This document shows, one piece after another, positions 1 through 64,000 of a stretch of 64,000 bases of DNA. Below the pieces are notes generated by a model, which was not told the origin of the DNA, searched no databases, and saw only the letters and a program-made list of their open reading frames with translations. The translations under genes were made by a program, and so were the position numbers. Location of the stretch: NCBI GenBank assembly GCA_034423035.1, contig DAOUJF010000025.1:64349-128348 (forward strand), given 5' to 3'. Positions within the stretch are counted from its first letter, which is position 1. Each line of letters opens with the position of its first letter. Origin of the DNA: Dehalococcoidia bacterium (GTDB taxonomy: Bacteria; Chloroflexota; Dehalococcoidia; Lucifugimonadales; VXLM01).

Positions 1-1
1 G

Positions 2-721
2 GAAGCGCGCGAGGCCGGCGTAGGAATCTACCCCCCGATGGGGCGCGACACGTATGACGACCGCTTCCACGATGTCACGATTGAGATGTCGAGGGCAGTA
101 GCGGGAAACTACCTTGCGGAGGGAGCAGACGGAGTGTATCTGGCCGATCTCCAGTGGCCCCACACGAACACCGAGTATGAGGTTCTGCGCGAGATGGCCG
201 ACCCTGACGCGTACGCGCGCAAGACGAAGCACTACCCCATTGCGCCGCGCACTGCCAGGCCCGACCCATATCTCCCGGAGCGTGTGCTGCCGGTCACCCT
301 CGAACAGGGTACGACGGCCACGGTATCGGTTCCCGTGAGCGACGACTTCGAATCAGCTATCGAAGACGACGAACTGGATAGCATTACCTTGGGAGTCAGG
401 CTGGTGCAGCCTCATCCGAACGACACGATTACGTACAAGATCAACGGACACGCGCTCTCGACTGACGAGTCGAAGACCACGCACTTCTACGGTGGCCTCG
501 TGCCCTACATGCCCGTGAAGGTGGGAATGCCGCAGAGGATCAACACGCACTATTGGTTGGAGTTCGACGTTCCACACAACGTTATCAAGCACGGCGACAA
601 TGTCGTAGAGGTAACTATGGAAAATCGCTGGGAGCGGTTCCTCGCCGACCGCGTCCTTCAGTCGGTCGAGATATGGGTGCGGTACAAGGACCTGCCAATT
701 CAGGTCACTGGGCAGATGTAA
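2..721 (+). CDS. C-terminal part (5' end outside window) of a glycosyl-hydrolase-like family protein; paralog of 25702-27261 and 29506-31137
   Basis: Frame 2 is open from nt 2 (EAREAGVGIYPP precedes the listed M at 38). AVAGNYLAEGADGVYLADLQW...DPDAYARKTKHY aligns by eye with ALAARFWDAGVDGFYLFNYF...REKLPRLNKRY and ALASNMYGAGADGVSSFNYQ...DPAVIRAKHRTY of the two full-length paralogs. All three share a beta-rich C-terminal tail. Confidence 0.7.
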   Translation, partial: EAREAGVGIYPPMGRDTYDDRFHDVTIEMSRAVAGNYLAEGADGVYLADLQWPHTNTEYEVLREMADPDAYARKTKHYPIAPRTARPDPYLPERVLPVTLEQGTTATVSVPVSDDFESAIEDDELDSITLGVRLVQPHPNDTITYKINGHALSTDESKTTHFYGGLVPYMPVKVGMPQRINTHYWLEFDVPHNVIKHGDNVVEVTMENRWERFLADRVLQSVEIWVRYKDLPIQVTGQM

Positions 722-810
722 GCGCCGGTCTGATTGGAAGTCGGGAACCCACCTGTGACTAAGAGGGTGTTTCGGAAGTGTTTTTGGGAAACCTGAAGGT
801 GATTATCCCC

Positions 811-876
811 CGCTCGTCCTGAGCCTGTCGAAGGGCGGTTCATGGTTCGACAAGCTCACCAGGAACGGGGTTCACG
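811..876. repeat. REP family 1 (CTGAGCCTGTCGAAGGG ... TTCGACAAGCTCACC..GAACGG)
   Basis: Same family seen at 6551-6595, 17811-17842, 25558-25586, 31158-31226 and 58285-58320. Confidence 0.7.
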
Positions 877-893
877 GACTTCGGAAACACTCC

Positions 894-1307
894 CTAAGAG
901 AACGAAACGCAGGTGTCTTCCATCACCTTGAGCACTGACTCCTGGTTGAATTGGCTCTTATACTCTTCAGCGATTTCATCGATCAATCGGTTATTGCTCT
1001 CACCATGCTGAGCGAGAATAACGAGCAGCTTCGAGCGTTCTCTCTTGACTTGCCCATCGCTTCCCCGCCATTGGCCCATGCCGTCCAGTACGGTTAGGCC
1101 GTCCGGGAATCTCGGGGTCACCGATTCGGCGAGGAAAGTCTCCCAGTCCTCGTCGTCCACTAACTCACCGTCCGGTCCGCTTCGGCCCATGAACAGCTGA
1201 TACTCCACGAATTGGTCCGTCTCATCTGGACATACGGGAGCGTCCGCCTGAGAACAGCCCATGACAAGCAACAACAGGCTTGCCGATAGCAACGCACCAT
1301 AAATCAT
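894..1307 (-). CDS. DUF3574-like lipoprotein
   Basis: Signal peptide with lipobox (LLLLVMGC). YQLFMGR...TPRFPDGLTVLDGMGQW...KSQFNQESVL pattern recalled from DUF3574. Confidence 0.6.
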   Translation of the reverse strand: MIYGALLSASLLLLVMGCSQADAPVCPDETDQFVEYQLFMGRSGPDGELVDDEDWETFLAESVTPRFPDGLTVLDGMGQWRGSDGQVKRERSKLLVILAQHGESNNRLIDEIAEEYKSQFNQESVLKVMEDTCVSFS

Positions 1308-1576
1308 CCCACTACCAATGTTGCCTTATATGGCTTGTCACTTCCAATACCTCGTCCTGAGGAGACGCTAAGGTCATTCGTGGCCCCCGCATGTGATCCA
1401 TCGATTAGGGGAGAACACTATCTGGAGAACCGGCGGCTTACCTTCTTCCTCCGCCCGTTGGAGTCTTGTGGGCCATTCTACACAAAGCCGTCACCCCTAG
1501 TGAGAAGCCATTTGGTTCGAGGGAACCCACAGAGAACCCGTGATGGTTTCTGATCAGTCACCTCAACGATCCCAAT

Positions 1577-1690
1577 CCCTCACCTAATTCGGACGGGCAA
1601 TATGACGCACTGCCTCCGATGCTACGACGATGCACCTCGCCGGGGATGGATTCCGGCCTCCGCCGGAATGACGGAGGTGGGGGATTTTGG
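1577..1690. repeat. ~110-nt structured repeat, copy R1 (nested hairpins, ends in a REP-type ATTCCGGC/GCCGGAAT hairpin)
   Basis: Hand alignment with 62121-62233 gives about 110 nt with 5 mismatches, in the same orientation. Confidence 0.75.
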
Positions 1691-1775
1691 ACGATGGCCG
1701 TGTTGACTTCAAGAGCATCTATTGCTAACCTACCGTGCGATTTAGAACACCTATTACTGTCGGGAGAAGAACTAC

Positions 1776-2021
1776 ATGGCATCAACCGAAGACCGCATTA
1801 GAACCCTATTGGCCGAGAACCTTGAGGTCGATGGAAAGCCGCTGCCTCAACCTGTGGACTTTACCCAGGGCCTTTCAGACGTCGGCGTGTCATCCATGGA
1901 CATCGTCGCATTTGCGAAGGTTGTCGCCAATGAATTCGATGTAAGTTTCACGCCGGAGCTTTGCCAGACTCTAAGTACCTTGGATGACTTGGTGAAGTGT
2001 CTCGATGGCCGGATGAACTGA
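1776..2021 (+). CDS. stand-alone acyl/peptidyl carrier protein
   Basis: 81 aa with a phosphopantetheine attachment motif (DVGVSSMDIV) in the usual helix-2 position. Confidence 0.75.
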   Translation: MASTEDRIRTLLAENLEVDGKPLPQPVDFTQGLSDVGVSSMDIVAFAKVVANEFDVSFTPELCQTLSTLDDLVKCLDGRMN

Positions 2022-2075
2022 ACGATCGCTCTTCGCGAGTGAGCCTCCTTCGCTCCTTGTGAACCCTCAACGACT

Positions 2076-2813
2076 ATGCTTGCCTCCCAAGCCGTGTGCT
2101 GGTGGCGGCCCTTCAGGACCATTGGCGCGGTTACGGTTCTGTACGTCGACTTAAGTGAGAATCCTGCCCGCGAATCTGCCGCCCTGGCCTGGCTTGATGA
2201 ACGGGAGTTGGAACGGTTGGAGAGGTTCTTGTTTGATGGACCTCGCCGACGGTTCGCTCTTTGTCGCGCGGCTCTTCGCGCTGCTGTCACCGACCGGCTT
2301 GACTGTGAAAATGAGCGGTTGGATTTCGAGACAACTGTGCATGGCAAGCCGGTTGCTTTTGTGGACGGGAAGCCGGCTTCCATCAGCTTCAACGTCAGTC
2401 ATAGTGGCAGGCATGGACTTATCGCCATCGCGCCGGAAGGACGAATAGGCGTTGACGTGGAAGAGCGCGTCGCTCACCGTAATCTGGACCTTCTCATCCA
2501 GGGAGTCTTTGGCAAGACCGAACAAGCGGAATTGACGTCTGCCCAGGGACACGGGAAACTCCACCTGTTCTTCCGGCTCTGGACAATAAAGGAAGCCCTT
2601 ATCAAGGCTCACGGGATGGGCTTTGCGCTCGACGTTTCCAGTTTCGAGGTTCCTCATGATATGTTCTACGGCAAGGTCTCGATAGAAATGCAGTTGCCTC
2701 AATCGCCGGAGGTCACTTGGCGAGTGGAAGACATGGGTAACGATTGTTTCGCAGCCGCAATCGCCTATGAAAGCAGGACTGCAGAAAGCACCGAAAGACC
2801 GGTAGCCACATGA
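2076..2813 (+). CDS. 4'-phosphopantetheinyl transferase, Sfp type
   Basis: Motifs FNVSHSGRHGLIAI, GVDVEE and WTIKEALIKAHG. The exact start is uncertain. Confidence 0.8.
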   Translation: MLASQAVCWWRPFRTIGAVTVLYVDLSENPARESAALAWLDERELERLERFLFDGPRRRFALCRAALRAAVTDRLDCENERLDFETTVHGKPVAFVDGKPASISFNVSHSGRHGLIAIAPEGRIGVDVEERVAHRNLDLLIQGVFGKTEQAELTSAQGHGKLHLFFRLWTIKEALIKAHGMGFALDVSSFEVPHDMFYGKVSIEMQLPQSPEVTWRVEDMGNDCFAAAIAYESRTAESTERPVAT

Positions 2814-3718
2814 CAAACCCGGAGACCGTCTGGGAGGTGCCCGAACCGCTTTCCACGTTGGATGTTCGCATGGACGACGACACCGTCATCACCCTGCGGC
2901 GTCACGGAAACCCCGATGGTCCTCGACTCGTGCTCTCCCACGGCAACGGTCTGGCGATCGATCTCTACTACCCCTTCTGGTCTCTACTGACCGACGCCTT
3001 TGACGTAATAGTCTACGACCTCAGGAACCACGGCTGGAACGCTGTCAGCGCCATTGAAAACCACAACATCCCTACGCTGGTCAACGATCACGACAGCATT
3101 GTCGATGCTATCGATCGTCACTTCGGGGTGAAGCCCAAAGTAGGAGTCTTCCATTCCGTATCCGGGCTGATATCGCTCTTGTCCCCCACAAAAGGCAGCG
3201 GCTATAGAGCGCGAGTACTGTTTGACCCTCCCATGTGCAAGCCGGGTCGCAGCTACTTCGAATTCGAGGAGGCCACCGTCAGAGTCGTCGCGTTGACACA
3301 GCAACGCACGCATCGATTCAAGACAAGGGAATCTTTTTCTGATCTACTCAGCTATCTGCCACCCTTTCAGCATGTGGCGCCGGGCGTCAACGATCTCTTT
3401 GCGAAAACGACGTTGCGGGAGTCCGCGGATGAGGAGGGGTATGTGCTCAGGTGTCCCCGGGAATACGAAGCCCAGATGATAGATTACGCCGGCATCTATG
3501 CCGTGCTAATCGACTTCAATACTATGAAGTGTCCGACGAAGGTTATCGGCGCCGACCCCACCCTTCCGTACTCCTATCTCCCAACCCTCGACCTCAGCGA
3601 CATCATGGCTGTCGACTACGATTTCCTGCCGGAGGCAACTCACTTACTCCAATTGGAGGAACCGGAGCAATGCGCCGAGGCACTGCTCGATTTCCTCGTT
3701 GAGAGTGAATTCGTCTGA
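2810..3718 (+). CDS. alpha/beta-fold hydrolase
   Basis: LSHGNG oxyanion-type motif and FHSVSG nucleophile elbow. ATG overlaps the PPTase stop (ATGA at 2810-2813). Confidence 0.7.
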   Translation: MTNPETVWEVPEPLSTLDVRMDDDTVITLRRHGNPDGPRLVLSHGNGLAIDLYYPFWSLLTDAFDVIVYDLRNHGWNAVSAIENHNIPTLVNDHDSIVDAIDRHFGVKPKVGVFHSVSGLISLLSPTKGSGYRARVLFDPPMCKPGRSYFEFEEATVRVVALTQQRTHRFKTRESFSDLLSYLPPFQHVAPGVNDLFAKTTLRESADEEGYVLRCPREYEAQMIDYAGIYAVLIDFNTMKCPTKVIGADPTLPYSYLPTLDLSDIMAVDYDFLPEATHLLQLEEPEQCAEALLDFLVESEFV

Positions 3719-3784
3719 CCGTTCATCTGAGCCGGGTCCACGTAAGCGGTCCCGGAGTGGGCAGAGCACACCGGTCGGTCCAAG

Positions 3785-5599
3785 CTAACCGTCGATCCGC
3801 ACCGTCACGATGTCCATGCCGTGGTACTTCTGGTGCTTGACCGAAGATGCGTAATGTCGCAGCAGCCGGAATGATACCTCCCTGTCATCATCCACTTCGG
3901 TTTCATCGTCGAGATACGCAAGCCGGTCTTCCAGGTTTTCTTCTTCAGAGGCCGTAACGAACTCCAACTCTACTGCCGCTCCGTCGGGACGTGCGGAAAT
4001 GATGAGACGTGGAGTCCTGTCCAGCGGGTCCTGGTTCGCTTCCTGCAGCAAGCTCGAAAGCGTCTCTTCACCCGCGGACCGCAGCCGCTCTGATGGGCCG
4101 GCCTCCCAACCCAACTTGGCCGCAATTTCTCCGAGGAAGGCATCGACCCGGGGAAGGTCTGCCATATCCAACGAGACTTCAAGACGCCTGCGTCGTGGAC
4201 TCGTGAATTCCAGAAACATCGTTAGCCCGATCGCCGCTGCGGCGCCCACGGTGATGCCGTTGCCCAGCAGCGCTCCCCAGGGACTTCCCAGCAGGTCCTG
4301 GAGGAAGTTCTGATTCTGCATCCCCAGGCCAATTGAGAACGACAGTCCGGCGACGAGCGCCTTCTGAAGGTCAAGCCCGGCCCTTGACAGGGTCTGTATT
4401 CCTTCTACAAAGAACATGCCAATTGCCAATAGAAGAAACCCGCCCATTACCGGGCTGGGGATGATAAGCAACGTCCCGGTGAGTTTTGGGAATAGCGCAA
4501 GCACCAACAGGATTCCGCCCATTGCATAGCCGACGGTGCGCGCGGCCACGCCGGTGAGGTTGACGAGCGATACGGTAAAGGAAGAATACGACGAAGAGGG
4601 TGGTGTCCCGGCAATGCCTGACATCAAGATGCCTAGTCCATTCGCCAAGACTGAGCCTTGAATCATGCGATAGTCGGTCGCCCGCGGCTTTCTCCTGGCC
4701 ACGTGCTGCACGATCGAGGCGTCGCCTATCCCCTTGATGGCCTGTATCAGGGTCACGACCAAGAACATTGGCAACAAGGCCCAGAATCCTACTGTCGGCG
4801 TCAGGTCCAGACCCGGAAACTGCAATTCGGGGATTCCGATCCAGCGTGCCTCGTACAGGGGTTCGAGATCGTACAGACCGAACGGAATGGCGACGGCACA
4901 CCCGGCCCCGATCCCAATGAGCAGCGAGAGTGGTCGCATGATTCCCGGGCCCCGCAGGATGGATAGCGTTGACACGACCAGGGTGACCGCGGCAACAACC
5001 GGACCCGCCGCCATCGACGCCCCTTCCGGCACTTCCTGCAGCCTGTCGAAACAGATTGGAAGGATCGTTGCAGCTATCAGCATCAAAACGGTTCCCGACA
5101 CGACCGGTGTGAGCACTCGCCTCAACAGAGGCAGCCACATCGCAACTGCCAAGTAGAAGAGCGACGAAAGAACGATGAGGCTCGCCAGCATGGAGGGCCC
5201 GCCCTCTTCCAACGCGATCACGGATACGGCGATGAAGTTGGGAGTAACCCCGACGACCAGCAGGTGGCCCCCTCCCAGCCTCCCAATCTTGGCCGCCTGC
5301 AGCATGATGACTGCAGCGACGATCAGCAGCGTCGCGAATACCGCCCACGTCAGGTACTCTTCGCCCTGGCCCGTTGCCAAAACGGTAACGGCCACGATCA
5401 AAACCGTCGGAGCAAGCACCAGCGTTATGCCCTGGGCTCCGACTCCGATTGCAACAAGGGGGGAACACTTCTCGTCAGGCTCGAAGCGAATCTCTTTGTT
5501 GGGACGTGCCGATGCCAACGGGACCTCCAGGCAGCCGACGAACGACTGCCGAAGTGTATCACCATACTGCCAGTCGATGCGGGGCGCGCCCCCAACCAT
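3785..5599 (-). CDS. NCS2 (xanthine/uracil/vitamin C) family permease with a ~150-aa C-terminal soluble extension
   Basis: Long polytopic hydrophobic body. Family-signature-like IIPSPVMGGFLLLAIGMFFVEG. Acidic non-membrane tail (last ~150 aa). Confidence 0.65.
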   Translation of the reverse strand: MVGGAPRIDWQYGDTLRQSFVGCLEVPLASARPNKEIRFEPDEKCSPLVAIGVGAQGITLVLAPTVLIVAVTVLATGQGEEYLTWAVFATLLIVAAVIMLQAAKIGRLGGGHLLVVGVTPNFIAVSVIALEEGGPSMLASLIVLSSLFYLAVAMWLPLLRRVLTPVVSGTVLMLIAATILPICFDRLQEVPEGASMAAGPVVAAVTLVVSTLSILRGPGIMRPLSLLIGIGAGCAVAIPFGLYDLEPLYEARWIGIPELQFPGLDLTPTVGFWALLPMFLVVTLIQAIKGIGDASIVQHVARRKPRATDYRMIQGSVLANGLGILMSGIAGTPPSSSYSSFTVSLVNLTGVAARTVGYAMGGILLVLALFPKLTGTLLIIPSPVMGGFLLLAIGMFFVEGIQTLSRAGLDLQKALVAGLSFSIGLGMQNQNFLQDLLGSPWGALLGNGITVGAAAAIGLTMFLEFTSPRRRRLEVSLDMADLPRVDAFLGEIAAKLGWEAGPSERLRSAGEETLSSLLQEANQDPLDRTPRLIISARPDGAAVELEFVTASEEENLEDRLAYLDDETEVDDDREVSFRLLRHYASSVKHQKYHGMDIVTVRIDG

Positions 5600-5761
5600 T
5601 CAATGATCGCCTGAGGGTTCCCCTGCCGTCCGAAGGCGTGACGTCGGGCCCGCGTCTTCCGTTTCGGTTGACGGGCACAACTGCGATTGCTACACTCCAT
5701 CGGTCGTTTCAAACACCTTCCGGCGCGTTCCTAATCCGCCGCAGGTATACGGGGAGCCAAC

Positions 5762-6517
5762 ATGGGCGAGGTAGACCTCCACTTCAAGTCTTCGGTGCCG
5801 ACCTTCGACGCTTGTGTTGCGCTTGGGAGGCGCTTTGATCGTTACGTCCGCGAGGACACGGTGGAGGGCACCCTCGACGTTATGGACAAGGCGGGAGTTG
5901 ACAAGGCATTGGTCTACTCCCCGCACTCGATAGACTTCGACGCCGAGCAGGGAAACGCCTTGCTCATGGAGGAGATCCGAGGTCAGTCGCGACTCGTCCC
6001 GCAGTTCGCCGTCAATCCCAGCTACGACGACATGGAGGCATTCGGCGCGACTCTTCATGAGTTGGGCGTGCGCTCGGTACGGATGGCCCCGGAAAAGCAC
6101 CGCTTCCCCTTCCGCGATTGGGTCGTCGGTCCGTGGCTGGAGTGGCTTGCGTCGGAGAACCTGCCGCTGTGGCTCGACGCGACACAGTTCGACCCCGTCG
6201 ACCTCCATGACACCATGAAGAACTTCCCCGACACAAAGATCGTGCTGAGCGAGGTGCATTACATCAACATCGGGTGGGCGGTCCCAGCCCTCAAGAGTCT
6301 GCCGAATCTCTCGATTGAGATCTCGCGTTTCCTCATCCCCGACGGTGTCAACACCCTGATAGATGCCATCGGTGCGGACCGCGTCCTGTTCGGCTCTCGA
6401 TTCCCCGATTCCCCGATGGCCCCGATGCTTTACAGCCTTCACCGCAGCGGTCTGTCCGACGAGGAACTGCGGGCCATCTGCGCCGGCAACCTTGAGCGTC
6501 TGCTTTCCGTCGACTAA
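5762..6517 (+). CDS. amidohydrolase-2 type TIM-barrel metal-dependent hydrolase
   Basis: Overall pattern (GVDKALVYSP..., VRMAPEKH..., DRVLFGSRFP, NLERLL) typical of the amidohydrolase-related family. Confidence 0.6.
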   Translation: MGEVDLHFKSSVPTFDACVALGRRFDRYVREDTVEGTLDVMDKAGVDKALVYSPHSIDFDAEQGNALLMEEIRGQSRLVPQFAVNPSYDDMEAFGATLHELGVRSVRMAPEKHRFPFRDWVVGPWLEWLASENLPLWLDATQFDPVDLHDTMKNFPDTKIVLSEVHYINIGWAVPALKSLPNLSIEISRFLIPDGVNTLIDAIGADRVLFGSRFPDSPMAPMLYSLHRSGLSDEELRAICAGNLERLLSVD

Positions 6518-6550
6518 GGCAACGTGGAACCTACAGCCGCTTTGTCTCAC

Positions 6551-6595
6551 CCAGCTAGGGCCTTCGACAGGCTCAGGCCGAACGGGATGGACGAC
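6551..6595. repeat. REP family 1 copy
   Basis: agggccttcgacaggctcaggccgaacgg. Confidence 0.6.
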
Positions 6596-6698
6596 CTTAC
6601 TGTGGCAGTGGAAATGCCCTGAGTCGCAAGAAGATACTCTTGCAAAGCCGCGCTTTCCTCCTGATACTAATGACCATCGCGTCCCGGAGTGACTACGC

Positions 6699-7853
6699 AT
6701 GAACCGAACGACCGACGTTGCCATAATCGGCGGAGGAGTTGTCGGTTGTTCCATTGCCTACCAGCTCGGCAAACGGGGCATCAGAAGCACGGTCTTTGAA
6801 AAGGACCGCCTTGCGTCGAGCGCGTCCGGAGCTACAGCAGGCATCGTGGGCCCGATCTGGTATGTTGACCACACGATAAAACCGTACTTCGAATTGGCGA
6901 TGCGCAGCCTGGACATGTTCCCAAAGCTGACCGAGGAACTCAAGGTTGCGGGGGTCGACCCCGAGTACCGCGATTCCGGCGTTATGAAGGTCGCCCTCAC
7001 CGACGAACTGCACGATGTCCTCAAGGAAAACCTCATCTGGCAGGGCGAACTCGGCATTGGCGTACACTGGATCGACCGCGACGAGCTTCGTGAGCGCGAG
7101 CCGCACATCACCCCCGAAGCTCAGGGGGCAGTCCTCTCTCCGCAGGAAGGCTCCATTCGCGGCGAGGCATTCGTCAACTCACTCGCACATGCAGCCTCCG
7201 CGCTCGGCGCGGTAATACTGGAGCGCACGGAGGTGACGGGCCTCGAATTCGACGGCAGCCGGGTCATCGGCGTCCGCACCGTCCTCAACGAGACTCACTA
7301 TGCCAACCATACCGTCCTTGCCGCCGGCGCTTGGACCGGTCTCGCGGGTCGCTGGCTCCCGGAGACCATTCCCGTGCGTCCGGTAAAGGGCCAGCGCATC
7401 ACCCTGCGGATGCCGGGCTTCCTTCCCAGCGGTCCGATCCAGAGCGTCATTCCCAGGAACGATGGCACGATGCTGGCCGCAGCCACCCGTGAGGAGGGCG
7501 TCTTCGATCATCGGATAACCGCGGCCGTCCAGGAGATGTTCAACAACGCCACCGCCGTGTACCCGATGCTGCGGGACGCTGAGTTCGTTGGAGCGAGGGC
7601 GGGAATCCGCCCCGGGTCTCCCGACGGGATGCCGATACTCGGCCCCGTGCCTGGATGGGAAGGGTTGAGCGTCGCGTCGGGACACGATCACGTCGGCATC
7701 ATCCTCAGCCCGGCGACCGGCGTGGACATGGCAGACTACATCGAGACGGGGGATGCCTCAGGACTCGACTTCTTCAGCATCGAGCGCTTCACGGACGGGC
7801 GGCCCCAGTTCAGCCCGGAGACCCTCTTCACCAACATCACCTACGACAAATAG
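6699..7853 (+). CDS. FAD-dependent oxidoreductase (DAO / glycine-oxidase-like)
   Basis: N-terminal dinucleotide-binding fold DVAIIGGGVVGCSIAYQLGKRG. DAO-family length and C-terminal GHDHVGI. Confidence 0.75.
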   Translation: MNRTTDVAIIGGGVVGCSIAYQLGKRGIRSTVFEKDRLASSASGATAGIVGPIWYVDHTIKPYFELAMRSLDMFPKLTEELKVAGVDPEYRDSGVMKVALTDELHDVLKENLIWQGELGIGVHWIDRDELREREPHITPEAQGAVLSPQEGSIRGEAFVNSLAHAASALGAVILERTEVTGLEFDGSRVIGVRTVLNETHYANHTVLAAGAWTGLAGRWLPETIPVRPVKGQRITLRMPGFLPSGPIQSVIPRNDGTMLAAATREEGVFDHRITAAVQEMFNNATAVYPMLRDAEFVGARAGIRPGSPDGMPILGPVPGWEGLSVASGHDHVGIILSPATGVDMADYIETGDASGLDFFSIERFTDGRPQFSPETLFTNITYDK

Positions 7854-7920
7854 CTCTCAACCAACACCAATTCGTCGCAGTGAACTAGGAGCGTAAAGTG
7901 GGAGCACTTCAATGAAAAAC

Positions 7921-7955
7921 CCCCACCGCCATTCCCGCGAAGGCGGGAATCCATC
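7921..7955. repeat. REP family 3 hairpin (CATTCCCGCG-loop-CGGGAATCC)
   Basis: ccattcccgcgaaggcgggaatccat. Family also at 27770-27823, 28463-28490, 44291-44345 and 60031-60070, and inside R1/R2. Confidence 0.7.
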
Positions 7956-8014
7956 GGGAGGGGCAGGCCAGCACATATTGGCAACACGTACAGTCCGAAT
8001 ACATTCGATGCTGG

Positions 8015-8437
8015 TTGGGAAAATGTGACCAGCCAACCGCAATGCCCCAAGACTTGAACCGCAGAGACCTCTCCGAAGACTACGACACGCTCGCACCGGA
8101 CGGCTCGGAAATACGGCTGCTGTCGTCAACGACCCGTGGCAGTATGGTCCACTGTACGCTGAATCCGGGAGAAGTGTCCTTGCCCGTCGCCCACAGGACC
8201 GTCGAGGAGGTCTGGTACGTCATCCAAGGGACGGGCCAAATGTGGCGCAAGTACGGCGACGACGAGCGGGTTGACGACGTTGCCCCGTGCGTGAGCTTGT
8301 CGATACCCGTCGGCGCTCACTTTCAGTTCAGGAACACCGGAAGAGGTCCCCTGCGCATCCTGATCGTCACCATGCCGCCGTGGCCGGGCGAGGATGAGGC
8401 TTATCGTGTCCCCGGACGATGGCCCGTCAAGGGCTAG
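8015..8437 (+). CDS. cupin-domain protein
   Basis: Single cupin barrel motifs HRTVEEVWYVIQGTGQMW and VGAHFQFRNTG. The start could be the internal M at 8039. Confidence 0.6.
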   Translation: MGKCDQPTAMPQDLNRRDLSEDYDTLAPDGSEIRLLSSTTRGSMVHCTLNPGEVSLPVAHRTVEEVWYVIQGTGQMWRKYGDDERVDDVAPCVSLSIPVGAHFQFRNTGRGPLRILIVTMPPWPGEDEAYRVPGRWPVKG

Positions 8438-8754
8438 GTTGCGCTTGACGTCATCTCGCCGCCGGACGGTGTATGGCCGTCACGCGCGGCACGCTTGCGG
8501 CAGGTGGGGCACCCACACTTCGGCTCAGTCCTCTGGACCATGTCGCCGAAGACCAGGGTGTAGAGATCGGAATCGCTGAGGCCGAGGTCTCGTCCGTTTG
8601 CCATGAACTCGTTCATTCTCGCGGTCTTGTCGCGCTCTTCAGCGCCGCTCAGGACTCCGCCGTTGGCGACGACACGCTTGGCATAGCCTCTCAGCGCCTC
8701 GAAGTGCTCGTCCATGAGTTTTTGTGCGTCTACGGTCTTCAATGATTCGGCCAT
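8434..8754 (-). CDS. hypothetical small protein with C-terminal CGCPTC motif
   Basis: GC3-rich ORF. I prefer the internal ATG at 8754, preceded by GGGGAGAAGAG. No family recognised. Confidence 0.4.
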   Translation of the reverse strand: MAESLKTVDAQKLMDEHFEALRGYAKRVVANGGVLSGAEERDKTARMNEFMANGRDLGLSDSDLYTLVFGDMVQRTEPKCGCPTCRKRAARDGHTPSGGEMTSSAT

Positions 8755-9009
8755 GCTGCTCTTCTCCCCATACCCCAACAGTAGTCCTTGAATTCTTATC
8801 ACTTCACCCGCCATCCGCTACAAGCACGTTCTCGGTTATGTTTTTCGGACTTTTCCAATATTCTTGAAAAACGGACTCAGACGCGATCAATCGCTCCACG
8901 AGAGGACCGACTCTGGGTGTGCCTTCTGGCGGCGCTTGTCTTTACGTTTGCTCAGGGGCTGAATACAATGCGGGAGGACTACAAACGAAACCCAGCAGGA
9001 TGAGAGTTC

Positions 9010-9786
9010 ATGTACCCAATCGACTTGAAGGGCAAGACCGGCATCGTATTCGGCATAGCGAACCACCGCAGCATCGCGTGGTCCATCGCGGAGATACTGC
9101 ACCAGGCCGGTGCGGACCTTGCCGTCGCCTACCAGAACGAGCGAGTTCGCGGCAGCGTGGAAAAGCTCGTCTCGGGGTGGGGAGGCAACACGCAGACCAT
9201 CGAGTGTGACGTCAGCGACGACGCGAACGTCGAGCGCGCGATCCAGCAGGTGGGCGAGAGCTCTGGCAAGATCGACATCATCGTCCACTCCATCGCCTTC
9301 GCCGACCGCGATGACCTCGGCGGAGCGTATATGAAGACGGGACGCGAGGGCTTCCGCACGGCCCTCGACGTGAGCGCCTACTCACTCATTCCCATTGCCC
9401 GTTACGCCGCTGACTACATGACCGAGGGCGGCAGCATCGTCGCGATGACCTTCCAGGCGGCCGAGCGCGTCTTCCCCGGCTACAACGTGATGGGCACGGC
9501 GAAGGCAGCGCTGGAGAACGCCGTCCAGCAGCTAGCCTCCGACCTCGGCGAGCAGGACGTCCGGGTGAACGCCATCTCCGCGGGGCCGCTCGATACGCTG
9601 TCGTCCCGCGTCATCAGCAAGTACCGTGACATGAAGCGCGTTCACGCCGAACGGTCACCCATGAAGCGCAACATCACCTCCGAAGAGGTCGCCAAGACGG
9701 CGCTCTTCCTGTGCAGCGATCTCTCGAGCGGCGTCACGGGCGAGATCGTCCACGTCGATACCGGCTACAACATCATGGGCATTTGA
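9010..9786 (+). CDS. fabI: enoyl-[acyl-carrier-protein] reductase (NADH) FabI
   Basis: GIANHRSIAWSIA N-terminus. Catalytic YNVMGTAKAALE (Tyr-x6-Lys). Length 258 aa. Confidence 0.85.
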   Translation: MYPIDLKGKTGIVFGIANHRSIAWSIAEILHQAGADLAVAYQNERVRGSVEKLVSGWGGNTQTIECDVSDDANVERAIQQVGESSGKIDIIVHSIAFADRDDLGGAYMKTGREGFRTALDVSAYSLIPIARYAADYMTEGGSIVAMTFQAAERVFPGYNVMGTAKAALENAVQQLASDLGEQDVRVNAISAGPLDTLSSRVISKYRDMKRVHAERSPMKRNITSEEVAKTALFLCSDLSSGVTGEIVHVDTGYNIMGI

Positions 9787-9821
9787 GGCTGACGGCCCGA
9801 CCCACTGATATAAATCCCACC

Positions 9822-10199
9822 ATGCCCACGTACGAGTACATCTACATCGAGGTTGAGGACAACGACAACTGCGACTACATGCCCATGCAGGTCTACGAGC
9901 CGCAGGCAGAGTCGCGGCCCGTCACTCGCGTCCTGCTCGAAGAGCCGGACCGCCCGCACGGCCTCTACGAGGTGACAGGCTGGAGCAGCGAGGACGACGG
10001 CACGCCGGTTGAAGCGATGTACGCACCCGTGTCCGACTCAGGACAGGCAAGGGCGCACCTCATATATGGCGGCGACTGGGGCGTTCGCCTCAAGCCGGTG
10101 GGCACTGACGAAGAGTGGGACGTTGATAGCCCCAACCAGTTCGGGGAGCCGTACCTGATTCTGTTGGACGACGAGGCGATCCAGGCGGAAGAAGGGTAG
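9822..10199 (+). CDS. hypothetical, strongly acidic 125-aa protein
   Basis: High-GC3 ORF starting MPTYEYIYIEVEDNDN. The listed ORF start at 9711 overlaps the fabI end, so the internal ATG at 9822 is chosen. Confidence 0.5.
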   Translation: MPTYEYIYIEVEDNDNCDYMPMQVYEPQAESRPVTRVLLEEPDRPHGLYEVTGWSSEDDGTPVEAMYAPVSDSGQARAHLIYGGDWGVRLKPVGTDEEWDVDSPNQFGEPYLILLDDEAIQAEEG

Positions 10200-10253
10200 G
10201 CGCGTTCAATGCTATGCTATTAGCAGCGTTGCGGTGAGTGGAGGGATAGGATC

Positions 10254-11597
10254 ATGGACAGCATAACGATCGAAAACTTCCGATGCTTCCGCCAGAGGCA
10301 GACCGCACGCCTTGCCCCTCTGACCCTCCTCGTAGGCGAGAACAGCACAGGCAAGACCTCGTTCCTTGCGCTGATCCGTGCGCTGTCTGATCTTACCGTA
10401 GGCTTTCAGGCTCAGGACATCCTCGTAGGCATTCAGCCACCGGACTTCAAGGAAGATCCCTACGATTTGGGCAGCTTTGATGAGATCGTCCACTACCGGG
10501 GCGGCCGGGAAGGTCGCACTGGAACTTTTAACGCTACCGTAACCCGAATTTCAAAATACGAAACCGGTGACGAACCATACCAGTTCCATGTCACTTTTGG
10601 CAAGAAGGGCACTACGCCAGTTCCAATAAAAACGCGCTTTGCCCATGGGGATACTTGGTCAGAGCAGGATTTCTCAACGGTTGGGGCATATACGCTTCGT
10701 TTTGGAACTCACAGAGGTAGCTGGGAGTGGAATGCGCCTGATGAATTCAGGACCTTATTTGAGTTTCGTGAGGGCAAGCTACCCATGGTTTTCTATTTTC
10801 CAAGAGTACTTAACGAAAATATAACGCCGTTACATGCCTCTCCGCCTGATACACAGGAAGATCATGAGTCACTGGAAGACATGGTTTTCAATTTTCGTCT
10901 TGACACACAGCGTCCATTTGCAAGCGCTCCCGTACGTTCTAAGCCACGTCGTACCTACGATCCAGCTCGCACCACGTCCGACCCCGAAGGCGATTATGTC
11001 CCTATGTATCTCGCCAGCATGTTTTTTGAGAACAAGAAGACGTGGACAAAGCTCAAGAACGAGCTCGAATCATTTGGGAAGTTCGCTGGTCTCTTCGATG
11101 AGGTCTCTATCAAATCGTTGGGTAAGAGAGACAGTGAACCCTTTCAACTGCAAGTCAGAAAGTCCAGTGGCCGATCCAAGGGACCTTGGCGCAACCTTAT
11201 CGATGTTGGTTATGGGGTCAGCCAAGTCTTGCCTGTGATAACGGAACTGTTACGCCCGGACGCTCCCGATACATTTCTCTTACAGCAGCCAGAAGTTCAC
11301 CTCCATCCCAGTGCGCAGGCTGCATTAGGGAGCTTGTTTTGTCAGGTCGCCAGCCGGGACCGTCAGTTGATAGTCGAAACGCACAGCGACCACCTGCTGG
11401 ATCGTGTGCGAATGGATGTCCGTGATGGCAAGAGCGACCTGAAACCCGAGGACGTTTCCATACTATTCTTCGAGCGCGGTGACTTGGACGTTCACATCCA
11501 CTCACTTCGAATCGACGAAGAAGGGAACATAGTAGACGCCCCCGACGGCTATCGCAGTTTCTTCATGGAGGAGACGGCGAGGTCTCTGGGGCTCTGA
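10254..11597 (+). CDS. ABC/OLD-type AAA ATPase (AAA_15/AAA_21-like) with DUF3696-like C-terminus
   Basis: Walker A LLVGENSTGKTS. C-terminal FLLQQPEVHLHP (Walker B/D-loop region) and LIVETHSDHLLD (H-loop). Tail DAPDGYRSFF. SD GGAGGGA upstream. AT-richer than the flanking genes. Confidence 0.75.
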   Translation: MDSITIENFRCFRQRQTARLAPLTLLVGENSTGKTSFLALIRALSDLTVGFQAQDILVGIQPPDFKEDPYDLGSFDEIVHYRGGREGRTGTFNATVTRISKYETGDEPYQFHVTFGKKGTTPVPIKTRFAHGDTWSEQDFSTVGAYTLRFGTHRGSWEWNAPDEFRTLFEFREGKLPMVFYFPRVLNENITPLHASPPDTQEDHESLEDMVFNFRLDTQRPFASAPVRSKPRRTYDPARTTSDPEGDYVPMYLASMFFENKKTWTKLKNELESFGKFAGLFDEVSIKSLGKRDSEPFQLQVRKSSGRSKGPWRNLIDVGYGVSQVLPVITELLRPDAPDTFLLQQPEVHLHPSAQAALGSLFCQVASRDRQLIVETHSDHLLDRVRMDVRDGKSDLKPEDVSILFFERGDLDVHIHSLRIDEEGNIVDAPDGYRSFFMEETARSLGL

Positions 11598-11600
11598 TCT

Positions 11601-12089
11601 ATGTGCGCCATCATGGATGCGAATGTTGCAGGTGAAGTCTTCATAAAGAGGCCCAAGCCGGCAGGGCAACCACCGACGGCGGGGGAGAAGTTCCTCATTT
11701 GGATCAAGGAAGGACCCGGCCACTTGGTAGTTGGGGGCAAGCTGCGGAAGGAACTTGGCAGAGTGAACCTCTTTCAAGAATGGGCTCGGGAAGCTCAGCT
11801 CTCTGGCAAGTTGCGCAGTATCAATGACGAACGTGTCAACCAGAATACAGCGAAACTCGAAGCTAAGAGGAATTACCGTTCAAATGATCCACATGTCATT
11901 GCGCTAGCGCAAATTAGCGGTGTGCGCCTGCTGTACACCAACGACAAAAGGCTGCAAGACGACTTTAGGAACGAAATGTTGATCGACGATCCGCAAGGGC
12001 AAATCTACGAAACATTGAAGGGCAAGAAGTTCACGGCTACTCACAAGGGACTCCTCAGCCGAGAAGATCTATGTCCGCTCAAGCGTTGA
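11601..12089 (+). CDS. small PIN-like domain protein (putative nuclease partner of the ATPase)
   Basis: ATG lies 3 nt after the ATPase TGA. Acidic positions follow a PIN-like pattern: IMDANVA (N-terminus), SNDPHVIALAQ, LLYTNDKRL. 162 aa. Confidence 0.5.
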   Translation: MCAIMDANVAGEVFIKRPKPAGQPPTAGEKFLIWIKEGPGHLVVGGKLRKELGRVNLFQEWAREAQLSGKLRSINDERVNQNTAKLEAKRNYRSNDPHVIALAQISGVRLLYTNDKRLQDDFRNEMLIDDPQGQIYETLKGKKFTATHKGLLSREDLCPLKR

Positions 12090-12118
12090 CTGCCCACCTT
12101 CCACTCGCGATTATGCCC

Positions 12119-13036
12119 CTAACCCAATCCGTCCTCGAACTCGATTATCTCGTCGATTATCTCGTTGGCGACTCGCTGATGGTAGGCGTCGAAGGGGAGG
12201 ATCGGCTGGCGGGCTCTTGATGTGGTGAACAACCCACGACGGTGTGAGTAGAGCTTGTAGAAGTGGATCGATATGTCGATGTGCTGGTGCGCCCAAGCCA
12301 AATAGGGGAGGGTGCGCTCGAAAAGGGTCTGGGCTTCATCGCGGTTCCCCGCGTGGTAGTGCTTGAAGATTTCGACGAACGGCTTGTTGATAGCCGTCGT
12401 GGTGACGAAGCTCGTGCCCCGGTCGAGCGCCTCGATGAGCTGCGGCAGCGACCAGCCCGTTCCGACCGGCATCAGGCCGTCCGTCGCCTCGATGATCTGG
12501 GTCATCTTGTACCCTGCAGGCACAGTCTCCAGCTTGAGGCACCGGAACGCGTCGATCTCCTCCCAGAGCTCGCGGATGGTGTCGAGGCCCATGCCATAGC
12601 CGTTCCAGTGCAAGTCCTGGATCATGAGCATCGGCAGGTCGACCTCGGCAAGCTCGTGCATGAAGGCCTTCACCTCTGCCTTGTCCTCGATGATGTCCAT
12701 CGGAGCCTGGCACAGGACACCGTCGGCCCCCGCCTCGACGGCGTGACTAGCGAGGCGTTGAGACCGGCGAACGTCGGGGTCGCTGACGCCCGCCGTCACG
12801 TGGATGCGTCCGTCGACCATGCGTATGACCTCTTCGACGAAGCTCGTCCGCTCCTCGTCGGAGAGTTTTGTGACCTCGCTGGCGACGGCGGGCATGATGC
12901 AGCCGGAAATGCCGTCTTCGATGCTCCGCTCGATGAGTCGTTCCAGCGACGGGAAGTCGATGCGGTCGTCCTCCGTCCACGGCGTGTGGATGATCGGGAC
13001 GACGCCGGATAGGGGGTATGCGGTCTTGTCAGTCAT
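12119..13036 (-). CDS. dihydrodipicolinate synthase / N-acetylneuraminate lyase family class I aldolase
   Basis: DapA-family pattern (GVVPIIHTPWTED..., GISGCIMPAVASE, GADGVLCQAP). ATG at 13036 preferred over the TTG at 13054 used by the ORF track. Confidence 0.7.
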   Translation of the reverse strand: MTDKTAYPLSGVVPIIHTPWTEDDRIDFPSLERLIERSIEDGISGCIMPAVASEVTKLSDEERTSFVEEVIRMVDGRIHVTAGVSDPDVRRSQRLASHAVEAGADGVLCQAPMDIIEDKAEVKAFMHELAEVDLPMLMIQDLHWNGYGMGLDTIRELWEEIDAFRCLKLETVPAGYKMTQIIEATDGLMPVGTGWSLPQLIEALDRGTSFVTTTAINKPFVEIFKHYHAGNRDEAQTLFERTLPYLAWAHQHIDISIHFYKLYSHRRGLFTTSRARQPILPFDAYHQRVANEIIDEIIEFEDGLG

Positions 13037-13054
13037 TGGTTGTGTTGGCAGCAA

Positions 13055-13807
13055 CTACGATTCTAGGACTTTCCGCATATCGAACGGATCTGGCCATCGG
13101 ACAAATGCTACAGAGCGCGACAGTTGGCGACAGTCGGCCATTGTCAGGTCACGCCGATAGGATAACGCTCGCCGAATTGACTCTGGTCGGCTTGCATAGC
13201 GGCCGACGACTTCCTCAGCGTTAGTTTGGTGTTCGCTGTACTGTAAAACGATCACGTAGCTACGATCACAGTTCTGCTGTTTGGAGTACCAAGAGCCGAC
13301 ATCAAGAAGGCGTATAACTTGGTCTCGTTCCGCATCGTAGGTCGTGCACTCGCTAACAGGGGACCGATACTTGGCTTCCACAAGCACCACAGCCTGCCGT
13401 CCGACCGTGATCATCACGTCCGGTTCAGAGGCTCCTTCCCTCTGTGGTCGACTTGGAGGCGGATTAAGCTTTGGCCAGAATCGCACTTTGGCGGATGGGA
13501 CGCCCTCAAATACTTGAGAATGTACTTCTCCAGCGAAGGCTTCACGAAGAAGCCGAGTGAGCATCAGGGTTTTCTTCGCTTCGTCGTGGAGTAAGGGACT
13601 CCAATAGTGCCAAGTGCAAGCATCTTCAGAGTTTTCACTGCATAATTTCGGCAACCCTTTTTGCTTACCTTTGGGGAAAGACTCCGCGACCTTGGAAAGG
13701 AATTCCGGATGTGCTGTATCAGTATGTTTCAGCAAGGGGTGTGCTTCCGGGGTCTTCCAAACCATGACTCCAGAGGTAGTGACAACATAATCACCCAGTG
13801 ACGTCAT
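13055..13807 (-). CDS. PD-(D/E)xK (restriction-endonuclease-like fold) protein
   Basis: Core motif SEPDVMITVGRQAVVLVEAKYRS (D-x13-E-x-K). Internal ATG at 13807 overlaps the amidase stop as ATGA. AT-richer than its neighbours. Confidence 0.6.
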   Translation of the reverse strand: MTSLGDYVVTTSGVMVWKTPEAHPLLKHTDTAHPEFLSKVAESFPKGKQKGLPKLCSENSEDACTWHYWSPLLHDEAKKTLMLTRLLREAFAGEVHSQVFEGVPSAKVRFWPKLNPPPSRPQREGASEPDVMITVGRQAVVLVEAKYRSPVSECTTYDAERDQVIRLLDVGSWYSKQQNCDRSYVIVLQYSEHQTNAEEVVGRYASRPESIRRALSYRRDLTMADCRQLSRSVAFVRWPDPFDMRKVLES

Positions 13808-15000
13808 ACGGTTGAACAGCCTCCCACCTCCACGGCGAACCGCATGAGCATTTCGTCCGATCCTCGCGCGCCCATGAGCGACAGGCCGACCGGAAGGCCG
13901 TCCACGGTTGCAAGGGGCAGGTTCAACTGGGGGCAGCCCGACATGCCTCCGATGCACGTGAGACTTGCGATTCGGTAGCCCAACTCCACCCGCTCAGGAA
14001 CGGGCATATCGGGAGGTGGCGCAGGGGCAGGTGACGTTGGCATACACATGATAGCGCCATCTGCCAGCAGATCGTTCATCCTGCTCCTGACCACTCGACG
14101 CACGGCGTTGCTTGCCGCCAATTGGTCGTCGGTCACCGACATGCCATTCAGGTAGCGGATTGCAACCTCGAAGGCGACGCGTGGATTCGTCTGCTCAATC
14201 CAGTCCCGCTGCGTGTCCCACGCCTCCCGCATCTGCAGATTTCGCTGGTGCGTCATCCATTCATCGATTCCGTCCGGAGCAACTCGCTTCGTCGTTTGAT
14301 GTCCGACCATTCCCGCGACGGCATCGACGACAGGTTGGAGCGCTTGCAGAACATCCTCGTCGAGCACCTTGAAGAGGTCGTCCGCGATGACGAGGCGGCT
14401 GGGCTGTGCAGGTTCGCCCGTCGATTGGAGGAGAACTTGTCCTACCCGCTCGAACGTCTCAGCGTCGCGGGTGAACCATCCGACGGTGTCGAAACTTGCA
14501 GCCTGTGGGAGCACGCCGTCGAGGGAGATGCGGCCATGGGTGGGTCGCAGGCCGTAGAGGCCGCAGAAGCTGGCGGGCATCCGCACGGAGCCTCCCGTGT
14601 CCGAGCCGAGCGCGAAGTCGACCACGCCGCCCGCGACGGCGGACGCAGACCCGCTCGATGACCCTCCGGGCACCCGCCCCGGCGCCGCTGTGTTCACCGG
14701 CGTGCCGTAATGGGGATTCGTCCCCATGATGCCGCGCGTCAGTTCATCGGTGTGCGTCTTCCCGACGAGACTCGCCCCGGCGTCGAGGAGGGCCTGGACG
14801 GTCGGTGCGGTTTGCTCAGCCGGACCGTGAGTGCGTTCCCAGTCGGGGTTACCCCCGCCCGTCACGTGACCGGCAACGTCGAAGATGTCCTTGGCGGCAA
14901 AGGTCAGACCGGACAGCGGGCCGTCAGCAGCGCCCGGAACGTGGACGTCCAAGTTCGCGAATGCGTTGAGGTGGTCGGTTGTCACACGGCGTTGATTCAT
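13804..15000 (-). CDS. amidase (amidase-signature family)
   Basis: Gly/Ser-rich signature GGSSSGSASAVAGG, plus FAAKDIFDV and GTNPHYGTP. Confidence 0.85.
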   Translation of the reverse strand: MNQRRVTTDHLNAFANLDVHVPGAADGPLSGLTFAAKDIFDVAGHVTGGGNPDWERTHGPAEQTAPTVQALLDAGASLVGKTHTDELTRGIMGTNPHYGTPVNTAAPGRVPGGSSSGSASAVAGGVVDFALGSDTGGSVRMPASFCGLYGLRPTHGRISLDGVLPQAASFDTVGWFTRDAETFERVGQVLLQSTGEPAQPSRLVIADDLFKVLDEDVLQALQPVVDAVAGMVGHQTTKRVAPDGIDEWMTHQRNLQMREAWDTQRDWIEQTNPRVAFEVAIRYLNGMSVTDDQLAASNAVRRVVRSRMNDLLADGAIMCMPTSPAPAPPPDMPVPERVELGYRIASLTCIGGMSGCPQLNLPLATVDGLPVGLSLMGARGSDEMLMRFAVEVGGCSTV

Positions 15001-15004
15001 GCGT

Positions 15005-15772
15005 CTACAGGAACCTGAACACGCTTGAGGCCGTCCGGCCCATGACCCAGTTGCGGTCCTGCGGGTCGCTGAGGAGGGGGTCGTCCATGATGGCGCGGAG
15101 GGCGTTGCGGTATCCCTCGCGGTTGCCGACGGGCGGGTAGTCGCTGCCCCACATCGTGCGCTTGGGACCGAATGCGTCGAGAATCATCTCGACGAACGGG
15201 GGAGTGTGGTCGAAGCGGAAGTCGGCGACGAGGGTGCTGGGGCGACGGCTGATCTCGCCGAGTCCGCCGAGTTTGATGTAGACGTTGGGCAGTTGCGCGA
15301 TTTCGAGTGCCTGGCCGAACTGTTCGTACGGCTCCTCCATGTCGGCGGTTCCCCCGGCGAAATGCTCCGCGACGACCGGTATCGGCTCGGGCAGTCCCGC
15401 CACGAGCTCTGCGAACTGCCCCGAGGCGAAGGCGGCGATATTCTGGCGGCAGCTAACGGTCAGGCCGATCTCGGATGCGGCCTTCCACAGCGACTCAGGC
15501 GAGCTTGGTGTCAGTCGTACTCCTGAGACTCCGCGCTCAGCCCAGCCTGCAAGTTCATCCGGCGCGGTTGGCGATGCCTCGTCGACCATGCCTACGACCG
15601 AGAACCGCCCGTTGTGACGCGCTGCGCAGTCCAGCAAGTATGAGTTGTCGTACATGCCGCCGTGCTGAATGAGCACGGCCTTCTGGACGCCGTTCGCGTC
15701 CATCTGGTGGATGAGCGTCTCAACCGGCTCGAACCAGCTTGTCCCCGCGTGTGTGTGCGAATCTATGATCAC
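15005..15772 (-). CDS. amidohydrolase-2 family metal-dependent hydrolase
   Basis: GTG start (VIIDSHTH metal-binding motif). WGSDYPP near the C-terminus. Stop lies 4 nt before the amidase ATG. Confidence 0.7.
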   Translation of the reverse strand: MIIDSHTHAGTSWFEPVETLIHQMDANGVQKAVLIQHGGMYDNSYLLDCAARHNGRFSVVGMVDEASPTAPDELAGWAERGVSGVRLTPSSPESLWKAASEIGLTVSCRQNIAAFASGQFAELVAGLPEPIPVVAEHFAGGTADMEEPYEQFGQALEIAQLPNVYIKLGGLGEISRRPSTLVADFRFDHTPPFVEMILDAFGPKRTMWGSDYPPVGNREGYRNALRAIMDDPLLSDPQDRNWVMGRTASSVFRFL

Positions 15773-15803
15773 GTGCAGTCACCCCTCAAAGGAATGTAGC
15801 TGC

Positions 15804-15833
15804 ATCATACGCAAGCGGGGCAATGTTTGACAA
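15804..15833 (-). promoter_or_regulatory. candidate promoter of the amidohydrolase-amidase-nuclease-aldolase operon (TTGTCA-18 nt-TATGAT)
   Basis: Minus strand reads cgcgTTGTCAaacattgccccgcttgcgTATGATgc, about 30 nt upstream of the GTG start at 15772. Confidence 0.45.
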
Positions 15834-15846
15834 CGCGGGGGCTGCT

Positions 15847-15885
15847 ATTCACCGGAGAGGACGGGACCCGCGCAGAGTGGAGAGA
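15847..15885. repeat. REP family 6 copy (CTCTGCG..TC.C.GCCCTCT.CGGTGAAT) abutting element copy A
   Basis: Minus strand reads ctctccactctgcgcgggtcccgtcctctccggtgaat. Compare 17691-17722 and 25665-25700. Confidence 0.55.
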
Positions 15886-15924
15886 AGGGTCAACAGAAGG
15901 TGAAGAGCTTTGGAGGAGCCACTT

Positions 15925-16110
15925 TTATGGGACATTGTGGGACGTTTCGGCGCGTCATCGTTTGGCGTGAGGGGTTACGAGATGATGAGGGGCCGTTTCT
16001 GTAACATTTCGTAACATTTTGTAATTTCACCTGTGTCGTCGTATTGGTCGAGCGGCTGATCTTTTCGGCATCTCGGGAACAAGAATAGATCATATATTCT
16101 TATCAGTCAA
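15925..16110 (-). repeat. copy A of a three-copy non-coding element: promoter + 3x (A)AATGTTAC decamers + 2x AA(C/T)GTCCC decamers
   Basis: Read on the minus strand: TTGACT-17-TATTCT, then gaaattac/aaaatgttac/gaaatgttac (16000-16030), then gaaacgtccc/acaatgtccc (15928-15947). Confidence 0.7.
16082..16110 (-). promoter_or_regulatory. sigma70-type promoter of element copy A (TTGACT-17 nt-TATTCT), spacer/-10 carries the palindrome AGAATA-N7-TATTCT
   Basis: -35 at 16105-16110 and -10 at 16082-16087 (minus strand), with exact 17-nt spacing. Confidence 0.5.
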
Positions 16111-16156
16111 GTCGGATTCGGCGCGGGCAGCTGCCTGTAAGTGACAGGAGCGAGGA

Positions 16157-16546
16157 CTACCCGCCCATGGCCGCAATACGTCGGGCCATCCAGGTGATGT
16201 ATGCCTTGCGAGTCATTCCCCGGCGACAGGCCTCGCTGTCAATGAACTCCGCAACGCCTTCATCAAGGGTCAGTCCCGCACGAACGCTCTTGCCTGAAGT
16301 CCGAATGAGCGGTATCGAAGTTAGCTGACTTCCCTTCGGAGTATCGATGGACTGGAACGCGCTGGGCTGAGCGAGCTCCTCTCCGTCCTTCTCAGCCTCA
16401 ATCGCGTAGTCTCGAAGCGCGTCTTCGGCATTGAATAGCGCCTCGTCAACCGTGTGTCCCATTGCGCCAACACCGGGTATGTCCGGGAAGACAACACCGT
16501 AGGCGCCTTCTTCGCCATCGATGAGCGCAGGATATCGAGTTGTCAT
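16157..16546 (-). CDS. hicB: HicB-family antitoxin with C-terminal ribbon-helix-helix-like segment
   Basis: YPALIDGEEGAYGVVFPDIPGVGAMGHTVDEALFNAEDALRDY is a typical HicB N-domain. Lies directly downstream of hicA. Confidence 0.8.
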   Translation of the reverse strand: MTTRYPALIDGEEGAYGVVFPDIPGVGAMGHTVDEALFNAEDALRDYAIEAEKDGEELAQPSAFQSIDTPKGSQLTSIPLIRTSGKSVRAGLTLDEGVAEFIDSEACRRGMTRKAYITWMARRIAAMGG

Positions 16547-16552
16547 GTCAGT

Positions 16553-16744
16553 TCACTCCGTCCATCCGGCCTTCTTCGCTATAGTGCGAGCCATTCCATT
16601 TGAGAGTACCGCGTGACGCGGCAATGTAATGATCCCTCTTATTTTCGGATTCCTATATATGTCATGATTCGAACCATGACGGTCAAGGTACCAACCCTCT
16701 CGCTCAAGTCTCCGCTGAACGCGCCGCCTGTTTGTCTCATCCAC
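16553..16744 (-). CDS. hicA: HicA-family mRNA interferase toxin
   Basis: 63 aa with LEREGWYLDRHGSNHDIYRNP (HicA GSH-type motif). 6-nt gap to hicB. Confidence 0.8.
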   Translation of the reverse strand: MDETNRRRVQRRLEREGWYLDRHGSNHDIYRNPKIRGIITLPRHAVLSNGMARTIAKKAGWTE

Positions 16745-16886
16745 GTGTAAATATTAGCACGCGAGCAGTTCGACTATCAAACGTGAGGTTAAGTGTCTTC
16801 AACGACCACGTCTACCTTCGACATCGTTTGACGCTCCATCAAACCGACCCTATACTCGCTCCAGATGTGATTGTCAGGAGGCCAGC

Positions 16887-17690
16887 ATGGCGAGTTTCGA
16901 GGGCAAGGTTGTCATCATCACGGGGGGCGCGCTCGGCATCGGGCAGGCTACGGCGTGGGAGTTTGCTAAGGAGGGAGCGAAGGTCGTTGTTGCGGACGTG
17001 GATCGCGAGGCGGGAGAGTCGACCGTGTCCGAGATCGAGCGTCTCGGAGGGGATGGTCTGCTCCTCGAGGCTGATGTGATGGACTCGGCGGACTGCAGGC
17101 GCGTTGTCGAGGCGACGGTCGACCGGTTTGGTGGAGTGGACATTCTCTTCAACAACGTCGGCATTCAGCCGCCCGCGTCATATACGAACGTCGAGGACAC
17201 GTCCGAGGAGATGTGGGACCGCATCATCGGTGTGAATCTCAAGAGCTGCTTTCTCATGTCGAAGTACGCGATTCCTGAAATGCGTAAGCGTGGGGGCGGC
17301 GTGATCATCAACACGGCCAGCGTTCAGGGGCTGCAGTCCCAGCCGCTCGTGCCCCCATACGCCGCGAGCAAGGGCGGCATACTCTCCCTCACTCGTCAGA
17401 TGTCGCTCGACTATGCGAAGGACAACATTCGCGTGCTGGCAGTCTGTCCCGGCAGCATCGACACGCCCATGCTTCGCGCCGCTGCGGGGGTGGCCGGTGG
17501 AGACCCCAACGACGTGGTCGACGCATGGGGAGCGGCCCATCCCATCGGCAGGGTGGGAACGGGACAGGATATCGCGAATGCCGTGCTCTTCCTCGCCAGT
17601 GACAAGGCCAGCTTCATGACCGGCGAGAACGTCAACGTGGACGGGGGCTACATGGCGCTGGGCGCGTGGGCGACGGCAGCGAGGGAGTGA
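16887..17690 (+). CDS. short-chain dehydrogenase/reductase (SDR)
   Basis: TGGALGIGQATA cofactor motif, NNVG, and catalytic YAASKGG. Confidence 0.85.
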   Translation: MASFEGKVVIITGGALGIGQATAWEFAKEGAKVVVADVDREAGESTVSEIERLGGDGLLLEADVMDSADCRRVVEATVDRFGGVDILFNNVGIQPPASYTNVEDTSEEMWDRIIGVNLKSCFLMSKYAIPEMRKRGGGVIINTASVQGLQSQPLVPPYAASKGGILSLTRQMSLDYAKDNIRVLAVCPGSIDTPMLRAAAGVAGGDPNDVVDAWGAAHPIGRVGTGQDIANAVLFLASDKASFMTGENVNVDGGYMALGAWATAARE

Positions 17691-17722
17691 CTCTCACCGC
17701 AGAGGGCGCGGAGAGCACAGAG
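17691..17722. repeat. REP family 6 copy
   Basis: ctctcaccgcagagggcgcggagagcacagag. Confidence 0.55.
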
Positions 17723-17810
17723 TTAGGAGAGAGGACAGTATTGCGTAGAAAATAGGGCAGAGTGGTGGCGGAAACCAGTATCCGGCACGGCCTCTAAACA
17801 TGAGTGGAGC

Positions 17811-17842
17811 GTTCACCCTTCGACAGGCTCAGGGTGAACGGA
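17811..17842. repeat. REP family 1 perfect palindrome between the convergent SDR and dnaJ genes (possible bidirectional terminator)
   Basis: GTTCACCCTtcgacaggctcAGGGTGAAC. Confidence 0.65.
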
Positions 17843-17864
17843 AATGTGCCACCCTCTGCGAGAA

Positions 17865-19001
17865 CTACTCGTCCGCTCCAAGGCTTTGCTTGAGCTTGTC
17901 GAACCAGCCATCGGGCCTGTCATCGTAGGGGATGGAGCCGTCGTCGAAGGTCTCGGCAAGCTGCATGAGCAACTCCCGCTGCTCGTCGGTTAGGGACTTG
18001 GGAGTCTCGACGATCACAGTTACGAGTTGATCGCCCCTTGCCCGTCGATTGTTCAGGTGAGGAATGCCCTTGCCTCGGAGTCGTATGACGTCGCCGGACT
18101 GCGTTCCCCGGGGGATCTCAATCTCTTCGCCACCATGTAGGGTCGGCACGTCGAGAGTCAGTCCGAGCGCTGCCTGGGCGATGTTGATGTGCTGTAGGTA
18201 GACGATGTCGTACCCTTGTCGTTTGAAGAGCTTATGGTTGCGGACTCTGACGACAACGTACAGATCGCCCGGCGGCCCGCCGTACATGCCGGGTTCGCCC
18301 TCGCCCGTGAGTCGGATCTGGGTGTTAGACTCGATGCCTGCGGGGACGGTGACCACGAGCTTGCGGTCGCGTATCTCCGTACCGGCCGCGCGGCACTCCG
18401 AGCAGGGGGCCGTGATGACTTGACCCTCCCCGCGACACATCGTGCAGGTGGATACCTGCGTGAACTGGCCGAAGATGCCCTGCTGACTTCTCCGTACCTG
18501 GCCGGTGCCGCGACACTGTGAGCACGTGTCGGGCGTGGAACCGGGCTCCGATCGCGCGCCACGGCACCGTGAGCACACCTCGTGGCGACGGACCTCGATC
18601 TCCTCTTCGGCTCCGAAGACCGCCTTCTCGAAGTCGACGTTGATATCGATCTGGAGGTCGGCCCCACGTCGCGCGGAAGTGGGCGATCGGCGGGTTCCAC
18701 CGCCGAAGAAGGCGTCGAAGATGTCCCCGAAGCCTCCGAAGTTATCGAATCCCTCGAACCCTCCGCCGTTCGCGTTGACTCCGGCGTGGCCGAACGTGTC
18801 GTAGCTGCTGCGCTTCTTGGAATCGCTGAGCACCTGGTAGGCCTCGTTGATCTCCTTGAAACGCTCGCTCGCCGCCGCATCCTTGTTGCGGTCGGGGTGG
18901 TACTCCATGGCGAGCTTGCGGAACGCCTTCTTGATGTCCTCGTCGGAGGCGCCCCGGCTCACTCCCAGCACTTGGTAGTAGTCGCGTTTGCTAGTAGTCA
19001 T
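17865..19001 (-). CDS. dnaJ: molecular chaperone DnaJ
   Basis: J domain ([33 protein letters not shown]), G/F region and four CxxCxGxG zinc-finger repeats. Confidence 0.95.
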
Positions 19002-19146
19002 GTTTCCAAGAATTGGACGGATTCGACCTCATTATAGTTGCTGAGTATTGACCGCTACAAGTTTGATTCAGTTCAGAAAACGCGAAAGGCGCGCACCTTT
19101 CTTCAAGCGCGTCCGGCCGACTGGGCTCCGGCCTTACTCTGGTATC

Positions 19147-19863
19147 ATGTTGCCCCTAATGATTCGCGCAGTCCTCTTCGACGTTTACGGCACAATCGCC
19201 GGTTGGAGTCCGTCCCGCTTCCAGCTTCAGAAACAGGCGTGCGCCGCCTTTGGGCACGGAGACGCGGTCACTCCCGAGGGCATCCTGAAGGGATACGCGA
19301 GCGCGGACGCCTTCATGGCTGCTGAGAACGCGGCACGTCCATTGCGACTGCGCGATCAGAAGGGCACGGACGAATTCTTCGCCGAGTACGAACGCCTCGT
19401 CCTCAAGGGGTGCGGGATTGATGTCTCACTCGAACTCGCCTCGAGTATATTCAACCGGCTCCGTGAGATGCCCTCGAAGCTGGCGCCGTTCGACGATGTT
19501 CTGCCCGCGCTGATTGTCCTCAGGGAGCGAGGTCTGACTCTTGGTGTCATTTCCAACATGAACATGAGTGGGGCAGACCTGTTGAGTGATTTGGGACTTG
19601 CCAGTCACGTGGACTTTGCGGTGACATCCGGGGAGATTGGAGTCGAGAAGCCCAATCCGCTCGCCTTTCAGACCGCGTTGGAGCGGGCGGGTGTCGGGCC
19701 GGGTGAGGCCCTGATGGTCGGTGATCAGCCCGGTTCGGACATCGAGGGGGCGGCTCGTGTGGGAATAGCCCCTATCCTCATTGACCGGGACGGCAACTTG
19801 CCGGACTACGACGTTTGCCCTCGGATAACCTCGCTGGAGCAGCTGCCGCCGCTGGTCTCGTAG
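19147..19863 (+). CDS. HAD-superfamily hydrolase
   Basis: Motif I VLFDVYGTI, motif II ISNMN, motif IV VGDQPGSDIEGA. Internal ATG at 19147 preferred over 19048. Confidence 0.7.
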   Translation: MLPLMIRAVLFDVYGTIAGWSPSRFQLQKQACAAFGHGDAVTPEGILKGYASADAFMAAENAARPLRLRDQKGTDEFFAEYERLVLKGCGIDVSLELASSIFNRLREMPSKLAPFDDVLPALIVLRERGLTLGVISNMNMSGADLLSDLGLASHVDFAVTSGEIGVEKPNPLAFQTALERAGVGPGEALMVGDQPGSDIEGAARVGIAPILIDRDGNLPDYDVCPRITSLEQLPPLVS

Positions 19864-19870
19864 GAAGGGT

Positions 19871-22066
19871 CTAACCGATGATGCGTGAGACGCTCAGGAC
19901 GCCGACGACGCCCTCCATCTTGGAGAAGAGACGATTCAACTGCTCGATGTTCTCGATGGTTACGGTCAGGTTGATGATGCTGAGGTCATCTTCCTGTCCG
20001 CCGGTGATGGACTGAACGATGTTCACACCTTCATCGGCCACCAGTGATGTCACGTCGCTCAGCAGACCCACGCGGTCCCATGACTCCACGCGAATTTGAA
20101 CGGGATAGAGCGTCCTGGTCTTGCCCCAATCGACCTCGACCAGCCGTTCGCTCTCGCTCTCACGCATGATGTTCGGGCAGGTGCGCCGATGCACCGTGAT
20201 GCCGCGCCCCCTGGTGATGTAGCCGATTATCGCGTGGCCGCCGATGGGATTGCAGCACCGTGCCATCCGGGTGAGGAGGTCTCCGACGCCCAGCACCTCG
20301 ATGCCGGACTCCGGTTCCGGGAGCGAGACGGGCGTCGCCGTCTCGTCTTCCGGCGGCTCGTCGACGAGCGCTGTCAGTTTGCCGACCACCTGGCGCATGG
20401 AGAGTGAGCCGTTCCCCAGTCCCACGAAGAAGTCCTCGAGGTTTGCGTAGCCCATGAGCTCGGCTATCTCTTCCTCGCTCATCGTCGTGTCGAGGCGGCG
20501 GAACTCCCGGGTGAACACCTCGCGGCCCGTCTGCACGCTCGCCCTTCGCTCCTGGCGATTGAACCACTGTCGCACCTTCGACCGGGCGTGGCTCGTCTTG
20601 AGGTATCCCTTGTTTTCGTTCAGCCAGTCGCGACTTGGGCCCCGGACCGTCTTGCTGGTAACGATCTCGACCATGTCGCCGATCTCCAACTGGTGCTGGA
20701 GCGGCACGAGCTTGCCGTTTACCTTCGCGCCGATGCACCGGTGCCCGACATCCGTGTGAACGCGGTATGCGAAGTCGACGGGGGTCGCCCCTACAGGCAT
20801 CTCTTTCAGATCTCCCTTGGGCGTGTAGACATAGACCTGGTTCTTGAAGATGTCCGTCTTGAAGCTCTCGACGAAGTCCTCGGCGCCGGCCACCTCGCGC
20901 TGCCATTCCAGGATCTGACGCAGCCACGTCATCTTCTCCTCGAACGACTGGTCGTCCGAACTGCCCTCTTTGTAGAGCCAGTGGGCCGCCACTCCGTACT
21001 CCGCTAGCTGGTGCATCTCGCCGGTCCGTATCTGAATCTCCACCGGAGCGGCGTCCTCGCACAGCACGGCAGTGTGGAGCGACTGGTACATGTTGTCCTT
21101 CGGACTGGCGATGTAGTCGTCGAACTCCCCCTGGAGCGGCCTCCACTTCGCATGTACGACGCCCAGCGCCGCATAGCAATCGCCAACGTTATCGACGATC
21201 ACCCGCAGGGCGAACAGGTCGTTGATGTCGTTGACCGTCCTGTTCAGCGCCGCGTACTTTTGGGTCTTGCGATGGATGCTGTAGATGTGCTTCGGGCGGC
21301 CCGTCACCTGGGCCTTTACTCCCGCGGTTTCCAGCTCGTCTTCAAGTATGCTCACCACGCGTTCGATGTAGACCTCTCGCTCGCCTCGCTTGGAGGCCAG
21401 CATTCGCGAGATCATGCGGTACTCGTCCGGGTTCATGTGCTGGAACGCAAGGTCCTCCAACAGCCACTTGAATTCCCACATGCCGAGCCGGTGGGCGAGC
21501 GGCGCGTAGATGTCCAGCGTCTCCTGCGCTATGGCACGCTTCCGGACCTCCGGCATGGAATCGAGCGTTCGCATGTTATGGAGACGGTCCGCAAGCTTGA
21601 TCATGACGACCCGAACGTCCTCGGCCATGGTCATCAGCATCTTGCGAATGCTCGCCGCGCGCGCTGCCTCGTTGGCGTTCTGCAACGGGCGGATCTCATC
21701 CTCGACGCCTATGTTCAGCATCTCGGTCTGAGTGAGCTTCGTCACGCCGTCGACGAGCTTGGAGACCTCTTCCCCAAAACGCTTGGACACCTCGTCCTGC
21801 GTTACTGAAGTGTCCTCGACCACGTCATGCAGGAGAGCCGCCGTGAGTGCGGTCTGGTCGAGATGCAGGTCGGCCAGGTAGAGGGCCGTGTTGAGGGGGT
21901 GTTCGATGAATGGCTCGCCGGACTTGCGGAACTGACCGTCGTGAGCTTCCGAGGCGAACCGGTAGGCCTCCTGAACGGCGGCCACTTTGTCGGGCGGAAG
22001 GTACTCGCCTGCCTTGTCGAGCAGGAGGTCGATGAGACCCGAACTCCGCACGTCTTGAACGGTCAT
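19871..22066 (-). CDS. relA: bifunctional (p)ppGpp synthetase/hydrolase, RelA/SpoT family
   Basis: HD hydrolase domain (HPLNTALYL...HDVVEDT), synthetase domain (YIASPKDNMYQSLHT), TGS and ACT-like C-terminal domains. 731 aa. Confidence 0.95.
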   Translation of the reverse strand: MTVQDVRSSGLIDLLLDKAGEYLPPDKVAAVQEAYRFASEAHDGQFRKSGEPFIEHPLNTALYLADLHLDQTALTAALLHDVVEDTSVTQDEVSKRFGEEVSKLVDGVTKLTQTEMLNIGVEDEIRPLQNANEAARAASIRKMLMTMAEDVRVVMIKLADRLHNMRTLDSMPEVRKRAIAQETLDIYAPLAHRLGMWEFKWLLEDLAFQHMNPDEYRMISRMLASKRGEREVYIERVVSILEDELETAGVKAQVTGRPKHIYSIHRKTQKYAALNRTVNDINDLFALRVIVDNVGDCYAALGVVHAKWRPLQGEFDDYIASPKDNMYQSLHTAVLCEDAAPVEIQIRTGEMHQLAEYGVAAHWLYKEGSSDDQSFEEKMTWLRQILEWQREVAGAEDFVESFKTDIFKNQVYVYTPKGDLKEMPVGATPVDFAYRVHTDVGHRCIGAKVNGKLVPLQHQLEIGDMVEIVTSKTVRGPSRDWLNENKGYLKTSHARSKVRQWFNRQERRASVQTGREVFTREFRRLDTTMSEEEIAELMGYANLEDFFVGLGNGSLSMRQVVGKLTALVDEPPEDETATPVSLPEPESGIEVLGVGDLLTRMARCCNPIGGHAIIGYITRGRGITVHRRTCPNIMRESESERLVEVDWGKTRTLYPVQIRVESWDRVGLLSDVTSLVADEGVNIVQSITGGQEDDLSIINLTVTIENIEQLNRLFSKMEGVVGVLSVSRIIG

Positions 22067-22176
22067 GCAGTGAGTATACCATGAGGAGATTTGAGACCCA
22101 TAATCATTTCAATGCCGCATGGGATGGAAATCGTTGACTACCGCCCGAACGACTCGTACCCTGTAGCATCGACGCC

Positions 22177-23427
22177 ATGACCTCCCTTCAGGCCCCCAGG
22201 GGCACCACCGACATCCTTCCCGATGACCAGCGCGACCGCCTCGCCGTGCAGCGCGGCTGCGCGGAGATTGCTGAGAGATTCGGCTACGCGCCCATCCTGA
22301 CCCCCACCTTCGAGGACTCTGACCTATTCCTGCGGACGACAGGCGAGTCGACCGACATCGTGCAGAAGGAGACCTACACCTTCGATGACAGGGGAGGGCA
22401 CTCGCTCACTCTCCGTCCGGAGGGCACGCCCGGCGTCTGTCGCGCGTACCTCGAAAGGGGCCTGCACAACACGCCCCAGCCGGCGCGGCTGTACTACATC
22501 ATGCCAATGTACCGGTTCGAGCGACCCCAGGCCGGACGCTTCCGAGAGTTCTGGCAGTTCGGCGTCGAGGCTCTGGGCGATTCCGACCACTCGGTCGACG
22601 CAGAGGTAATCGAGTTGGCATGGCGGGTCCTCGAATCGTTCGGCATCACCGACGTGACGCTGCTCGTCAACAGCATCGGCGACGCGGAATCGAGACCGGC
22701 GTACCTGCAAGCCCTTCGCGGCTACTTTGCACCTCACGCGGACGGTCTGTCGCAGGACGATCAGCGGCGCCTGCGCGAAAACACCCTGCGCGTGCTCGAC
22801 TCCAAGGACGACGAGGTACAGCCCCTGTTGCCCGACGCTCCCAAGAGCATCGACTACCTATCGGACGAGTCGAAGGCCCACTGGGACAGCCTCCTGTGGA
22901 GTCTTGACGCCTTGGACATACCCTACGAGATCGATCCCACGCTCGTACGCGGCCTCGACTACTACACGCGTACCGTCTTCGAGTTCGTTCCGCCCGACGC
23001 CCGTCGTCAGAGCACGATTCTGGCGGGAGGGCGCTATGACGGACTTATCGAGGAACTTGGAGGTCAGCCCACTCCCGGCATCGGGTTCGCCATGGGAATC
23101 GAGCGCGTTGTCGCCGAGGCCAAGAAGCGGGGCACGCTCACCCCTCCGGAGAAGCGAACGACGGTCCTGGTCGCCCATATCGGCGACGCCGCCAAAGCGT
23201 CCGGGCTTCAACTCGCGTCGGAACTCCGTCGCGCGGGCTACGCCGCCGTGCTTGGCCCTCCACGCGGACTGCGGAGCCAGCTAAGGTACGCAACATCAAT
23301 CGACGCCACCCACGCCGTCATCATCGGCGACGACGAGATCGCCAATGACACCGTCGTCCTGCGGGATTTGTCTCAAGGGGAGCAGTCCGAGGTTCCGCGA
23401 GGGCAACTGATAGAGTCGCTGGGGTGA
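22177..23427 (+). CDS. hisS: histidine--tRNA ligase
   Basis: Class II aaRS motifs (GTTDILPD, YRFERPQAGRFREFWQFG, GGRYDGL) and an anticodon-binding C-terminal domain. Confidence 0.95.
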   Translation: MTSLQAPRGTTDILPDDQRDRLAVQRGCAEIAERFGYAPILTPTFEDSDLFLRTTGESTDIVQKETYTFDDRGGHSLTLRPEGTPGVCRAYLERGLHNTPQPARLYYIMPMYRFERPQAGRFREFWQFGVEALGDSDHSVDAEVIELAWRVLESFGITDVTLLVNSIGDAESRPAYLQALRGYFAPHADGLSQDDQRRLRENTLRVLDSKDDEVQPLLPDAPKSIDYLSDESKAHWDSLLWSLDALDIPYEIDPTLVRGLDYYTRTVFEFVPPDARRQSTILAGGRYDGLIEELGGQPTPGIGFAMGIERVVAEAKKRGTLTPPEKRTTVLVAHIGDAAKASGLQLASELRRAGYAAVLGPPRGLRSQLRYATSIDATHAVIIGDDEIANDTVVLRDLSQGEQSEVPRGQLIESLG

Positions 23428-23526
23428 TTCTGGTCCATCGCTCGTAGGGGATTGGAGTCAGTGGCTACCTTCTGTTGACGCTTTCCGTCACTCACGCGAA
23501 AGAAGATCCTTTTGTAACACCAACAC

Positions 23527-23571
23527 CTGTCATTCCGAACGCAGCAAAGCGAAGTGAGGAATCCAAAATCC
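23527..23571. repeat. REP family 5 (GTCATTCCGAxCG..GCGAxG.GAGGAATC.AAAATCC)
   Basis: ctgtcattccgaacgcagcaaagcgaagtgaggaatccaaaatcc. Also within 43700-43735 and 44165-44205. Confidence 0.65.
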
Positions 23572-23726
23572 TCGCCCTCTGCCGTCAGTCCACTATGGCA
23601 ATGGCGCAATTGGAGAGACCTTCAAACCTGGCCTGTCGTCCCTCCCCCAAGTACAATCGAAAGTGCAAGCTAAACAGTTACCCATGAACCACCTCTAGAT
23701 CGCGTCGGAAACTCCCAGGAACACCC

Positions 23727-24116
23727 ATGCCAAACGCCACTATCGAAGTACGTCGGCGATATACCCCAACGGAAGAGTCTGGCATCATCGACGCCGTTCA
23801 CGCCGCCATGATGCAAGGCCTCAAGATTCCGGAGTGGGACAAGACCGTTCGCCTGGTCGTGCATGAGCCGCACCGCTTTCCGAGCACGCCTGAGAAAGGC
23901 GAGCGATACACCCTCGTCGATATCGACCTCTTCTCCGGACGGTCAATCAAGGCGAAGAAGGCCCTCTATCAAGCAATAGTCAGGAACCTTGAACCGTTCG
24001 GCATTCCCGGAGACCAGATCAAGATACTATTGCGGGAAAGTCCAGCCGAGAATTGGGGCATCCGTGGCGGCATTCCGGCCTCCGACGTAGACTTGGGCTT
24101 TGAAGTCAGTGTCTAA
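23727..24116 (+). CDS. tautomerase-family protein (Tautomerase_2-like)
   Basis: Met-Pro N-terminus (catalytic Pro1), about 129 aa, NWGIRGG near the C-terminus. Confidence 0.65.
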   Translation: MPNATIEVRRRYTPTEESGIIDAVHAAMMQGLKIPEWDKTVRLVVHEPHRFPSTPEKGERYTLVDIDLFSGRSIKAKKALYQAIVRNLEPFGIPGDQIKILLRESPAENWGIRGGIPASDVDLGFEVSV

Positions 24117-24255
24117 TCCCATTTGCACAGCCTCAGCTGGCTAATCGCGTATAACTCCGCGTTCTCCCCGCCCTCCGTGCCAACCTTCCCCAGTTCTGGC
24201 ACCAGCACGCCGTTTGTGCAACACTGCACCCCATACTCCCAACGAAGGAACCCCC

Positions 24256-25113
24256 ATGCCCGACTCACTCGATGATCTCCTGGAACACCTCGACACAACG
24301 CCCCTGACCACCGGCCACGGCTTCACCGAGGGCCCCGTGTGGCATCCTGACGGGTACTTCCTCTTCACCACCGCGCCCTACGTCTACCGCCTAGATGTCG
24401 ACTCCGGCGAATTGACCGTCCTTCGCGACAGCCCCGCCGGCTCAAACGGCATGACCCTCGATCTCGACGGCCGCCTCGTCATGTGCGACGGCGAGCACCG
24501 CAGCGTCACGAGAATGGACCCCGACGGCGCAATCGTCCCCGTCGCCGCGTCGTGCGAAGGACGCCCCCTCAACAAGCCCAACGACGTCGTCTTTCGCTCC
24601 GACGGCACCATGTACTTCACCGACCCCGGCGCATGGCCGAACCACACGCCGAGCGCCCTCCTGTACGAGAATTTCGTGTACGGTGTGACGCCCAGAGGCA
24701 GGGTCTTCGAAGCTGCTCCCTTCGAGTACCCCAACGGCATCGCCTTCTCGCCCGACGAGAGCACCCTCTACGTCACCAACACCCGCCACCACAAGCACAT
24801 CAGCGCCTACGACGTTGCCCCCGACGGCACGCTCTCCAACCGCCGCGTATTCGCCGAGCTTCCCCAAGACGGCGATCCCGGTGTCCCCGACGGCATCAAG
24901 GTAGACGTGGACGGTCGCACCTACTGCACAGGCCCAGGCGGCGTGTTCGTGCACGGCCCCGATGGACACTTCATCGGCAAGATCCGCCTCCCCGAGCTGC
25001 CCGCCAACCTCGCGTGGGGCGACCCCGACAACATGACCCTCTACGTCACGGCCCGCACCTCCGTCTACCGCATGAGGATGAAGGTAGAAGGCACCCACAT
25101 GCCACGGTCGTAG
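24256..25113 (+). CDS. SMP-30/gluconolactonase/LRE-family beta-propeller protein
   Basis: GFTEGPVWHPDG, PNDVVFRSDGTMYFTDP, PNGIAFSPDESTLYVT, PDGIKVDVDG. ATG at 24256 is preceded by GAAGGAA. Confidence 0.75.
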   Translation: MPDSLDDLLEHLDTTPLTTGHGFTEGPVWHPDGYFLFTTAPYVYRLDVDSGELTVLRDSPAGSNGMTLDLDGRLVMCDGEHRSVTRMDPDGAIVPVAASCEGRPLNKPNDVVFRSDGTMYFTDPGAWPNHTPSALLYENFVYGVTPRGRVFEAAPFEYPNGIAFSPDESTLYVTNTRHHKHISAYDVAPDGTLSNRRVFAELPQDGDPGVPDGIKVDVDGRTYCTGPGGVFVHGPDGHFIGKIRLPELPANLAWGDPDNMTLYVTARTSVYRMRMKVEGTHMPRS

Positions 25114-25115
25114 CG

Positions 25116-25541
25116 ATGTTTCTTGCTCCCGTAGCGGTCCATCTACTGTTGATTCAGGACAGCAAAATCCTCATGCTCTGCCGGTACAACACCGGGTATG
25201 AGGACGGAAACTACAGTGTGGTCGCCGGTCACATCGACGGCGGCGAGCAGCTCAAGACCGCCATGATTCGCGAAACGCGGGAGGAGGCGGGTATCACCAT
25301 ATCCCCGGACGACCTGACCGTCGTCGGCGTGATGCACTTCAGGGAGGAGGAAGAGTACGTCTCCTTCTTTCTCCACGCCTCCCGCTACTCAGGAGATGTC
25401 GTCAACATGGAACCCCACAAATGCGACGACCTCAGATGGTTCGACCTCGACCACCTCCCGCCAAACACCATCCCCTACGTCCGCCGCGCCATCCAAAACT
25501 ACCGCACCGGCGAATGGTTCTTCAGCTTCGGCTGGAAGTGA
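25116..25541 (+). CDS. NUDIX hydrolase
   Basis: Nudix box GHIDGGEQLKTAMIRETREEAGI. In-frame internal ATG of the long 24483 ORF. Confidence 0.8.
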   Translation: MFLAPVAVHLLLIQDSKILMLCRYNTGYEDGNYSVVAGHIDGGEQLKTAMIRETREEAGITISPDDLTVVGVMHFREEEEYVSFFLHASRYSGDVVNMEPHKCDDLRWFDLDHLPPNTIPYVRRAIQNYRTGEWFFSFGWK

Positions 25542-25557
25542 CCAACCCTATACCCCC

Positions 25558-25700
25558 CGTTCGCGGGCTGAGCCCGTCGAAGGCCCTCTTATCCCCTCTC
25601 CCGTCGTGGGAGAGGACTAGAGCCTGCCCCGTTGCAGAACGGGGGTGAGGGTGAATCCCCTCTCCCCCCCTCTGCGATCTCCCCGCCCTCTTCGGTGAAT
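25558..25700. repeat. composite REP cluster (families 1, 2 and 6)
   Basis: gctgagcccgtcgaaggccc / cccctctcccgtcgtgggagagg / ctctgcgatctccccgccctcttcggtgaat. Confidence 0.65.
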
Positions 25701-25701
25701 C

Positions 25702-27261
25702 CTACCCATACGAAATATGCAGCCGCACCTCCGTCAGCCGCACCGCCTCGAAGTGCGGCCCCGCCCCTTTAATCAGCCGCACCAGCAGCTCATTCTCACC
25801 CTTCCTGATCGGCAGGCTTGTCACGTCGAACCGGATCACCGTTCCCTCGACGCGCCGTTCCGACATCGTCGTGTGGTACACGATCCCGTCGAACGCCGTG
25901 TACCCCCAGCCGTCCTCGGAGCGCTCCATCGACGACCATGCCACGCCCTCGCCGTTGATCCGAACGTCCAGCTCGTCGTCCTCGTTCAGGTTGTCGAATC
26001 CCAGGTCCAATGTGCAGTTGCTCAATGTCCCGTCCGCCTTCGCCCCCTCAACGTCGTCGGCAATGTCCAGCGTCAGCGACGAGCCTCCGCCCGACTGCGT
26101 CTCCTCCATGAACACCGGCAGGGATGCCCAGGGCAGAGCGTACCGGAACGCCCCGCTGTGGAATTCCTTCCCCGATCGATCGGAGTGATCGAGCTCATAC
26201 CTCTTGTTCAGACGCGGCAGCTTCTCCCTGTCGACCATGTTGCCCAACACCCGCTTCTTCCACTCGTTCGGCGCGTTGAAGTAGTTAAACAGGTAGAAAC
26301 CGTCTACCCCCGCGTCCCAGAATCTCGCGGCCAGCGCGTAGAGCAACTCCTCGTCCAGTGCCCAGCGCAGCGCCTCTAAGCTCCCGTATATCAGGCAGTC
26401 CGTCCCCTCCGCCACCTCGACGAACTCCCGTATCGGCTGCTCGAACGGCATGAACCCTCCACCCGCCGCGACGATGTCCACCAGCCCCTCGGTAATCCAC
26501 GTCTCCACGTCCAGCCCGATGCGCTTCGAGTCGTACAGCGTCGGCGGCACCCGCACAAGCAGGTCGAGGTGCTTGCCGCGCTCCTCGCCGACCTCATCCA
26601 TCCTCTGCCTTATCCGCCGGATGAAGTCCGTCATCAGGTACCGGTTCGAATACGCCTCCTCGATCCGGAAGAACGCCGGGTGCCGGAAGTAATCGAGCTC
26701 CACCCCGGCAACGTCGAACTTCTCGAACAGCTCGAAGATGACCTTGAGCAGGTGCTCTCGTACTCCGGGAAACTTGTAGTCCACCCCGCGCGCAATCGCG
26801 AACTCCAGCGTCGGGCGCGGAATGTACTCGTTCGGCTGGCCGATCAGCCACTCGCGATGCTCCCGCCGGAAATTCCCGTGGCCCGGCGCGTCATAAGCGA
26901 CATCGTAGTGGCTGTTCATCCGCATCGACGGCAGTATGTCGATGCCCGCCTCGTGGAACTGCCGCGTGATCTCCGTAAGCGGCCCACCTGAGCTCTCGAT
27001 AAGCCCGTAGAGGTTCTTGTGCAGCCAGTAGGTCCGCTCGTCCTCGAAATGCTCGTAACCGTCACCCGTCCTCTCGCCCACCTCCGTCTCGTACTCGTAC
27101 GTCTCGCTGTTGCCCACGCACCACGACACCCCCCCAATCGGCGATCCCGGATACGTGTCGACCATCATCTCCTTGATAGTCTCCGGCGTCACCGTCGACA
27201 TCATGTTGCTCATGATCCATCCGTCGTCGTTGCTGATAATCATCCGGTTCTTGTGGGTCAT
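25702..27261 (-). CDS. glycosyl-hydrolase-like (TIM-barrel-type) protein, paralog family
   Basis: 519 aa, paralogous by eye to 29506-31137 and 2-721. No confident family name. Confidence 0.6.
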   Translation of the reverse strand: MTHKNRMIISNDDGWIMSNMMSTVTPETIKEMMVDTYPGSPIGGVSWCVGNSETYEYETEVGERTGDGYEHFEDERTYWLHKNLYGLIESSGGPLTEITRQFHEAGIDILPSMRMNSHYDVAYDAPGHGNFRREHREWLIGQPNEYIPRPTLEFAIARGVDYKFPGVREHLLKVIFELFEKFDVAGVELDYFRHPAFFRIEEAYSNRYLMTDFIRRIRQRMDEVGEERGKHLDLLVRVPPTLYDSKRIGLDVETWITEGLVDIVAAGGGFMPFEQPIREFVEVAEGTDCLIYGSLEALRWALDEELLYALAARFWDAGVDGFYLFNYFNAPNEWKKRVLGNMVDREKLPRLNKRYELDHSDRSGKEFHSGAFRYALPWASLPVFMEETQSGGGSSLTLDIADDVEGAKADGTLSNCTLDLGFDNLNEDDELDVRINGEGVAWSSMERSEDGWGYTAFDGIVYHTTMSERRVEGTVIRFDVTSLPIRKGENELLVRLIKGAGPHFEAVRLTEVRLHISYG

Positions 27262-27350
27262 ATTATCCTCTCTGGGTTGACTGTAGATTCGGAAGTATCA
27301 TAATACAAACCGGCGTCAGTACGGAGTCCGCGACGCGAGAACGACAGAAC

Positions 27351-27746
27351 ATGATCGACATCTACACCGACGGCAGCTGCATCGGGAACCCCGGTCCCGG
27401 CGGATGGGCCGCCATCATCATAGAGAATGGCGCGACCCGAAAGCTCCATGGCCGCGACAACCGCACCACGAACAACAAGATGGAGGTCCTCGCCGCGATC
27501 GAAGGCATTACGGCAACGCCATCAGGTGCCGACGTCTGCGTCCACAGCGACAGCACATACCTCATCAACACGATGACCAAGAACTGGAAGCGCAGAAAGA
27601 ACCACGACCTCTGGAGCAGACTGGATACCGAGGTCGCCAAGAGGAACGTAAGTTGGAACTGGGTGAGGGGACACTCAGGACACCCCCTCAACGAAATGGC
27701 CGACCGCATCGCAAACGCCGAGGCACGAGGGAAGACCCATGAATAA
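27351..27746 (+). CDS. rnhA: ribonuclease HI
   Basis: [58 protein letters not shown]. Confidence 0.85.
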
Positions 27747-28353
27747 CCCATCACAACCCTCACCCCCCCGTCATTCCCCCGAAGGAACGTCACCCCGTAC
27801 CCCGATACGGGGCGGGAATCCATCCCCTCCTATCGGCCCTGATCGCGAGCGGGATTCCGGGTCTTCCCCCCTATCCGGGAAAAAACTCTCACACGTCGAC
27901 GCCTCCGGCAAGGCACAGATGGTCGACGTAGGCGCAAAGGACTCAACCGAGCGCATGGCCGTCGTCACCGGCTCAGTCCTCATGCAGCCCGACACCCTGA
28001 AGCTCATCGAGACCAACGACATCGAGAAGGGCGACGTTCTGGGCGTCGCGCGGATCGCCGGGATCATGGCGGCCAAGAACACCGCGCAACTCATTCCCCT
28101 CTGCCATCCTCTGCCCCTCGACCAGGTCACCGTCGAGTTCCGCCTCGACCATGAGCGGAGCGCCGTCGACATACGCGGGACCGCGCGCACAACCGCCAAG
28201 ACCGGCGTCGAGATGGAGGCCATGACCGCCGTCAGCGTAGCCGCCTTGACGATCTACGACATGTGCAAGGCCGTCGACCGCGGAATGCGCATCGGCGACA
28301 TCCGACTCCGCCGCAAGACCGGCGGCAAATCCGGCGACATCACCCTCGAATAA
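27739..28353 (+). CDS. moaC: cyclic pyranopterin monophosphate synthase MoaC (REP-derived N-terminal extension if the ATG at 27739 is used)
   Basis: Homology core starts at [18 protein letters not shown]. Also [32 protein letters not shown]. There is no other in-frame ATG/GTG/TTG between 27739 and the core. Confidence 0.85.
27770..27823. repeat. REP family 3 long form, located inside the moaC reading frame
   Basis: gtcattcccccgaaggaacgtcaccccgtaccccgatacggggcgggaatccat is near-identical in design to 44291-44345. Confidence 0.75.
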
Positions 28354-28416
28354 CCAATGCCAATTCGCTTGGACTACTCCCCAAAACAGATGCCCTCCAC
28401 CTCACTCCGTCAACCT

Positions 28417-28490
28417 GTCGTAGGGGCGAGTTTCAAACCCGCCCCTTGCCACCTCCCAAAACCGTCATTCCCGCGCACGCGGGAATCCAC
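28417..28490. repeat. REP family 4 (TGTAGGGGCGA....CGCCCC) followed by family 3
   Basis: gtcgtaggggcgagtttcaaacccgcccc ... gtcattcccgcgcacgcgggaatccac. Confidence 0.65.
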
Positions 28491-28550
28491 TAAATCCCTC
28501 CGCGAACTCCGTGCCATCCGCAGTGAATCACCCCTAATCAGGAACAACCC

Positions 28551-29396
28551 ATGACCAAACAAAAAGTCCTCGTCACCGGCGCAAGCGGCCTCATCGGCGG
28601 TCTCATCGTCGAGCATCTCGCCGACAAGTACGACTTCAGCGCACTCAATCGCCGTCCCGTCGAGGGCATCCCCTGCACGCAGGCCGACATCTCCGACCTC
28701 GACGCCATCCTCCCTGCCTTCGAGGGCGTGGACATGGTCGTCCACATGGCCAATTACATCGATGATGTCTTCGACTGGGAGAAGCACCTCACCGCCGGCA
28801 TCATGGGCACACGCAACGTCTTTGAAGCCGCCCGAATTCACGGCGTTCGCAGGGTCGTCTACGGCAGCACTGGCGACACCCAGACGGGCTACGAGTACGA
28901 CAAGACCCTCCCGTACGGCCACATCGGCGCGGGCAAGTACGACGATGTCCCTGATACCTGGCCCATGATCACGCACCTCGATCCCGTCCGCCCGAAGAGC
29001 GTCTACGGCGCGTGCAAGGTCTTCGGCGAGGCCCTGGCCCGCTACTACTCCGACGTCTTCGACATGTCGATTCCCTGCATCAGGCTGGGAGCCGTGTCGC
29101 CCGCCAACAGGCCGACCCAGCGCCGACAGGCAATGTCATACCTCAGCCACCGGGACTGCGTTGCAGTGGTCGACAAATGCCTGCAGGCCCCGCCTTCACT
29201 CAAGTTCGACATCTTCCGAGCGACCTCCGACAACAAATACCGCTGGATAGACACAGAGCACACCAAGGACGTTCTCGGATGGCAACCCCAGGACAGCGCC
29301 GACGATTTCGACATCGACGACGAGGGCGGCTGGCACCAGGTCTACTCAGCCCACCTCGACCGCACGGCCCTCGGCATTGAGAGGAGTGACGACTAG
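28551..29396 (+). CDS. NAD-dependent epimerase/dehydratase family protein
   Basis: VLVTGASGLIGG Rossmann motif and YGACK catalytic Tyr-x3-Lys. Confidence 0.75.
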   Translation: MTKQKVLVTGASGLIGGLIVEHLADKYDFSALNRRPVEGIPCTQADISDLDAILPAFEGVDMVVHMANYIDDVFDWEKHLTAGIMGTRNVFEAARIHGVRRVVYGSTGDTQTGYEYDKTLPYGHIGAGKYDDVPDTWPMITHLDPVRPKSVYGACKVFGEALARYYSDVFDMSIPCIRLGAVSPANRPTQRRQAMSYLSHRDCVAVVDKCLQAPPSLKFDIFRATSDNKYRWIDTEHTKDVLGWQPQDSADDFDIDDEGGWHQVYSAHLDRTALGIERSDD

Positions 29397-29427
29397 ATCT
29401 TTCACCGACCAACTCACGCCACCAATA

Positions 29428-29475
29428 TCCTCTCTAACAGCGTGGGAGAGGGCTAGGGTGAGGGTAAATCCCACC
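29428..29475. repeat. REP family 2 copy (CCCTCTCCC-loop-GGGAGAGGGCTAGGGTGAGGGT)
   Basis: cctctctaacagcgtgggagagggctagggtgagggtaaatccc. Confidence 0.6.
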
Positions 29476-29505
29476 CCACCAACAAACTCCAAGGGCAGGA
29501 CGCAA

Positions 29506-31137
29506 ATGACCAACACACCTCCGGCACAAAGACCCATCAAACCCAAGGGCGACATCCGCCTGCTCTTCGTGGCCGACCTCTCAAGCCACGCGCGCGAGCC
29601 GTTCACCAGCGATCCGGCTACGCCGGAACAGATCGAAAGGCTAGTCGACCACTTCGCCCTGAGCGGGGCCGACGCTCTGGGCCAGGAGGTCTTTGGACAG
29701 GGTTGGGTCACCTACTTCCGCTCCGACACCTATGAGTTCGATCAGCGTCCCCAGCATCGTCGCTGGATACCCATGCTCGACCGGGGTATCAACCCCATCG
29801 AGATATTCATCGACCGCGCCCACAAGCACGGCATGAAGTTCATCGCCGGTGCGCGATTCGGCGACGACCACGGAGCTCCCACCCAGGGCGCACAGTGGAT
29901 GTTCGACCACCCGGAGTTCATCCTGAAAGACGTCCCGCCGGGACCCCTCGCCAACCCCGGCAATGCGATGGACTTCTCCTTCAAGGAGGTGCGGGACTTC
30001 CACTTCGGGGCCATCGAGGAGATCGCCGGCCGCTTCGACATAGACGGCATCGAGATAACCTTCCGCAGCGACAACCACTTCCCGTACCCTCGCTCGATCT
30101 CCCGCGAGCGCCAGCCCCTGATGACCGAGCTCTTCCAGCGCATCCGCGACATGCTGGACGACGAGGGGCGAAAGAAAGGCAAGAAGCTCCTCTTGGGAGT
30201 TCGTGTCCCAGAGACCCTCGAAGAGTGCCACGATTGCGGGCTCGACATTCCCACGTGGATCACCACGGGAATCCTCGACTACGTGAGTCCCGCAAACACC
30301 ATGTACGCGAATCACAACGCGCAGTGGGAGGAGTTTTCGAGCTTTACGGAGGGAACCGGCTGCCTCCTCCTGCCCGGCGTCATGCCCTTCTGCTCGGCCT
30401 CCGACGCTCGAAGCGACACCGTCCCATGGGCGCTCCAGCCCCACACCGGCGACAGCGGCACCACCGAGCACATGGCCTTTCAGTCGCGGGTCTACCTCCG
30501 CCCGATGGCCGCCAACAACTACCGCGCCCTCGCCAGCAATATGTACGGCGCCGGTGCCGACGGCGTTTCAAGCTTCAACTACCAGGAGCAGTACACAGGA
30601 CACCTCATGGGCGACTTCCCCGGCTCTCTGGCCCTGCTCAAAGAGCTAAAGGACCCCGCTGTCATTAGAGCAAAACATCGCACTTACCTGTTCCGCTCGA
30701 TGATGGGCGGCACGGACTACCACGGAGGGCCCGGTATGGCTTCAACCGGCGCGATCAAGGACGACAAGATCGTCCTGAGCCGCGAGACCTCCGGCGTCCG
30801 GCAGGAATACCGACTGCGCCTATGCGAACAGTGGGACGACATCGGATACGCCTACGCCGCCCTCCGCGCCCAGCACCTCAGACCCGGCGGCAACCTGGCG
30901 CTCGAACTAAACGGCGTGGCCGTCCCAGTAGATACCGTCCGTCGAATGTGGCATGAGAGCGGTCGCTCCACCAACATCGGCCGCCCGCTCCCCGCCTACT
31001 CCACCATCATCTTCGACCTCGACCCGGATGTCATGATTGACGGAGACAACACCCTCGGCGTAACCCTAACCAATCAAGAAAAGGGTGCATCCGGCGATAT
31101 CCTCATCGACGAAATCGACGTCACCGTCATGCCCTGA
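29506..31137 (+). CDS. glycosyl-hydrolase-like (TIM-barrel-type) protein, paralog family
   Basis: Paralog of 25702-27261. Internal ATG at 29506 is chosen because 29377-29505 is REP sequence (SLTAWERARVRV). Confidence 0.6.
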   Translation: MTNTPPAQRPIKPKGDIRLLFVADLSSHAREPFTSDPATPEQIERLVDHFALSGADALGQEVFGQGWVTYFRSDTYEFDQRPQHRRWIPMLDRGINPIEIFIDRAHKHGMKFIAGARFGDDHGAPTQGAQWMFDHPEFILKDVPPGPLANPGNAMDFSFKEVRDFHFGAIEEIAGRFDIDGIEITFRSDNHFPYPRSISRERQPLMTELFQRIRDMLDDEGRKKGKKLLLGVRVPETLEECHDCGLDIPTWITTGILDYVSPANTMYANHNAQWEEFSSFTEGTGCLLLPGVMPFCSASDARSDTVPWALQPHTGDSGTTEHMAFQSRVYLRPMAANNYRALASNMYGAGADGVSSFNYQEQYTGHLMGDFPGSLALLKELKDPAVIRAKHRTYLFRSMMGGTDYHGGPGMASTGAIKDDKIVLSRETSGVRQEYRLRLCEQWDDIGYAYAALRAQHLRPGGNLALELNGVAVPVDTVRRMWHESGRSTNIGRPLPAYSTIIFDLDPDVMIDGDNTLGVTLTNQEKGASGDILIDEIDVTVMP

Positions 31138-31157
31138 GGAGACACCCGGAATGAGAG

Positions 31158-31226
31158 CCGTTCACCCTGAGCTTGTCGAAGGGTCGAACGGCGGTTCATA
31201 GTTAGACAAGCTCACCACGAACGGCT
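31158..31226. repeat. REP family 1, double unit
   Basis: ccgttcaccctgagcttgtcgaagggtcgaacggcggttcatagttagacaagctcaccacgaacgg. Confidence 0.7.
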
Positions 31227-31246
31227 TTTACGGAATTCGTAAACAA

Positions 31247-32473
31247 CTACCTAAGCAGCGCCACGGTCTCCACGTGATGCGTCTGCGGAAACATGTCGAT
31301 GGGCCGCACCGACTCGACACGAAGTCCGCCCCGCACCAGAATATCGAGATCCCGCGCCAGCGCCTCCGGATCGCACGACACATACACTGTCCGCTCCGGG
31401 GCCAGCCGAATGAGCGCCTCGAGGACGGTCGGATGGCACCCTGACCGCGGCGGGTCGAGGATCACTGCATCCGGGCGGGTCTCCATCGAGTCGAACACGT
31501 CCTCCGTCTTCCCTTCGATGAACTCCACGTTCTCGATGCCGGACGCATTCGCGGCGGCATCCCTGATTGCCGCTGCCGACTCCTCGATGGCGATGATCCT
31601 CTTCGCGGAGCCGGCCAGCAGTATGGCGAACGTCCCTACCCCCGCGTAGGCATCGACGACCAGTTCCTCGCCGGAAAGCTCAAGCGTCTCCCCCACAAGC
31701 GCCGCCAGTCGTTCCGCTTGCTCGGTGTTGACCTGGAAGAACGACGGCGACGCTATCCGGAAACTGTGGCCAAGCAGCTTCTCCGTGTAGTGGCTCTGCC
31801 CGGACTCCAGCGCTATCTCCGTACTCTTCAGCTTCGGCTGAATGAGCCAGTCTCCCGTATTGACCCCGTACCGAACGGACAACTGGCTCGTCTCCTGCGC
31901 CCGGCCCCTGAGGTCCCCCGCAAGCCGGTTGATCCCCGGCGTCATCAACATGCACTCGTCCGTCTGCACGAACCTGCGCGTGATCCGGTTGACGAACCCC
32001 GGACTGCCCTCCCGCCGGATCGTGTAGCGGGCGTGGTTTCGGTACCCGTACAGGCTCGGTGCCGGTATGCACGGGTCGATGGCGATTCCCTCAAGGGATG
32101 GATACTCAGCAAAGTTCCGCTCGACGTACCCCCGCTTGAGGACAAGCTGATGACTATACGAAACATGCTGCCACTGGCACCCGGTACACGCCCCGAAGTA
32201 CTGGCACGGCGCGGCAACCCGATGGGGCGATGAGGTGACGACTTCCTCCACCAACGCGGAGACCATCCGCTTCCTGCGCCTGCGATACCGAACAATCCGC
32301 GCGACAACGTGCTCGCCCGGAATCCCTCCGAACACGTTGATCCGCCCCTCCTCAAACTCAGCGAGACAGTCACCGAGAGGGCCTATCTCGTCGAGGAGGG
32401 TCAGATCGGCAATCTCAAGAGGCTGGTCGTCGGAACGCAAGGTCGTCACCGAACGATTGTAGCAGAGGCCCAA
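31247..32473 (-). CDS. SAM-dependent RNA (uracil-5-)-methyltransferase, TrmA/RlmD (RumA) family
   Basis: N-terminal TRAM-like region, Cys cluster CQYFGACTGCQWQH, VVDAYAGVGTF, DPPRSG, YVSCDPEALARDL. Confidence 0.8.
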   Translation of the reverse strand: MGLCYNRSVTTLRSDDQPLEIADLTLLDEIGPLGDCLAEFEEGRINVFGGIPGEHVVARIVRYRRRRKRMVSALVEEVVTSSPHRVAAPCQYFGACTGCQWQHVSYSHQLVLKRGYVERNFAEYPSLEGIAIDPCIPAPSLYGYRNHARYTIRREGSPGFVNRITRRFVQTDECMLMTPGINRLAGDLRGRAQETSQLSVRYGVNTGDWLIQPKLKSTEIALESGQSHYTEKLLGHSFRIASPSFFQVNTEQAERLAALVGETLELSGEELVVDAYAGVGTFAILLAGSAKRIIAIEESAAAIRDAAANASGIENVEFIEGKTEDVFDSMETRPDAVILDPPRSGCHPTVLEALIRLAPERTVYVSCDPEALARDLDILVRGGLRVESVRPIDMFPQTHHVETVALLR

Positions 32474-32493
32474 GATGGGCAGGTGCCCGTGGA

Positions 32494-33429
32494 TCAGTCG
32501 CTTGGCTCGACCCGAGACACTTTCTTGGCCGCCCGTGGATGTGCCGCAAGGTAGGCCTGACGGGCCTGCGTCTGCGTGACGTGGGTGTAAATCTGCGTGG
32601 TCGCGGGCGATGAGTGCCCCAGCAGTTCCTGCACGACTCGCAGGTCCGCGCCGCCTTCCAGCAGGTGCGTCGCGAACGAGTGTCGTAGGGTATGAGTGTG
32701 AACGTCGGTCCTCAGGCCGGTCATCGTCGAGTACTTGCGGACCTTCGCCTGGATGCTCCGCTGGCTCAGCCTTCCGCCGCTGCGGTTCAGGAACACCGCC
32801 GAGCCGCTTTCCTGCGTAGCAATCGTGGGGCGCACCTCCAGGAGGTACCGTGAAAGCGCCCGGTGGGCCGCTTCCCCGATCAGCACGACCCTTTGCTTCG
32901 ATCCTTTGCCCCGCACACGAAGCTCCCTGGTCTCGAAGTTGATGTCCCCAACGTCCAGGTCACGCGCCTCGCTGACCCGAAGTCCCGCAGCATAGATGAC
33001 TTCCAGCAGCGCGTGATCACGAAGCCCCAGACCGTCGGAGCCGCCGGGAGCCGAAACCAGGCGAGCGGCCTCGGCTTGCGAAAGGAACCGTGGCAGGCGG
33101 GACTCCTTCTTCATCATCCCCCGTGTGGGAAGAGGATCTTCCGTCAGGACGCCGGTCCGTATGAGCCAGCGTATGAACGTGCGCAGCACGCTCAGCTTTC
33201 GGACGACGCTGGCCTTCACGTAACCGAGTTCGACCAGCCACGCCAGATATCCCCTTATCCGGTAGCGGTTGAGATCGGCAAGCTCGGCGATGTCCTCACG
33301 GCGCATGAACTCGAAGAGCGGTTCGATGTCAGTCGTGTAGTTGCGCCGGGTAAGGGGCGCGAGTCCCTTCTCCGCAGTTAAATGCGTATCGAACTTATCG
33401 ATCAGGTCCCGCCAAGCAGTTTCGGTCAT
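32494..33429 (-). CDS. tyrosine recombinase, XerC/XerD type
   Basis: Catalytic residues in context (LRVSEA, HTLRHSFATHLL, LGHSSPATTQIYTHV). Sits in the dprA-topA-xer housekeeping context. Confidence 0.85.
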   Translation of the reverse strand: MTETAWRDLIDKFDTHLTAEKGLAPLTRRNYTTDIEPLFEFMRREDIAELADLNRYRIRGYLAWLVELGYVKASVVRKLSVLRTFIRWLIRTGVLTEDPLPTRGMMKKESRLPRFLSQAEAARLVSAPGGSDGLGLRDHALLEVIYAAGLRVSEARDLDVGDINFETRELRVRGKGSKQRVVLIGEAAHRALSRYLLEVRPTIATQESGSAVFLNRSGGRLSQRSIQAKVRKYSTMTGLRTDVHTHTLRHSFATHLLEGGADLRVVQELLGHSSPATTQIYTHVTQTQARQAYLAAHPRAAKKVSRVEPSD

Positions 33430-33497
33430 CTCGACAACATCATAAGGGCGCGTCGTAACGCGCCCCTACGTGTACTGAGTCCACTTTTGCCGGGGTT

Positions 33498-35660
33498 TTA
33501 CGCTTCGACCAGTTCCCCGGTCTCGACGGGATCGGGAACCGGGCCTCTGTAGTCGCAGTCTCTACACTGGCAGCGGTCGCGTCCCTGCTCGACAAGCAGG
33601 CCGCCGCACTCCGGACAGGGAACTGCGAGCGGCTTGCGGTTGACCGTGAAGTCGCAGTCAGGATAGTTGACGCAACCGTAGAATTTCCTGCCGTTCTTGC
33701 CGCGCTGTCGTCGCTCGACGATGTCGCCGCCGTCTTTCGGACACTGCACGCCTATCCGCTCCATCAGCGGCTTGGAGTTCCGGCAATTTGGGAACCCGCT
33801 GCACGAGAGGAACCGCCCGTACCGGCCCGACTTGATTACCATCGGGCTATCGCACTTGTCGCAGACTTCGCCGCTCTCCTCGTCGATCTGGTTGCTGGGG
33901 ACGCGGTCGGCCTTTTCTAGGGCGTTCTTGACGGTCGAATTGAAGGGCTCGTAGAAGTCCTTCAACATCGGATTCCACGCGCGTTCGCCACTGGCTATCT
34001 CGTCGAGTTGTTCTTCCATCTTCGCGGTGAATCCGATGTCCACCACGTCAGGGAAGTGCTGTATGAGCAGTCCCGTTACCGCTCTTCCGAGCTTCGTAGG
34101 CTCGAACCTGCCCTTTGCCTTGCGGGCGTAGTCGCGGTCGACAACGGTCGCGATGGTCGGCGCGTATGTGCTTGGGCGTCCGATGCCTTCCTCTTCGAGC
34201 GCTCGCACCAGCGTGGCCTCGCTGTAGCGCGGAGGGGGTTGTGTGAAGTGCTGCTCAGGTGTCAGTGCCGCCAGATCGAGTGCATCGCCGTCTTCCAGCG
34301 GAGGCAGTTCGCGGGACTCCTCGGAGGCCTTGCCGTTGGAGGTATCACTCCCCTCCATGTAAACTCTTCTGAAGCCGGCAAACTTGAGCACCGAGCCCGT
34401 GGCTCGAAAGTTATAGTGCGTGCCCGAAACTACGCTCTCCGCGTCGATGTCTACTCGCGTGGCGTCAAAGATCGCGTCGTTCATCTGCGAAGCGAGCATT
34501 CGTCGCCAAATGAGTTCGTACAACCGGAACTGCTCCAGAGTCAGGTGGTTCTTCACCTTCTCAGGCTCGGCGAATAGGGAGGTAGGCCTGATGGCCTCGT
34601 GGGCCTCCTGAGCGCCGCGTACACGCTTGGTATAACGACGAGGAGTCTTGGGAGCAAAGCTGCTTCCGAACTTCTCCTTCACGTATGCCGCCGCTTCACG
34701 CAGCGCTGAATCAGCTACGTTGGTGGAGTCCGTTCGCATGTATGTGATGAGGCCGGACGTTTCGCCACTGCCTACATTTATGCCCTCGTACAGCTGCTGG
34801 GCAACTACCATCGTCCGGCGGGCCGTAAAGCCCAATTTTCGCGACGCCTCCTGCTGGAGGGTGCTGGTGATGAACGGGGCCGAAGGCTTGCGTCGCCGTT
34901 CACGTCTTTGTACCGAAGTCACGCGATACGTCGCGCCTTCGAGGTCGCCGGTAATCGCGGTGGCCTCGGCCTCGTTCTTGATCTCGATGCGGTCCTTGCT
35001 GCCCTGCAATCGTCGAAGATCTGCGCTGAAGGTCTGTGCTTCGGCGCCATTCCTGGACTTCGGGACAAGTTGGGCTTCTATGCTCCAGTACTCGTCGGAC
35101 TCGAAGGCCTCGATCTCCTGCTCCCGCTCTACTATGAGCCGGAGCGCCACGGACTGGACTCTGCCCGCAGACAGGCCCCGTCGGACCTTCTTCCACAGTA
35201 CCGGGCTTAGCTCGTAACCAACGAGCCGGTCGAGTACCCTTCTCGCCTGTTGGGCGTCGATCAGGTTGTCATCGAGTTGGCGGGGGTGGGCGAATGCCTC
35301 CTTGACCGCCCCGTCGGTGATTTCATGGAAGATCACGCGTTTGACCTTGGACGCATCGATCTTGGCCGCACTGATGAGGTGCCAGGAAATGGCCTCCCCT
35401 TCGCGGTCCGGGTCGGTGGCGAGGTAGACAGTGGAAGCGGACTTTGCGGCGTCGGCGATTTCCTTGACGACCTTGCGCTTGTCCGGCATCACGCGATACT
35501 TGGGCACGAAGCTCAGGTCATCGACCCTCACGCCCATCTCCTTCGAGGGGATGTCGCGGACGTGGCCCATCGAGGCCTTGGTGTCAAACTGGCCGCCGAG
35601 GAACCTTCCAATGGTTCGTGCCTTGGCAGGCGACTCTACGATTACGAGGTCTTTACCCAT
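33498..35660 (-). CDS. topA: DNA topoisomerase I
   Basis: TOPRIM start MGKDLVIVESPAKARTI, DPDREGEAISWH, YITYMRTDS-type active-site region (ITYMRTDST), C-terminal Cys4 zinc ribbons. Confidence 0.95.
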   Translation of the reverse strand: MGKDLVIVESPAKARTIGRFLGGQFDTKASMGHVRDIPSKEMGVRVDDLSFVPKYRVMPDKRKVVKEIADAAKSASTVYLATDPDREGEAISWHLISAAKIDASKVKRVIFHEITDGAVKEAFAHPRQLDDNLIDAQQARRVLDRLVGYELSPVLWKKVRRGLSAGRVQSVALRLIVEREQEIEAFESDEYWSIEAQLVPKSRNGAEAQTFSADLRRLQGSKDRIEIKNEAEATAITGDLEGATYRVTSVQRRERRRKPSAPFITSTLQQEASRKLGFTARRTMVVAQQLYEGINVGSGETSGLITYMRTDSTNVADSALREAAAYVKEKFGSSFAPKTPRRYTKRVRGAQEAHEAIRPTSLFAEPEKVKNHLTLEQFRLYELIWRRMLASQMNDAIFDATRVDIDAESVVSGTHYNFRATGSVLKFAGFRRVYMEGSDTSNGKASEESRELPPLEDGDALDLAALTPEQHFTQPPPRYSEATLVRALEEEGIGRPSTYAPTIATVVDRDYARKAKGRFEPTKLGRAVTGLLIQHFPDVVDIGFTAKMEEQLDEIASGERAWNPMLKDFYEPFNSTVKNALEKADRVPSNQIDEESGEVCDKCDSPMVIKSGRYGRFLSCSGFPNCRNSKPLMERIGVQCPKDGGDIVERRQRGKNGRKFYGCVNYPDCDFTVNRKPLAVPCPECGGLLVEQGRDRCQCRDCDYRGPVPDPVETGELVEA

Positions 35661-35795
35661 AGTTATTCCGTAAGTTTCAAGATATAGGGGTCGGGACAAC
35701 AAAACAGGCAGGGTGTGGCCTGCCTCTTCTAGGTATTATGAACACAGGGCGCATCCGGTTTGCAACCGCTTTTCACCCGAATCCTATCGCCACAA

Positions 35796-36884
35796 TCAAA
35801 CTCGCACGTAATTCATCCCGCCAATCTGACGCACGAGACCGCGCAATTCCATCATTGCAAGAAGGCTGCTCACGACCGAGATGGTCATCCCGGAACCACG
35901 GATGATCTCGTCTATGTGAGTAGGTTCCTGACTGAGATGGTACAGGACCTTGGACTCGTCATCGTTGGCCGGGAAGAGTGCCGCCATCTCGATTTGCGCT
36001 CCCACAAACGAAAGGTTGAGTTCCTCGAGAATGTCCTCGTGCTTATGGACGGGCTTCGCTTCCATGCGCTGGATCAGGCTGTTGGTGCCGCGACTGCCGG
36101 GTGACAGGATGCTGCCCGGCACGGCGAATACCTCACGGTTCTGATCGAGGGCGTGCCTGGCGGTTATCAAGGCGCCGCTGCTTTCCGCCGCCTCGATCAC
36201 GAGTGTTCCCAGTGTTATCCCACTGAGAATTCGGTTTCGACGCGGAAAGTGCTCGGCCTTTGGCTTGGTGCCTATAGGATGCTCGGATACGACGGCGCCA
36301 TTTTCAACTATCTCGTCAGCTAGCCGGGCGTGTTGGCGGGGGTAGACGATGTCAACGCCATTTCCAAGCACGGCGACCGTTCGGCCTCCCGCTTCCAGTG
36401 CCGCCCGGTGGGCTATCCCGTCCACTCCACTGGCGAGGCCGCTGACGACTACCACATTCGATTTGGCGAGATCCGTGGACAGCCGGTGGGTGACCTCCCG
36501 ACCGTAAGCCGTGACCCGCCTTGTACCGACGACAGCCACCGATCTCTCGTCCTTGGGAAGAAGGTCGCCCTTTACATAGATAACCGGTGGCGCGTCGTCG
36601 ATCTCCTTGAGGCGAGCCGGATATTCGGGATCGTGCCACGTGTAGGCCGAGCACCCATGCTCCTCAAGCAGCGATAGTTCACCGTCAGGATTGATTCTTG
36701 TCCGATGCCTCAGGACCGAGCCGGTCGTCCTCTCATCCAAGCCCGCCTCACGCAGCGCCGCTTCGCTCGCGCTCCAAGCATCCGAGAGCGAACCGAAGCG
36801 TTTCTCGAGCAGACGCAGGCGCACCGTTCCTATGAATGGCACGCGTGTGAAGGCGATCCAGTGCTTGAGTTCAGCAGGATTCAT
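35796..36884 (-). CDS. dprA: DNA-processing protein DprA (Smf)
   Basis: VAVVGTRRVTAYG, VVSGLASGVDGIAHRAAL, ESSGALITA, C-terminal winged-helix-like tail. Confidence 0.9.
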   Translation of the reverse strand: MNPAELKHWIAFTRVPFIGTVRLRLLEKRFGSLSDAWSASEAALREAGLDERTTGSVLRHRTRINPDGELSLLEEHGCSAYTWHDPEYPARLKEIDDAPPVIYVKGDLLPKDERSVAVVGTRRVTAYGREVTHRLSTDLAKSNVVVVSGLASGVDGIAHRAALEAGGRTVAVLGNGVDIVYPRQHARLADEIVENGAVVSEHPIGTKPKAEHFPRRNRILSGITLGTLVIEAAESSGALITARHALDQNREVFAVPGSILSPGSRGTNSLIQRMEAKPVHKHEDILEELNLSFVGAQIEMAALFPANDDESKVLYHLSQEPTHIDEIIRGSGMTISVVSSLLAMMELRGLVRQIGGMNYVRV

Positions 36885-36938
36885 GAGGCAGTAATGATAG
36901 CACGCCGCTGGGCCGCCATAGCAGAGGATTCCCCGATG

Positions 36939-37787
36939 TTACGACGGGGTTCCTCCTTTGCCGGTTGCCCGTCGCACGGCGTCAAGGTAGGTCTTGGACC
37001 CCTCTGTCAGATAGGCCAGCCAGCTGGTCATAAGGAACCTAGCGCCGGCCTCTACCACTTCTTCCGCCGTCGATGCCCACGCGATGGCCCCGGCAGTCCG
37101 CCCGGACTCGGCGATGCGTGACACAGCATCGGAAATGGTCTGCTTGACCTTCGGGTGGTCGATCTGGCCGACCAGCCCCATGCTTTGAGCCAAGTCGCTT
37201 GGCGCAACGAAGAATACGTCGATGTGGTCTACGGCAAGGATTTCCGACAGATTCTCTATCGCAAGGATGTCCTCGATCATCACGACAACGAGGGTCTCTT
37301 GGTTGGCCTTCTTGAAGTACTCTTCCGAACCGACTCCGTACGCCTGTCGGCTCTCGTACATTCCCCTGGCCCCAATCGGCCCGTATCGAGAAGCCCGGAC
37401 GACCTCCTTCGCCTGTTCCGCCGTATCGACGTGCGGCACGATCACACCTTGAGCGCCCTGATCGAGCGATCTATAGATGAGACCGTAGTCCACGCGGTTT
37501 ACCCGGACAAGCGACGTCATTCCCCAGAGGTCACACGACCGCGTGATGTTCTGGATCTCTCTGAAGTCGATTGCTCCATGCTCGGTCTCGACCCACACGC
37601 CGTCGAACCCCATAGGGCCGAGAAAGTCTACGATCTCTGCCGTGTGCATCCCCTCGACGACGCTGACGACCTCGCCTCGTTCGAGCTTCCTCTTGATCCG
37701 GTTTTCCCGTAGTTGACGCAATTGGCACTCCTTTTCATTGAGCCCTGTATGCCGCTGGTTCTTTCGACGGATTGTCCTGCCCGGCAA
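36939..37787 (-). CDS. HpcH/HpaI-family aldolase
   Basis: FDGVWVETEHGAIDF, VRVN, GAQGVIVPHVDTAEQAKE, VMIEDILAIENL, FFVAPSDLAQSMG. Confidence 0.8.
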   Translation of the reverse strand: MPGRTIRRKNQRHTGLNEKECQLRQLRENRIKRKLERGEVVSVVEGMHTAEIVDFLGPMGFDGVWVETEHGAIDFREIQNITRSCDLWGMTSLVRVNRVDYGLIYRSLDQGAQGVIVPHVDTAEQAKEVVRASRYGPIGARGMYESRQAYGVGSEEYFKKANQETLVVVMIEDILAIENLSEILAVDHIDVFFVAPSDLAQSMGLVGQIDHPKVKQTISDAVSRIAESGRTAGAIAWASTAEEVVEAGARFLMTSWLAYLTEGSKTYLDAVRRATGKGGTPS

Positions 37788-37796
37788 TTCGATCAG

Positions 37797-38867
37797 CTAC
37801 GCGAACTCGCCACGAAGCATTTCTGCGGCAAGCGCCTCGTTCCTGAGTTTCATATATGCCTCGTCGAGGGGGATGTCGGCTGCGCTTCCCGGCGCGAAGC
37901 CGCAGTCGGGATGCAGGATAATCCGTTCCGGCGCTACGTATTGGACGGCCCTCCGGACGCGGTCGGCGATCTCATCGGGCGTGTCTATATGACTGCTTCG
38001 ACAGTCCACGCACCCCAGCCCGATATCGAACCTTTCGGGCAGTTCGCGCAGTACCGCAAAATCACCTGCCGCCGGTATCGCGAATTCCAGCATGAGAATG
38101 TCGACCTGCAGATCCGAAAGGGCGGGCAGGATCGGGCCGTATCCGCCCTCGCCCACCCATCCTGCGCGCCCCTTGTTTCGCCTGCACAGGTGGACTGCCA
38201 GCCTCACGCCCTCCACGCCCTCTACGACCTGATTGATAAGGTCAACGCAAAAGGCCATTTCAGCCTGCGGGTCCTCGTACGCCGCCCTGACCTCTGGGTC
38301 GACGAACAGGCATAGATGGGGATCGTCGATCTGTGCTACCTCCACCCCTTCATCTCTTAAGGCGATGAGTTCCTGCCGCAGCACGGGTACCAGCGCCTCG
38401 GTGAAGTCCCGCCGCGTGGGATATGCCGCACTCGACAGTTCCTCGTCCCACATACGCTCACCTATCAGATAGGGCGACGGAATGGCGACCTTGACATCGC
38501 GTTTGGTGTGCTCTTTCAGGAAACTGGCTTCCTTTGCCAGCAGACCCGGATTTACGACCTCCAGTTCAGACGTGACGACATGCCACGTCTGACGCTGACC
38601 GAGAACCTCCTTTATCGACAGTTCGAACCCGCTGCAGATGTCGGCAATGACGCCGATGTATGACTTCCGCCGCCATTCGCCATCGGAGATGATGTCGATT
38701 CCGGCAAGCTCCTGCATCTGCGCCACGTAGGGAATGGCGGAGTCCATCATCCGACGAAACTCGGCTAGGGAGCCACCTTCCTCGACCTGGGTTTCGATGA
38801 GGTCTCGGACGTACTGTGGCCTTGGCATCGAGCCGACGACGGTGGTCGGGAACAGGTCTTCGTTCAT
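37797..38867 (-). CDS. cobalamin-independent methionine-synthase-like (MetE C-terminal / Meth_synt_2) family protein
   Basis: FPTTVVGSMPRP, IISDGEWRRKSY, HLCRRN..., CGF near the C-terminus. Confidence 0.75.
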   Translation of the reverse strand: MNEDLFPTTVVGSMPRPQYVRDLIETQVEEGGSLAEFRRMMDSAIPYVAQMQELAGIDIISDGEWRRKSYIGVIADICSGFELSIKEVLGQRQTWHVVTSELEVVNPGLLAKEASFLKEHTKRDVKVAIPSPYLIGERMWDEELSSAAYPTRRDFTEALVPVLRQELIALRDEGVEVAQIDDPHLCLFVDPEVRAAYEDPQAEMAFCVDLINQVVEGVEGVRLAVHLCRRNKGRAGWVGEGGYGPILPALSDLQVDILMLEFAIPAAGDFAVLRELPERFDIGLGCVDCRSSHIDTPDEIADRVRRAVQYVAPERIILHPDCGFAPGSAADIPLDEAYMKLRNEALAAEMLRGEFA

Positions 38868-38931
38868 CCGGTTCTCTGGCGGGACTTCATAGTTTCATTC
38901 GTGACACAGTCGGAAGGGAATTTAGAGCGGG

Positions 38932-39696
38932 TCAATCTGCGAACCTCATCCAATCGGCGGTGGCAAGGTGATAGTCCTGGATAGTGTCGACTTCATGGTA
39001 GTTGCCGGGTACTGCCACACAGTGCACGGGAATACCCGCTCGAACCATTCGGTCGAGAAGGTGAATCACATAGGCCATACGAAAGGGTCGACCGTCGGCG
39101 ATGATCTGCTCGTCACCAAACTCGGCGTGAATTTCATCATGGAAATCCAGAAACTGAGATGCCCCCTTGGCCGACATCTTGATAACGCCGGTATACTCTC
39201 CGGAGGCCTCATCAGGCTCAATCGTCCGCGATACTTCCACCACGCGATCACCTTCCACGATCATCTTTTCGGCGTCGGTCTCGGGGTGCATACTGCGGAA
39301 GACATAGCGTTCACGCCAACGGGTGTCCATGACAAGCGTTATATCGTGCGGCGAGTCCTGCAGCGCCTTCACCGCTTCGCCGAGGTACAACGTGTCGGTG
39401 TATGTAGCGTAAAAGCCGTCCGCCATGAACTCACGTGCGCAGACGAGGGACGCCAGGATGTTGGTCGTGGGCCAGGCGGAGTTTTCCACGTAGACAAAGT
39501 TCGGATAGGCGTCTCGCACCACATCGATGAGATACCCGCCAACGAATACGAATCTGTCCAGACCATTTTCTTGAAAGGCGCGCAGCGTCCAGTCGAGAAT
39601 CCTGGTCCCAGCTATTTCGGTGAAGCACTTGGGCTGCGACGCTGTGAGGGGCATGAGCCGTGCCCCACGACCGGCTCCCAGTAGAATGACGTTCAA
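38932..39696 (-). CDS. nucleotidyltransferase (NTP_transferase family)
   Basis: VILLGAGRGARLMPLTASQPKCF N-terminal signature. Confidence 0.7.
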   Translation of the reverse strand: MNVILLGAGRGARLMPLTASQPKCFTEIAGTRILDWTLRAFQENGLDRFVFVGGYLIDVVRDAYPNFVYVENSAWPTTNILASLVCAREFMADGFYATYTDTLYLGEAVKALQDSPHDITLVMDTRWRERYVFRSMHPETDAEKMIVEGDRVVEVSRTIEPDEASGEYTGVIKMSAKGASQFLDFHDEIHAEFGDEQIIADGRPFRMAYVIHLLDRMVRAGIPVHCVAVPGNYHEVDTIQDYHLATADWMRFAD

Positions 39697-39834
39697 GCTG
39701 CCGATTATCTCCGTGCCGCGAAATCGCGTTCAGCCTACCGAGAATTCCGGACGGACGCAAATCGGCCCGGCAATGAGTGCCTAGACAATCACCGCCGGGC
39801 CTTCGGACAAAGAAGTCCTATGGACACTTGCAGT

Positions 39835-41136
39835 CTATGGGAGCGGCTGCTCCTCGACGTATGCCCCGAACGTGTATGCGAACACGCGGAACTGGTCGGA
39901 GTTCGAGCTCAGCTTGAGCTCGTGACCCTCAAAATCGTCGAGTTGAATCACGCGGTACATACGTGGCTCATCCACCTGAATGAAGCTGTTGCCCTCGTCG
40001 TCCCACTGGACGTCCAGGCCCGCCTGCTCCTCCTTCACCGGCTCGTCGTTGACGAGAACTCGTACGTCATAAGGCTCAACGCTGTCTTCTTTGGTCAACA
40101 CAACGTTGACCTCCGCCGCCTTGAAATTGACAAGGATGTAGTCCTCGAAGTCTTCTGTGACCCGTGCGTGCCGGAGGTGTTCCAACTCGTTGATCCATGA
40201 GCCTTGCAAGTAAATGAACTGGTTGTAATGCTCCTCGGCGATGTCCTCATACTCAACGACTCGTCCCAGCCCTTGGTAGTACTCTTCGTGGAGGACGTAT
40301 GGGGAGCCTCCAAACTGAAGCGCGCCATAGTTTCGCTCCACTCCTGCATACAGTTCGCGGGTCAGCCCTTCCAGGGGGTCTTGGGCGAGCGCGTCAAGGT
40401 GGAAACTGGCGTCTTCGATATTGCTGTGTTCGATGCTGGCTACGTCTTCATCGAGCTCGGCCAGGACCTTGCGTATCTCGTCCTCCGTCTCGATGTACTC
40501 GCCTTCACCGAAGTGCGTGTACCGGATGATTCCGTCCTTGTCTATGAGGTATTTGGCCGGCCACGACCTGTTCAGGAAGTTATTCCAGGTACCGTGATCG
40601 TTATCCAGGACGACGGGGTACTCGATTCCCCAGTCCTCGACCGCCATCTTCACGTTCGATTCGAGCTTTTCGAACTCGAATTCCGGCGCGTGAACACCGA
40701 CGATCACGAGACCGGCGTCCTTATACTTGTCATGCCATTCCTTGATGAACGGCAGCGTCCGGATGCAGTTGACACAGGTGTAGGTCCAGAAGTCGATGAG
40801 AACGACCTTGTCCCCTCTGAGTTCCTCCAACGTGAACGGCTCCGTGTTTATGTAGGAGCTGATGCCCGCGAGTTCCGGCGCCAAAAGTCCTTCCTGGCCC
40901 TGAGGTCCCGCCTGAGGATCGGGGGCAGGGGTCGCGGTCGGATCGGGAACGGGCGTGGGCGGAGGCGGCGCCTTGTCGGTATCCACGCTGGAGACCGAGG
41001 GAGTGGCCGTCGCTCTGGGGGTCGCAGTCGGTTCGTCCGGAGCGTCTGCCCCGTCACTCCCACCGCACGCCGCCAACACGAGCGCAAACAGGAAAGCAAG
41101 CGCTGTAATCGTAATGAGGTTCCGAGAGATTGTCAT
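39835..41136 (-). CDS. secreted lipoprotein: thioredoxin-fold (DipZ C-terminal-like) module plus beta-sandwich domain
   Basis: Lipobox LVLAAC, Pro/Thr linker, FWTYTCVNCIRTLPFIKEW (CxxC), and the ending HELKLSSNSDQFRVFAYTFG. Confidence 0.7.
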   Translation of the reverse strand: MTISRNLITITALAFLFALVLAACGGSDGADAPDEPTATPRATATPSVSSVDTDKAPPPPTPVPDPTATPAPDPQAGPQGQEGLLAPELAGISSYINTEPFTLEELRGDKVVLIDFWTYTCVNCIRTLPFIKEWHDKYKDAGLVIVGVHAPEFEFEKLESNVKMAVEDWGIEYPVVLDNDHGTWNNFLNRSWPAKYLIDKDGIIRYTHFGEGEYIETEDEIRKVLAELDEDVASIEHSNIEDASFHLDALAQDPLEGLTRELYAGVERNYGALQFGGSPYVLHEEYYQGLGRVVEYEDIAEEHYNQFIYLQGSWINELEHLRHARVTEDFEDYILVNFKAAEVNVVLTKEDSVEPYDVRVLVNDEPVKEEQAGLDVQWDDEGNSFIQVDEPRMYRVIQLDDFEGHELKLSSNSDQFRVFAYTFGAYVEEQPLP

Positions 41137-41202
41137 GGTGTCTCCTAAAATGTTGTGCAGCCGCGCAAGATGGTTGCGCCTGCTGCCGGTTGGCCTTTGT
41201 CT

Positions 41203-43467
41203 CTAGAACGGTTCCGGTTCAAATATGTTCGCTTCGAAGGTAACTGTGTAGACCTCCAGTCCGCTGGAGTCGGACCACAGTTTTACTTCGTGGCTAGCGT
41301 AGTCGGGGAGGTCGACCAGTTGGTAGACACGGGGACGGCCGACCGCTATGTAGCTTTCTCCATCGGTATCATACAGTACGTCTTCTCCCGCTAGTTCGTG
41401 CGGGACCGGTGCGCCGTCAAGCGTGATCCGCACGCGCTGGGCTGCGCCGTCACCATTCGAAAGGACGGCTGCCGCCTTCTTGCCAACGATCTTGAACGCC
41501 AGATAGTCCTTGTAGCTGTCCGTGTTTCTCGAATGGACAACGCTCTCCTCACCTGTCTGCCACTCTCCATGAAGGTAGGCGTAGTGGTTCTCGAGTTCCC
41601 CCGGGTCCTGAAATGAGGTTGTCTCGTTCGTCCCTTGGAAGTACTCTTCCTGCGGGAAGTAGGGATCCGGAGCCTCAGGGCCATTCTTCGATCTGCCCAA
41701 GTAAATGTCCCTCGTTCTCCGCACGTCGTCCTCCAGCGCGAATGTACGAGGGTCGGGTTCGAGCTCCTGTTGGCTGCTAATGGGGATATTTGACACGTCC
41801 GCTCCCGCGTTCTCAAGCCAGTGTCTGATCTCCTGCTCCATCACGGTATATCCGCCCGGACCAAGCCGCAGATGGCGTATGAACCCATTCTTGTCCAGAA
41901 GATATGAGCCCGGTACGGAGAAATTTCGGAACGCCCGCGCGGTCGCCCCGCTATGGTCGATGCCGACGGCGTGTACGACACCCTGTGCCTTCAGCGACTT
42001 AGCCACAACGTCGTTCCGGTTTTCGAACTCAAACTGTGGCGCATGGATTCCTACGATTCTCAGTCCATGATCTTCGTACTTTTGCCGCCAGAACTCGATG
42101 AATGGCTGAATTTGAATACAGTCGTCGCACGCGACCGAGAAGAATACGACGATGACGACGTTACCTCGTAGGTCGGCCAGAGACATGGCAGGGGAGTTGA
42201 TCCAGTTCGTGATGCCCACCAGCTCCCTTGGAGTTCGCTGGTAGTGACCGAAGGTGAAGGTGTATAGCTCAAAGTCATCCGAGTTGGAGCTGATTTTCAA
42301 CTCGTGCTCCCCGAACTCACCGAGACGCACGATGTTGTACATGCGCGCTTGGTCTACGACGAAATAGCTATTTCCTTCGGCGTCAAACCGTATGTCGTCG
42401 CCGGCTCGGGAGCGGCCCAGCGGTTCACCGGCAAGGGTGACGCGAACCTTGTATTCGGCGTCTTTCATGCCGACGACCGCGTTTACCTCGTTCGAGTAGA
42501 ACCTGATTGCCACATAGTCCTCGTGGGCGGTTGTCTCTCTCGCGTGTGTAAGACTCTCCGGGCCGCGTTCCCATTTGCCCTGCAGATACAGGTAGTGATT
42601 CTGATGTTCGCCCGGATCGGTAAACGTTGTGACCTCAGAGGACTCGCTGAAGTACTCGGAGTTCCCCACGTAGGCCAGCTTCTCGCCGCCGTTCGTGAAT
42701 GCGATGCGGTTTTTGATGGAGCTTGCGTAGAGTTCTCTCGTGACTGCCTCATCGAGGCTGGAAGAACTCTGGAGGCCGGGATAGACTGGGCCGTCCGCGT
42801 CCGTATTTGCAGGAACATCGGAGAGCGTTGCTGCCGTCTCGGAGAGTAAGTCCCGGATCCACCGTTCAGTCTCAGCGTATTGCCCCTCGCCGAAGTGCCG
42901 AAATCGGATTGTTCCACCTTTGTCTATCAGGAACTTGCCCGGCCAGCTCCGGTTGCCAAAGGCCTGCCACGTACTTAGCTTGTTGTCCTGCGCCACCGGG
43001 TACTCGATGCCGAAGTCGGAGACCGCCTGCACCACGTTTGCGCGAACCGTCTCGAACAGGAACTCCGGGGAGTGGACGCCTACGATGACCAGCCCCTTGT
43101 CCGCGTACTTGGAGTGCCACTCTTTGAGGTGCTCGAATGTCCTGATGCAGTTGATGCACGTGTAGGTCCAGAAGTCGATGAGAACGACCTTGCCCCGCAG
43201 GTCGGCCATACTGAGGGGTTCTGAATTAATCCAGCCGGAGATGCCGGCGAACTCCGGGGCCGAAGGCTCGCCGGACTCAACAGTGGCTTCTGCCGCAGTA
43301 GCCGCAGGCGGCGGAGGAGTAGCATCTGGCACGGCGGTCGGCATCGCAAGAGGCGTAGCGGTACGGGTCGCCACCGTGTCTTGGGAGCCGCAAGCGATGG
43401 CACAAGCCAATACGAAGAGGGGCCACGGCACCATTCTCACGAGCATTGATCGCATCCGCTGACACAT
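41203..43467 (-). CDS. secreted lipoprotein with two tandem thioredoxin-fold/beta-sandwich modules (internal duplication of the 39835-41136 architecture)
   Basis: Lipobox AIACG. Module 1 has FWTYTCINCIRTFEHLKEW...HELKISSNSDDFELYTFTFG. Module 2 has FFSVACDDCIQIQPFIEFW...HEVKLWSDSSGLEVYTVTFE. Confidence 0.7.
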   Translation of the reverse strand: MCQRMRSMLVRMVPWPLFVLACAIACGSQDTVATRTATPLAMPTAVPDATPPPPAATAAEATVESGEPSAPEFAGISGWINSEPLSMADLRGKVVLIDFWTYTCINCIRTFEHLKEWHSKYADKGLVIVGVHSPEFLFETVRANVVQAVSDFGIEYPVAQDNKLSTWQAFGNRSWPGKFLIDKGGTIRFRHFGEGQYAETERWIRDLLSETAATLSDVPANTDADGPVYPGLQSSSSLDEAVTRELYASSIKNRIAFTNGGEKLAYVGNSEYFSESSEVTTFTDPGEHQNHYLYLQGKWERGPESLTHARETTAHEDYVAIRFYSNEVNAVVGMKDAEYKVRVTLAGEPLGRSRAGDDIRFDAEGNSYFVVDQARMYNIVRLGEFGEHELKISSNSDDFELYTFTFGHYQRTPRELVGITNWINSPAMSLADLRGNVVIVVFFSVACDDCIQIQPFIEFWRQKYEDHGLRIVGIHAPQFEFENRNDVVAKSLKAQGVVHAVGIDHSGATARAFRNFSVPGSYLLDKNGFIRHLRLGPGGYTVMEQEIRHWLENAGADVSNIPISSQQELEPDPRTFALEDDVRRTRDIYLGRSKNGPEAPDPYFPQEEYFQGTNETTSFQDPGELENHYAYLHGEWQTGEESVVHSRNTDSYKDYLAFKIVGKKAAAVLSNGDGAAQRVRITLDGAPVPHELAGEDVLYDTDGESYIAVGRPRVYQLVDLPDYASHEVKLWSDSSGLEVYTVTFEANIFEPEPF

Positions 43468-43595
43468 TCCAAGTGGGGTAGTTCCAGTATCCGACAGGAA
43501 GCTTAAGCCGCCCTAACGGTTATATGACGAAACAATTAATACCAATTCGATTTGACCACACCATAAGCAGTTGATTCACACCGGAACCCGGCCCT

Positions 43596-43735
43596 CGCTC
43601 CTATCCCCTCTCCCGTCGTAGGCTGACAGGGGTAGGCAAAACGGAATTGTAGGGGCGATTCGCGAATCGCCCCCGCCTCTCTGTCATTCCCCCGCCACTC
43701 TGTCATTCCAAGCGAAGCGAGAGGGGCGGGAGTGT
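43596..43735. repeat. composite REP block L flanking element copy B
   Basis: ccctctcccgtcgtaggctgacaggggtaggcaaaacggaatt...ccccgcctctctgtcattcc...ctgtcattccaagcgaagcgagagg is a direct repeat of 44081-44200 (about 80 % identical by eye). Confidence 0.7.
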
Positions 43736-43777
43736 TCACCTCTTCGACTCTGAACACTCACCACACACACACCCGAT

Positions 43778-43806
43778 TTGACAAACAAGAACGCATGTAC
43801 GACACT
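43778..43806 (+). promoter_or_regulatory. sigma70-type promoter of element copy B
   Basis: TTGACA (43778-43783), 17-nt spacer, GACACT (43801-43806). A 23-nt run atttgacaaacaagaacgcatgt is identical to copy C. Confidence 0.5.
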
Positions 43807-44020
43807 GCAATTGAGAGAAATGTCTTCACCCGATGCGACAGCCCCGCAAGTTACGAAATGGTAGTTACGAAATGTTACAGAATGTTACAAAGTTCAGGGG
43901 GATTCCAAGAAAATGCGCGAGTTGCGTCTGTTCGGGGCCTGTCCGCTAAACCGAAGGGTTCGACCCTGCAGCTTCACAATAACAACGGGAATGCCCGAAA
44001 TGTCCCAGAATGTCCCACTC
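43778..44020 (+). repeat. copy B of the three-copy element
   Basis: TTGACA-17-GACACT, then AGTTAC/AGTTAC/ATGTTAC/ATGTTAC (43849-43892), then gggaatgccc/gaaatgtccc/agaatgtccc (43988-44017). Confidence 0.7.
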
Positions 44021-44080
44021 TTCCAAAGATTAGACCGGGCGCTTGTACACTCGCTCCCGCGCCGAAGGCTGACCGGCAAC

Positions 44081-44200
44081 TCCCTCTCCCGCCGAGTTGA
44101 CAGGGGTAGGCAAAACGAATTTGCAGCTATGATCCGGCCCCGCCTCTCTGTCATTCCACCGCAACCCTGTCATTCCGAGCGTAGCGAGGAATCTAAAATC
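44081..44200. repeat. composite REP block R flanking element copy B
   Basis: ccctctcccgccgagttgacaggggtaggcaaaacgaattt...ccccgcctctctgtcattcc...ctgtcattccgagcgtagcgaggaatc. Confidence 0.7.
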
Positions 44201-44290
44201 CATAACCGCAAGACCGGACAGCCGGTGCCGTGCTTCTGAGTGAAAACAGGAACTGTTCAAACTTCGTGAGAACGCCCGAAACCCACCCCC

Positions 44291-44400
44291 GTCATTCCCG
44301 CGAAAGAACGTCACCCCGTACCACGATACGGGGCGGGAATCCAATCCCCTCTCCCGTCGTGGGAGAGGGCTAGGGTGAGGGTCAGGGCTAGAGCCTGCCC
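44291..44400. repeat. REP family 3 long form + family 2
   Basis: gtcattcccgcgaaagaacgtcaccccgtaccacgatacggggcgggaatcc + cccctctcccgtcgtgggagagggctagggtgagggt. Confidence 0.7.
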
Positions 44401-44524
44401 TGTATGTACTTGATACGGGTTTGCGAGGCTGCCGAGCGAGAATGTGGCGCGGATTGAGATTGAGGGAAAAAGAAAGAGACGCCCACACTGGCGTCTCTCA
44501 CTCGCATTCGGTGCAAATGAAAAG

Positions 44525-45241
44525 CTAAGATTTCTTTATGAAGAGGTCAACTAGGCGATCACCGTGGTTCCACAGCCCAGTCACGACGAGGGAAGCGCCA
44601 AGCATCTTGACGATATCACCGGGCATGTATATGTACATTCCATCAACGAATAATTTGCCTTCTGCGGGCCATCCGAAATCGAAGGCGGCAAGCCAGATTA
44701 GTGCAGGAATGTAGAGAGCCAGTCCCCCGAGAGCGATCGCCCAGAGGGAACTGGAGCGTATGAACCCTGCCTGACTGAGATATCCAGTCACTGCTGAGGC
44801 CACCAGGAATCCAATGATGTAGCCTCCCGTAACCCCCATGATGGAAGCGTCCCATGCCACAGCAGGCGTCCGAAATGCCCAGGGGTCGGAGCTTGCGAAC
44901 ATCGGAAGGCCCAACGCACCAAGGGCGATGTAGCCGAGTACGGCCCCTGTTCCCCAGCGCCATCCCATGATTCCGCCCGTGACCAGAACGCCGAAGGTCT
45001 GGAGGGTGATGGGAGTCGGATTCTCAGGCAGGTAGAACCGGGCCTTCGCACAGGCGAAGATCAAGGCAATCAACAGGACGGACGCGAGAATACGGTGTCC
45101 AGTTCCGGCATTCGGAAAGAGTGTGTCGAATAGCGACTTGTCAAGTCGACCGAGTGATCCGAGTGTGCCGTACGCCGGTGCGCTTGCCTGCATGAAGCCA
45201 TGCCTCCTCAAGGTTCTCTGTGTACCTGAAACTGAGGGCAA
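44525..45241 (-). CDS. bioY: BioY-family biotin transporter S-component
   Basis: Six-TM small protein with TLQTFGVLVTGGIMG and GALGLPMFA patterns. Start possibly the internal M at 45193. Confidence 0.65.
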   Translation of the reverse strand: MPSVSGTQRTLRRHGFMQASAPAYGTLGSLGRLDKSLFDTLFPNAGTGHRILASVLLIALIFACAKARFYLPENPTPITLQTFGVLVTGGIMGWRWGTGAVLGYIALGALGLPMFASSDPWAFRTPAVAWDASIMGVTGGYIIGFLVASAVTGYLSQAGFIRSSSLWAIALGGLALYIPALIWLAAFDFGWPAEGKLFVDGMYIYMPGDIVKMLGASLVVTGLWNHGDRLVDLFIKKS

Positions 45242-45388
45242 GTATCTGTCAACGACAGCTTCAAGTCAAGGAAGATCTCGTAGCTCCCGGCTAGCGTGGG
45301 ATTCGGATATCAGGTGAAGGATATAGAGTAGCTTTGATGTGCAAGGGAAGCCAACAGCGGCTCCAGTAAGGTCACGCGGGAAGGCGTG

Positions 45389-46534
45389 TTAAGGATTGGA
45401 CAGATCACTCTCAACCGTCACCGAGGTGACGTCGGTGATGTCGCCACGCACGTATTCCACCAGGATCTCGTCGCCGGGCTTGTAGGCCCAGAGTCGGGGA
45501 TTAAAGACGGCAAGTCCGGGAGTAGGAATATCATCCAGCTTCGTGATGATGTGCCCAACCCGGAGACCGGCGGCGTGTGCGGGGCCGTCCGTGCTTATAG
45601 CGGTGATTACGACGCCCTCGGTGACCGAGAGGTTGAACGACCGCGCGATTGCCGGCGTTACGTCGTCCCCCTTGATTCCGATGTCTGGACGCGAAACAGC
45701 GCCGTCCTCGATGAGACTGTCGATAACCGGTCCTGCGACGGAGGCATTGATGGCGAAGCCGAACCTCGCCTCCGCGAGCACGGCTTGATTTATCCCGATA
45801 ACCGTTCCGTCGATGTCCACGAGGGGACCACCACTGTTTCCGGTGTTGATGGTCGCATCGGTCTGAATAAGATTGAAGAACTGCTGGCCCTGCTCGGTCT
45901 TGATAGATCTTCCGAGACCGCTGACAATTCCTAGAGTTGCTGTTGGTCCTCCCCTCATGTCAAGGGCGTTGCCAAGTGTCATCACCCAGTCCCCGACCCG
46001 AATGTCATCAGTCTTGGAGAGCGTCGCGAAAGGCAGGCCTTCTGCTTCGATCTTGAGAATGGCGATGTCCGTAACGATATCCTTTCCCACGACGGTGGCG
46101 GGATAGCTCTCGCCGTTCGACAGGTGAGCTTGGAGTTGCTGCGCGCCCCTGATGACGTGTTCATTGGTGGCGATGTACCCGTCCGAACGCACGATGAAGC
46201 CGGACCCTGCTCCTTCGTCTCTGAAGGTAGAGAAGAACCCGCGTACAAAGCGCTCTGTGGTTATGGAGACTACCCAAGGCTCGATTTCTTCGACCACGTC
46301 TGCCAGTGACGGGAGTACGAAGGAGGTTACACTCTCGGACTCGTCGGTCGACTCCGGAAGCGGTGTGGTGTTCTCTTCTGGAACGGGTGTGGGGGACGGC
46401 GGAACCGGCGTATAGGTTGGAAGTGGGGTTGTGGTCGGCTCAGGCGGCGGGTCGTCCCCACAGGCGACAACGGCAAGCAGCGAGAGCAAGGCGAGTAGTA
46501 GAATCGCGATGAGGTTCAGGACACTAGCGGGCAT
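45389..46534 (-). CDS. HtrA/DegP-family serine protease with PDZ domain
   Basis: Catalytic triad contexts ATNEHVI, TDIAILKI, GNSGGPLVD. C-terminal PDZ. N-terminal TM and Pro/Thr linker. ATG at 46534 is chosen to limit overlap with the upstream gene. Confidence 0.85.
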   Translation of the reverse strand: MPASVLNLIAILLLALLSLLAVVACGDDPPPEPTTTPLPTYTPVPPSPTPVPEENTTPLPESTDESESVTSFVLPSLADVVEEIEPWVVSITTERFVRGFFSTFRDEGAGSGFIVRSDGYIATNEHVIRGAQQLQAHLSNGESYPATVVGKDIVTDIAILKIEAEGLPFATLSKTDDIRVGDWVMTLGNALDMRGGPTATLGIVSGLGRSIKTEQGQQFFNLIQTDATINTGNSGGPLVDIDGTVIGINQAVLAEARFGFAINASVAGPVIDSLIEDGAVSRPDIGIKGDDVTPAIARSFNLSVTEGVVITAISTDGPAHAAGLRVGHIITKLDDIPTPGLAVFNPRLWAYKPGDEILVEYVRGDITDVTSVTVESDLSNP

Positions 46535-47441
46535 GAGTGTCGACAATCCGGAGCCTGACGCGCGAAAAGCCGGTCCAAATGACCTTGAGGCTAAGTTGAT
46601 GTTGAGGAAGACTCTCGACATATGCACTGTATCGAGACGTGACCAGAGCTCCAAAGAGAAGAATAATGGCCGACAGATACACCCAGGTCAATGTTGCCAG
46701 GATGGTCCCGACCGAGCCGTATAGCAGATTGTAGTGCTCGTAGTTTTGAACGTACCAGACGAAGGCTAGGTTAGCAGCGTCAAATGCCAGGGAGGCGAGC
46801 AACGCCCCAGCCCACACGTTGCTCAGCTTCACCTCCGTGTTTGGGATGAACCTATACAGGACCAGGAATGTGGCGAAGGCTAAGACCGGAAGGATGAGCC
46901 GGGAGATGAGGTTCCAAATAATGTGGTTGAAATACTCGGACTCCGGCGCTAGTAGGCCTGAGGCGCCACGGACGAAACTCAGGGTTGGAGAGCTTAACAG
47001 CACGATGAACAAGAGAATTCCGGCCCCGATGACAAGTGCGAAGTCGATAAGGCGTTCCTTGAGGAACGGTCTCGGTCTCGTGATGCCCCATGCGGCGTTG
47101 ATTCCCTTGCGTATCGCGCCGAACACCACGGTCGCGCCCCAAAGCAGGCCAAAGATGCCCACGATGCCTGTAACGACTCTTGACTCTACGACGCTGGCGA
47201 CAGTCTCCCCGATGAAGTCACTGGACACGGGGATGATGTCGGCTGTGCGGAGTGCCAGCTCCTGTTGCTCCTCCGCCGAGGCGGGACTCAAGTATCCCAA
47301 CACCGAAATGATGGCCAGGAGAAGAGGGAATATCGCGATAAGAGTGTAGAACGCGATTGCCCCCGCGATGTATGGGCAGTTCTTGTCCAGGAACTCGTTG
47401 ATCGTGTCCGTGCAGAAGAGGATTATTCTTACGAATGTCAT
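46524..47441 (-). CDS. YihY/BrkB-family membrane protein
   Basis: Polytopic. N-terminal DKNCPYIAGAIAFYTLIAIFPLLL pattern typical of YihY. Confidence 0.7.
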   Translation of the reverse strand: MTFVRIILFCTDTINEFLDKNCPYIAGAIAFYTLIAIFPLLLAIISVLGYLSPASAEEQQELALRTADIIPVSSDFIGETVASVVESRVVTGIVGIFGLLWGATVVFGAIRKGINAAWGITRPRPFLKERLIDFALVIGAGILLFIVLLSSPTLSFVRGASGLLAPESEYFNHIIWNLISRLILPVLAFATFLVLYRFIPNTEVKLSNVWAGALLASLAFDAANLAFVWYVQNYEHYNLLYGSVGTILATLTWVYLSAIILLFGALVTSRYSAYVESLPQHQLSLKVIWTGFSRVRLRIVDTHAR

Positions 47442-47669
47442 GTTGGCAGGACTTTATTCGATATCTCCGAAGCCGTACATTCGTGGACGCAGGTTCAATC
47501 AGTCGAGCGGGTCGGTTCTCTTGCGGATTCTAGAATACGCTGCAATAAGGGTCAACGAAGTGTTTGATGAGGATGAGCTATGGACGGGCGGCACACGTGT
47601 TGTCCACTGGATGCTTCCGCTGTACTCTGTAACGACACGCTCCAAGAGTACAGATTAGGAGGAGTGACT

Positions 47670-48422
47670 ATGAGACTCATCATTACCGGATGCGAACACG
47701 TAGGGAAGACGACACTATCTGACGGAGTGTCCCGTTGGCTTGCGGACGTGACTGGGTACAGCAGAACGTCTCACGATCACTTTACCGTGCCTTCCCCGGA
47801 AGTCGCCGACGAGGATCGCGAACTCTTCATGCAGATGAGCCCTGCGTTTGTTGAGCGATTCCAACGCTACCAGATCGCCTATCACGGCGGGGGCGCGTTC
47901 CTGTCCGATGCCGACCATCTATTGGTCGGCTATCACATCGAGGAGGCCGTATTTGCGCCGCTGTACTATGGTTACGGTGGCCACGGTCAGTACGCTGAAC
48001 GGTCAGCATTCGCACGGCACATCGAGCACGACATCATGAAGGTTGCACCCGACACGATCATGGTGCTGCTGACTGCTCGACCGGATGTCATCAAGGAAAG
48101 AATGGTAGATGACCCCCTGCCTCGCGACCAAAAAGGTCGGCGACCAGGTGTCCTGCGCGAGGAGCATGTAGAGCATGTCCTCCAGCGATTTCAAGAGGAG
48201 TTTGACGCCTCGCTGATTCGCAGGAAGTTTGTGATCGACAACTCGGATCTCTCTCCCGAAGAGACACTGTCTGAGTTCATCTGGAAGGTGCAGAAATTCC
48301 TCTCACACGAAGACCGGATGCGTATCGCCGCTCGTCAAGTCATGGTGCAAAGGGGGGAGCACCGCGATGGTGTGGTCGAGCATGACAAGACGGTACCGCC
48401 TGAGAAGCGAATCAAGATTTGA
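47670..48422 (+). CDS. P-loop NTPase (kinase-like), function unknown
   Basis: MRLIITGCEHVGKTT Walker A. ATG at 47670 is preceded by AGGAGG. Confidence 0.5.
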   Translation: MRLIITGCEHVGKTTLSDGVSRWLADVTGYSRTSHDHFTVPSPEVADEDRELFMQMSPAFVERFQRYQIAYHGGGAFLSDADHLLVGYHIEEAVFAPLYYGYGGHGQYAERSAFARHIEHDIMKVAPDTIMVLLTARPDVIKERMVDDPLPRDQKGRRPGVLREEHVEHVLQRFQEEFDASLIRRKFVIDNSDLSPEETLSEFIWKVQKFLSHEDRMRIAARQVMVQRGEHRDGVVEHDKTVPPEKRIKI

Positions 48423-48447
48423 CGCTAAGGAATGCTCGGATCAACCG

Positions 48448-50019
48448 CTAAGAAGGGTGTCCTCGTCTCAACGCTCTTCCGGGAAGCGCGCCGGAGTGCT
48501 CTCCGTCATCGATGACGACCTCGCCGTTGACGATCACGTAGTCGATTCCGACCGGGTAATGCTTTGGGTCACCCAAAACGGCATCGGTTCTAACCGTGTC
48601 GGGGTCGAAGACCACGATGTCGGCCTTGAATCCGTCGCGGAGTACGCCGCGGTCGGACAAGCCCAGCCGCTGCGCCGGGAATGAGGTCATCTTTCGAATC
48701 GCCTCCGGCAAGCGAAGATGCTTCTCGGCCCGTACGAACTCGGCCAACACGATCGGGAAACAGCCGTATGAGCGCGGGTTCTGGTACTCACCGAGGAGGA
48801 TTGCGTCGCTCGCGATTATGCCATACGGGTGCGACACGAAGGCCGGTAGGGTGTGCTGGTTGGTGCCCGTTCCAACGATGTGGACCGAGAGGTTCTCATC
48901 GACGAGGAGGTCCATGATCGCGTCGACCGGGTCCTGGCTGCGCATGTGCGCGATCTCGGTTATCGACTTGCCGTCGTACTGCATGTTGTGCGGCTGTTTG
49001 AAGTTGGTCAGCCACGTCTCGGCGAGGGTTTCGCGGTCGACCTCACGTCTGATGCGCTCGCGGTCGTCGGAATCCTTGAACGCGGCGATGGCGCGCTCGG
49101 GACCGCCGTCCATCGTCCAGTTTGGCACCAACATCAAGAGCGTCGTGCCGGAATATGGGTATGAGTAGCAGTCGAAGGTAACGTCCATGCCTTCGTCCCG
49201 ACCGCGCTCGACGAGACCGATGTAATCGAGGTGGCTTCCGACGCCCTGGCGGGGCTGTCGGTAGTGGGTGAGATGAACGGGGATGCCGGAGCGTCGCCCT
49301 ATGTCGAGGGCCTCCTCCCAGGGGGCCAGCAGTCCAAACTCCCTGAGGATGGCTCGGGTGTGGGTGTGGTAGAAGCCTCCGAACCGGGCCGAGACCTCCG
49401 CGAGAGCGACAAGCTCGTCGGTGCTGGCGAATGAGCCTGGCGGGTAGTCGAGGCCCGACGAGAGACCCCACGCGCCCTCTTCCATGGCTTCTCGCGTAAC
49501 GGAGCGCATGTCTTCGATCTCGGAAGTAGTGGCGGGACGGTCGTTCCAGCCCACGCTCCAGATGCGCACGGGCGCATTGCCCAAGATGATCGCGACGTTG
49601 ATTGAGACCGCGTTGTCGTACTTGCCGTATAGATCGAGGACGCTGAGCCAATCGGGTGATCCCGGCGGGTACCCATTGAAGCCTGAGTCGAGCCAGATCG
49701 CTCTCTGCAGTTCTTCCTGTGACTTGTAGGGAACGTGCGATATCCCGTCGATGCCAACCAACTCGGTCGTCACGCCCTGACGCACCTTTGGGTCGTGGTG
49801 TGGCTCACCGAGCATGGTCAGTCCGGCGTGGGAGTGGAGATCGACGAATCCTGGGCAGACTACCTTGCCTTGAGCGTCGATAGAGCGCACGGCTTCCAGG
49901 CCGGAGTGGTCGCCCCTATGGATGGCGAGGCGATTGTCCTTTACCAGGACCGAAGCGCGAAACCCGGGGCTGCCGGTGCCGTCAACGACCATACCGTTGT
50001 GGATCGCCAGATCAAGCAT
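48448..50019 (-). CDS. D-aminoacylase (N-acyl-D-amino-acid deacylase) family amidohydrolase
   Basis: LAIHNGMVVDGTG, PGFVDLHSHAG, and a C-terminal VIVNGEVVIDDGEH typical of the family. Confidence 0.8.
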   Translation of the reverse strand: MLDLAIHNGMVVDGTGSPGFRASVLVKDNRLAIHRGDHSGLEAVRSIDAQGKVVCPGFVDLHSHAGLTMLGEPHHDPKVRQGVTTELVGIDGISHVPYKSQEELQRAIWLDSGFNGYPPGSPDWLSVLDLYGKYDNAVSINVAIILGNAPVRIWSVGWNDRPATTSEIEDMRSVTREAMEEGAWGLSSGLDYPPGSFASTDELVALAEVSARFGGFYHTHTRAILREFGLLAPWEEALDIGRRSGIPVHLTHYRQPRQGVGSHLDYIGLVERGRDEGMDVTFDCYSYPYSGTTLLMLVPNWTMDGGPERAIAAFKDSDDRERIRREVDRETLAETWLTNFKQPHNMQYDGKSITEIAHMRSQDPVDAIMDLLVDENLSVHIVGTGTNQHTLPAFVSHPYGIIASDAILLGEYQNPRSYGCFPIVLAEFVRAEKHLRLPEAIRKMTSFPAQRLGLSDRGVLRDGFKADIVVFDPDTVRTDAVLGDPKHYPVGIDYVIVNGEVVIDDGEHSGALPGRALRRGHPS

Positions 50020-50138
50020 ACATCCCTCCAGACGAACAGGAACTTACCGATTCGGACACGGCGGGTATTCTACCAGCATCGAGCGGTAGTTCTGCTAGAG
50101 CGACTTCGGGGAATGTTCTTGAAATCGCCCCTTCACGG

Positions 50139-50191
50139 CAGACGCCGTTCCGTCCCAAATCTACTCTTGCTTCGTGACGGAACGGCGTCTG
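50139..50191. other. 16-bp perfect inverted repeat with 21-nt loop, downstream of the small basic-protein gene
   Basis: CAGACGCCGTTCCGTC (50139-50154) pairs with GACGGAACGGCGTCTG (50176-50191). There is no U-tract, so it is not a classical intrinsic terminator. Confidence 0.4.
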
Positions 50192-50288
50192 TAAACGTAG
50201 CTGAGAGTCGGAGACGGGCGTCTCGACTCAACGACTAATCAAGTTCGGACATGCCTCACGTGCAGGTGGGGCGTGTACGGCAGTGGAC

Positions 50289-50540
50289 CTACATGCTGGA
50301 CTTGCGTGGGCGGCCTCTTCTGCGCGCGGTGGTCCAAAAATAGACATCGTCGCCCGATCGTTTGATAGTAAGCTCGACTCCGGCTGACTTGGCTGCCTGG
50401 TTCAAGCGTCGTCTTATTGCTATCGCGCTCTCGTCTTCCGTCGCAGACAGCATTCCGGCTTGGCCCGACTGCAATTCACGAATATATCCCAAATACTCGT
50501 GAATAATCTTTGCCCTTTTACCTGAAGCCGTTTTGGCCAT
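50289..50540 (-). CDS. hypothetical small basic protein with C-terminal AT-hook-like RRRGRPRK
   Basis: 83 aa from the ATG at 50540 (AGAGGAAG upstream). No family recognised. AT-richer DNA. Confidence 0.4.
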   Translation of the reverse strand: MAKTASGKRAKIIHEYLGYIRELQSGQAGMLSATEDESAIAIRRRLNQAAKSAGVELTIKRSGDDVYFWTTARRRGRPRKSSM

Positions 50541-51004
50541 GGCTTCCTCTACCGAAACGATTGCTAATCTTGACAATTGCACCCTCCCTGATGTGTCATC
50601 TGCAGTTTGTATGACGGAGTGGAATCTCTCGTTATTTGGGAACTTAACTCAGGTATGAATCTCTGGTGAACCCATGACCCGTAGAGTGGAATAGCGCCCT
50701 ATTCAGAAATTAGCATACGGTAGCGACTAGCACTTTGTCAAAGGGTTGCAAAGCGTGAGGGAATCCGGTTATGAATCGCTCGATGAGTCTCAAGTAATTC
50801 AACTAAAGTAATGAGTATCAGTATCAATAACTTTTGGAGAAAGCAGAACTCATTCCTCGTATGCCACGGCAAGCGCTTAGGAGAAGATGATCTTCACATT
50901 TAGCGCCGCTTCCGCATCTGCTTAGTGACGTTGATAGTCTCATTTGCTAAACTCTCCTCCACCACGAAACTGCGAATCGAGTCTCAAAGTTCAGGAGAAG
51001 ATGT

Positions 51005-51910
51005 ATGATATTCCCAAGTGCTGAGATGGACGCCATCGCAAGGAAGTTCGACGGGCGCATAGGCTTCTATCTTGAAGACATCGTGACCGGCGAATCGCAT
51101 GAGTACGCTTCCAGCCAACGATACCCGACGGCCAGCGTCTGCAAGATCACGGTAATGGCCGAGCTATTCCGACAGGATGCCGAGGGAATGTTGTCGCTAG
51201 ACGACCGGATGCGGTTGGAGGACCGGTACTCAGCACACGGCTCCGGCCAACTAAAGCTAATGCAGGACGAGCCGGAGATATCGTTGCGAGATTACTGTCG
51301 CATGATGATTACCATCAGCGACAACATGGCGACTGACCTTCTGATGGAGACCGTTGGACTCGCGAACGTCAACGCTTTTCTGGATCGTCTTGGTTGTCCA
51401 AACACGCGAACGAGCGTCACGATGGGCCGGTACCATTACCGCATGACGTACCAAGATCACCTGCCCACCAATCGAGCCAACGACGTGCTGCAGGCGGAGG
51501 CGTCTGCGGCCGGGGCCAACGACTTCAAGAGCGTTTCGTACATGGATTCTCCGGACAACAACGTGGCCGCACCTGCCGAGATGGGGCGCATCATGAAGCG
51601 GCTGTATGAAGGCACTCTCGTCAGTTCCGATGCGTCGCTTCAGATGCTTGAGATGATGGAGAACGCTCGCGATCTTCGCATGATTCGCCGCGATCTTCCG
51701 CGCGATATCGTCGTCGCCCAGAAGAGCGGCTCCAGCGGGCGGATCAAGGGTAACGTGGGCATTGTGTACCTTCCGAGCGGACCGATGATTGTCTCGGCTT
51801 TCGCAACCGCCAACTCGAACGATGCCCGGGCGGACGAGGCCATTGCGGAGGTATGTCGGCTGGCCTACGCCGCGTTCTGCCCGGAGGTTCTCGAATCCAT
51901 CGGCCCATAG
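51005..51910 (+). CDS. class A beta-lactamase-fold serine hydrolase, no recognisable signal peptide
   Basis: S-x-x-K (ASVCK), SDN (ISDNMATD), KSG (QKSGSSG). AGGAGAAG lies 7 nt upstream of the ATG. Confidence 0.7.
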   Translation: MIFPSAEMDAIARKFDGRIGFYLEDIVTGESHEYASSQRYPTASVCKITVMAELFRQDAEGMLSLDDRMRLEDRYSAHGSGQLKLMQDEPEISLRDYCRMMITISDNMATDLLMETVGLANVNAFLDRLGCPNTRTSVTMGRYHYRMTYQDHLPTNRANDVLQAEASAAGANDFKSVSYMDSPDNNVAAPAEMGRIMKRLYEGTLVSSDASLQMLEMMENARDLRMIRRDLPRDIVVAQKSGSSGRIKGNVGIVYLPSGPMIVSAFATANSNDARADEAIAEVCRLAYAAFCPEVLESIGP

Positions 51911-52068
51911 CTAATAAGGGTCGCCGAATGGCGCTCTAGGGGCCGAATATGACTCTCCACGAGTCTGCGGACGCTGCGTTTTCGTCACTCCGTGTCGTAG
52001 GTTTGTGGTACATTATCAAGCGTCGATGGAATGGAATTGAAGATACACAGCAAGGAGTCGAAGGAAAG

Positions 52069-54171
52069 ATGACGACGGAAGGTAACGTCACTGAAGCTGA
52101 GATCGCCTCCCATTGGAAGGAGGAGGAAGTTATTCACCCCAGCCCCGCTTTCATCGGGCAGGCCAACCTGTCTGACCCGGCGGTGTTCGATCGCTTTACC
52201 CCTGACAAATTCCCTGATTGCTTCAACGAATACGCCAACCTCTTGTCGTGGGACAAGTATTGGCATACGACCCTTGACGACTCCAACCCTCCGTTCTTCA
52301 ATTGGTTCGTGGGCGGGCGACTCAACGCCAGCTACAACTGCGTCGACAGGCACTTGGAAGAACATGCCAACAAGGCTGCGTTCATCTGGGTCTCCGAGCT
52401 CGAGGACGAGCCGGACATCGTACTCACCTTTCGCGAACTGTACGTTCGCGTCAACGAAACTGCTTCCCTATTGCAGAGTTTGGGACTCAAGGCGGGTGAC
52501 CGCGTTACGCTTCATATGCCGATGATCGTTGAATTGCCTATCACCATGCTCGCCTGTGCACGACTGGGAGTAATTCACTCGGAGGTCTTCGGCGGGTTCA
52601 GCGGCGCGGCGTGCGGCGACCGAATCGTCGATTCGGGCAGTTCGATTCTGATCACCGCTGACGCCTACCATCGGGCAGGTACCCTGCTTGACCACAAGAT
52701 CAAGGCAGACGAGGCTGTGGAGGTTGCAGAGAACGCAGGCGTAGAGGTGGAGAAGGTATTGATATGGCAGCGCTATCCAGGTAAATACTCGTCGCCGACG
52801 CCGATGGTTGGTGGACGAGACGTCTTCGCCAATGACCTGATTCAAGAGCACAAGGGCAAGAGAGTCGCTCCGGAATCTCTTCCTGCCGAGCATCCGCTCT
52901 TTTTGATGTACACGAGCGGGACCACCGCAAAGCCAAAGGGTGCGCAGCACAGTACCGGAGGATACCTCGCTTACGCCGCGGGAACGTCCAAGTATTATCA
53001 GGACATCCATCCTACGGACACTTACTGGTGTCTCGCCGACATCGGGTGGATTACCGGTCATTCCTACATCGTGTATGGACCCCTGTCTGTCGCCGCGACG
53101 GGAGTCCTGTTCGAGGGTGTGCCGAACTACCCCGATCCGGGCCGGGCATGGCGCGAGGCCGAGCGTCTGAACGTCAATATCTTCCACACCGCTCCGACGA
53201 CGATCAGGATGCTGAGAAAGGCCGGGCCGGACGAGCCCGCAAAGTACAACTATCACTTCAAGCACATGACGACCGTGGGCGAGCCGATTGAGCCGGAAGT
53301 CTGGCGGTGGTACTACGACGTTGTCGGCAAGGGTGAAGCCGCAATCGTCGATACGTATTGGCAGACAGAGACCGGTGGGTTCATCGGCGTTACCCTTCCT
53401 GCCCTCCAGCCCATGAAGCCCGGAAGTTGTGGGACGGGAGCGCTCGGCATCGAGCATGTGGTGTTCGACGAGAACGGCAACGAAATCGAGCCTGGTAGCG
53501 GGGTTGCCGGAAACGTGTGCATTAGAAACCCCTGGCCCGGGCGTATGCAGACCGTTTGGGGGGACGACCAGCGGTTCATCGACACGTACTATGCAAAGTT
53601 CAACAAGGACCCTGAGAGCAAGGACTGGCGGGACTGGCCGTACATGACCGGTGACGGCGGGATCCAGGCCGCAGACGGCTACCTCCGCGTGGTCGGACGG
53701 CTGGACGACGTAATCAACGTGGCAGGCCACCGGCTTGGTACGAAGGAGTTGGAGTCCGCGACGTTGACAGTTGAAGCTGTTACGGAGGCTGCTGCAGTGC
53801 CGGCCTTCGACGAACTCAAAGGTCGGTCGCCTGAGATGTACGTCTCGATACACGCAGGCCACGACCCTGACGAGGTTGTGACCCAGGTCAAGGCGGCAAT
53901 CACGCAGATAATCGGGCCGATAGCAAGGCCCAAGTACGTCTGGATTGCCCCCGACCTTCCGAAGACCCGTTCGGGCAAGATCATGCGGCGCGTGACGGCC
54001 GCGATATCCAACTTCGTGGACGTTGGCGACGTCACGACCCTTGCCAACCCCGAAGTGGTCGACGAGATTAGAGAAATCGTGCAGAAAACGAAGGTCGCCG
54101 CCGGTGACGTGCCGGCGGCGGTCGCAAAAGAGATGACAGAAGAGGTTCAACGCTTCGGCGATGAGGGATGA
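52069..54171 (+). CDS. acs: acetate--CoA ligase (acetyl-CoA synthetase)
   Basis: NWFVGGRLNASYNCVDRHL, YTSGTTAKPKG AMP-binding motif, TYWQTETGG, RSGKIMRR. Internal ATG at 52069 preferred. Confidence 0.9.
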   Translation: MTTEGNVTEAEIASHWKEEEVIHPSPAFIGQANLSDPAVFDRFTPDKFPDCFNEYANLLSWDKYWHTTLDDSNPPFFNWFVGGRLNASYNCVDRHLEEHANKAAFIWVSELEDEPDIVLTFRELYVRVNETASLLQSLGLKAGDRVTLHMPMIVELPITMLACARLGVIHSEVFGGFSGAACGDRIVDSGSSILITADAYHRAGTLLDHKIKADEAVEVAENAGVEVEKVLIWQRYPGKYSSPTPMVGGRDVFANDLIQEHKGKRVAPESLPAEHPLFLMYTSGTTAKPKGAQHSTGGYLAYAAGTSKYYQDIHPTDTYWCLADIGWITGHSYIVYGPLSVAATGVLFEGVPNYPDPGRAWREAERLNVNIFHTAPTTIRMLRKAGPDEPAKYNYHFKHMTTVGEPIEPEVWRWYYDVVGKGEAAIVDTYWQTETGGFIGVTLPALQPMKPGSCGTGALGIEHVVFDENGNEIEPGSGVAGNVCIRNPWPGRMQTVWGDDQRFIDTYYAKFNKDPESKDWRDWPYMTGDGGIQAADGYLRVVGRLDDVINVAGHRLGTKELESATLTVEAVTEAAAVPAFDELKGRSPEMYVSIHAGHDPDEVVTQVKAAITQIIGPIARPKYVWIAPDLPKTRSGKIMRRVTAAISNFVDVGDVTTLANPEVVDEIREIVQKTKVAAGDVPAAVAKEMTEEVQRFGDEG

Positions 54172-55107
54172 ATGGTAAATCTATTTCGTAAACACATGAC
54201 AACGGAACTCTCCACCAACCATGCTGGAGGGAACACAAGAGACAACGCAAAAGGACCCGGGACCGCGCTGTACGTAGATACTGAGAATCTTCAGGGTAGC
54301 GCTCAAACACTCATAGAGAACATAGTCGAAGACTGGCCGACGGGAACGCCGCCTCCAAGGCGGTTGAACCTCTATGTTCAGGCCGACCGAGTCTCCCTCT
54401 GGGACATTTGGGCAACCGGAAGGTTCCCACAGTTGGCTGTGACGGTTCGGGGTATACAGCACTTCAGCAACAGGCAGTCCAAGAACTCTGCCGACATAGC
54501 AATTGCCATCGACGCGATTGCCGACTACGTCAGGGGCGTTGCCCAATACGTAGCCGTCATGAGTGACGACAGCGACTTCATGCCGCTGTATGCGAAACTC
54601 AAGGAGTTGAAGTCGGATCCCGTTCCCTTCCTGTGGCTGGTGACCGATCGCACGAAGACGCGGTCAACAACCATCAGGGACTACTTCCCCAACGACTACA
54701 TTCATGTTGTGCAGGCCAGAAGACCAACCCAGTCGTTTGGTGGAAGCGCGACCCAATCCAATGGTTCACGCAGGGTTCGACCTATCGAGCCAGCTGCGGC
54801 AACGGCAAGTGATGACGGCAGGCCCCGCACCGTTCGCTTGACCGAAGTGGCTGATCTTATAATCGATCAGCTTCCAACCGGGTCGTTCAGAAGTACCGAG
54901 TGCCAGCGCGTCATCAAGTCGCAGTGGCCGGGCGATCCGATGGCGAGGATGTCGAGCGTACGCTTCGGCACGGAATTCGCCAACAAGATCTGGCCGATTC
55001 TGGATGAGCGTGGAGTCGAGCTACTGAGCACCAAGCCGCGCAAGTATGGGCTGACTCAGGAAGTCAAGGACGCCCATCGAAACGGGAACGTGGCTTCGAG
55101 GCAGTAG
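54172..55107 (+). CDS. NYN (LabA-like, PIN-related) domain protein with a C-terminal OST-HTH/LOTUS-like region
   Basis: ALYVDTENL, KNSADIAIAIDAI, VAVMSDDSDFMPL acidic motifs of NYN. ATG immediately follows the acs TGA. Confidence 0.65.
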   Translation: MVNLFRKHMTTELSTNHAGGNTRDNAKGPGTALYVDTENLQGSAQTLIENIVEDWPTGTPPPRRLNLYVQADRVSLWDIWATGRFPQLAVTVRGIQHFSNRQSKNSADIAIAIDAIADYVRGVAQYVAVMSDDSDFMPLYAKLKELKSDPVPFLWLVTDRTKTRSTTIRDYFPNDYIHVVQARRPTQSFGGSATQSNGSRRVRPIEPAAATASDDGRPRTVRLTEVADLIIDQLPTGSFRSTECQRVIKSQWPGDPMARMSSVRFGTEFANKIWPILDERGVELLSTKPRKYGLTQEVKDAHRNGNVASRQ

Positions 55108-55234
55108 CGATAGCTGCCTTGCTCCGCCGGTTGCCTATCCGCCTTGCCACCGACTCCCCATTCGCCCTGAGTAGGGTTATGTTCCGCTGACATCCGAGGA
55201 AAGGGTAGACAGGGGAGAGTTGGACTCTGCCCAT

Positions 55235-55438
55235 TCAGTTCACGAGTCTGGAGAATTCGTCCCTGGAAATACCTGCATCTCTGAGGAGACGTCTCAACAG
55301 CCCTCTGCCAAGTTCTTTGTGCCTGGGCACTGACAGCCTGGACCTCGATGGATGCACCAAAATCATGTGGCTCCCTCGAAGATGATCCAGAGTGTAACCG
55401 ATTCGGCGCATAGCGCTGACGAACTCATCGCCAGACAC
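55235..55438 (-). CDS. hicA: HicA-family toxin
   Basis: 67 aa with RIGYTLDHLRGSHMILVHP. Confidence 0.8.
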   Translation of the reverse strand: MSGDEFVSAMRRIGYTLDHLRGSHMILVHPSRSRLSVPRHKELGRGLLRRLLRDAGISRDEFSRLVN

Positions 55439-55459
55439 GACACCGGCAGACGAGCCACT

Positions 55460-55675
55460 CTAGGCCACTAGTTTGACCTCATGAAGATCGAACTCAGAGG
55501 GCAGAGGTTCTCCGTGTTTCTTCATGCTGGCGACAAACCCGATTATGGCCTCTCTTATGTTGACCTCAGCCTCTTCCCTTGTCCGACCCTGAGAGTGGCA
55601 CCCGGGCAGGCTTGGACAACTGGCCACGATAAATCCGTCTTCGTCCTCTTCGAATGTCACATCTATCTTGTTCAT
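55460..55675 (-). CDS. hicB: HicB-like (UPF0150) antitoxin
   Basis: FEEDEDGFIVASCPSLPGCHSQGRTREEAEVNIREAI. Lies 21 nt upstream of hicA. Confidence 0.75.
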   Translation of the reverse strand: MNKIDVTFEEDEDGFIVASCPSLPGCHSQGRTREEAEVNIREAIIGFVASMKKHGEPLPSEFDLHEVKLVA

Positions 55676-55762
55676 ACCAAACCTCTATGGACGGGACGCC
55701 CACCGATTCAAATACCCAATGCCGCGCGTCGTCTAACTGAGACCCGTAACTTCTACCGGTAA

Positions 55763-55915
55763 TTATTCTATCAAGCCGTCGCCCAGAGGGGCTTCTTTGC
55801 CTTGTTTTTGGTACGCAAGCAGCATCTCCTTCAGCGCGTCCCGGAGCATGAAGCGGCAGTCTTCAAGATCCGTTCCCTCGGATACGACCTCGGGCCACTC
55901 GACCAATTGGGCCAT
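55763..55915 (-). pseudogene. degraded or frameshifted second HicB-like antitoxin gene
   Basis: My own translation gives (ITPPYVKIDSGY)MAQLVEWPEVVSEGTDLEDCRFMLRDALKEMLLAYQKQGKEAPLGDGLIE. A TGA lies just upstream, and the only nearby ATG (55951-55953) is in another frame. Confidence 0.35.
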
Positions 55916-55965
55916 ATAGCCGGAGTCGATCTTGACGTATGGCGGTGTAATTCCTCAGCATATCG

Positions 55966-56763
55966 CTATTCCACTTCGGCGCTGATGATGAGGTGTTCGA
56001 GCCAGCCGTCGCTGTCGTTGATCAGGCCGTGTGGCACCTGCGGCGGACCGTAGACGAAGTCTCCCTCCTCGACGTCGAGGGTCTCGTCGCCGACGATCAT
56101 CTTCCCCGTTCCTTCGGTGAAGACGTAGACCTGCTCCTTGTCCGAGTGCGAGTGGGTGCCCGTTTGGAGACGGGGCTGCAGGCGGTGGATGGTGATCTTC
56201 TGCACGCCCTCGACGGGGGCTTCGGTGTATGAGCGTCCCTGGGTTCCCTTGCCTGCAAATACCGACCACAGCAGTGCTGCGCCGTGCGAGACGTGGGGCA
56301 TGCTGTCGAGCCAGTGGCGGTGGGCGATGGGCTGCTTGGATCCGTGCGCGTTTGATGCGGCAATGATCTTCTTGTTCTCTTCCTGCTGGTCTTCGGGGAC
56401 GTGCTTGCCGTTGATGATGAGGTGGACAAGCCACTCGTCGGTGTCGTTGATCATGTGGTGGTAGCTCGTCGGGGGAACACAGACGGCGTCACCTTTCTTG
56501 ACGGGGTAGATTACCTCGTCGATGTTCATCTTGCCGCTGCCCTCGGTGAAGTAGTACACCTGCTCGCGGTCGAAGTGGACGTGGTAGTCACCGGCCTTGC
56601 CCGGCTGGATCATGTGTCGGGTGACGCCGCTGAATCCCTGCAAGGGCGTGGCATTGTACGATGAGCCTTCCCCCGCGCTTGTCGGGCCGAGGATCGGCCA
56701 GACAATGGCAGTCTCATGTCCGATGTAGGGTGTTACGTCTTGCCAGTTAACTTTGATCGCCAT
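55966..56763 (-). CDS. bicupin protein
   Basis: Two cupin barrels: GDYHVHFDREQVYYFTEGSGKM...H and THSHSDKEQVYVFTEGTGKM...H. Confidence 0.7.
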   Translation of the reverse strand: MAIKVNWQDVTPYIGHETAIVWPILGPTSAGEGSSYNATPLQGFSGVTRHMIQPGKAGDYHVHFDREQVYYFTEGSGKMNIDEVIYPVKKGDAVCVPPTSYHHMINDTDEWLVHLIINGKHVPEDQQEENKKIIAASNAHGSKQPIAHRHWLDSMPHVSHGAALLWSVFAGKGTQGRSYTEAPVEGVQKITIHRLQPRLQTGTHSHSDKEQVYVFTEGTGKMIVGDETLDVEEGDFVYGPPQVPHGLINDSDGWLEHLIISAEVE

Positions 56764-56853
56764 GTGGCACTCCTTGCTCGTACTTGGCCCAGCTTTGTAT
56801 TCGCACGTCTTGGATGGTTGGTAGGCTATTGTATTGGAGAGAGTACTCTCTCG

Positions 56854-58122
56854 TTAATTTGGAGCTTCGATTACGTCGAATCCAGCGTATGGCTGCAGGA
56901 CTTCGGGGACGGCGATTGAGCCGTCTGCCTGTTGGTAGTTTTCCATGATGGCGATGAGTGTGCGAGGAATACCCAGGCCGGAGCCGTTGAGGGTATGAGC
57001 GAGCTGAGGACGGGCGCCATCTTCGGAGCGATACCGAATCTTGGCGCGGCGGGCCTGGAAGTCGGTGCAGTTTGAGACGGAGCTGACCTCGAGCCAGTCA
57101 CCGCTTCCTGGCGCCCAGAGTTCCACATCGTAGGTCTTTATCGATGCGAAGCCGAGATCGCCGGTGCACTGGAGGAGGAGGCGGTGATGGAGCCCAAGGC
57201 GGCTGCAGAGCTCCTCGGCGTCCGCGACCATTTCGTTCAAGGCGGCTGGAGAGTCCCCCGGTTCGGTGAAGCGGAACATCTCCACTTTTTCGAACTGGTG
57301 GACTCGCTTGATCCCCCGCGTGTCGCGGCCGGCGGCCGCCTTCTCACGCCGGTAGGATGGCGAGTGCGCCACGTACTTTAGCGGCAACACTCCCGGCTCG
57401 ATGATCTCGTCGGCGTGTAGATTCGTGATGGGAACCTCGGCGGTGGGGATCATCCAGAGGTCGTCTTCCTCGTCGTGGTACATGGTGTCGGCGAACTTTG
57501 GCAGCTGACCGCTGCCGGTGGCCGACTGTCGCGTGACCATGTGGGGGACGTAGAGTTCCTGCATTCCAAACTCGTTCACGTGAACGTCGAGGAGCCAGGT
57601 GATGAGGGCACGCTGGAGGGTCGCTCCCTTGCCCTTGAAGATATAGAACCGCGAGCCCGACAGCTTGACCGCTCGCCGGAAGTCGATGATGTCGAGCGAC
57701 TCTCCCATCTCCCAGTGCGGCTTCGGATCGAATGAGAAGTCCGGCGGGGAGCCGACCGTCTTGACGACGATGTTGTGGGCGTCGTCGTCTCCAACGGGCA
57801 CATCGTCCTCAGGGATGTTGGGTACGTCCAAGAGTAGGGAGTCGTATTCGGCGACGACCTCGCGGAGGTCGCCTTCGAGCTGCTTGATGCGAGAGCCGAC
57901 CTCTCGCATTTCGGCGATAAGCTCCGGCGGCTTTTCCTTCGTCCTGCCCAGCTTCCCGCTAACCTCGTTGCGACGTGAGCGCAGGGTATCGGTCTCGGCG
58001 ATGAGTTCGCGCCGTTGTACGTCCAGTTCGAGAATGCGGTCGATGGTGCCGGTCAGCCCACGGTCGGCGATGGACTTCTTGACCCGGTCGGCCTCGTTCC
58101 GAATTGTTTCGATGCTCAGCAT
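56854..58122 (-). CDS. serS: serine--tRNA ligase
   Basis: N-terminal coiled-coil arm, class II motifs (YRREKAAAGRDTRGIKRVHQFEKVE, GSGLGIPRTLIAIMENYQ). Confidence 0.95.
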   Translation of the reverse strand: MLSIETIRNEADRVKKSIADRGLTGTIDRILELDVQRRELIAETDTLRSRRNEVSGKLGRTKEKPPELIAEMREVGSRIKQLEGDLREVVAEYDSLLLDVPNIPEDDVPVGDDDAHNIVVKTVGSPPDFSFDPKPHWEMGESLDIIDFRRAVKLSGSRFYIFKGKGATLQRALITWLLDVHVNEFGMQELYVPHMVTRQSATGSGQLPKFADTMYHDEEDDLWMIPTAEVPITNLHADEIIEPGVLPLKYVAHSPSYRREKAAAGRDTRGIKRVHQFEKVEMFRFTEPGDSPAALNEMVADAEELCSRLGLHHRLLLQCTGDLGFASIKTYDVELWAPGSGDWLEVSSVSNCTDFQARRAKIRYRSEDGARPQLAHTLNGSGLGIPRTLIAIMENYQQADGSIAVPEVLQPYAGFDVIEAPN

Positions 58123-58284
58123 TTGCGGCTTTCGTCACGCCCTATGGGTATGTGCAGGTAAGTATACCGCATCGTTCTGGGTGCGGAGCGATGCTGGGAG
58201 GGGGATTCACCGCAGGGGGCACTGGGGGAAGAGAAAGTAGAAAGAACTGCGAAGAGAGTAGGGAACGTGTCGACACGGTTGTTT

Positions 58285-58320
58285 CACGCTTCGACCCTTC
58301 GTCAAGCTCAGGGCGAACGG
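58285..58320. repeat. REP family 1 copy
   Basis: cacgcttcgacccttcgtcaagctcagggcgaacgg. Confidence 0.6.
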
Positions 58321-58439
58321 ATTGAAGTGTGGATCTAGTTGGGGGCGCGGGCGAGGTGGGATTTTTGCCGTTTGGCATGGCGTTGGAGTTCGCGGCGCTG
58401 GCGGCGGTTGGGGATAGGTGCTGGGTTCTGGGTGCTGGA

Positions 58440-58600
58440 CCCTCACCCCCGTATCGGAGTACGGGGCAGGCTCTAGCCCTCTCCCAGGACGGGAGAGGGG
58501 GTAAGCAGGAGTGTTGCGTCGGGGAATTCACCCTCACCCCAGCCCTCTCCCGCGAACGGGAGAGGGGGGTGCATCTCCCTTATGGGAGAGGGGATACGCG
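58440..58600. repeat. cluster of REP family 2 units
   Basis: ctagccctctcccaggacgggagaggg, caccccagccctctcccgcgaacgggagagggg, ctcccttatgggagagggg. Confidence 0.65.
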
Positions 58601-58652
58601 GTGATTATATCCAAGTGGGAACGGTGGCAACAAGTGGCTGTGCTCTTTCCGA

Positions 58653-59879
58653 TTACTCGCCCGCTACGAAGAGGCCTCGCTCAAACCCCATGAGGAACTC
58701 AGGGCCGTCCTTGCCGACGTGCATGTGGTCTCCGAGAGGGACGAACATCTTGCCGGAGCCTGGCAGGGCGAAGGCGGAGTGGAGGATTATCGTGTTTCCC
58801 GCTTCGAGGATTGCGTCGTTGCTCTCGGCAGGACTGGGACGCTCGCTATAGTCCATCCCGATACCGTGTCCGACACGTCCGCCCAGCAGCGACCATCCGG
58901 CGGCCTCGCATGTTTCGCGGATAGCCTTCGCGATATTACCCGCGCGGTTGGCGGGGCGCATCTGCTCGATGCCTGCTGTCTGCGAGTCGATGGCGGTCTG
59001 CATGATGCCGTCGAGATACTCGTTGCGGCGCATGAGTGTTCCCGCCCGCTGGCCGTGACTCCAGTAACCCTTGTAGACGATGTACGAGCAGGTGTTCATG
59101 AAGTCGCCTTCCTGCAGGACGCGCAGGTGTGGCCGGATGTCGAGTCTGGTGTCCTCCCACTTGGTGTCGGGACCTGACCCCATCCAGTACTTTGCGTGGT
59201 CGGCCCCGGCCTTCCGGACGGCGCGCTCCATCTCGGCGACGATCTCAATGCCACGCATACCGGGGCGGGCGACATCGACCATCGTCCGGAAGCCGATGTC
59301 GCCGAGGCGAGCGGCGTGCCTGATGAGTTCCAACTCCTCGGGTGTCTTGACGGCGCGCAACTCCGCCACGATGTCGTCACCTCGCACGAGGTTATCGCCC
59401 AGTTCGGCATGCAGGAGTTCGTAGAAAGGAACGGGCATGTTGTCAACGCCTACCACGCCGACCCTCTCGTTGAATATCTCGTTCTCCCGCATGATCGCCA
59501 CCGTCTCCTCAGCAAAGGTGCGAGGGCCTCTCGCGCCGCCGAGGGTCTTGGCGTCCACGGCCACGGCGTTGGGATCGACGGCCTTGACCATCCGTACGTC
59601 CTTGATGGGGGAGACCTGGTCGATCTGCTCCAGCATGTAGGGAAGGCCGGCAAACATGAGGACGGGTTCGCCCTCGACCGGCACGACTACGGCGGAATCT
59701 ACGATGCGGTCATGGTTGGCCCAGCCTGTCAGGTAGGCGACGTGAGCGGTCTGCCCCCATTTGTGCTCTGCGGCGGGAGAGTAGACGAACAGGGCGCCGA
59801 GATTCCTGGACTCCAGCCAAGCTTGGATCCTCTCGATGCGGGGACGTATCACGCTCATGTCTGTCGCTTCGTCGAACAT
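58653..59879 (-). CDS. M24-family metallopeptidase (Xaa-Pro peptidase/creatinase-like)
   Basis: Pita-bread fold motifs HGIGMDYSERP and ILEAGNTIILH. N-terminal creatinase-like domain. Confidence 0.8.
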   Translation of the reverse strand: MFDEATDMSVIRPRIERIQAWLESRNLGALFVYSPAAEHKWGQTAHVAYLTGWANHDRIVDSAVVVPVEGEPVLMFAGLPYMLEQIDQVSPIKDVRMVKAVDPNAVAVDAKTLGGARGPRTFAEETVAIMRENEIFNERVGVVGVDNMPVPFYELLHAELGDNLVRGDDIVAELRAVKTPEELELIRHAARLGDIGFRTMVDVARPGMRGIEIVAEMERAVRKAGADHAKYWMGSGPDTKWEDTRLDIRPHLRVLQEGDFMNTCSYIVYKGYWSHGQRAGTLMRRNEYLDGIMQTAIDSQTAGIEQMRPANRAGNIAKAIRETCEAAGWSLLGGRVGHGIGMDYSERPSPAESNDAILEAGNTIILHSAFALPGSGKMFVPLGDHMHVGKDGPEFLMGFERGLFVAGE

Positions 59880-60030
59880 CTTTGTCTCCCTCTCTCTGCG
59901 TTTGTTCGTCTAGACCGCTTCTATACTTCGAACATAGTACAGAACTGTGGTATCGGGTTAAAGCGGAGCGGGCGGCCCCTACAGGAGGGTGGGCAGGATT
60001 GATCTTCTGAATGGTGCTGAAATAAGAGAC

Positions 60031-60070
60031 GGGGATGGATTCCTGCCTTCGCAGGAATGACGGTGTGGGG
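60031..60070. repeat. REP family 3 copy
   Basis: ggggatggattcctgccttcgcaggaatgacggtgtgggg. Confidence 0.65.
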
Positions 60071-60247
60071 GTAGGACGTGGGCTGTAATCGAATGGTTGG
60101 AATTGTGTGTGTGTGGCGACCGGTCACAATGGACGCCGCTACGATGGGCTGCCGGGGATCGCTAAATGGACGGTGATCTGTGCGTTCGCGATATGGCAGG
60201 GTAGAATACACGCGATTCAGGAATCAAAGGACGAGGGAGCCAGTGTG

Positions 60248-61819
60248 ATGACGCGACTGACGGACGTGAATACGACGGACATAATTGGGTCCATCGAGAT
60301 GGCGCGGAACGCTATGTGCAGCATCTTCGATCCGAACGGGGAGGACGTGCCCTACTTTCGAGTGGCGGTGCTGCCGGAAGCGTACTTCGGCATTCCCCTG
60401 GAGAGCCATGTGCCTGGTCGGCACCTGAACGCGCTGCTCAATGCGGAGGACGCCGCAGGGCTGGACGTTGACGAGGAGATTATCGAGAAATTCACCAACG
60501 CCTGCTTCTACTCCTATAGCGGACCGGCGCCATTTCCCCTTGACCGGGACGACGGGAAGTACGAGTCGCCGGTCGTGTTCAACCCGCACCACATACGAGA
60601 GGGTTTCCACGCACTCAACGCGCTCGTGGAGTATCGCGGATCGGAACGCGCGGAAGAGATCGCGGCAGCGAGCATAGCGGCGGTCCTTGAGTATTGGGAT
60701 CCTGAAAACGACTGGGACTACGACCGTCTTGAAAGGGAGGGAGTCGTCGTCCAGCGCTCGCAGTCCTACATTTCCGGCGTGGCCAGGGCGATCGGGCCGC
60801 TGGTCAAGTACAACAGGACGACAGGGTATGCGCCGGCCCTGGACCTTGCCATCGTGCTGAAGGAGAAGTGTCTTGACGGGTACTACACGTCGGACGGCTC
60901 CTTCGATCCTGACCTGTTCGGTACTCACGCTCACTCGGTGACGTGCACAATGTCGTCGCTGGCGCAGCTGGCCGACCTGACGCAGGACTCGACGCTGATG
61001 GGCATCGTGAAGGCGTTCTACGATAACGGGCTGTGGGGGATGCGAGACGAGACGGGGTGGTCGCGCGAGCAGGCAGTCGGGAACAGCGGCAGGCCTGATG
61101 AGGGCGAGATGAACAACACCGGGGACATTCTCGAAACCGCGCTGATCCTCGGGCGGTGGGGCTACACAGACTACCTTCACGACGCCGAGCGCATTCTGCG
61201 CTGCCACCTTCTGCCGTCGCAGCTAAGGGATATCTCGTGGATACCGACGCCGGATAATCCGGAAGGTCTCGATACGCTTCACCGAGTGGCAGAACGCACC
61301 CAAGGGGCATGGGGATTCCCAACGCCGTTCGGACACCAACCCTTGGAGCAGAGGGACGGCGGGCGGTTCATGCGGTTCAACACCGACGTGGTCGGAGGGA
61401 CCGTGGGGTCGTTGTGCGAGGCACTGCGGGAGGCGACTCGGTTCGACGAGGCGGGTCATTGGGTCAACCTCTTGTTCGATCACGAAACGCCGGAGGTCGA
61501 GGTGCAGTCAGCCTACACTCATTCGGCATTGACCGTGCGCGTAAAGACGCCGGGGCCGCTGTTCGTACGGATGCCGCCCTGGTGCGATGTCGGCACCGTG
61601 CAGATATCGGGCGCCACTGATACGCCTCGCTCAACTAATGGGTACCTGTTCTTCGCCAGACCGCCCGTCAACCGGGCGATCACTTTCCGGTACGACCTTC
61701 TTGAAGAGGAGATTGTGTTGCGCCATGTTACGCGCGACATCCGTGTCCGCCTGCGGGGAGACGAGGTGGCGGCGATGGAGAACCACGGGGCGGACCTGAC
61801 GTTCTTCGAGCCGCTGTAG
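60248..61819 (+). CDS. hypothetical protein, possibly (alpha/alpha)-barrel GH127/DUF1680-like
   Basis: GEMNNTGDILETALILGRWGYTDYLHDAERILRCHLLPSQ resembles the ETCA...YAD..ER..YN..L.SQ region I recall from GH127. Internal ATG at 60248. Confidence 0.4.
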   Translation: MTRLTDVNTTDIIGSIEMARNAMCSIFDPNGEDVPYFRVAVLPEAYFGIPLESHVPGRHLNALLNAEDAAGLDVDEEIIEKFTNACFYSYSGPAPFPLDRDDGKYESPVVFNPHHIREGFHALNALVEYRGSERAEEIAAASIAAVLEYWDPENDWDYDRLEREGVVVQRSQSYISGVARAIGPLVKYNRTTGYAPALDLAIVLKEKCLDGYYTSDGSFDPDLFGTHAHSVTCTMSSLAQLADLTQDSTLMGIVKAFYDNGLWGMRDETGWSREQAVGNSGRPDEGEMNNTGDILETALILGRWGYTDYLHDAERILRCHLLPSQLRDISWIPTPDNPEGLDTLHRVAERTQGAWGFPTPFGHQPLEQRDGGRFMRFNTDVVGGTVGSLCEALREATRFDEAGHWVNLLFDHETPEVEVQSAYTHSALTVRVKTPGPLFVRMPPWCDVGTVQISGATDTPRSTNGYLFFARPPVNRAITFRYDLLEEEIVLRHVTRDIRVRLRGDEVAAMENHGADLTFFEPL

Positions 61820-61884
61820 GAACGGAGCCATCTGCTCGTCACGGGATGTTGGTGCGGCACCTCGGGAGAGAGAACCCCTAGAAA

Positions 61885-62099
61885 ATGGGACATTCTGGGA
61901 CAATTCGGCCTCATCTGTATAGGCGGTCGCAGAATGATGCTGGGGATTGTTGGGGTTGTCAGGTGTAATATTCCGTTGAGAGTGTAACAATTTGTAACAT
62001 GCCGTAACATTACATTCCTTGTTGTTGAGTCTCGCTAGCAACCGCTTTGGTCGTTGGTCTGCATGTTCCAAGTATCAAACATGCGTTCTTGTTTGTCAA
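61885..62099 (-). repeat. copy C of the three-copy element
   Basis: Minus strand: TTGACA-17-GATACT, then gtaatgttac/ggcatgttac/aaattgttac (61983-62013), then gaattgtccc/agaatgtccc (61886-61905). Confidence 0.7.
62071..62099 (-). promoter_or_regulatory. sigma70-type promoter of element copy C
   Basis: -35 TTGACA at 62094-62099 and -10 GATACT at 62071-62076 (minus strand), 17-nt spacer. Confidence 0.5.
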
Positions 62100-62120
62100 A
62101 TGCAGGCCGGGTCCTAGATT

Positions 62121-62233
62121 CCCCACCTAATTCGGACGGGCAGCATGACGGACTGCCTCCGATGTTATGACGATGCACCTCGCCGGGGATGGATTCCGGC
62201 CTCCGCCGGAATGACGGAGGTGGGGGATTTTGG
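62121..62233. repeat. ~110-nt structured repeat, copy R2
   Basis: See R1. Lies 20 nt upstream of the -35 of element copy C and 16 nt beyond the stop of the NHL gene. Confidence 0.75.
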
Positions 62234-62249
62234 GGGTCGGGTTATCTGA

Positions 62250-63227
62250 CTATATTCGGGCGAACTTGTTGATTGCGTTATCGACGCCGACCTGCGCGAC
62301 GTAGATGTCGCCGTGCGAATCGATCCACAAACCGTGTGAGCCGCCCATGAACTGCCACGTCTCTTCGCCCTGTTCACCCCAGCATGCGACCTCTCCGCCG
62401 TTCATGTCCAGGACATGCACCTGTCCCCCACCGGGGATGTGCGTGAAGCCCTCGTCGTCGATATAACCCTGGTTTGGGCTCGGCGTACTCCACTCGGTCA
62501 GGTAGTTCCCATCCCTGTCGAAAATCTGGATTCGGTCATTCGACCTGTCCATAACGTAGACGCGCTCATCGCCGTCAACTGCCAGGCCGTGCGGCAGGAG
62601 GAATTCGCCTGGGCCTTTACCATGCTTCTCGGTCGAGCCCCAAGCCTCGTCGTCGTGGTAATTCAGGTCACCCTTGCCCCACGAGGCGGTGAGTTCCATA
62701 TCCGTGTTTGTCCAGCCCCTCTTCCAGTGTGCGTATTTTGCTGCTGCGACCGGGTTGCTACCAGCGGCGCTGAAGCGGTGTACCCGGTTTTGCCGGTAGC
62801 CGTCCGACACAAACAGATCGTCCGAGACGGGAGACGGGACGGCGAGCGTGGGCCTGTTGAACGGGCAGCCCGCGGGACCGGGTTCGCCCGGGACTCCCAG
62901 TATCATGCCGGGGTCGCCGTTGGGCGAGTAGGTGCGGATGCAGTGGTCGAAGGTGTCGGTGAGGTAGATGGTGTCGTACGGCGTGATCCAGAGGCCGTGC
63001 GGGGTGCGGAGCTTGTCCTCTCCGAAGGTGTTGAGGTGGTTGCCGTCGCGGTCGAAGGCGAGGATGGCGCCTGTGTTGGCGTCGAATGCCTGAGCCGTGC
63101 GGACGGCCAAGTAGACACGGTCGTCCGAGTCGGTCGCGACGTCCGAGACGACGCCGGGTATGTCGATCTTGGGCCAGTTGTCCACGGACTCATACAGAAA
63201 GTTGCCGCCGCCTAGTCGTTTTGCCAT
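62250..63227 (-). CDS. NHL-repeat six-bladed beta-propeller protein (peptidyl-alpha-hydroxyglycine lyase-like)
   Basis: Repeated blades: DRVYLAVR, TIYLTDTFDHCIRTY, DLFVSDGYRQNRVHRF, RVYVMDRSNDRIQIF, DIYVAQVG. Confidence 0.7.
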   Translation of the reverse strand: MAKRLGGGNFLYESVDNWPKIDIPGVVSDVATDSDDRVYLAVRTAQAFDANTGAILAFDRDGNHLNTFGEDKLRTPHGLWITPYDTIYLTDTFDHCIRTYSPNGDPGMILGVPGEPGPAGCPFNRPTLAVPSPVSDDLFVSDGYRQNRVHRFSAAGSNPVAAAKYAHWKRGWTNTDMELTASWGKGDLNYHDDEAWGSTEKHGKGPGEFLLPHGLAVDGDERVYVMDRSNDRIQIFDRDGNYLTEWSTPSPNQGYIDDEGFTHIPGGGQVHVLDMNGGEVACWGEQGEETWQFMGGSHGLWIDSHGDIYVAQVGVDNAINKFARI

Positions 63228-63293
63228 GGTTTCCCTCCTAGTGTCCTGTTTCCGAAGTCCATTGCAGAAATTGGAAGGCTGTGTTCCGGGGAG

Positions 63294-63333
63294 TCACCCT
63301 CACCCTAGCCCTCTCCCACGACGGGAGAGGGAA
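63294..63333. repeat. REP family 2 copy
   Basis: tcaccctcaccctagccctctcccacgacgggagaggg. Confidence 0.65.
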
Positions 63334-63468
63334 TTTTTGCGGGGGGATTAATTCGGTGAATCTCTGAGACAGGACTCTGGCTGAACCCTGCATTTTTCTT
63401 GTACGTGAGTATACGGTTCCAGATTGGTTTTCGCACCTATGAAGACCAAAACGAAAACAAGCGAAATA

Positions 63469-63477
63469 TGGTATACT
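63469..63477 (+). promoter_or_regulatory. possible extended -10 (TGgTATACT) upstream of gyrA
   Basis: Sequence aaatatGgTATACTgac lies about 95 nt upstream of the gyrA ATG. No good -35 found. Confidence 0.3.
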
Positions 63478-63570
63478 GACTATACGTTTTACAAGAACAC
63501 CTGAGCGCTCTGCGAAAGGCACTCTTGTCCGGCGCCGCCCCCACTTTGGCCGGTCATTTAGGAGCCCTAC

Positions 63571-64000
63571 ATGGTATCGAAGACCCAGTTTGGACACATC
63601 CGCCCGCACGGCCTCGAAGAGGAGATGCGCAGCTCTTACCTGACGTACGCGATGACGGTCATCGTGGGTCGGGCCCTGCCGGACGTCCGGGACGGACTCA
63701 AGCCGGTTCAGCGGCGGATTCTCTACGCGGCGCACGAGATGGGGATGCGACCCAACTCATCTTACCGCAAGAGCGCCAGACTTGTGGGAGACGTGCTGGG
63801 CAAGTACCACCCTCACGGCGAGGGTGCGGTCTACGACGCGATGGTGCGTCTTGCCCAGGAGTTCTCGCTCAGGGTGCCGCTCATTGACGGCCAGGGCAAC
63901 TTCGGGAGCGTGGACAACGACCCTCCCGCGGCGATGCGCTACACGGAAGGCCGGCTGAGCGCGGCCGCGGAGGAGATGCTTGCGAACCTCGACCAGGAGA
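63571..64000 (+). CDS. gyrA: DNA gyrase subunit A, N-terminal part (3' end outside window)
   Basis: My own translation gives [53 protein letters not shown]...[22 protein letters not shown]...[23 protein letters not shown] lies 7 nt upstream. Not in the ORF track because there is no stop in the window. Confidence 0.9.

Follow-up and report, generated by a model that had tools for sequence, protein, structure and literature searches.

An ABC ATPase gene and a gene for a small PIN-domain protein directly behind it most likely act together against phages, as a system of the HEC-03/Menshen type described before. We assign a probability of roughly 0.78 to the reading that the two genes by themselves make up an anti-phage module working by abortive infection or growth arrest and belonging to the clade of DUF3696 ABC ATPases that also holds HEC-03 and Menshen NsnB.

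The window, by which we mean the whole stretch of DNA analysed, comprises 64,000 nucleotides from a Dehalococcoidia bacterium. Both open reading frames described in an earlier note, of 447 and 162 aa, are present in it (Table 1); they share one reading frame and are coupled as tightly as had been stated. The drop in GC that was noticed by hand counting is borne out, since the pair has a GC content of 0.521 against 0.593 for the window and falls in the lowest 0.5% of equal-sized windows, with GC3 values of 0.56–0.60 against 0.87 in fabI. Of 77 related loci, 76 have flanks richer in GC than the pair (Wilcoxon p 3e-14). On the 5' side the pair is preceded in the window by fabI and a 125-aa ORF without a family match, and a convergent gene of the DHDPS family ends 29 nt 3' of the PIN stop codon. 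HicAB toxin-antitoxin genes are present in the window near the pair. In agreement with the earlier statement that transposases and flanking repeats are missing, no transposase domain was found in the Pfam-scanned flanking ORFs or in the Pfam-annotated gene calls over positions 6699–14577 of the window, and a search for repeats around the pair gave only short matches at chance level. Promoter and terminator scans at the locus did no better than shuffled sequence. As in most related loci, the pair in the window stands alone amid housekeeping genes, outside defence islands. The two-gene module is horizontally acquired.

Table 1 Features of the ATPase-PIN pair, in positions of the window
Feature	Position	Strand	Remarks
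Shine-Dalgarno-like GGAGGG	10240..10245	+	Read from sequence; 8 nt 5' of the ATPase ATG
ATPase gene	10254..11597	+	ORF, 447 aa; ABC-type (OLD/AAA_21-like) with C-terminal DUF3696 tail
Walker A/P-loop GENSTGKTS	10335..10361	+	Residues 28-36
Hypervariable insert, candidate trigger-sensing region	10521..10928	+	Residues about 90-225
Signature-like GYGVSQ, in place of LSGGQ	11208..11225	+	Residues 319-324
Walker B region FLLQQPEVHLHP	11274..11309	+	Residues 341-352; QQ where D/E-E is usual
H-loop region ETHSD	11376..11390	+	Residues 375-379; essentially invariant
DUF3696 tail	11439..11594	+	Residues 396-447; two beta-strands and a terminal helix (AF2 secondary structure)
Gene junction TGA-tct-ATG	11595..11603	+	Sequence; TGA 11595-11597, ATG at 11601; translational coupling
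PIN gene	11601..12089	+	ORF, 162 aa; stand-alone PIN-domain nuclease, proposed effector
PIN catalytic residues	D6 11616-11618; E51 11751-11753; D96 11886-11888; D115 11943-11945	+	Alignment conservation

The ATPase motifs quoted in the earlier note are all present, and G[ED]NSTGKTS, GYGVSQ, LLQQPEVHLHP and ETHSD are essentially invariant among 75 relatives. Within Walker A, all 75 family ATPases have G28, G33 and K34, and 74 of them have T35 and S36; the signature-like motif has five of its six positions invariant in all 75, with V322 being either V or I, and the Walker B residues Q344 and Q345 likewise show no exception in 75 sequences. Pfam supports the assignment to AAA_15/AAA_21 with a DUF3696 tail, with matches to AAA_21 (2.4e-21), AAA_15 (2.5e-21) and DUF3696, the latter above cut-off (1.1e-5, 25.9 bits against 22, residues 396–432). 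Rad50 and SMC heads are the top Foldseek matches of the AF2 model (pTM 0.82), with PtuA among the neighbours, and a PDB sequence search with the ATPase returned only distant matches to OLD, GajA and PtuA (OLD 6p74, 1.8e-9). The insert, which is beta-rich in the model, stands out by a mean pairwise identity of 0.275 against 0.72–0.78 for the N-lobe, C-lobe core and tail. We propose the ATPase as the sensor and regulator subunit of the pair.

The PIN fold that had been suggested for the 162-aa protein from a few acidic residues is corroborated by its AF2 model (pLDDT 92.2, pTM 0.88) and by Foldseek, which places PAE0151 (6e-4) at the top, followed by VapC, FitB, Utp24 and Nob1 (probabilities 0.89–1.0), though the Pfam PIN match of the protein itself is below cut-off (E 0.0022, 19.1 bits against 23.6); Pfam PIN is recorded for many of its homologues. 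As for the acidic residues, D6 and D96 were correctly named and D113 was not, the last catalytic Asp being D115, and there is a conserved E51 besides. The D6-E51-D96-D115 tetrad is conserved at 98–100% in 206 members of the family, and from this D-E-D-D site the PIN nuclease is judged to be catalytically intact. Cys2, His98 and Cys158 are conserved at 95–100%, and a conserved extension of about 40 residues forms the C-terminus. The family counts 2,032 representative clusters (50% identity), the best 150 of which are nearly all stand-alone proteins of about 120–210 aa, and it has 359 matches in species-representative genomes. None of the PADLOC v2.0.0 models matched the PIN proteins searched (the window PIN at E<=1; those of loci L008 and L059 at E<=0.01), a PDB sequence search with the PIN profile gave no meaningful match, and a PHROGs search with the PIN gave nothing. 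Viral contigs scanned with the PIN profile held no relative, and there is therefore no evidence of phage or prophage carriage.

Synteny of the homologues was confirmed from both sides. Starting from the PIN, the two genes are adjacent at 77 of 77 informative genome loci; starting from the ATPase (37–64% identity), at 71 of 71 metagenome loci. At all informative loci the order is ATPase, then PIN. The gap between the end of the ATPase alignment and the PIN start is 4–46 nt at 72 of the 77 loci with an adjacent ATPase, the five outside this range being tandem-pair or degraded-ATPase loci, and no third conserved gene stands beside the pair across 79 loci. An apparent swapped order, PIN before ATPase, at three Rhodothermales loci was rejected, as L008 and L017 mapped as tandem duplicated ATPase-PIN pairs; at the other, L003, the upstream end is too short to show gene order. 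Four metagenome loci that seemed to be without the PIN after the ORF/HMM filter were also rejected as exceptions, since tblastn placed the PIN directly downstream in 4/4.

The two proteins have co-evolved (Mantel r 0.61, p 0.001). Divided by ATPase segment, the partial correlation with the PIN comes to 0.25 in the tail and 0.27 in the insert, with 0.05–0.20 in the other three, in what is a weak test, and the window and locus L054 share 90% identity in the tail and only 49% in the PIN. The family spans at least 10 phyla, mostly in sponge-symbiont MAGs, and MAGs assigned to Gemmatimonadota and Latescibacterota carry pairs with about 92% and 91% identity. Within a Dehalococcoidia lineage the pair is kept at one chromosomal site.

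The earlier note called the pair PARIS/Septu-like and the pairing possibly undescribed; PARIS and Septu are not the closest relatives, and the pairing has in fact been described. PADLOC ranks NsnB (2.5e-49, 166.9 bits), PDC-M55A (1e-35, 121.6 bits) and HEC-03B (2e-31, 107.5 bits) well above AriA and PtuA for the ATPase, and a DUF3696 ABC ATPase with a PIN partner had already been validated as HEC-03, as Menshen NsnB had been described with the PIN-like NsnC. PDC-M55 was discarded as a guide, being a three-gene candidate of unclear composition and thus uninformative. HEC-03, the Hma-embedded candidate 3 of Pseudomonas cichorii (WP_025259138.1 and WP_025259137.1), pairs a DUF3696 ABC ATPase with a VapC-like PIN of 157 aa encoded behind it and was discovered embedded in Hma systems; it lowered the plaquing of at least two phages, for which both genes were needed, and IPTG was withheld from the HEC-03 strains owing to apparent toxicity (Payne et al. 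2024, bioRxiv 10.1101/2024.01.29.577857).

The window pair has the same layout as HEC-03, with two genes and a PIN of about 160 aa directly after the ATPase. The two DUF3696-tailed ATPases are collinear at 27% identity (E 4e-25) and share the motifs DVG[FY]GVSQVLP, xQPE[IV]HLHP and E[ST]HS[ED]HLL, the signature GFGVSQ of HEC-03 matching GYGVSQ, and the VapC-like catalytic positions align between the profiles of the HEC-03 PIN and the window PIN family. The niche between HmaB and HmaC is also common to HEC-03 and relatives of the pair, which adjoin HmaB or HmaC at 14 of 79 loci, lie between them at 11 and are often beside HEC-01A/B-like genes. In the window itself the pair lies outside any Hma system, and the association with defence islands that the earlier note had raised holds for the Hma-adjacent loci, most related loci lying among housekeeping genes. 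The two systems differ, however, in the Walker B pair (QQ in the window family, EQ in HEC-03), and the HEC-03B model scores the window ATPase, as its third-ranking match, at 107.5 bits, whereas the genuine HEC-03 ATPase reaches 765 bits. The likeness of the PINs is at superfamily level only: BLASTP found nothing between the HEC-03 PIN and the window family, hhalign gave a probability of 18%, and the PADLOC HEC-03A model recognises the P. cichorii PIN at 9e-86 and none of three window-family PINs. Function transfer from HEC-03 is an analogy, because the PIN families have no detectable family-level homology.

Menshen is a three-gene system, NsnA-NsnB-NsnC (Millman et al. 2022; Li et al. NAR 2025, PMC12065111). 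NsnB, likewise an ABC ATPase, carries a DUF3696 tail as well as a GxG signature, and its non-canonical Walker B is reported as EN; NsnC combines an inactive N-terminal PIN-like domain, whose major inPIN families are without catalytic residues, with a C-terminal nuclease or toxin domain; and NsnA, a ParB-DUF262 and ParBDB sensor, is encoded upstream of NsnB (PMC12065111). In an AF3 model the PIN-like domain of NsnC is predicted to be docked, or clamped, between two NsnB DUF3696 tails (PMC12065111), and by inference from this model we propose the tail of the window ATPase as the docking site of its PIN. The match of the window ATPase to NsnB, its best in PADLOC, extends over residues 1–433 on profile positions 2–331 of 345, and in both cases the gene after the ATPase starts with a PIN-fold domain. 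The partner genes differ, with a single-domain 162-aa PIN carrying a D-E-D-D site in the window and an inactive PIN joined to a C-terminal toxin domain in NsnC; a counterpart of NsnA is absent from the window pair and its relatives, and the families that recur in 71 upstream neighbours do not include DUF262. The window ATPase is placed as sister to HEC-03 and NsnB and belongs to neither.

PARIS, Septu, Gabija and OLD share the general logic of an ABC ATPase with a nuclease effector. PARIS AriA gives a partial and weaker PADLOC match to the window ATPase (3e-24), well below NsnB and HEC-03B; Gabija GajA matches partially at about 1e-12, and Septu PtuA matches the N-terminus only at about 1e-12 to 1e-11, the NCBIfam PtuA model reaching 29 bits against a cut-off of 500. 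The effectors are Toprim or HNH nucleases in these systems, AriB being a DUF4435/Toprim nuclease and PtuB an HNH nuclease, whereas the window pair has a PIN, no HNH gene and no helicase partner, and its ATPase is set apart by the DUF3696 tail. The class proposed in the earlier note, an OLD/ABC-type ATPase with a nuclease as its effector, is retained, and the module was acquired horizontally and is very probably defensive; PARIS and Septu are not its closest relatives.

In the proposed mechanism, the ATPase would use its ABC heads to assemble as a dimer or tetramer and would keep the PIN nuclease inactive, the latter probably being gripped between paired DUF3696 tails in the manner of the published model for NsnB-NsnC. 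A phage cue may be sensed by the hypervariable insert, and recognition of this cue would shift the heads to another nucleotide-bound state. Judging by the invariant QQ Walker B, the heads would bind ATP and hydrolyse it poorly, and they would hence serve as a switch and not as a motor; the same substitution might abolish nucleotide-dependent regulation altogether. The change in the heads would then free or activate the PIN, whose intact D-E-D-D site may cut RNA as VapC-type PINs do, halting translation and phage replication.

Three other explanations were weighed. In the one that we hold to be unlikely, the pair is a toxin-antitoxin or addiction module in which a VapC-like PIN toxin is neutralised by the ATPase in place of VapB, and its main role is the stability of the region or island and not defence. 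The VapC-like fold with its acidic tetrad and intact active site, the tight translational coupling and the retention at one site in the Dehalococcoidia lineage agree with this, as do the Pfam entry of AAA_21, which describes a putative type IV TA toxin (AbiEii), the nearby TA genes (HicAB in the window, DUF433 at 7 loci) and the apparent toxicity of HEC-03 on induction. However, an ABC ATPase of 447 aa that bears a hypervariable insert is a much more complex protein than an antitoxin. The effector comes last here behind a large ABC ATPase, which is the gene upstream of the PIN at every locus, whereas classical VapBC has a small DNA-binding antitoxin first and the toxin second; no VapB-like antitoxin is present in the window pair, and the PIN's C-terminal extension is a further difference from VapBC. 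Pairs are moreover embedded in Hma systems, and the architectural equivalent HEC-03 defends against phage. Addiction and abortive infection are not mutually exclusive roles.

A decayed Menshen system, now without NsnA and without the effector domain at the C-terminus of NsnC, would account for the full-length NsnB match and for the PIN-like start of the next gene, and is nevertheless very improbable. Across about 150 independent loci two genes are the rule, with no recurrent DUF262/ParB neighbour, and the stand-alone PIN is typical of the best-matching clusters of a family of about 2,000. The catalytic tetrad is near-invariant, in contrast to the major inPIN families of NsnC, and such strong conservation points to purifying selection on a working two-gene unit; the decay reading is largely refuted. 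Least credible is that the pair serves a housekeeping function, in RNA processing or in the repair of DNA, with a RecF/SMC-like ATPase and a PIN or FEN-like nuclease. Rad50 and SMC heads do lead the Foldseek list, and RecF and SMC_N match weakly, but the RecF and SMC_N matches are confined to the N-terminal 45 residues, TIGR00611 RecF scoring 25.7 bits where the cut-off is 172 and doing so over residues 2–45, the P-loop region, and the ATPase has no coiled coil. The patchy distribution across phyla with near-identical copies in different phyla, the GC content systematically below that of the host flanks, the tandem duplications and the embedding in Hma systems likewise speak against it, and by the criterion that the earlier note had set, whether the ATPase falls in a housekeeping clade, this reading is refuted.

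Beyond the anti-phage reading that we favour, a tentative possibility, to which we give limited credence, is that the active-PIN family represents the ancestral minimal DUF3696-ATPase system and that Menshen is derived from it, the PIN having become a catalysis-less inPIN adaptor for swappable C-terminal toxins and a ParB-DUF262 sensor having been added, with the QQ ATPase as a non-hydrolysing nucleotide-state sensor. If true, the activation logic would be unlike that of PARIS and Septu. This derivation of Menshen from an active-PIN pair is drawn neither in the HEC-03 paper (bioRxiv 10.1101/2024.01.29.577857) nor in the Menshen paper (PMC12065111).

Current understanding is not overturned, because HEC-03 already showed the architecture and its defence role. 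The novelty that remains is smaller in scope and lies in the PIN partner, which comes from another, very large family that PADLOC v2.0.0 does not detect, and in the ATPase, which is sister to HEC-03 and NsnB. This constitutes an annotation gap, since the PIN family has no model in PADLOC v2.0.0 and the ATPase would read as an orphan NsnB; pipelines built on these models would therefore probably miss the system, which is most relevant to sponge-symbiont and other environmental genomes, where the pair is common. The family connects HEC-03 with Menshen, a link absent from both papers (bioRxiv 10.1101/2024.01.29.577857; PMC12065111), and suggests that the DUF3696 tail and the PIN form a conserved ATPase-effector interface. 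Its spread over at least 10 phyla, largely of sponge symbionts, illustrates the exchange of defence genes in a host-associated community.

The two open reading frames (ORFs) that the earlier note had joined into a tightly coupled cassette are both recovered in the ORF listing, with the junction TGA-tct-ATG between them. The GC content of the pair is 0.521 compared with 0.593 for the whole window, which places it in the lowest 0.5% of equal-size windows, and the GC minimum of the window falls within it, confirming the low GC claimed in that note; GC3 is 0.56–0.60 versus 0.87 in the adjacent fabI. As also claimed, no significant flanking repeats were found in a repeat search, and no transposase domain was found among the flanking ORFs scanned. 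The end of a convergent DHDPS-family gene lies 29 nt past the PIN stop codon. The ATPase and PIN ORFs share a reading frame, with only the TGA and one codon between them; a database entry of 279 aa (P0330) has an N-terminal ATPase fragment (residues 1–72) fused to a complete PIN, probably the result of a deletion or of misassembly.

Positions of the ATPase–PIN pair and of neighbouring features in the window
Feature	Position	Strand	Source
ATPase ORF, 447 aa	10254-11597	+	ORF listing
PIN ORF, 162 aa	11601-12089	+	ORF listing
GGAGGG site	8 nt upstream of ATPase ATG	+	sequence
ATPase/PIN junction, TGA-tct-ATG	between the two ORFs	+	sequence
125-aa ORF	9822-10199	+	
DHDPS-family gene, 311 aa	12119-13054	-	
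Lower-GC patch with ORF of 250–300 aa	13055-13957	-	
HicB-like antitoxin and HicA toxin genes	16157-16744	-	
Further stretch with 1836-nt windows below 0.55 GC	~49400-52600		

The ATPase matches Pfam AAA_21 (2.4e-21), AAA_15 (2.5e-21) and DUF3696 (1.1e-5, exceeding the cut-off), and its best PADLOC model is NsnB of the three-gene Menshen system (2.5e-49, full length), followed by PDC-M55A (1e-35), HEC-03B (2e-31) and the PARIS ATPase AriA (3e-24), with GajA, PtuA and Old all near 1e-12. These profiles assign the protein to the DUF3696 ABC clade. A housekeeping identity, the objection raised in the earlier note, fails, since the RecF match is restricted to the P-loop region and, at 25.7 bits, stays below the cut-off of 172. 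The AlphaFold2 model (pTM 0.82) is similar to PtuA and to the heads of Rad50 and SMC proteins. The Walker A motif, the GYGVSQ signature and the H-loop hardly vary among 75 relatives, and their Walker B reads LLQQPE without exception, as against D/E-E in OLD/Gabija-type ATPases, EQ in the HEC-03 ATPase and the EN reported for NsnB (PMC12065111). Residues ~90–225 are hypervariable, with a mean identity of 0.275 versus 0.72–0.78 in the N-lobe, C-lobe core and tail.

The PIN-like nature proposed for the 162-aa protein is supported by structure prediction, despite a Pfam PIN match below the cut-off (E 0.0022). The AlphaFold2 model built from 35 homologues has a pLDDT of 92.2 and a pTM of 0.88, and the top Foldseek matches in the PDB are PAE0151, VapC from M. 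tuberculosis and Rickettsia, FitB, Utp24, Nob1 and HARP; the TM-scores of ~0.45–0.58 fit a PIN that is divergent and extended by ~40 residues at its C-terminus. A sequence search of the PDB detected no solved structure for the family. D6, E51, D96 and D115, conserved at 98–100% in 206 family members, correspond to the classical D-E-D-D tetrad; D6 and D96 had been picked out correctly in the earlier note, whereas its D113 is really D115. From fold and tetrad, the protein is predicted to be a catalytically competent PIN. In the same members D121, S94 and H98 are 99–100% conserved, and beyond the catalytic acids Cys2 (97%), His98 (100%) and Cys158 (95%) stand out, which could form a metal site or a disulfide; an invariant Cys near the C-terminus (Q-L-C-P) is also present in the HEC-03 PIN family. 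The PIN profile retrieved 2,032 clusters at E ≤ 1e-3 from 1.84 billion representative proteins, and nearly all of the best 150 are stand-alone proteins of ~120–210 aa.

Species-representative genomes yielded 359 PIN matches, and in 77 of the best 79 loci an ATPase homologue lies directly upstream, the remaining two ending at a contig edge; loci with apparently reversed gene order proved to be tandem duplicated pairs. Searching from the ATPase (37–64% identity), a PIN of the window family was found in 71/71 metagenome loci with enough downstream sequence (67 identified by HMM, the other 4 by tblastn), and a HEC-03-type PIN in 0/71. Synteny of the homologues, on which the earlier note had made its proposal depend, thus holds in every informative locus (77/77 and 71/71). 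There is no third conserved gene across related loci, and DUF262 is not recurrent among the upstream neighbours. ATPase and PIN distances are correlated (Mantel r 0.61, p 0.001). Metagenome-assembled genomes (MAGs) assigned to Gemmatimonadota and Latescibacterota contain pairs with ~92% and 91% identity, and the GC of the pair is below that of its flanks in 76/77 loci. Judged from these sequence comparisons, the pair is an obligate and mobile unit. Its hosts are labelled Dehalococcoidia and other Chloroflexota, Rhodothermales, Nitrospirales, Latescibacterota, Entotheonella, Poriferihabitaceae, Candidatus Synechococcus spongiarum, Binatia, Gemmatimonadota, Nitrospinota, Acidobacteriota and Proteobacteria, many of them sponge-symbiont lineages; more distant family members are contigs of JGI's general metagenome collection.

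The class proposed in the earlier note, an ABC/OLD-type ATPase with a nuclease, is right, but the suggestion that the pairing is undescribed is not, since HEC-03 (Hma-embedded candidate 3, from Pseudomonas cichorii) already combines a DUF3696 ATPase with a PIN. HEC-03 was discovered embedded in Hma systems as an ABC ATPase ("DUF3696 domain-containing protein") with a VapC-like PIN of 157 aa encoded after it; the system lowered plaquing of at least two phages, both genes were needed, and the strains were cultured without IPTG owing to apparent toxicity (Payne et al., bioRxiv 10.1101/2024.01.29.577857). The two ATPases are collinear (27% identity, E 4e-25). BLASTP found no similarity between the PIN proteins, and profile–profile comparison gave a weak match (probability 18%, E 1.3e-3) in which all four catalytic positions align; PADLOC HEC-03A, which recognizes the P. 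cichorii PIN at 9e-86, matched 0/3 tested members of the window family. The true HEC-03 ATPase scores 765 bits with HEC-03B, 177 with NsnB and 126 with PDC-M55A, compared with 107, 167 and 122 for the window ATPase, which makes the window family a sister to both HEC-03 and NsnB in one clade. Menshen itself depends on NsnA (ParB-DUF262) and on an NsnC with two domains, an inactive PIN and a toxin, and in an AF3 model the inactive PIN sits between two NsnB DUF3696 tails (PMC12065111). The window module lacks NsnA and its PIN is a single domain with intact catalytic residues, predicted to be active; it is therefore not Menshen. Because the published survey of that system used NsnA as its seed (PMC12065111), such ATPase–PIN pairs were out of its reach; HEC-03 is not mentioned in that paper. 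The window module thus has the known HEC-03-like architecture with an NsnB-clade ATPase.

The pair adjoins HmaB (DUF1156 methylase, 1.7e-47) or HmaC (DUF499 ATPase, 1.7e-88) in 14/79 loci and lies between them in 11/79, where HEC-01A/B-like genes (AAA_21 and DUF4276) and DUF433 are frequent companions; most other loci, including the window, are solitary insertions amid metabolic genes. Two Rhodothermales MAGs (L008 and L017, 4679–8638) carry two tandem pairs directly downstream of HmaB, and so, probably, does locus L003; these represent duplication of the module within the Hma island. Five Nitrospirales and Binatia loci (L004, L012, L021, L048, L077) share the order HmaB, (DUF433), HEC-01A-like, HEC-01B-like DUF4276, ATPase, PIN, second HEC-01A-like, HmaC, i.e., three ATPase-based modules within one Hma system, a layout shared across phyla.

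By analogy with HEC-03, the NsnB–NsnC model, PARIS and Septu, ATPase oligomers would sequester the PIN, probably via the DUF3696 tails, and the hypervariable insert would sense a phage cue. The covariation signal for a tail–PIN contact is weak in a segment-wise test. The QQ Walker B suggests nucleotide binding without efficient hydrolysis; an altered nucleotide state may free or activate the PIN, which would cleave RNA and cause growth arrest.

The closest ATPase relatives of the window are Chloroflexota. In relatives sharing 93% ATPase identity, the pair occupies the same position between fabI and DHDPS. Two Dehalococcoidia MAGs (L054, L066) have the flanking genes of the window pair; there the ATPase is 71% identical, its tail 90% and the PIN only 49%, which may reflect unusually fast divergence or recombinational exchange of the PIN; the window's PIN clade has an insertion of ~6 residues at positions 16–24. 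The DHDPS gene is intact in the window and broken into two ORFs (~193 and ~96 aa; ~9886–10827) in contigs L081–L084 (ATPase 93% identical), a difference that may stem from pseudogenization or from a frameshift error in long reads. The acidic 125-aa ORF (MPTYEYIYIEVEDND...) between fabI and the ATPase has no family match and host-like GC, recurs in the same place in relatives from Dehalococcoidia (L054, L081–L084) and is absent from other pair-bearing loci; most probably this is a host gene specific to the lineage and lies outside the module. A second lower-GC patch (0.51–0.56) between the DHDPS and amidase genes holds an ORF with no match in Pfam, PADLOC, NCBIfam or PHROGs and a 'VLVEAKYRS' segment as a candidate PD-(D/E)xK-like motif; it is missing from the closest relatives (L081–L084), where the amidase directly abuts DHDPS, and must therefore have been inserted separately and more recently. 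The paired HicB-like (1.3e-15) and HicA (2.6e-12) genes form a variable element, since among the four closest related contigs the HicB-like gene is called in L083 only. The stretch near 50 kb encodes amidohydrolase and class-A beta-lactamase families (PF13354, 2e-51).

What is new is a distinct and very widespread PIN family that lacks a PADLOC v2.0.0 model, an annotation gap that its description helps to close; the module also provides an evolutionary bridge between HEC-03 and Menshen, and exemplifies spread among sponge symbionts.

Follow-up and report, generated by a model that had tools for sequence, protein, structure and literature searches.

The window analysed here, a 64,000-nucleotide stretch of a Dehalococcoidia genome, carries three copies of an element family that shares homology with the beginning of the genes of a multi-paralog HTH family, from promoter and leader to the ribosome-binding site and the first codons. 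The encoded proteins are all-helical, are approximately 150 aa long and are related to the phage small terminase (PF13022; phBC6A51/Sf6-gp1-like fold). The window copies are orphan promoter/leader/gene-start modules, and with a probability of roughly 55% their phased decamers are double-stranded DNA operators of oligomeric TerS-like paralogs. One option in the preliminary description was a set of DNA sites for a multimeric regulator that reads one helix face, and this is the reading favoured here; the candidate regulator is the TerS-like HTH family, in which the genes start inside such arrays and the recognition helix tracks the decamer core. Homology to the beginning of a coding gene had not been foreseen.

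All three copies were found at the positions and on the strands originally described. The patterns ATGTTACNNNNTGTTACA (4 overlapping matches), GTCCCANAATGTCCCA (3) and TTGACWNAYAAGAAYNNATG (3) matched within the 64-kb window only in these copies, and in 100 dinucleotide shuffles the expected number of matches was 0 for each of the three patterns. The exact 17-nt promoter spacer is present in all three copies, the 23-nt run atttgacaaacaagaacgcatgt is common to copies B and C, and the two blocks with a 10-nt period (block 1, RTTAC/ATGTTAC units; block 2, ATGTCCC type) were recovered as arrays 1 and 2 below. Pattern searches, a tandem-repeat scan and a period-10 scan gave no fourth copy in the window; AATGTCCCA at 54400 was rejected as a chance match inside a coding region. 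The features are as follows.

15928-15948, minus strand: array 2 of copy A, gaAACGTCCCAcAATGTCCCA, 2 units, TCCC core
15949-15965, minus strand: degenerate box and SD remnant of copy A, ccaaacgatgacgcgcc, by-eye homology to AACTTTACRATAACGAGG of relatives
16000-16028, minus strand: array 1 of copy A, gaAATTACaaAATGTTACgaAATGTTACa, 3 units at a 10-nt period, TTAC core
16082-16110, minus strand: promoter-like region of copy A, TTGACT-17-TATTCT (TTGACT 16110-16105, TATTCT 16087-16082)
43599-43721, plus strand: REP-like repeat of ~120 nt left of copy B, a direct repeat of 44077-44188
43778-43806, plus strand: promoter of copy B, TTGACA-17-GACACT (TTGACA 43778-43783, GACACT 43801-43806)
43807-43847, plus strand: leader of copy B, 40/41 identity to the orthologous copy in another species
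43848-43889, plus strand: array 1 of copy B, TTAC core (AAGTTAC, a 14-nt imperfect extra unit, AGTTAC, ATGTTAC, ATGTTAC)
43970-43986, plus strand: box AGCTTCACAATAAC of copy B (43970-43983, 12/14 against the family box AACTTTACAATAAC) and decayed SD position
43987-44017, plus strand: array 2 of copy B, gggAATGCCCgaAATGTCCCAgAATGTCCCA, 3 units, TCCC core, 29/29 identity in the orthologue L141
44018-44076, plus strand: decayed remnant of HTH-gene first codons in copy B, by comparison with locus L107, ending at the REP-like repeat
44077-44188, plus strand: REP-like repeat right of copy B
61886-61906, minus strand: array 2 of copy C, gaATTGTCCCAgAATGTCCCA, 2 units, TCCC core
61909-61923, minus strand: degenerate box and SD remnant of copy C, cctatacagatgagg, homology by eye
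61983-62017, minus strand: array 1 of copy C, gAATGTAATGTTACggCATGTTACaaATTGTTACa, 3-4 units, TTAC core
62071-62099, minus strand: promoter of copy C, TTGACA-17-GATACT (TTGACA 62099-62094, GATACT 62076-62071)

Further copies, whose absence had been named as a possible refutation, were found in related genomes in large numbers. The promoter 21-mer, the box and the phased decamers (A-ATG-NNNC-A, 2-4 units) occur at no fewer than 120 sites spread over some 15 related Dehalococcoidia MAGs, and a single 4.1-Mb genome holds at least 16 loci of the module. The exact promoter 21-mer was found at 26 Dehalococcoidia/Chloroflexota loci with the same layout, and the box followed by AAATG at at least 113 loci. 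Family members were defined by the promoter TTGACAAACAAGAACGCATGT (-35 plus spacer with AAGAAC-N4-GT), by arrays in which 2-4 decamers A-ATG-NNNC-A follow one another with a period of exactly 10 nt and a core that is homogeneous within the array, array 1 lying 74-96 nt from the first base of the -35, and by the box AACTTTACRATAAC plus GAGG located 21 nt upstream of the first array 2 ATG. The layout of 121 parsed elements reads promoter, 74-84 nt, array 1, ~100 nt, box, 21 nt, array 2; the modular unit is a promoter with 1-3 array modules, and modules stand in tandem in some elements. Copy B was parsed as promoter -94- TTAC -98- box -30- TCCC and copy C as promoter -89- TTAC -107- TCCC, and the combination of TTAC and TCCC arrays also occurs in L141. 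The first 21 nt of the promoter are the exact family 21-mer in copies B and C, and copy A has the degenerate form TTGACWNAYAAGAAYNNATG.

The promoter spacer has the consensus AGAAC-N4-GT(A/C)C, of which one half-site is imperfect relative to the LexA (Cheo-type) box GAAC-N4-GTTC. In the window, the spacers are GAAC-GCAT-GTAC in copy B (a near-palindrome), GAAC-GCAT-GTTT in copy C and GAAT-ATAT-GATC in copy A, the last as part of AAGAAT-N4-GATC, a diverged version of the family AAGAAC-N4-GT.C. True palindromes with the family 21-mer were found in unrelated taxa (L001, L019, L020, L029 and L186). The -10 hexamers of copies B and C are weak, and a consensus scanner called no promoter in copy B.

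Spacer sequence between the motifs had been described as non-conserved. It is indeed free among the three paralogous window copies, which have the motifs in common, but two features conserved in relatives had been overlooked, namely a short GC hairpin immediately 3' of the -10 and the box AACTTTACAATAAC followed by a GAGG Shine-Dalgarno-like motif 21 nt 5' of block 2. The box is very strongly conserved across the family; in the window it is recognisable in copy B, whose orthologue has ATTTTACAATAAC, and only degenerate remnants are left in copies A and C. In the simplest elements it lies inside the leader, ~54 nt downstream of the point where the -35 begins. The box might instead be a promoter in its own right, with TACAAT serving as the -10, but no conserved -35 was present upstream. 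The leader of copy B also includes CCGATGCGACAGCCC, a motif common to TTAC-type elements, and in TTAC-type array 1 the SD and first ATG are lost and the phased repeats are kept.

No described element with such a layout was known to the authors of the preliminary description, and this holds: an Rfam gathering search of the whole 64-kb window returned 0 matches, and none was found in the literature. The repeat family thus appears to be undescribed and was found in one group of Dehalococcoidia. In IMG/VR, the box pattern gave 6 unrelated matches, the single match to the promoter pattern was an unrelated SOS-type promoter, and just 2 distant homologues were found with the protein profile. Element copies were therefore not found to be phage-borne in IMG/VR.

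At about 30 loci found via the protein, the module supplies the promoter and 5'UTR, as well as the beginning, of an intact HTH gene of ~150 aa, and in about 16 of the box loci the box and array lie directly 5' of an intact, conserved ORF of 147-156 aa. The start codon of the HTH gene is the ATG of the second decamer, so that the ATG within the decamers is a real start codon in relatives. Many orphans carry frameshifted remnants of the HTH ORF after the array. The gene-less state is typical, most family members being orphans; a tblastn search of the window with the HTH protein gave no match, and the remnant in copy B (44018-44076) contains no intact ORF. On the annotation side, the modules yield spurious ORFs that begin MQQNAT or MSQNVP.

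The HTH protein matches Pfam HTH_Tnp_1_2 (E=1.5e-7) and PHROG terminase small subunit (E=4e-12 and 2e-11), with weak matches to excisionase models (phrog_66, 1e-4; TIGR01764, 5.5e-4, below cut-off). NCBIfam, PADLOC and PDB sequence searches with this protein returned nothing over the cut-offs. In the AF2 model the HTH is confident, helix 3 spanning residues 40-48 (xRxT[IV]xRW), whereas the model is only moderate outside it (mean pLDDT 68), and residues 1-9, which are encoded by the array, are predicted to be disordered. This disorder, like the retention of phased repeats in TTAC-type array 1 despite its lost SD and first ATG, speaks for a role of the repeats that is independent of translation. 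The best PDB folds were 2ao9 (phBC6A51, nonamer; probability 0.98-0.99) and Sf6 TerS, with weak Foldseek E values of ~0.1. Each genome has 4-8 HTH paralogs in housekeeping contexts (EEP nuclease, ADH, Ldh_2, ProRS and peptidase M1 among the neighbours of ~30 paralogs).

Homologous arrays carry about 20 cores other than TCCC (CAAC, CGAC, GCGC, GAAC, TTAC and others). Three identical cores were present in 71 of 151 arrays, against 8.3 expected. The linker triplets are position-specific (GAA/AAA, AAA/AGA, ACC/AAA) while the cores change in concert. The 4-nt core tracks the recognition helix of the HTH protein as listed below, an association that is confounded by shared ancestry.

Helix NR[TS]TIY: core CAAC
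Helix [TDN]RRT[VI]Y: core TCAC/TCCC
Helix GRQTIH: core CGAC, in 7/7 proteins
Helix GRTTIH: core GAAC
Helix PRRTI[HN]: core GCTC
Helix PLRTIQ: core GCGC-like
Helix SPRTVQ: core TCGC

The same tracking is seen among proteins that are more than 80% identical and at one orthologous locus in 9 genomes. Among the paralogs compared, no intact one with a TTAC core was found.

Taken as operators, the decamers (A-ATG-NNNC-A, 10-bp period, 2-4 units) would be bound as double-stranded DNA, with adjacent HTH domains of one oligomer contacting adjacent units on a single helix face, in a geometry like that of TerS rings or of head-to-tail filaments of the Xis/Cox/BldC type. Helix residues that do not vary (T, R, W) would recognise the invariant A-ATG...CA, the variable helix positions would recognise the variable 4-nt core, and each paralog class would therefore have its own operator. 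In the intact genes, the array sits at roughly +40 to +70 relative to the predicted start site, overlapping the SD and the ATG, which suggests auto-repression and, where arrays of two types are stacked, cross-regulation. Operators at +40 to +70 would be unusual in that they are atypical for classical repression, and the homogeneity of an array could stem from replication slippage (units x2 to x4; 14-nt indel). Each window copy consists of an SOS-box-like sigma70-type promoter, a TTAC array and a TCCC array without a gene, and may act as a regulated non-coding transcription unit and/or as an extra (decoy) binding site for the paralog of the TCCC/TCAC class and for a presumed one of the TTAC class. 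The copies would be gained and lost by duplication and deletion between flanking REP-like repeats.

In order to judge constraint on the orphans, copy B was compared with L141, an orthologous orphan in another species in which the neighbouring CDS is 86% identical at the nucleotide level. Promoter, leader and arrays agree at 129/131 positions and the rest at 149/171 (Fisher p=1.7e-4), in support of the earlier claim that selection acts on the motifs. In a second orthologue, L142, array 2 is decayed (17/29), so constraint on the orphans is not uniform; the best-kept parts there are the promoter (29/32) and array 1 (26/29).

These comparisons bear directly on the alternative that the orphans are functionless, decaying fragments of TerS-like HTH pseudogenes (promoter plus 5' end), scattered by segmental duplication and by recombination at REP-like repeats, with decamers homogenised by slippage. 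This is improbable, at about one chance in five. It would account for the frameshifted ORF remnants behind many orphan arrays, for the decay of array 2 in L142, and for a unit number that varies from x2 to x4 per array, a 14-nt unit indel separating orthologues. Neutral decay is opposed by the better preservation of promoter, leader and arrays than of spacer and flanks in copy B, and of promoter and array 1 also in L142, as well as by the window copies, which have the motifs alone in common; simple slippage would not yield position-specific linker triplets together with concerted cores.

The flanks of the copies add evidence for neutral scattering. Close relatives differ in the presence or absence of the element, and a tandem duplication was seen with REP-like direct repeats at its borders; the sequence at 43599-43622 recurs at 44340-44363, and these are the ends of a 725-nt segment that is missing from S5_317 (L143). 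All copies had been said to abut REP-type repeats, which is correct for both sides of copy B and for the upstream side of copy C but not for copy A, which has none. The neighbours are hicB and an amidohydrolase gene (copy A), genes for a thioredoxin-AhpC protein and BioY (copy B), and genes for an NHL-repeat protein and an unknown protein (copy C). Downstream of copies B and C there is no gene that they could serve, and the operon downstream of copy A has its own promoter (TTGTCA-17-TATGAT). By crude ORF-based calling, the nearest long ORF is convergent in 39 orphans and co-directional in 25, as expected of tolerated insertions; a role of the orphans as general promoters of downstream genes was ruled out on these counts. 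Derivation from a known IS or MITE, which had been named as a possible refutation, was likewise rejected: there are no inverted repeats around copy B, left ends vary by sub-family, right ends are variable rather than fixed, and the associated 150-aa protein has no catalytic domain. A link to tRNA islands was also discarded, the tRNA-like string upstream of one sub-family being another REP-like repeat and neither the window nor 7 loci yielding a tRNA or tmRNA with ARAGORN.

A more doubtful alternative is that the arrays are pac- or cos-like loading sites of TerS-like rings that serve DNA packaging, transfer or another transaction rather than transcription. The best sequence and fold matches of the protein are small terminases, phased repeats stand in or next to a terS-like gene in relatives, at the 5' end of that gene, and two arrays ~100 bp apart resemble bipartite pac sites; SPP1 has pacL and pacR within the terS gene and ahead of it. 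The number of sites, dozens in each genome, and the SOS-box-like promoter spacer would also fit. However, no terL, portal or capsid gene adjoins any of the ~30 paralogs, whose neighbours are housekeeping genes, no element copies and just the two distant protein relatives were found in IMG/VR, and 4-8 paralogs of diverged specificity are, to our knowledge, not a feature of known packaging systems.

A related and slightly less probable, speculative variant is a domesticated small-terminase family of 4-8 paralogs with re-programmed specificity, for which the orphans would be ring-loading "address labels" under SOS-like control. If so, the packaging or transfer of host DNA might, for instance, start at these labels as many chromosomal pac-like sites, or the labels might serve to organise chromosome domains or to insulate them, and such a TerS-based system would be without known counterpart.

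Least probable but for one of the alternatives is a small RNA, in which the promoter would drive transcripts of ~200 nt whose AAUGNNNC repeats (each with an AUG, and an SD before) titrate an RNA-binding protein or initiating ribosomes. Orphans conserve both the promoter and the short GC hairpin that directly follows the -10, the leader gives modest support for a hairpin (MFE -9.6 vs -7.8 kcal/mol in shuffles, p=7e-6), the arrays are predicted to be mostly unpaired, and copies B and C lack a downstream gene. Against this, whole transcripts are no stabler than shuffles (z +1.73, +0.25 and -0.19) and have no GGA-in-loop motifs, so that the CsrB/RsmZ-like sponge proposed earlier was abandoned; there is also no Rfam family match, no intrinsic terminator after copy B on its own strand in the region scanned, and no candidate RNA-binding partner was found. 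The cores differ between arrays and track the HTH helix, which points to DNA recognition.

An MraZ-type (or OmpR/PhoB-type) operator, suggested because the complement of the TCCC arrays reads TGGGACATTCTGGGACATT, with TGGGA-N5 direct repeats at a 10-nt period as in the TGGGN boxes of Pmra, is very improbable, since TGGGA occurs only in TCCC-type arrays, homologous arrays have ~20 other cores (the array 1 complement is GTAACA), no examined element lies at an mraZ/dcw promoter, and another, physically linked DNA-binding protein accounts for the arrays.

If the arrays are indeed operators of the TerS-like paralogs, helix residues would map to a 4-nt core in a fixed A-ATG...CA frame, a testable code that would have arisen by co-evolution of paralogs and operators in an uncultured lineage. 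A phage packaging fold would then have been recruited as a multi-member family of chromosomal regulators, with gene-less copies of its control region persisting under selection at dozens of sites per genome. The modules also mark promoter-like sites in Dehalococcoidia MAGs, which is relevant for annotation.

Among known systems, the SPP1/SF6 G1P pacL-pacR and lambda gpNu1/cosB R sites are similar in that a TerS-like HTH protein goes with presumed sites made of short direct repeats phased at about one helical turn; these form two groups ~100 bp apart, directly upstream of the protein's own gene and within its 5' end. The present family differs in that terL and morphogenesis genes are not nearby, that there are 4-8 chromosomal paralogs with diverged helices and matching cores, that dozens of gene-less copies each have a promoter, and that the repeat includes the start codon. 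P2 Cox, 186 Apl, lambda Xis and Streptomyces BldC are HTH proteins of small size that regulate promoters by binding to 3-6 direct repeats spaced ~10-11 bp apart, and the weak excisionase-model matches recall them; in contrast, the TerS-like protein has roughly double their length and carries long TerS-type helices for oligomerisation, and the family lacks an att site or integrase context. CsrB/RsmZ sRNAs share repeated short motifs in a promoter-driven non-coding unit, whereas the present element has no GGA motifs, hairpin presentation, Rfam match or excess folding energy, and its core varies between copies. MraZ boxes are also short direct repeats of 10-nt period in 2-4 units near a promoter, but the family arrays have a variable core, lie downstream of the promoter, include the ATG, have no dcw context and point to another cognate protein. 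Finally, Neisseria Correia elements and REP/BIME are likewise intergenic and of high copy number, often lie between convergent genes, contain promoter-like sequences and vary in presence between close relatives. Unlike these, the present family has no terminal inverted repeats that could be found and no fixed right end, and its unit is modular and homologous to the control region and start of a gene.

Three copies of the element were recovered in the window, and reading of each bore out the preliminary description: each has a TTGACW -35-like hexamer and a weak -10 exactly 17 nt apart, then a 10-nt-period (R)A(T)GTTAC array, and after that a further array built of AATGTCCC units. When the three were aligned, the promoter and decamer blocks again proved to be all that they share. 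The copies and the features beside copy A are as follows.

15925-16110, minus strand: copy A, weak -10 TATTCT
43778-44020, plus strand: copy B, weak -10 GACACT
61885-62099, minus strand: copy C, weak -10 GATACT
16157-16546, minus strand: HicB-like antitoxin gene (PF15919, E=1.3e-15), ending 47 nt upstream of copy A
15800-15835, minus strand: better sigma70-like promoter, TTGTCA-17-TATGAT, between copy A and the amidohydrolase GTG start (15772)

Three diagnostic patterns matched only these copies in the window and gave 0 matches in 100 dinucleotide-preserving shuffles; no fourth copy was found in the 64-kb window, and an Rfam search of the whole window returned no match. Given the better promoter downstream of copy A, the amidohydrolase operon need not depend on that copy. 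The hicB-element-amidohydrolase order was also observed on an independent Logan contig (L140).

Further copies sought in related genomes proved numerous. The exact 21-mer TTGACAAACAAGAACGCATGT of copies B and C was found at 30 loci in a species-representative genome collection, 26 of them belonging to Dehalococcoidia/Chloroflexota MAGs, which have several each, and the layout downstream was the same: a three-decamer first array, a ~100-nt spacer, the strongly conserved box AACTTTACRATAAC, GAGG, and a second array 21 nt after the box start. The box plus an AAATG pattern was present at 113 loci at least, nearly all in those MAGs among the matches listed, with at least 16 in one 4.1-Mb genome (OZ220720.1). 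The 121 elements parsed ran promoter, 74-84 nt, array 1, ~100 nt, box, 21 nt, array 2. Their cores (the variable 4 nt of each decamer) were GCGC, GCAC, GAAC and TTAC in array 1; in array 2 CAAC was commonest, with TCCC, CCAC, CGAC, TCAC, CCCC and others. Tandem box-plus-array modules occur (CAAC, TCCC and TCCC at a ~97-nt period in locus L107), and array-1 modules are, judging by CCGCCCACTCTCACGACAACGAGGAAATGG against CCGCCCAACTTTACAATAACGAGGAAAATG, diverged duplicates of box modules. The gene adjoining copy B has an orthologue (71-91% identical) in exactly the element-bearing MAG set, which places the window in the same clade; the window finding is a member of a lineage-specific and apparently undescribed family.

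In several genomes, many elements are immediately preceded by a second conserved repeat, GAGAGACACAGAGAGGGGGTCTTCGCAATTCAACTCACGGAGACTGAACAGTTAC, 30-90 nt before the -35 (loci L013, L024, L027, L028, L043, L094, L122, L123, L171-L173 and L175); it was not seen beside the window copies. In one sub-family (L011, L021, L015, L090, L106, L098 and L002) an extra 45-nt left arm, AGAGCCATCACCAACCCTCACTCCT..GAAGAGCCTCTCCCGA, is conserved, and its left end is sharp in different contexts, hinting that a defined unit was duplicated or mobilised. A tRNA-like string further upstream of this sub-family is not a tRNA according to ARAGORN.

The element is homologous to the control region and start of a family of TerS-like (small terminase-like) HTH paralogs. 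In ~16 pattern-derived loci an intact conserved ORF of 147-152 aa directly follows box and array, its start ATG being the second decamer, and a protein-based search yielded 30 such genes, 4-8 per genome. The remaining copies carry frameshifted or truncated ORF remnants (e.g., ..LAIPHL.S..S.SE.. in L046, L056, L058 and L107). Since no homologue of the HTH protein is encoded in the window, its three copies are orphans. Family-wide, the three ATGs of the array occupy all three reading frames; the HTH ORF uses the second, and the SD-proximal first is out of frame with it. Four CCAC-type copies in OZ220720.1 (L039, L042, L048 and L101) encode the same protein, ..AIPHLV.AKSA.ETA.LIGVNRKTG(E/Q)PAP.., truncated at one shared point inside the recognition helix, a pattern suggestive of pseudogene duplication or of a REP insertion that later spread.

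The HTH protein matched Pfam HTH_Tnp_1_2 (E=1.5e-7) and, over residues 4-117, PHROG terminase small subunit families (E=4e-12 and 2e-11); nothing significant was obtained against NCBIfam, PADLOC or PDB sequences, and its 101 homologues are unnamed and all ~150 aa. An AlphaFold model (26 sequences) was all-helical with a confident HTH (pLDDT 87-93 for residues 11-60), helix 3 at residues 40-48 and residues 1-9 disordered. Its top PDB fold matches were the nonameric phBC6A51 protein 2ao9 (probability 0.98-0.99, E ~0.1) and the Sf6 small terminase, with TetR-like folds at lower probability.

Each decamer consists of A-ATG-NNNC-A and two freer bases, with a 4-nt core that is homogeneous within an array: three identical cores were present in 71 of 151 arrays against 8.3 expected (permutation; maximum 17 in 2000), and mean core distance was 0.79 within arrays versus 1.95 between them. 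Linker triplets stay position-specific, which argues against pure slippage. Core sequence varies with the recognition helix, G-V-x-x-x-T-[IV]-x-R-W, an association confounded by common descent; core-linked changes fall at helix positions 1-3 and 6, and helix/core changes were seen at the orthologous nuclease-ADH locus and between proteins sharing >80% identity.

Recognition helix of the HTH protein and core of its array
NR[TS]TIY: CAAC
NRKTIY: CCAC/TCCC mixtures
[TDN]RRT[VI]Y: TCAC/TCCC
GRQTIH: CGAC (7/7 proteins)
GRTTIH: GAAC
PRRTI[HN]: GCTC
PLRTIQ: GCGC-like
SPRTVQ: TCGC
HRTTIN: CATC/CTTC

The motif is independent of translation, because in TTAC-type array-1 modules the SD (GAGG to CCCG) and first ATG are gone and the phased repeats are kept, the out-of-frame third ATG is ACG in 7/31 intact genes, and the array-encoded residues of the HTH protein are disordered in the AlphaFold model. 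We favour, at a probability of roughly 0.55, the reading that the arrays are operators of oligomeric TerS-like proteins with paralog-specific cores, the window copies being orphan operator-promoter modules. With a 10-bp period successive sites lie on one helix face, an arrangement that would suit adjacent HTH domains in a ring or filament, as in TerS rings and in Xis, Cox and BldC filaments.

That the orphans are neutral relics is unlikely, given partial constraint while they are present. Copy B was compared with its orthologue L141 in OZ244816.1, where the neighbouring CDS is 86% identical in nucleotides.

Identity of copy B to L141 by segment
Promoter: 31/32
Leader: 40/41
Array 1: 29/29, plus a 14-nt unit indel
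Spacer: 69/78
Box: 18/21
Array 2: 29/29
Downstream: 35/40

Motifs were identical at 129/131 positions and the rest at 149/171 (p=1.7e-4), and by this alignment promoter, leader and arrays appear partially constrained. In L142 (OY759598.1) promoter (29/32) and array 1 (26/29) persist and array 2 has decayed (17/29). The entire 725-nt segment 43619-44343 is absent from the closest relative, S5_317 (L143), its ends coinciding with direct REP-like repeats, and is tandemly duplicated in L141 (595-nt duplication).

43599-43721, 44077-44188 and 44340-44363 (also 43670-43709): direct ~120-nt REP-like repeats flanking copy B

These repeats explain both the indel and the duplication, so orphans come and go through recombination between the repeats on either side of them. 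The repeat reads CTCTCCCGTCG..TGACAGGGGTAGGCAAAACG..CCGCCTCTCTGTCATTCC..CTGTCATTCCGAGCGWAGCGAGGAATC and contains a 19-nt tandem duplication; in the related MAGs many intergenic regions are filled by its relatives, which have inserted even into the leaders of intact HTH genes. A role for orphans as general promoters of neighbours was rejected, as 39 of the nearest downstream long ORFs were convergent and 25 co-directional (crude calling).

Pac-like loading sites, to which the small-terminase likeness might point, are a quite improbable account of the arrays. HTH genes occupy ordinary chromosomal contexts, with ProRS, peptidase M1 or a hydrolase close to some of them; among those examined none adjoined a terL, portal or capsid gene, and IMG/VR held no element copies and only two distant relatives of the HTH protein. 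A locus conserved in nine genomes (L153, L154, L155, L159, L166, L167, L169, L175 and L177) comprises a divergent EEP-family nuclease gene (PF03372), the HTH gene, ADH and Ldh_2. The nuclease and HTH genes share an intergenic region carrying an SOS-box-like promoter, and so may be co-regulated.

Promoter spacers in the window hold a near-palindrome, GAAC-N4-GT(A/T)C (43784-43800 and 62077-62093), and the conserved family spacer motif AAGAAC-N4-GT(A/C)C resembles the Gram-positive (Cheo)-type LexA box, GAAC-N4-GTTC. The same 21-mer with the perfect palindrome and TATAAT-like -10s was found at L001, L019, L020, L029 and L186. These loci come from a phage (IMG/VR) contig and from unrelated Firmicutes and Chloroflexota MAGs, namely a Lachnospiraceae, an Anaerolineaceae and two other Chloroflexota lineages. 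Similar ORFs (..YYADNARKLHQMVDKIL.. and ..YYKDNAKKLRDMVDRIL..) lie downstream of the 21-mer in L001 and L186. That the family is under SOS control is put forward as a lead only.

Members of the family commonly carry a short GC hairpin (GCGG..CCGC) directly behind the -10; its stability modestly exceeds that of shuffles (-9.6 versus -7.8 kcal/mol, p=7e-6), which is compatible with genuine transcription from this promoter. The sponge sRNA proposed in the preliminary description is very unlikely: predicted transcripts of the three copies were not unusually structured (z +1.73, +0.25 and -0.19), a scan of the copy B region found no downstream terminator on its own strand, and a sponge leaves the tracking of core by DNA-binding helix unexplained. 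The MraZ/OmpR reading of the arrays deserves almost no credence.

If the operator reading is true, the arrays are of the same kind as known phased direct-repeat operators of oligomeric HTH proteins, with unusual traits: a start codon inside the putative operator, a domesticated small terminase family, and dozens of promoter-bearing orphan copies.
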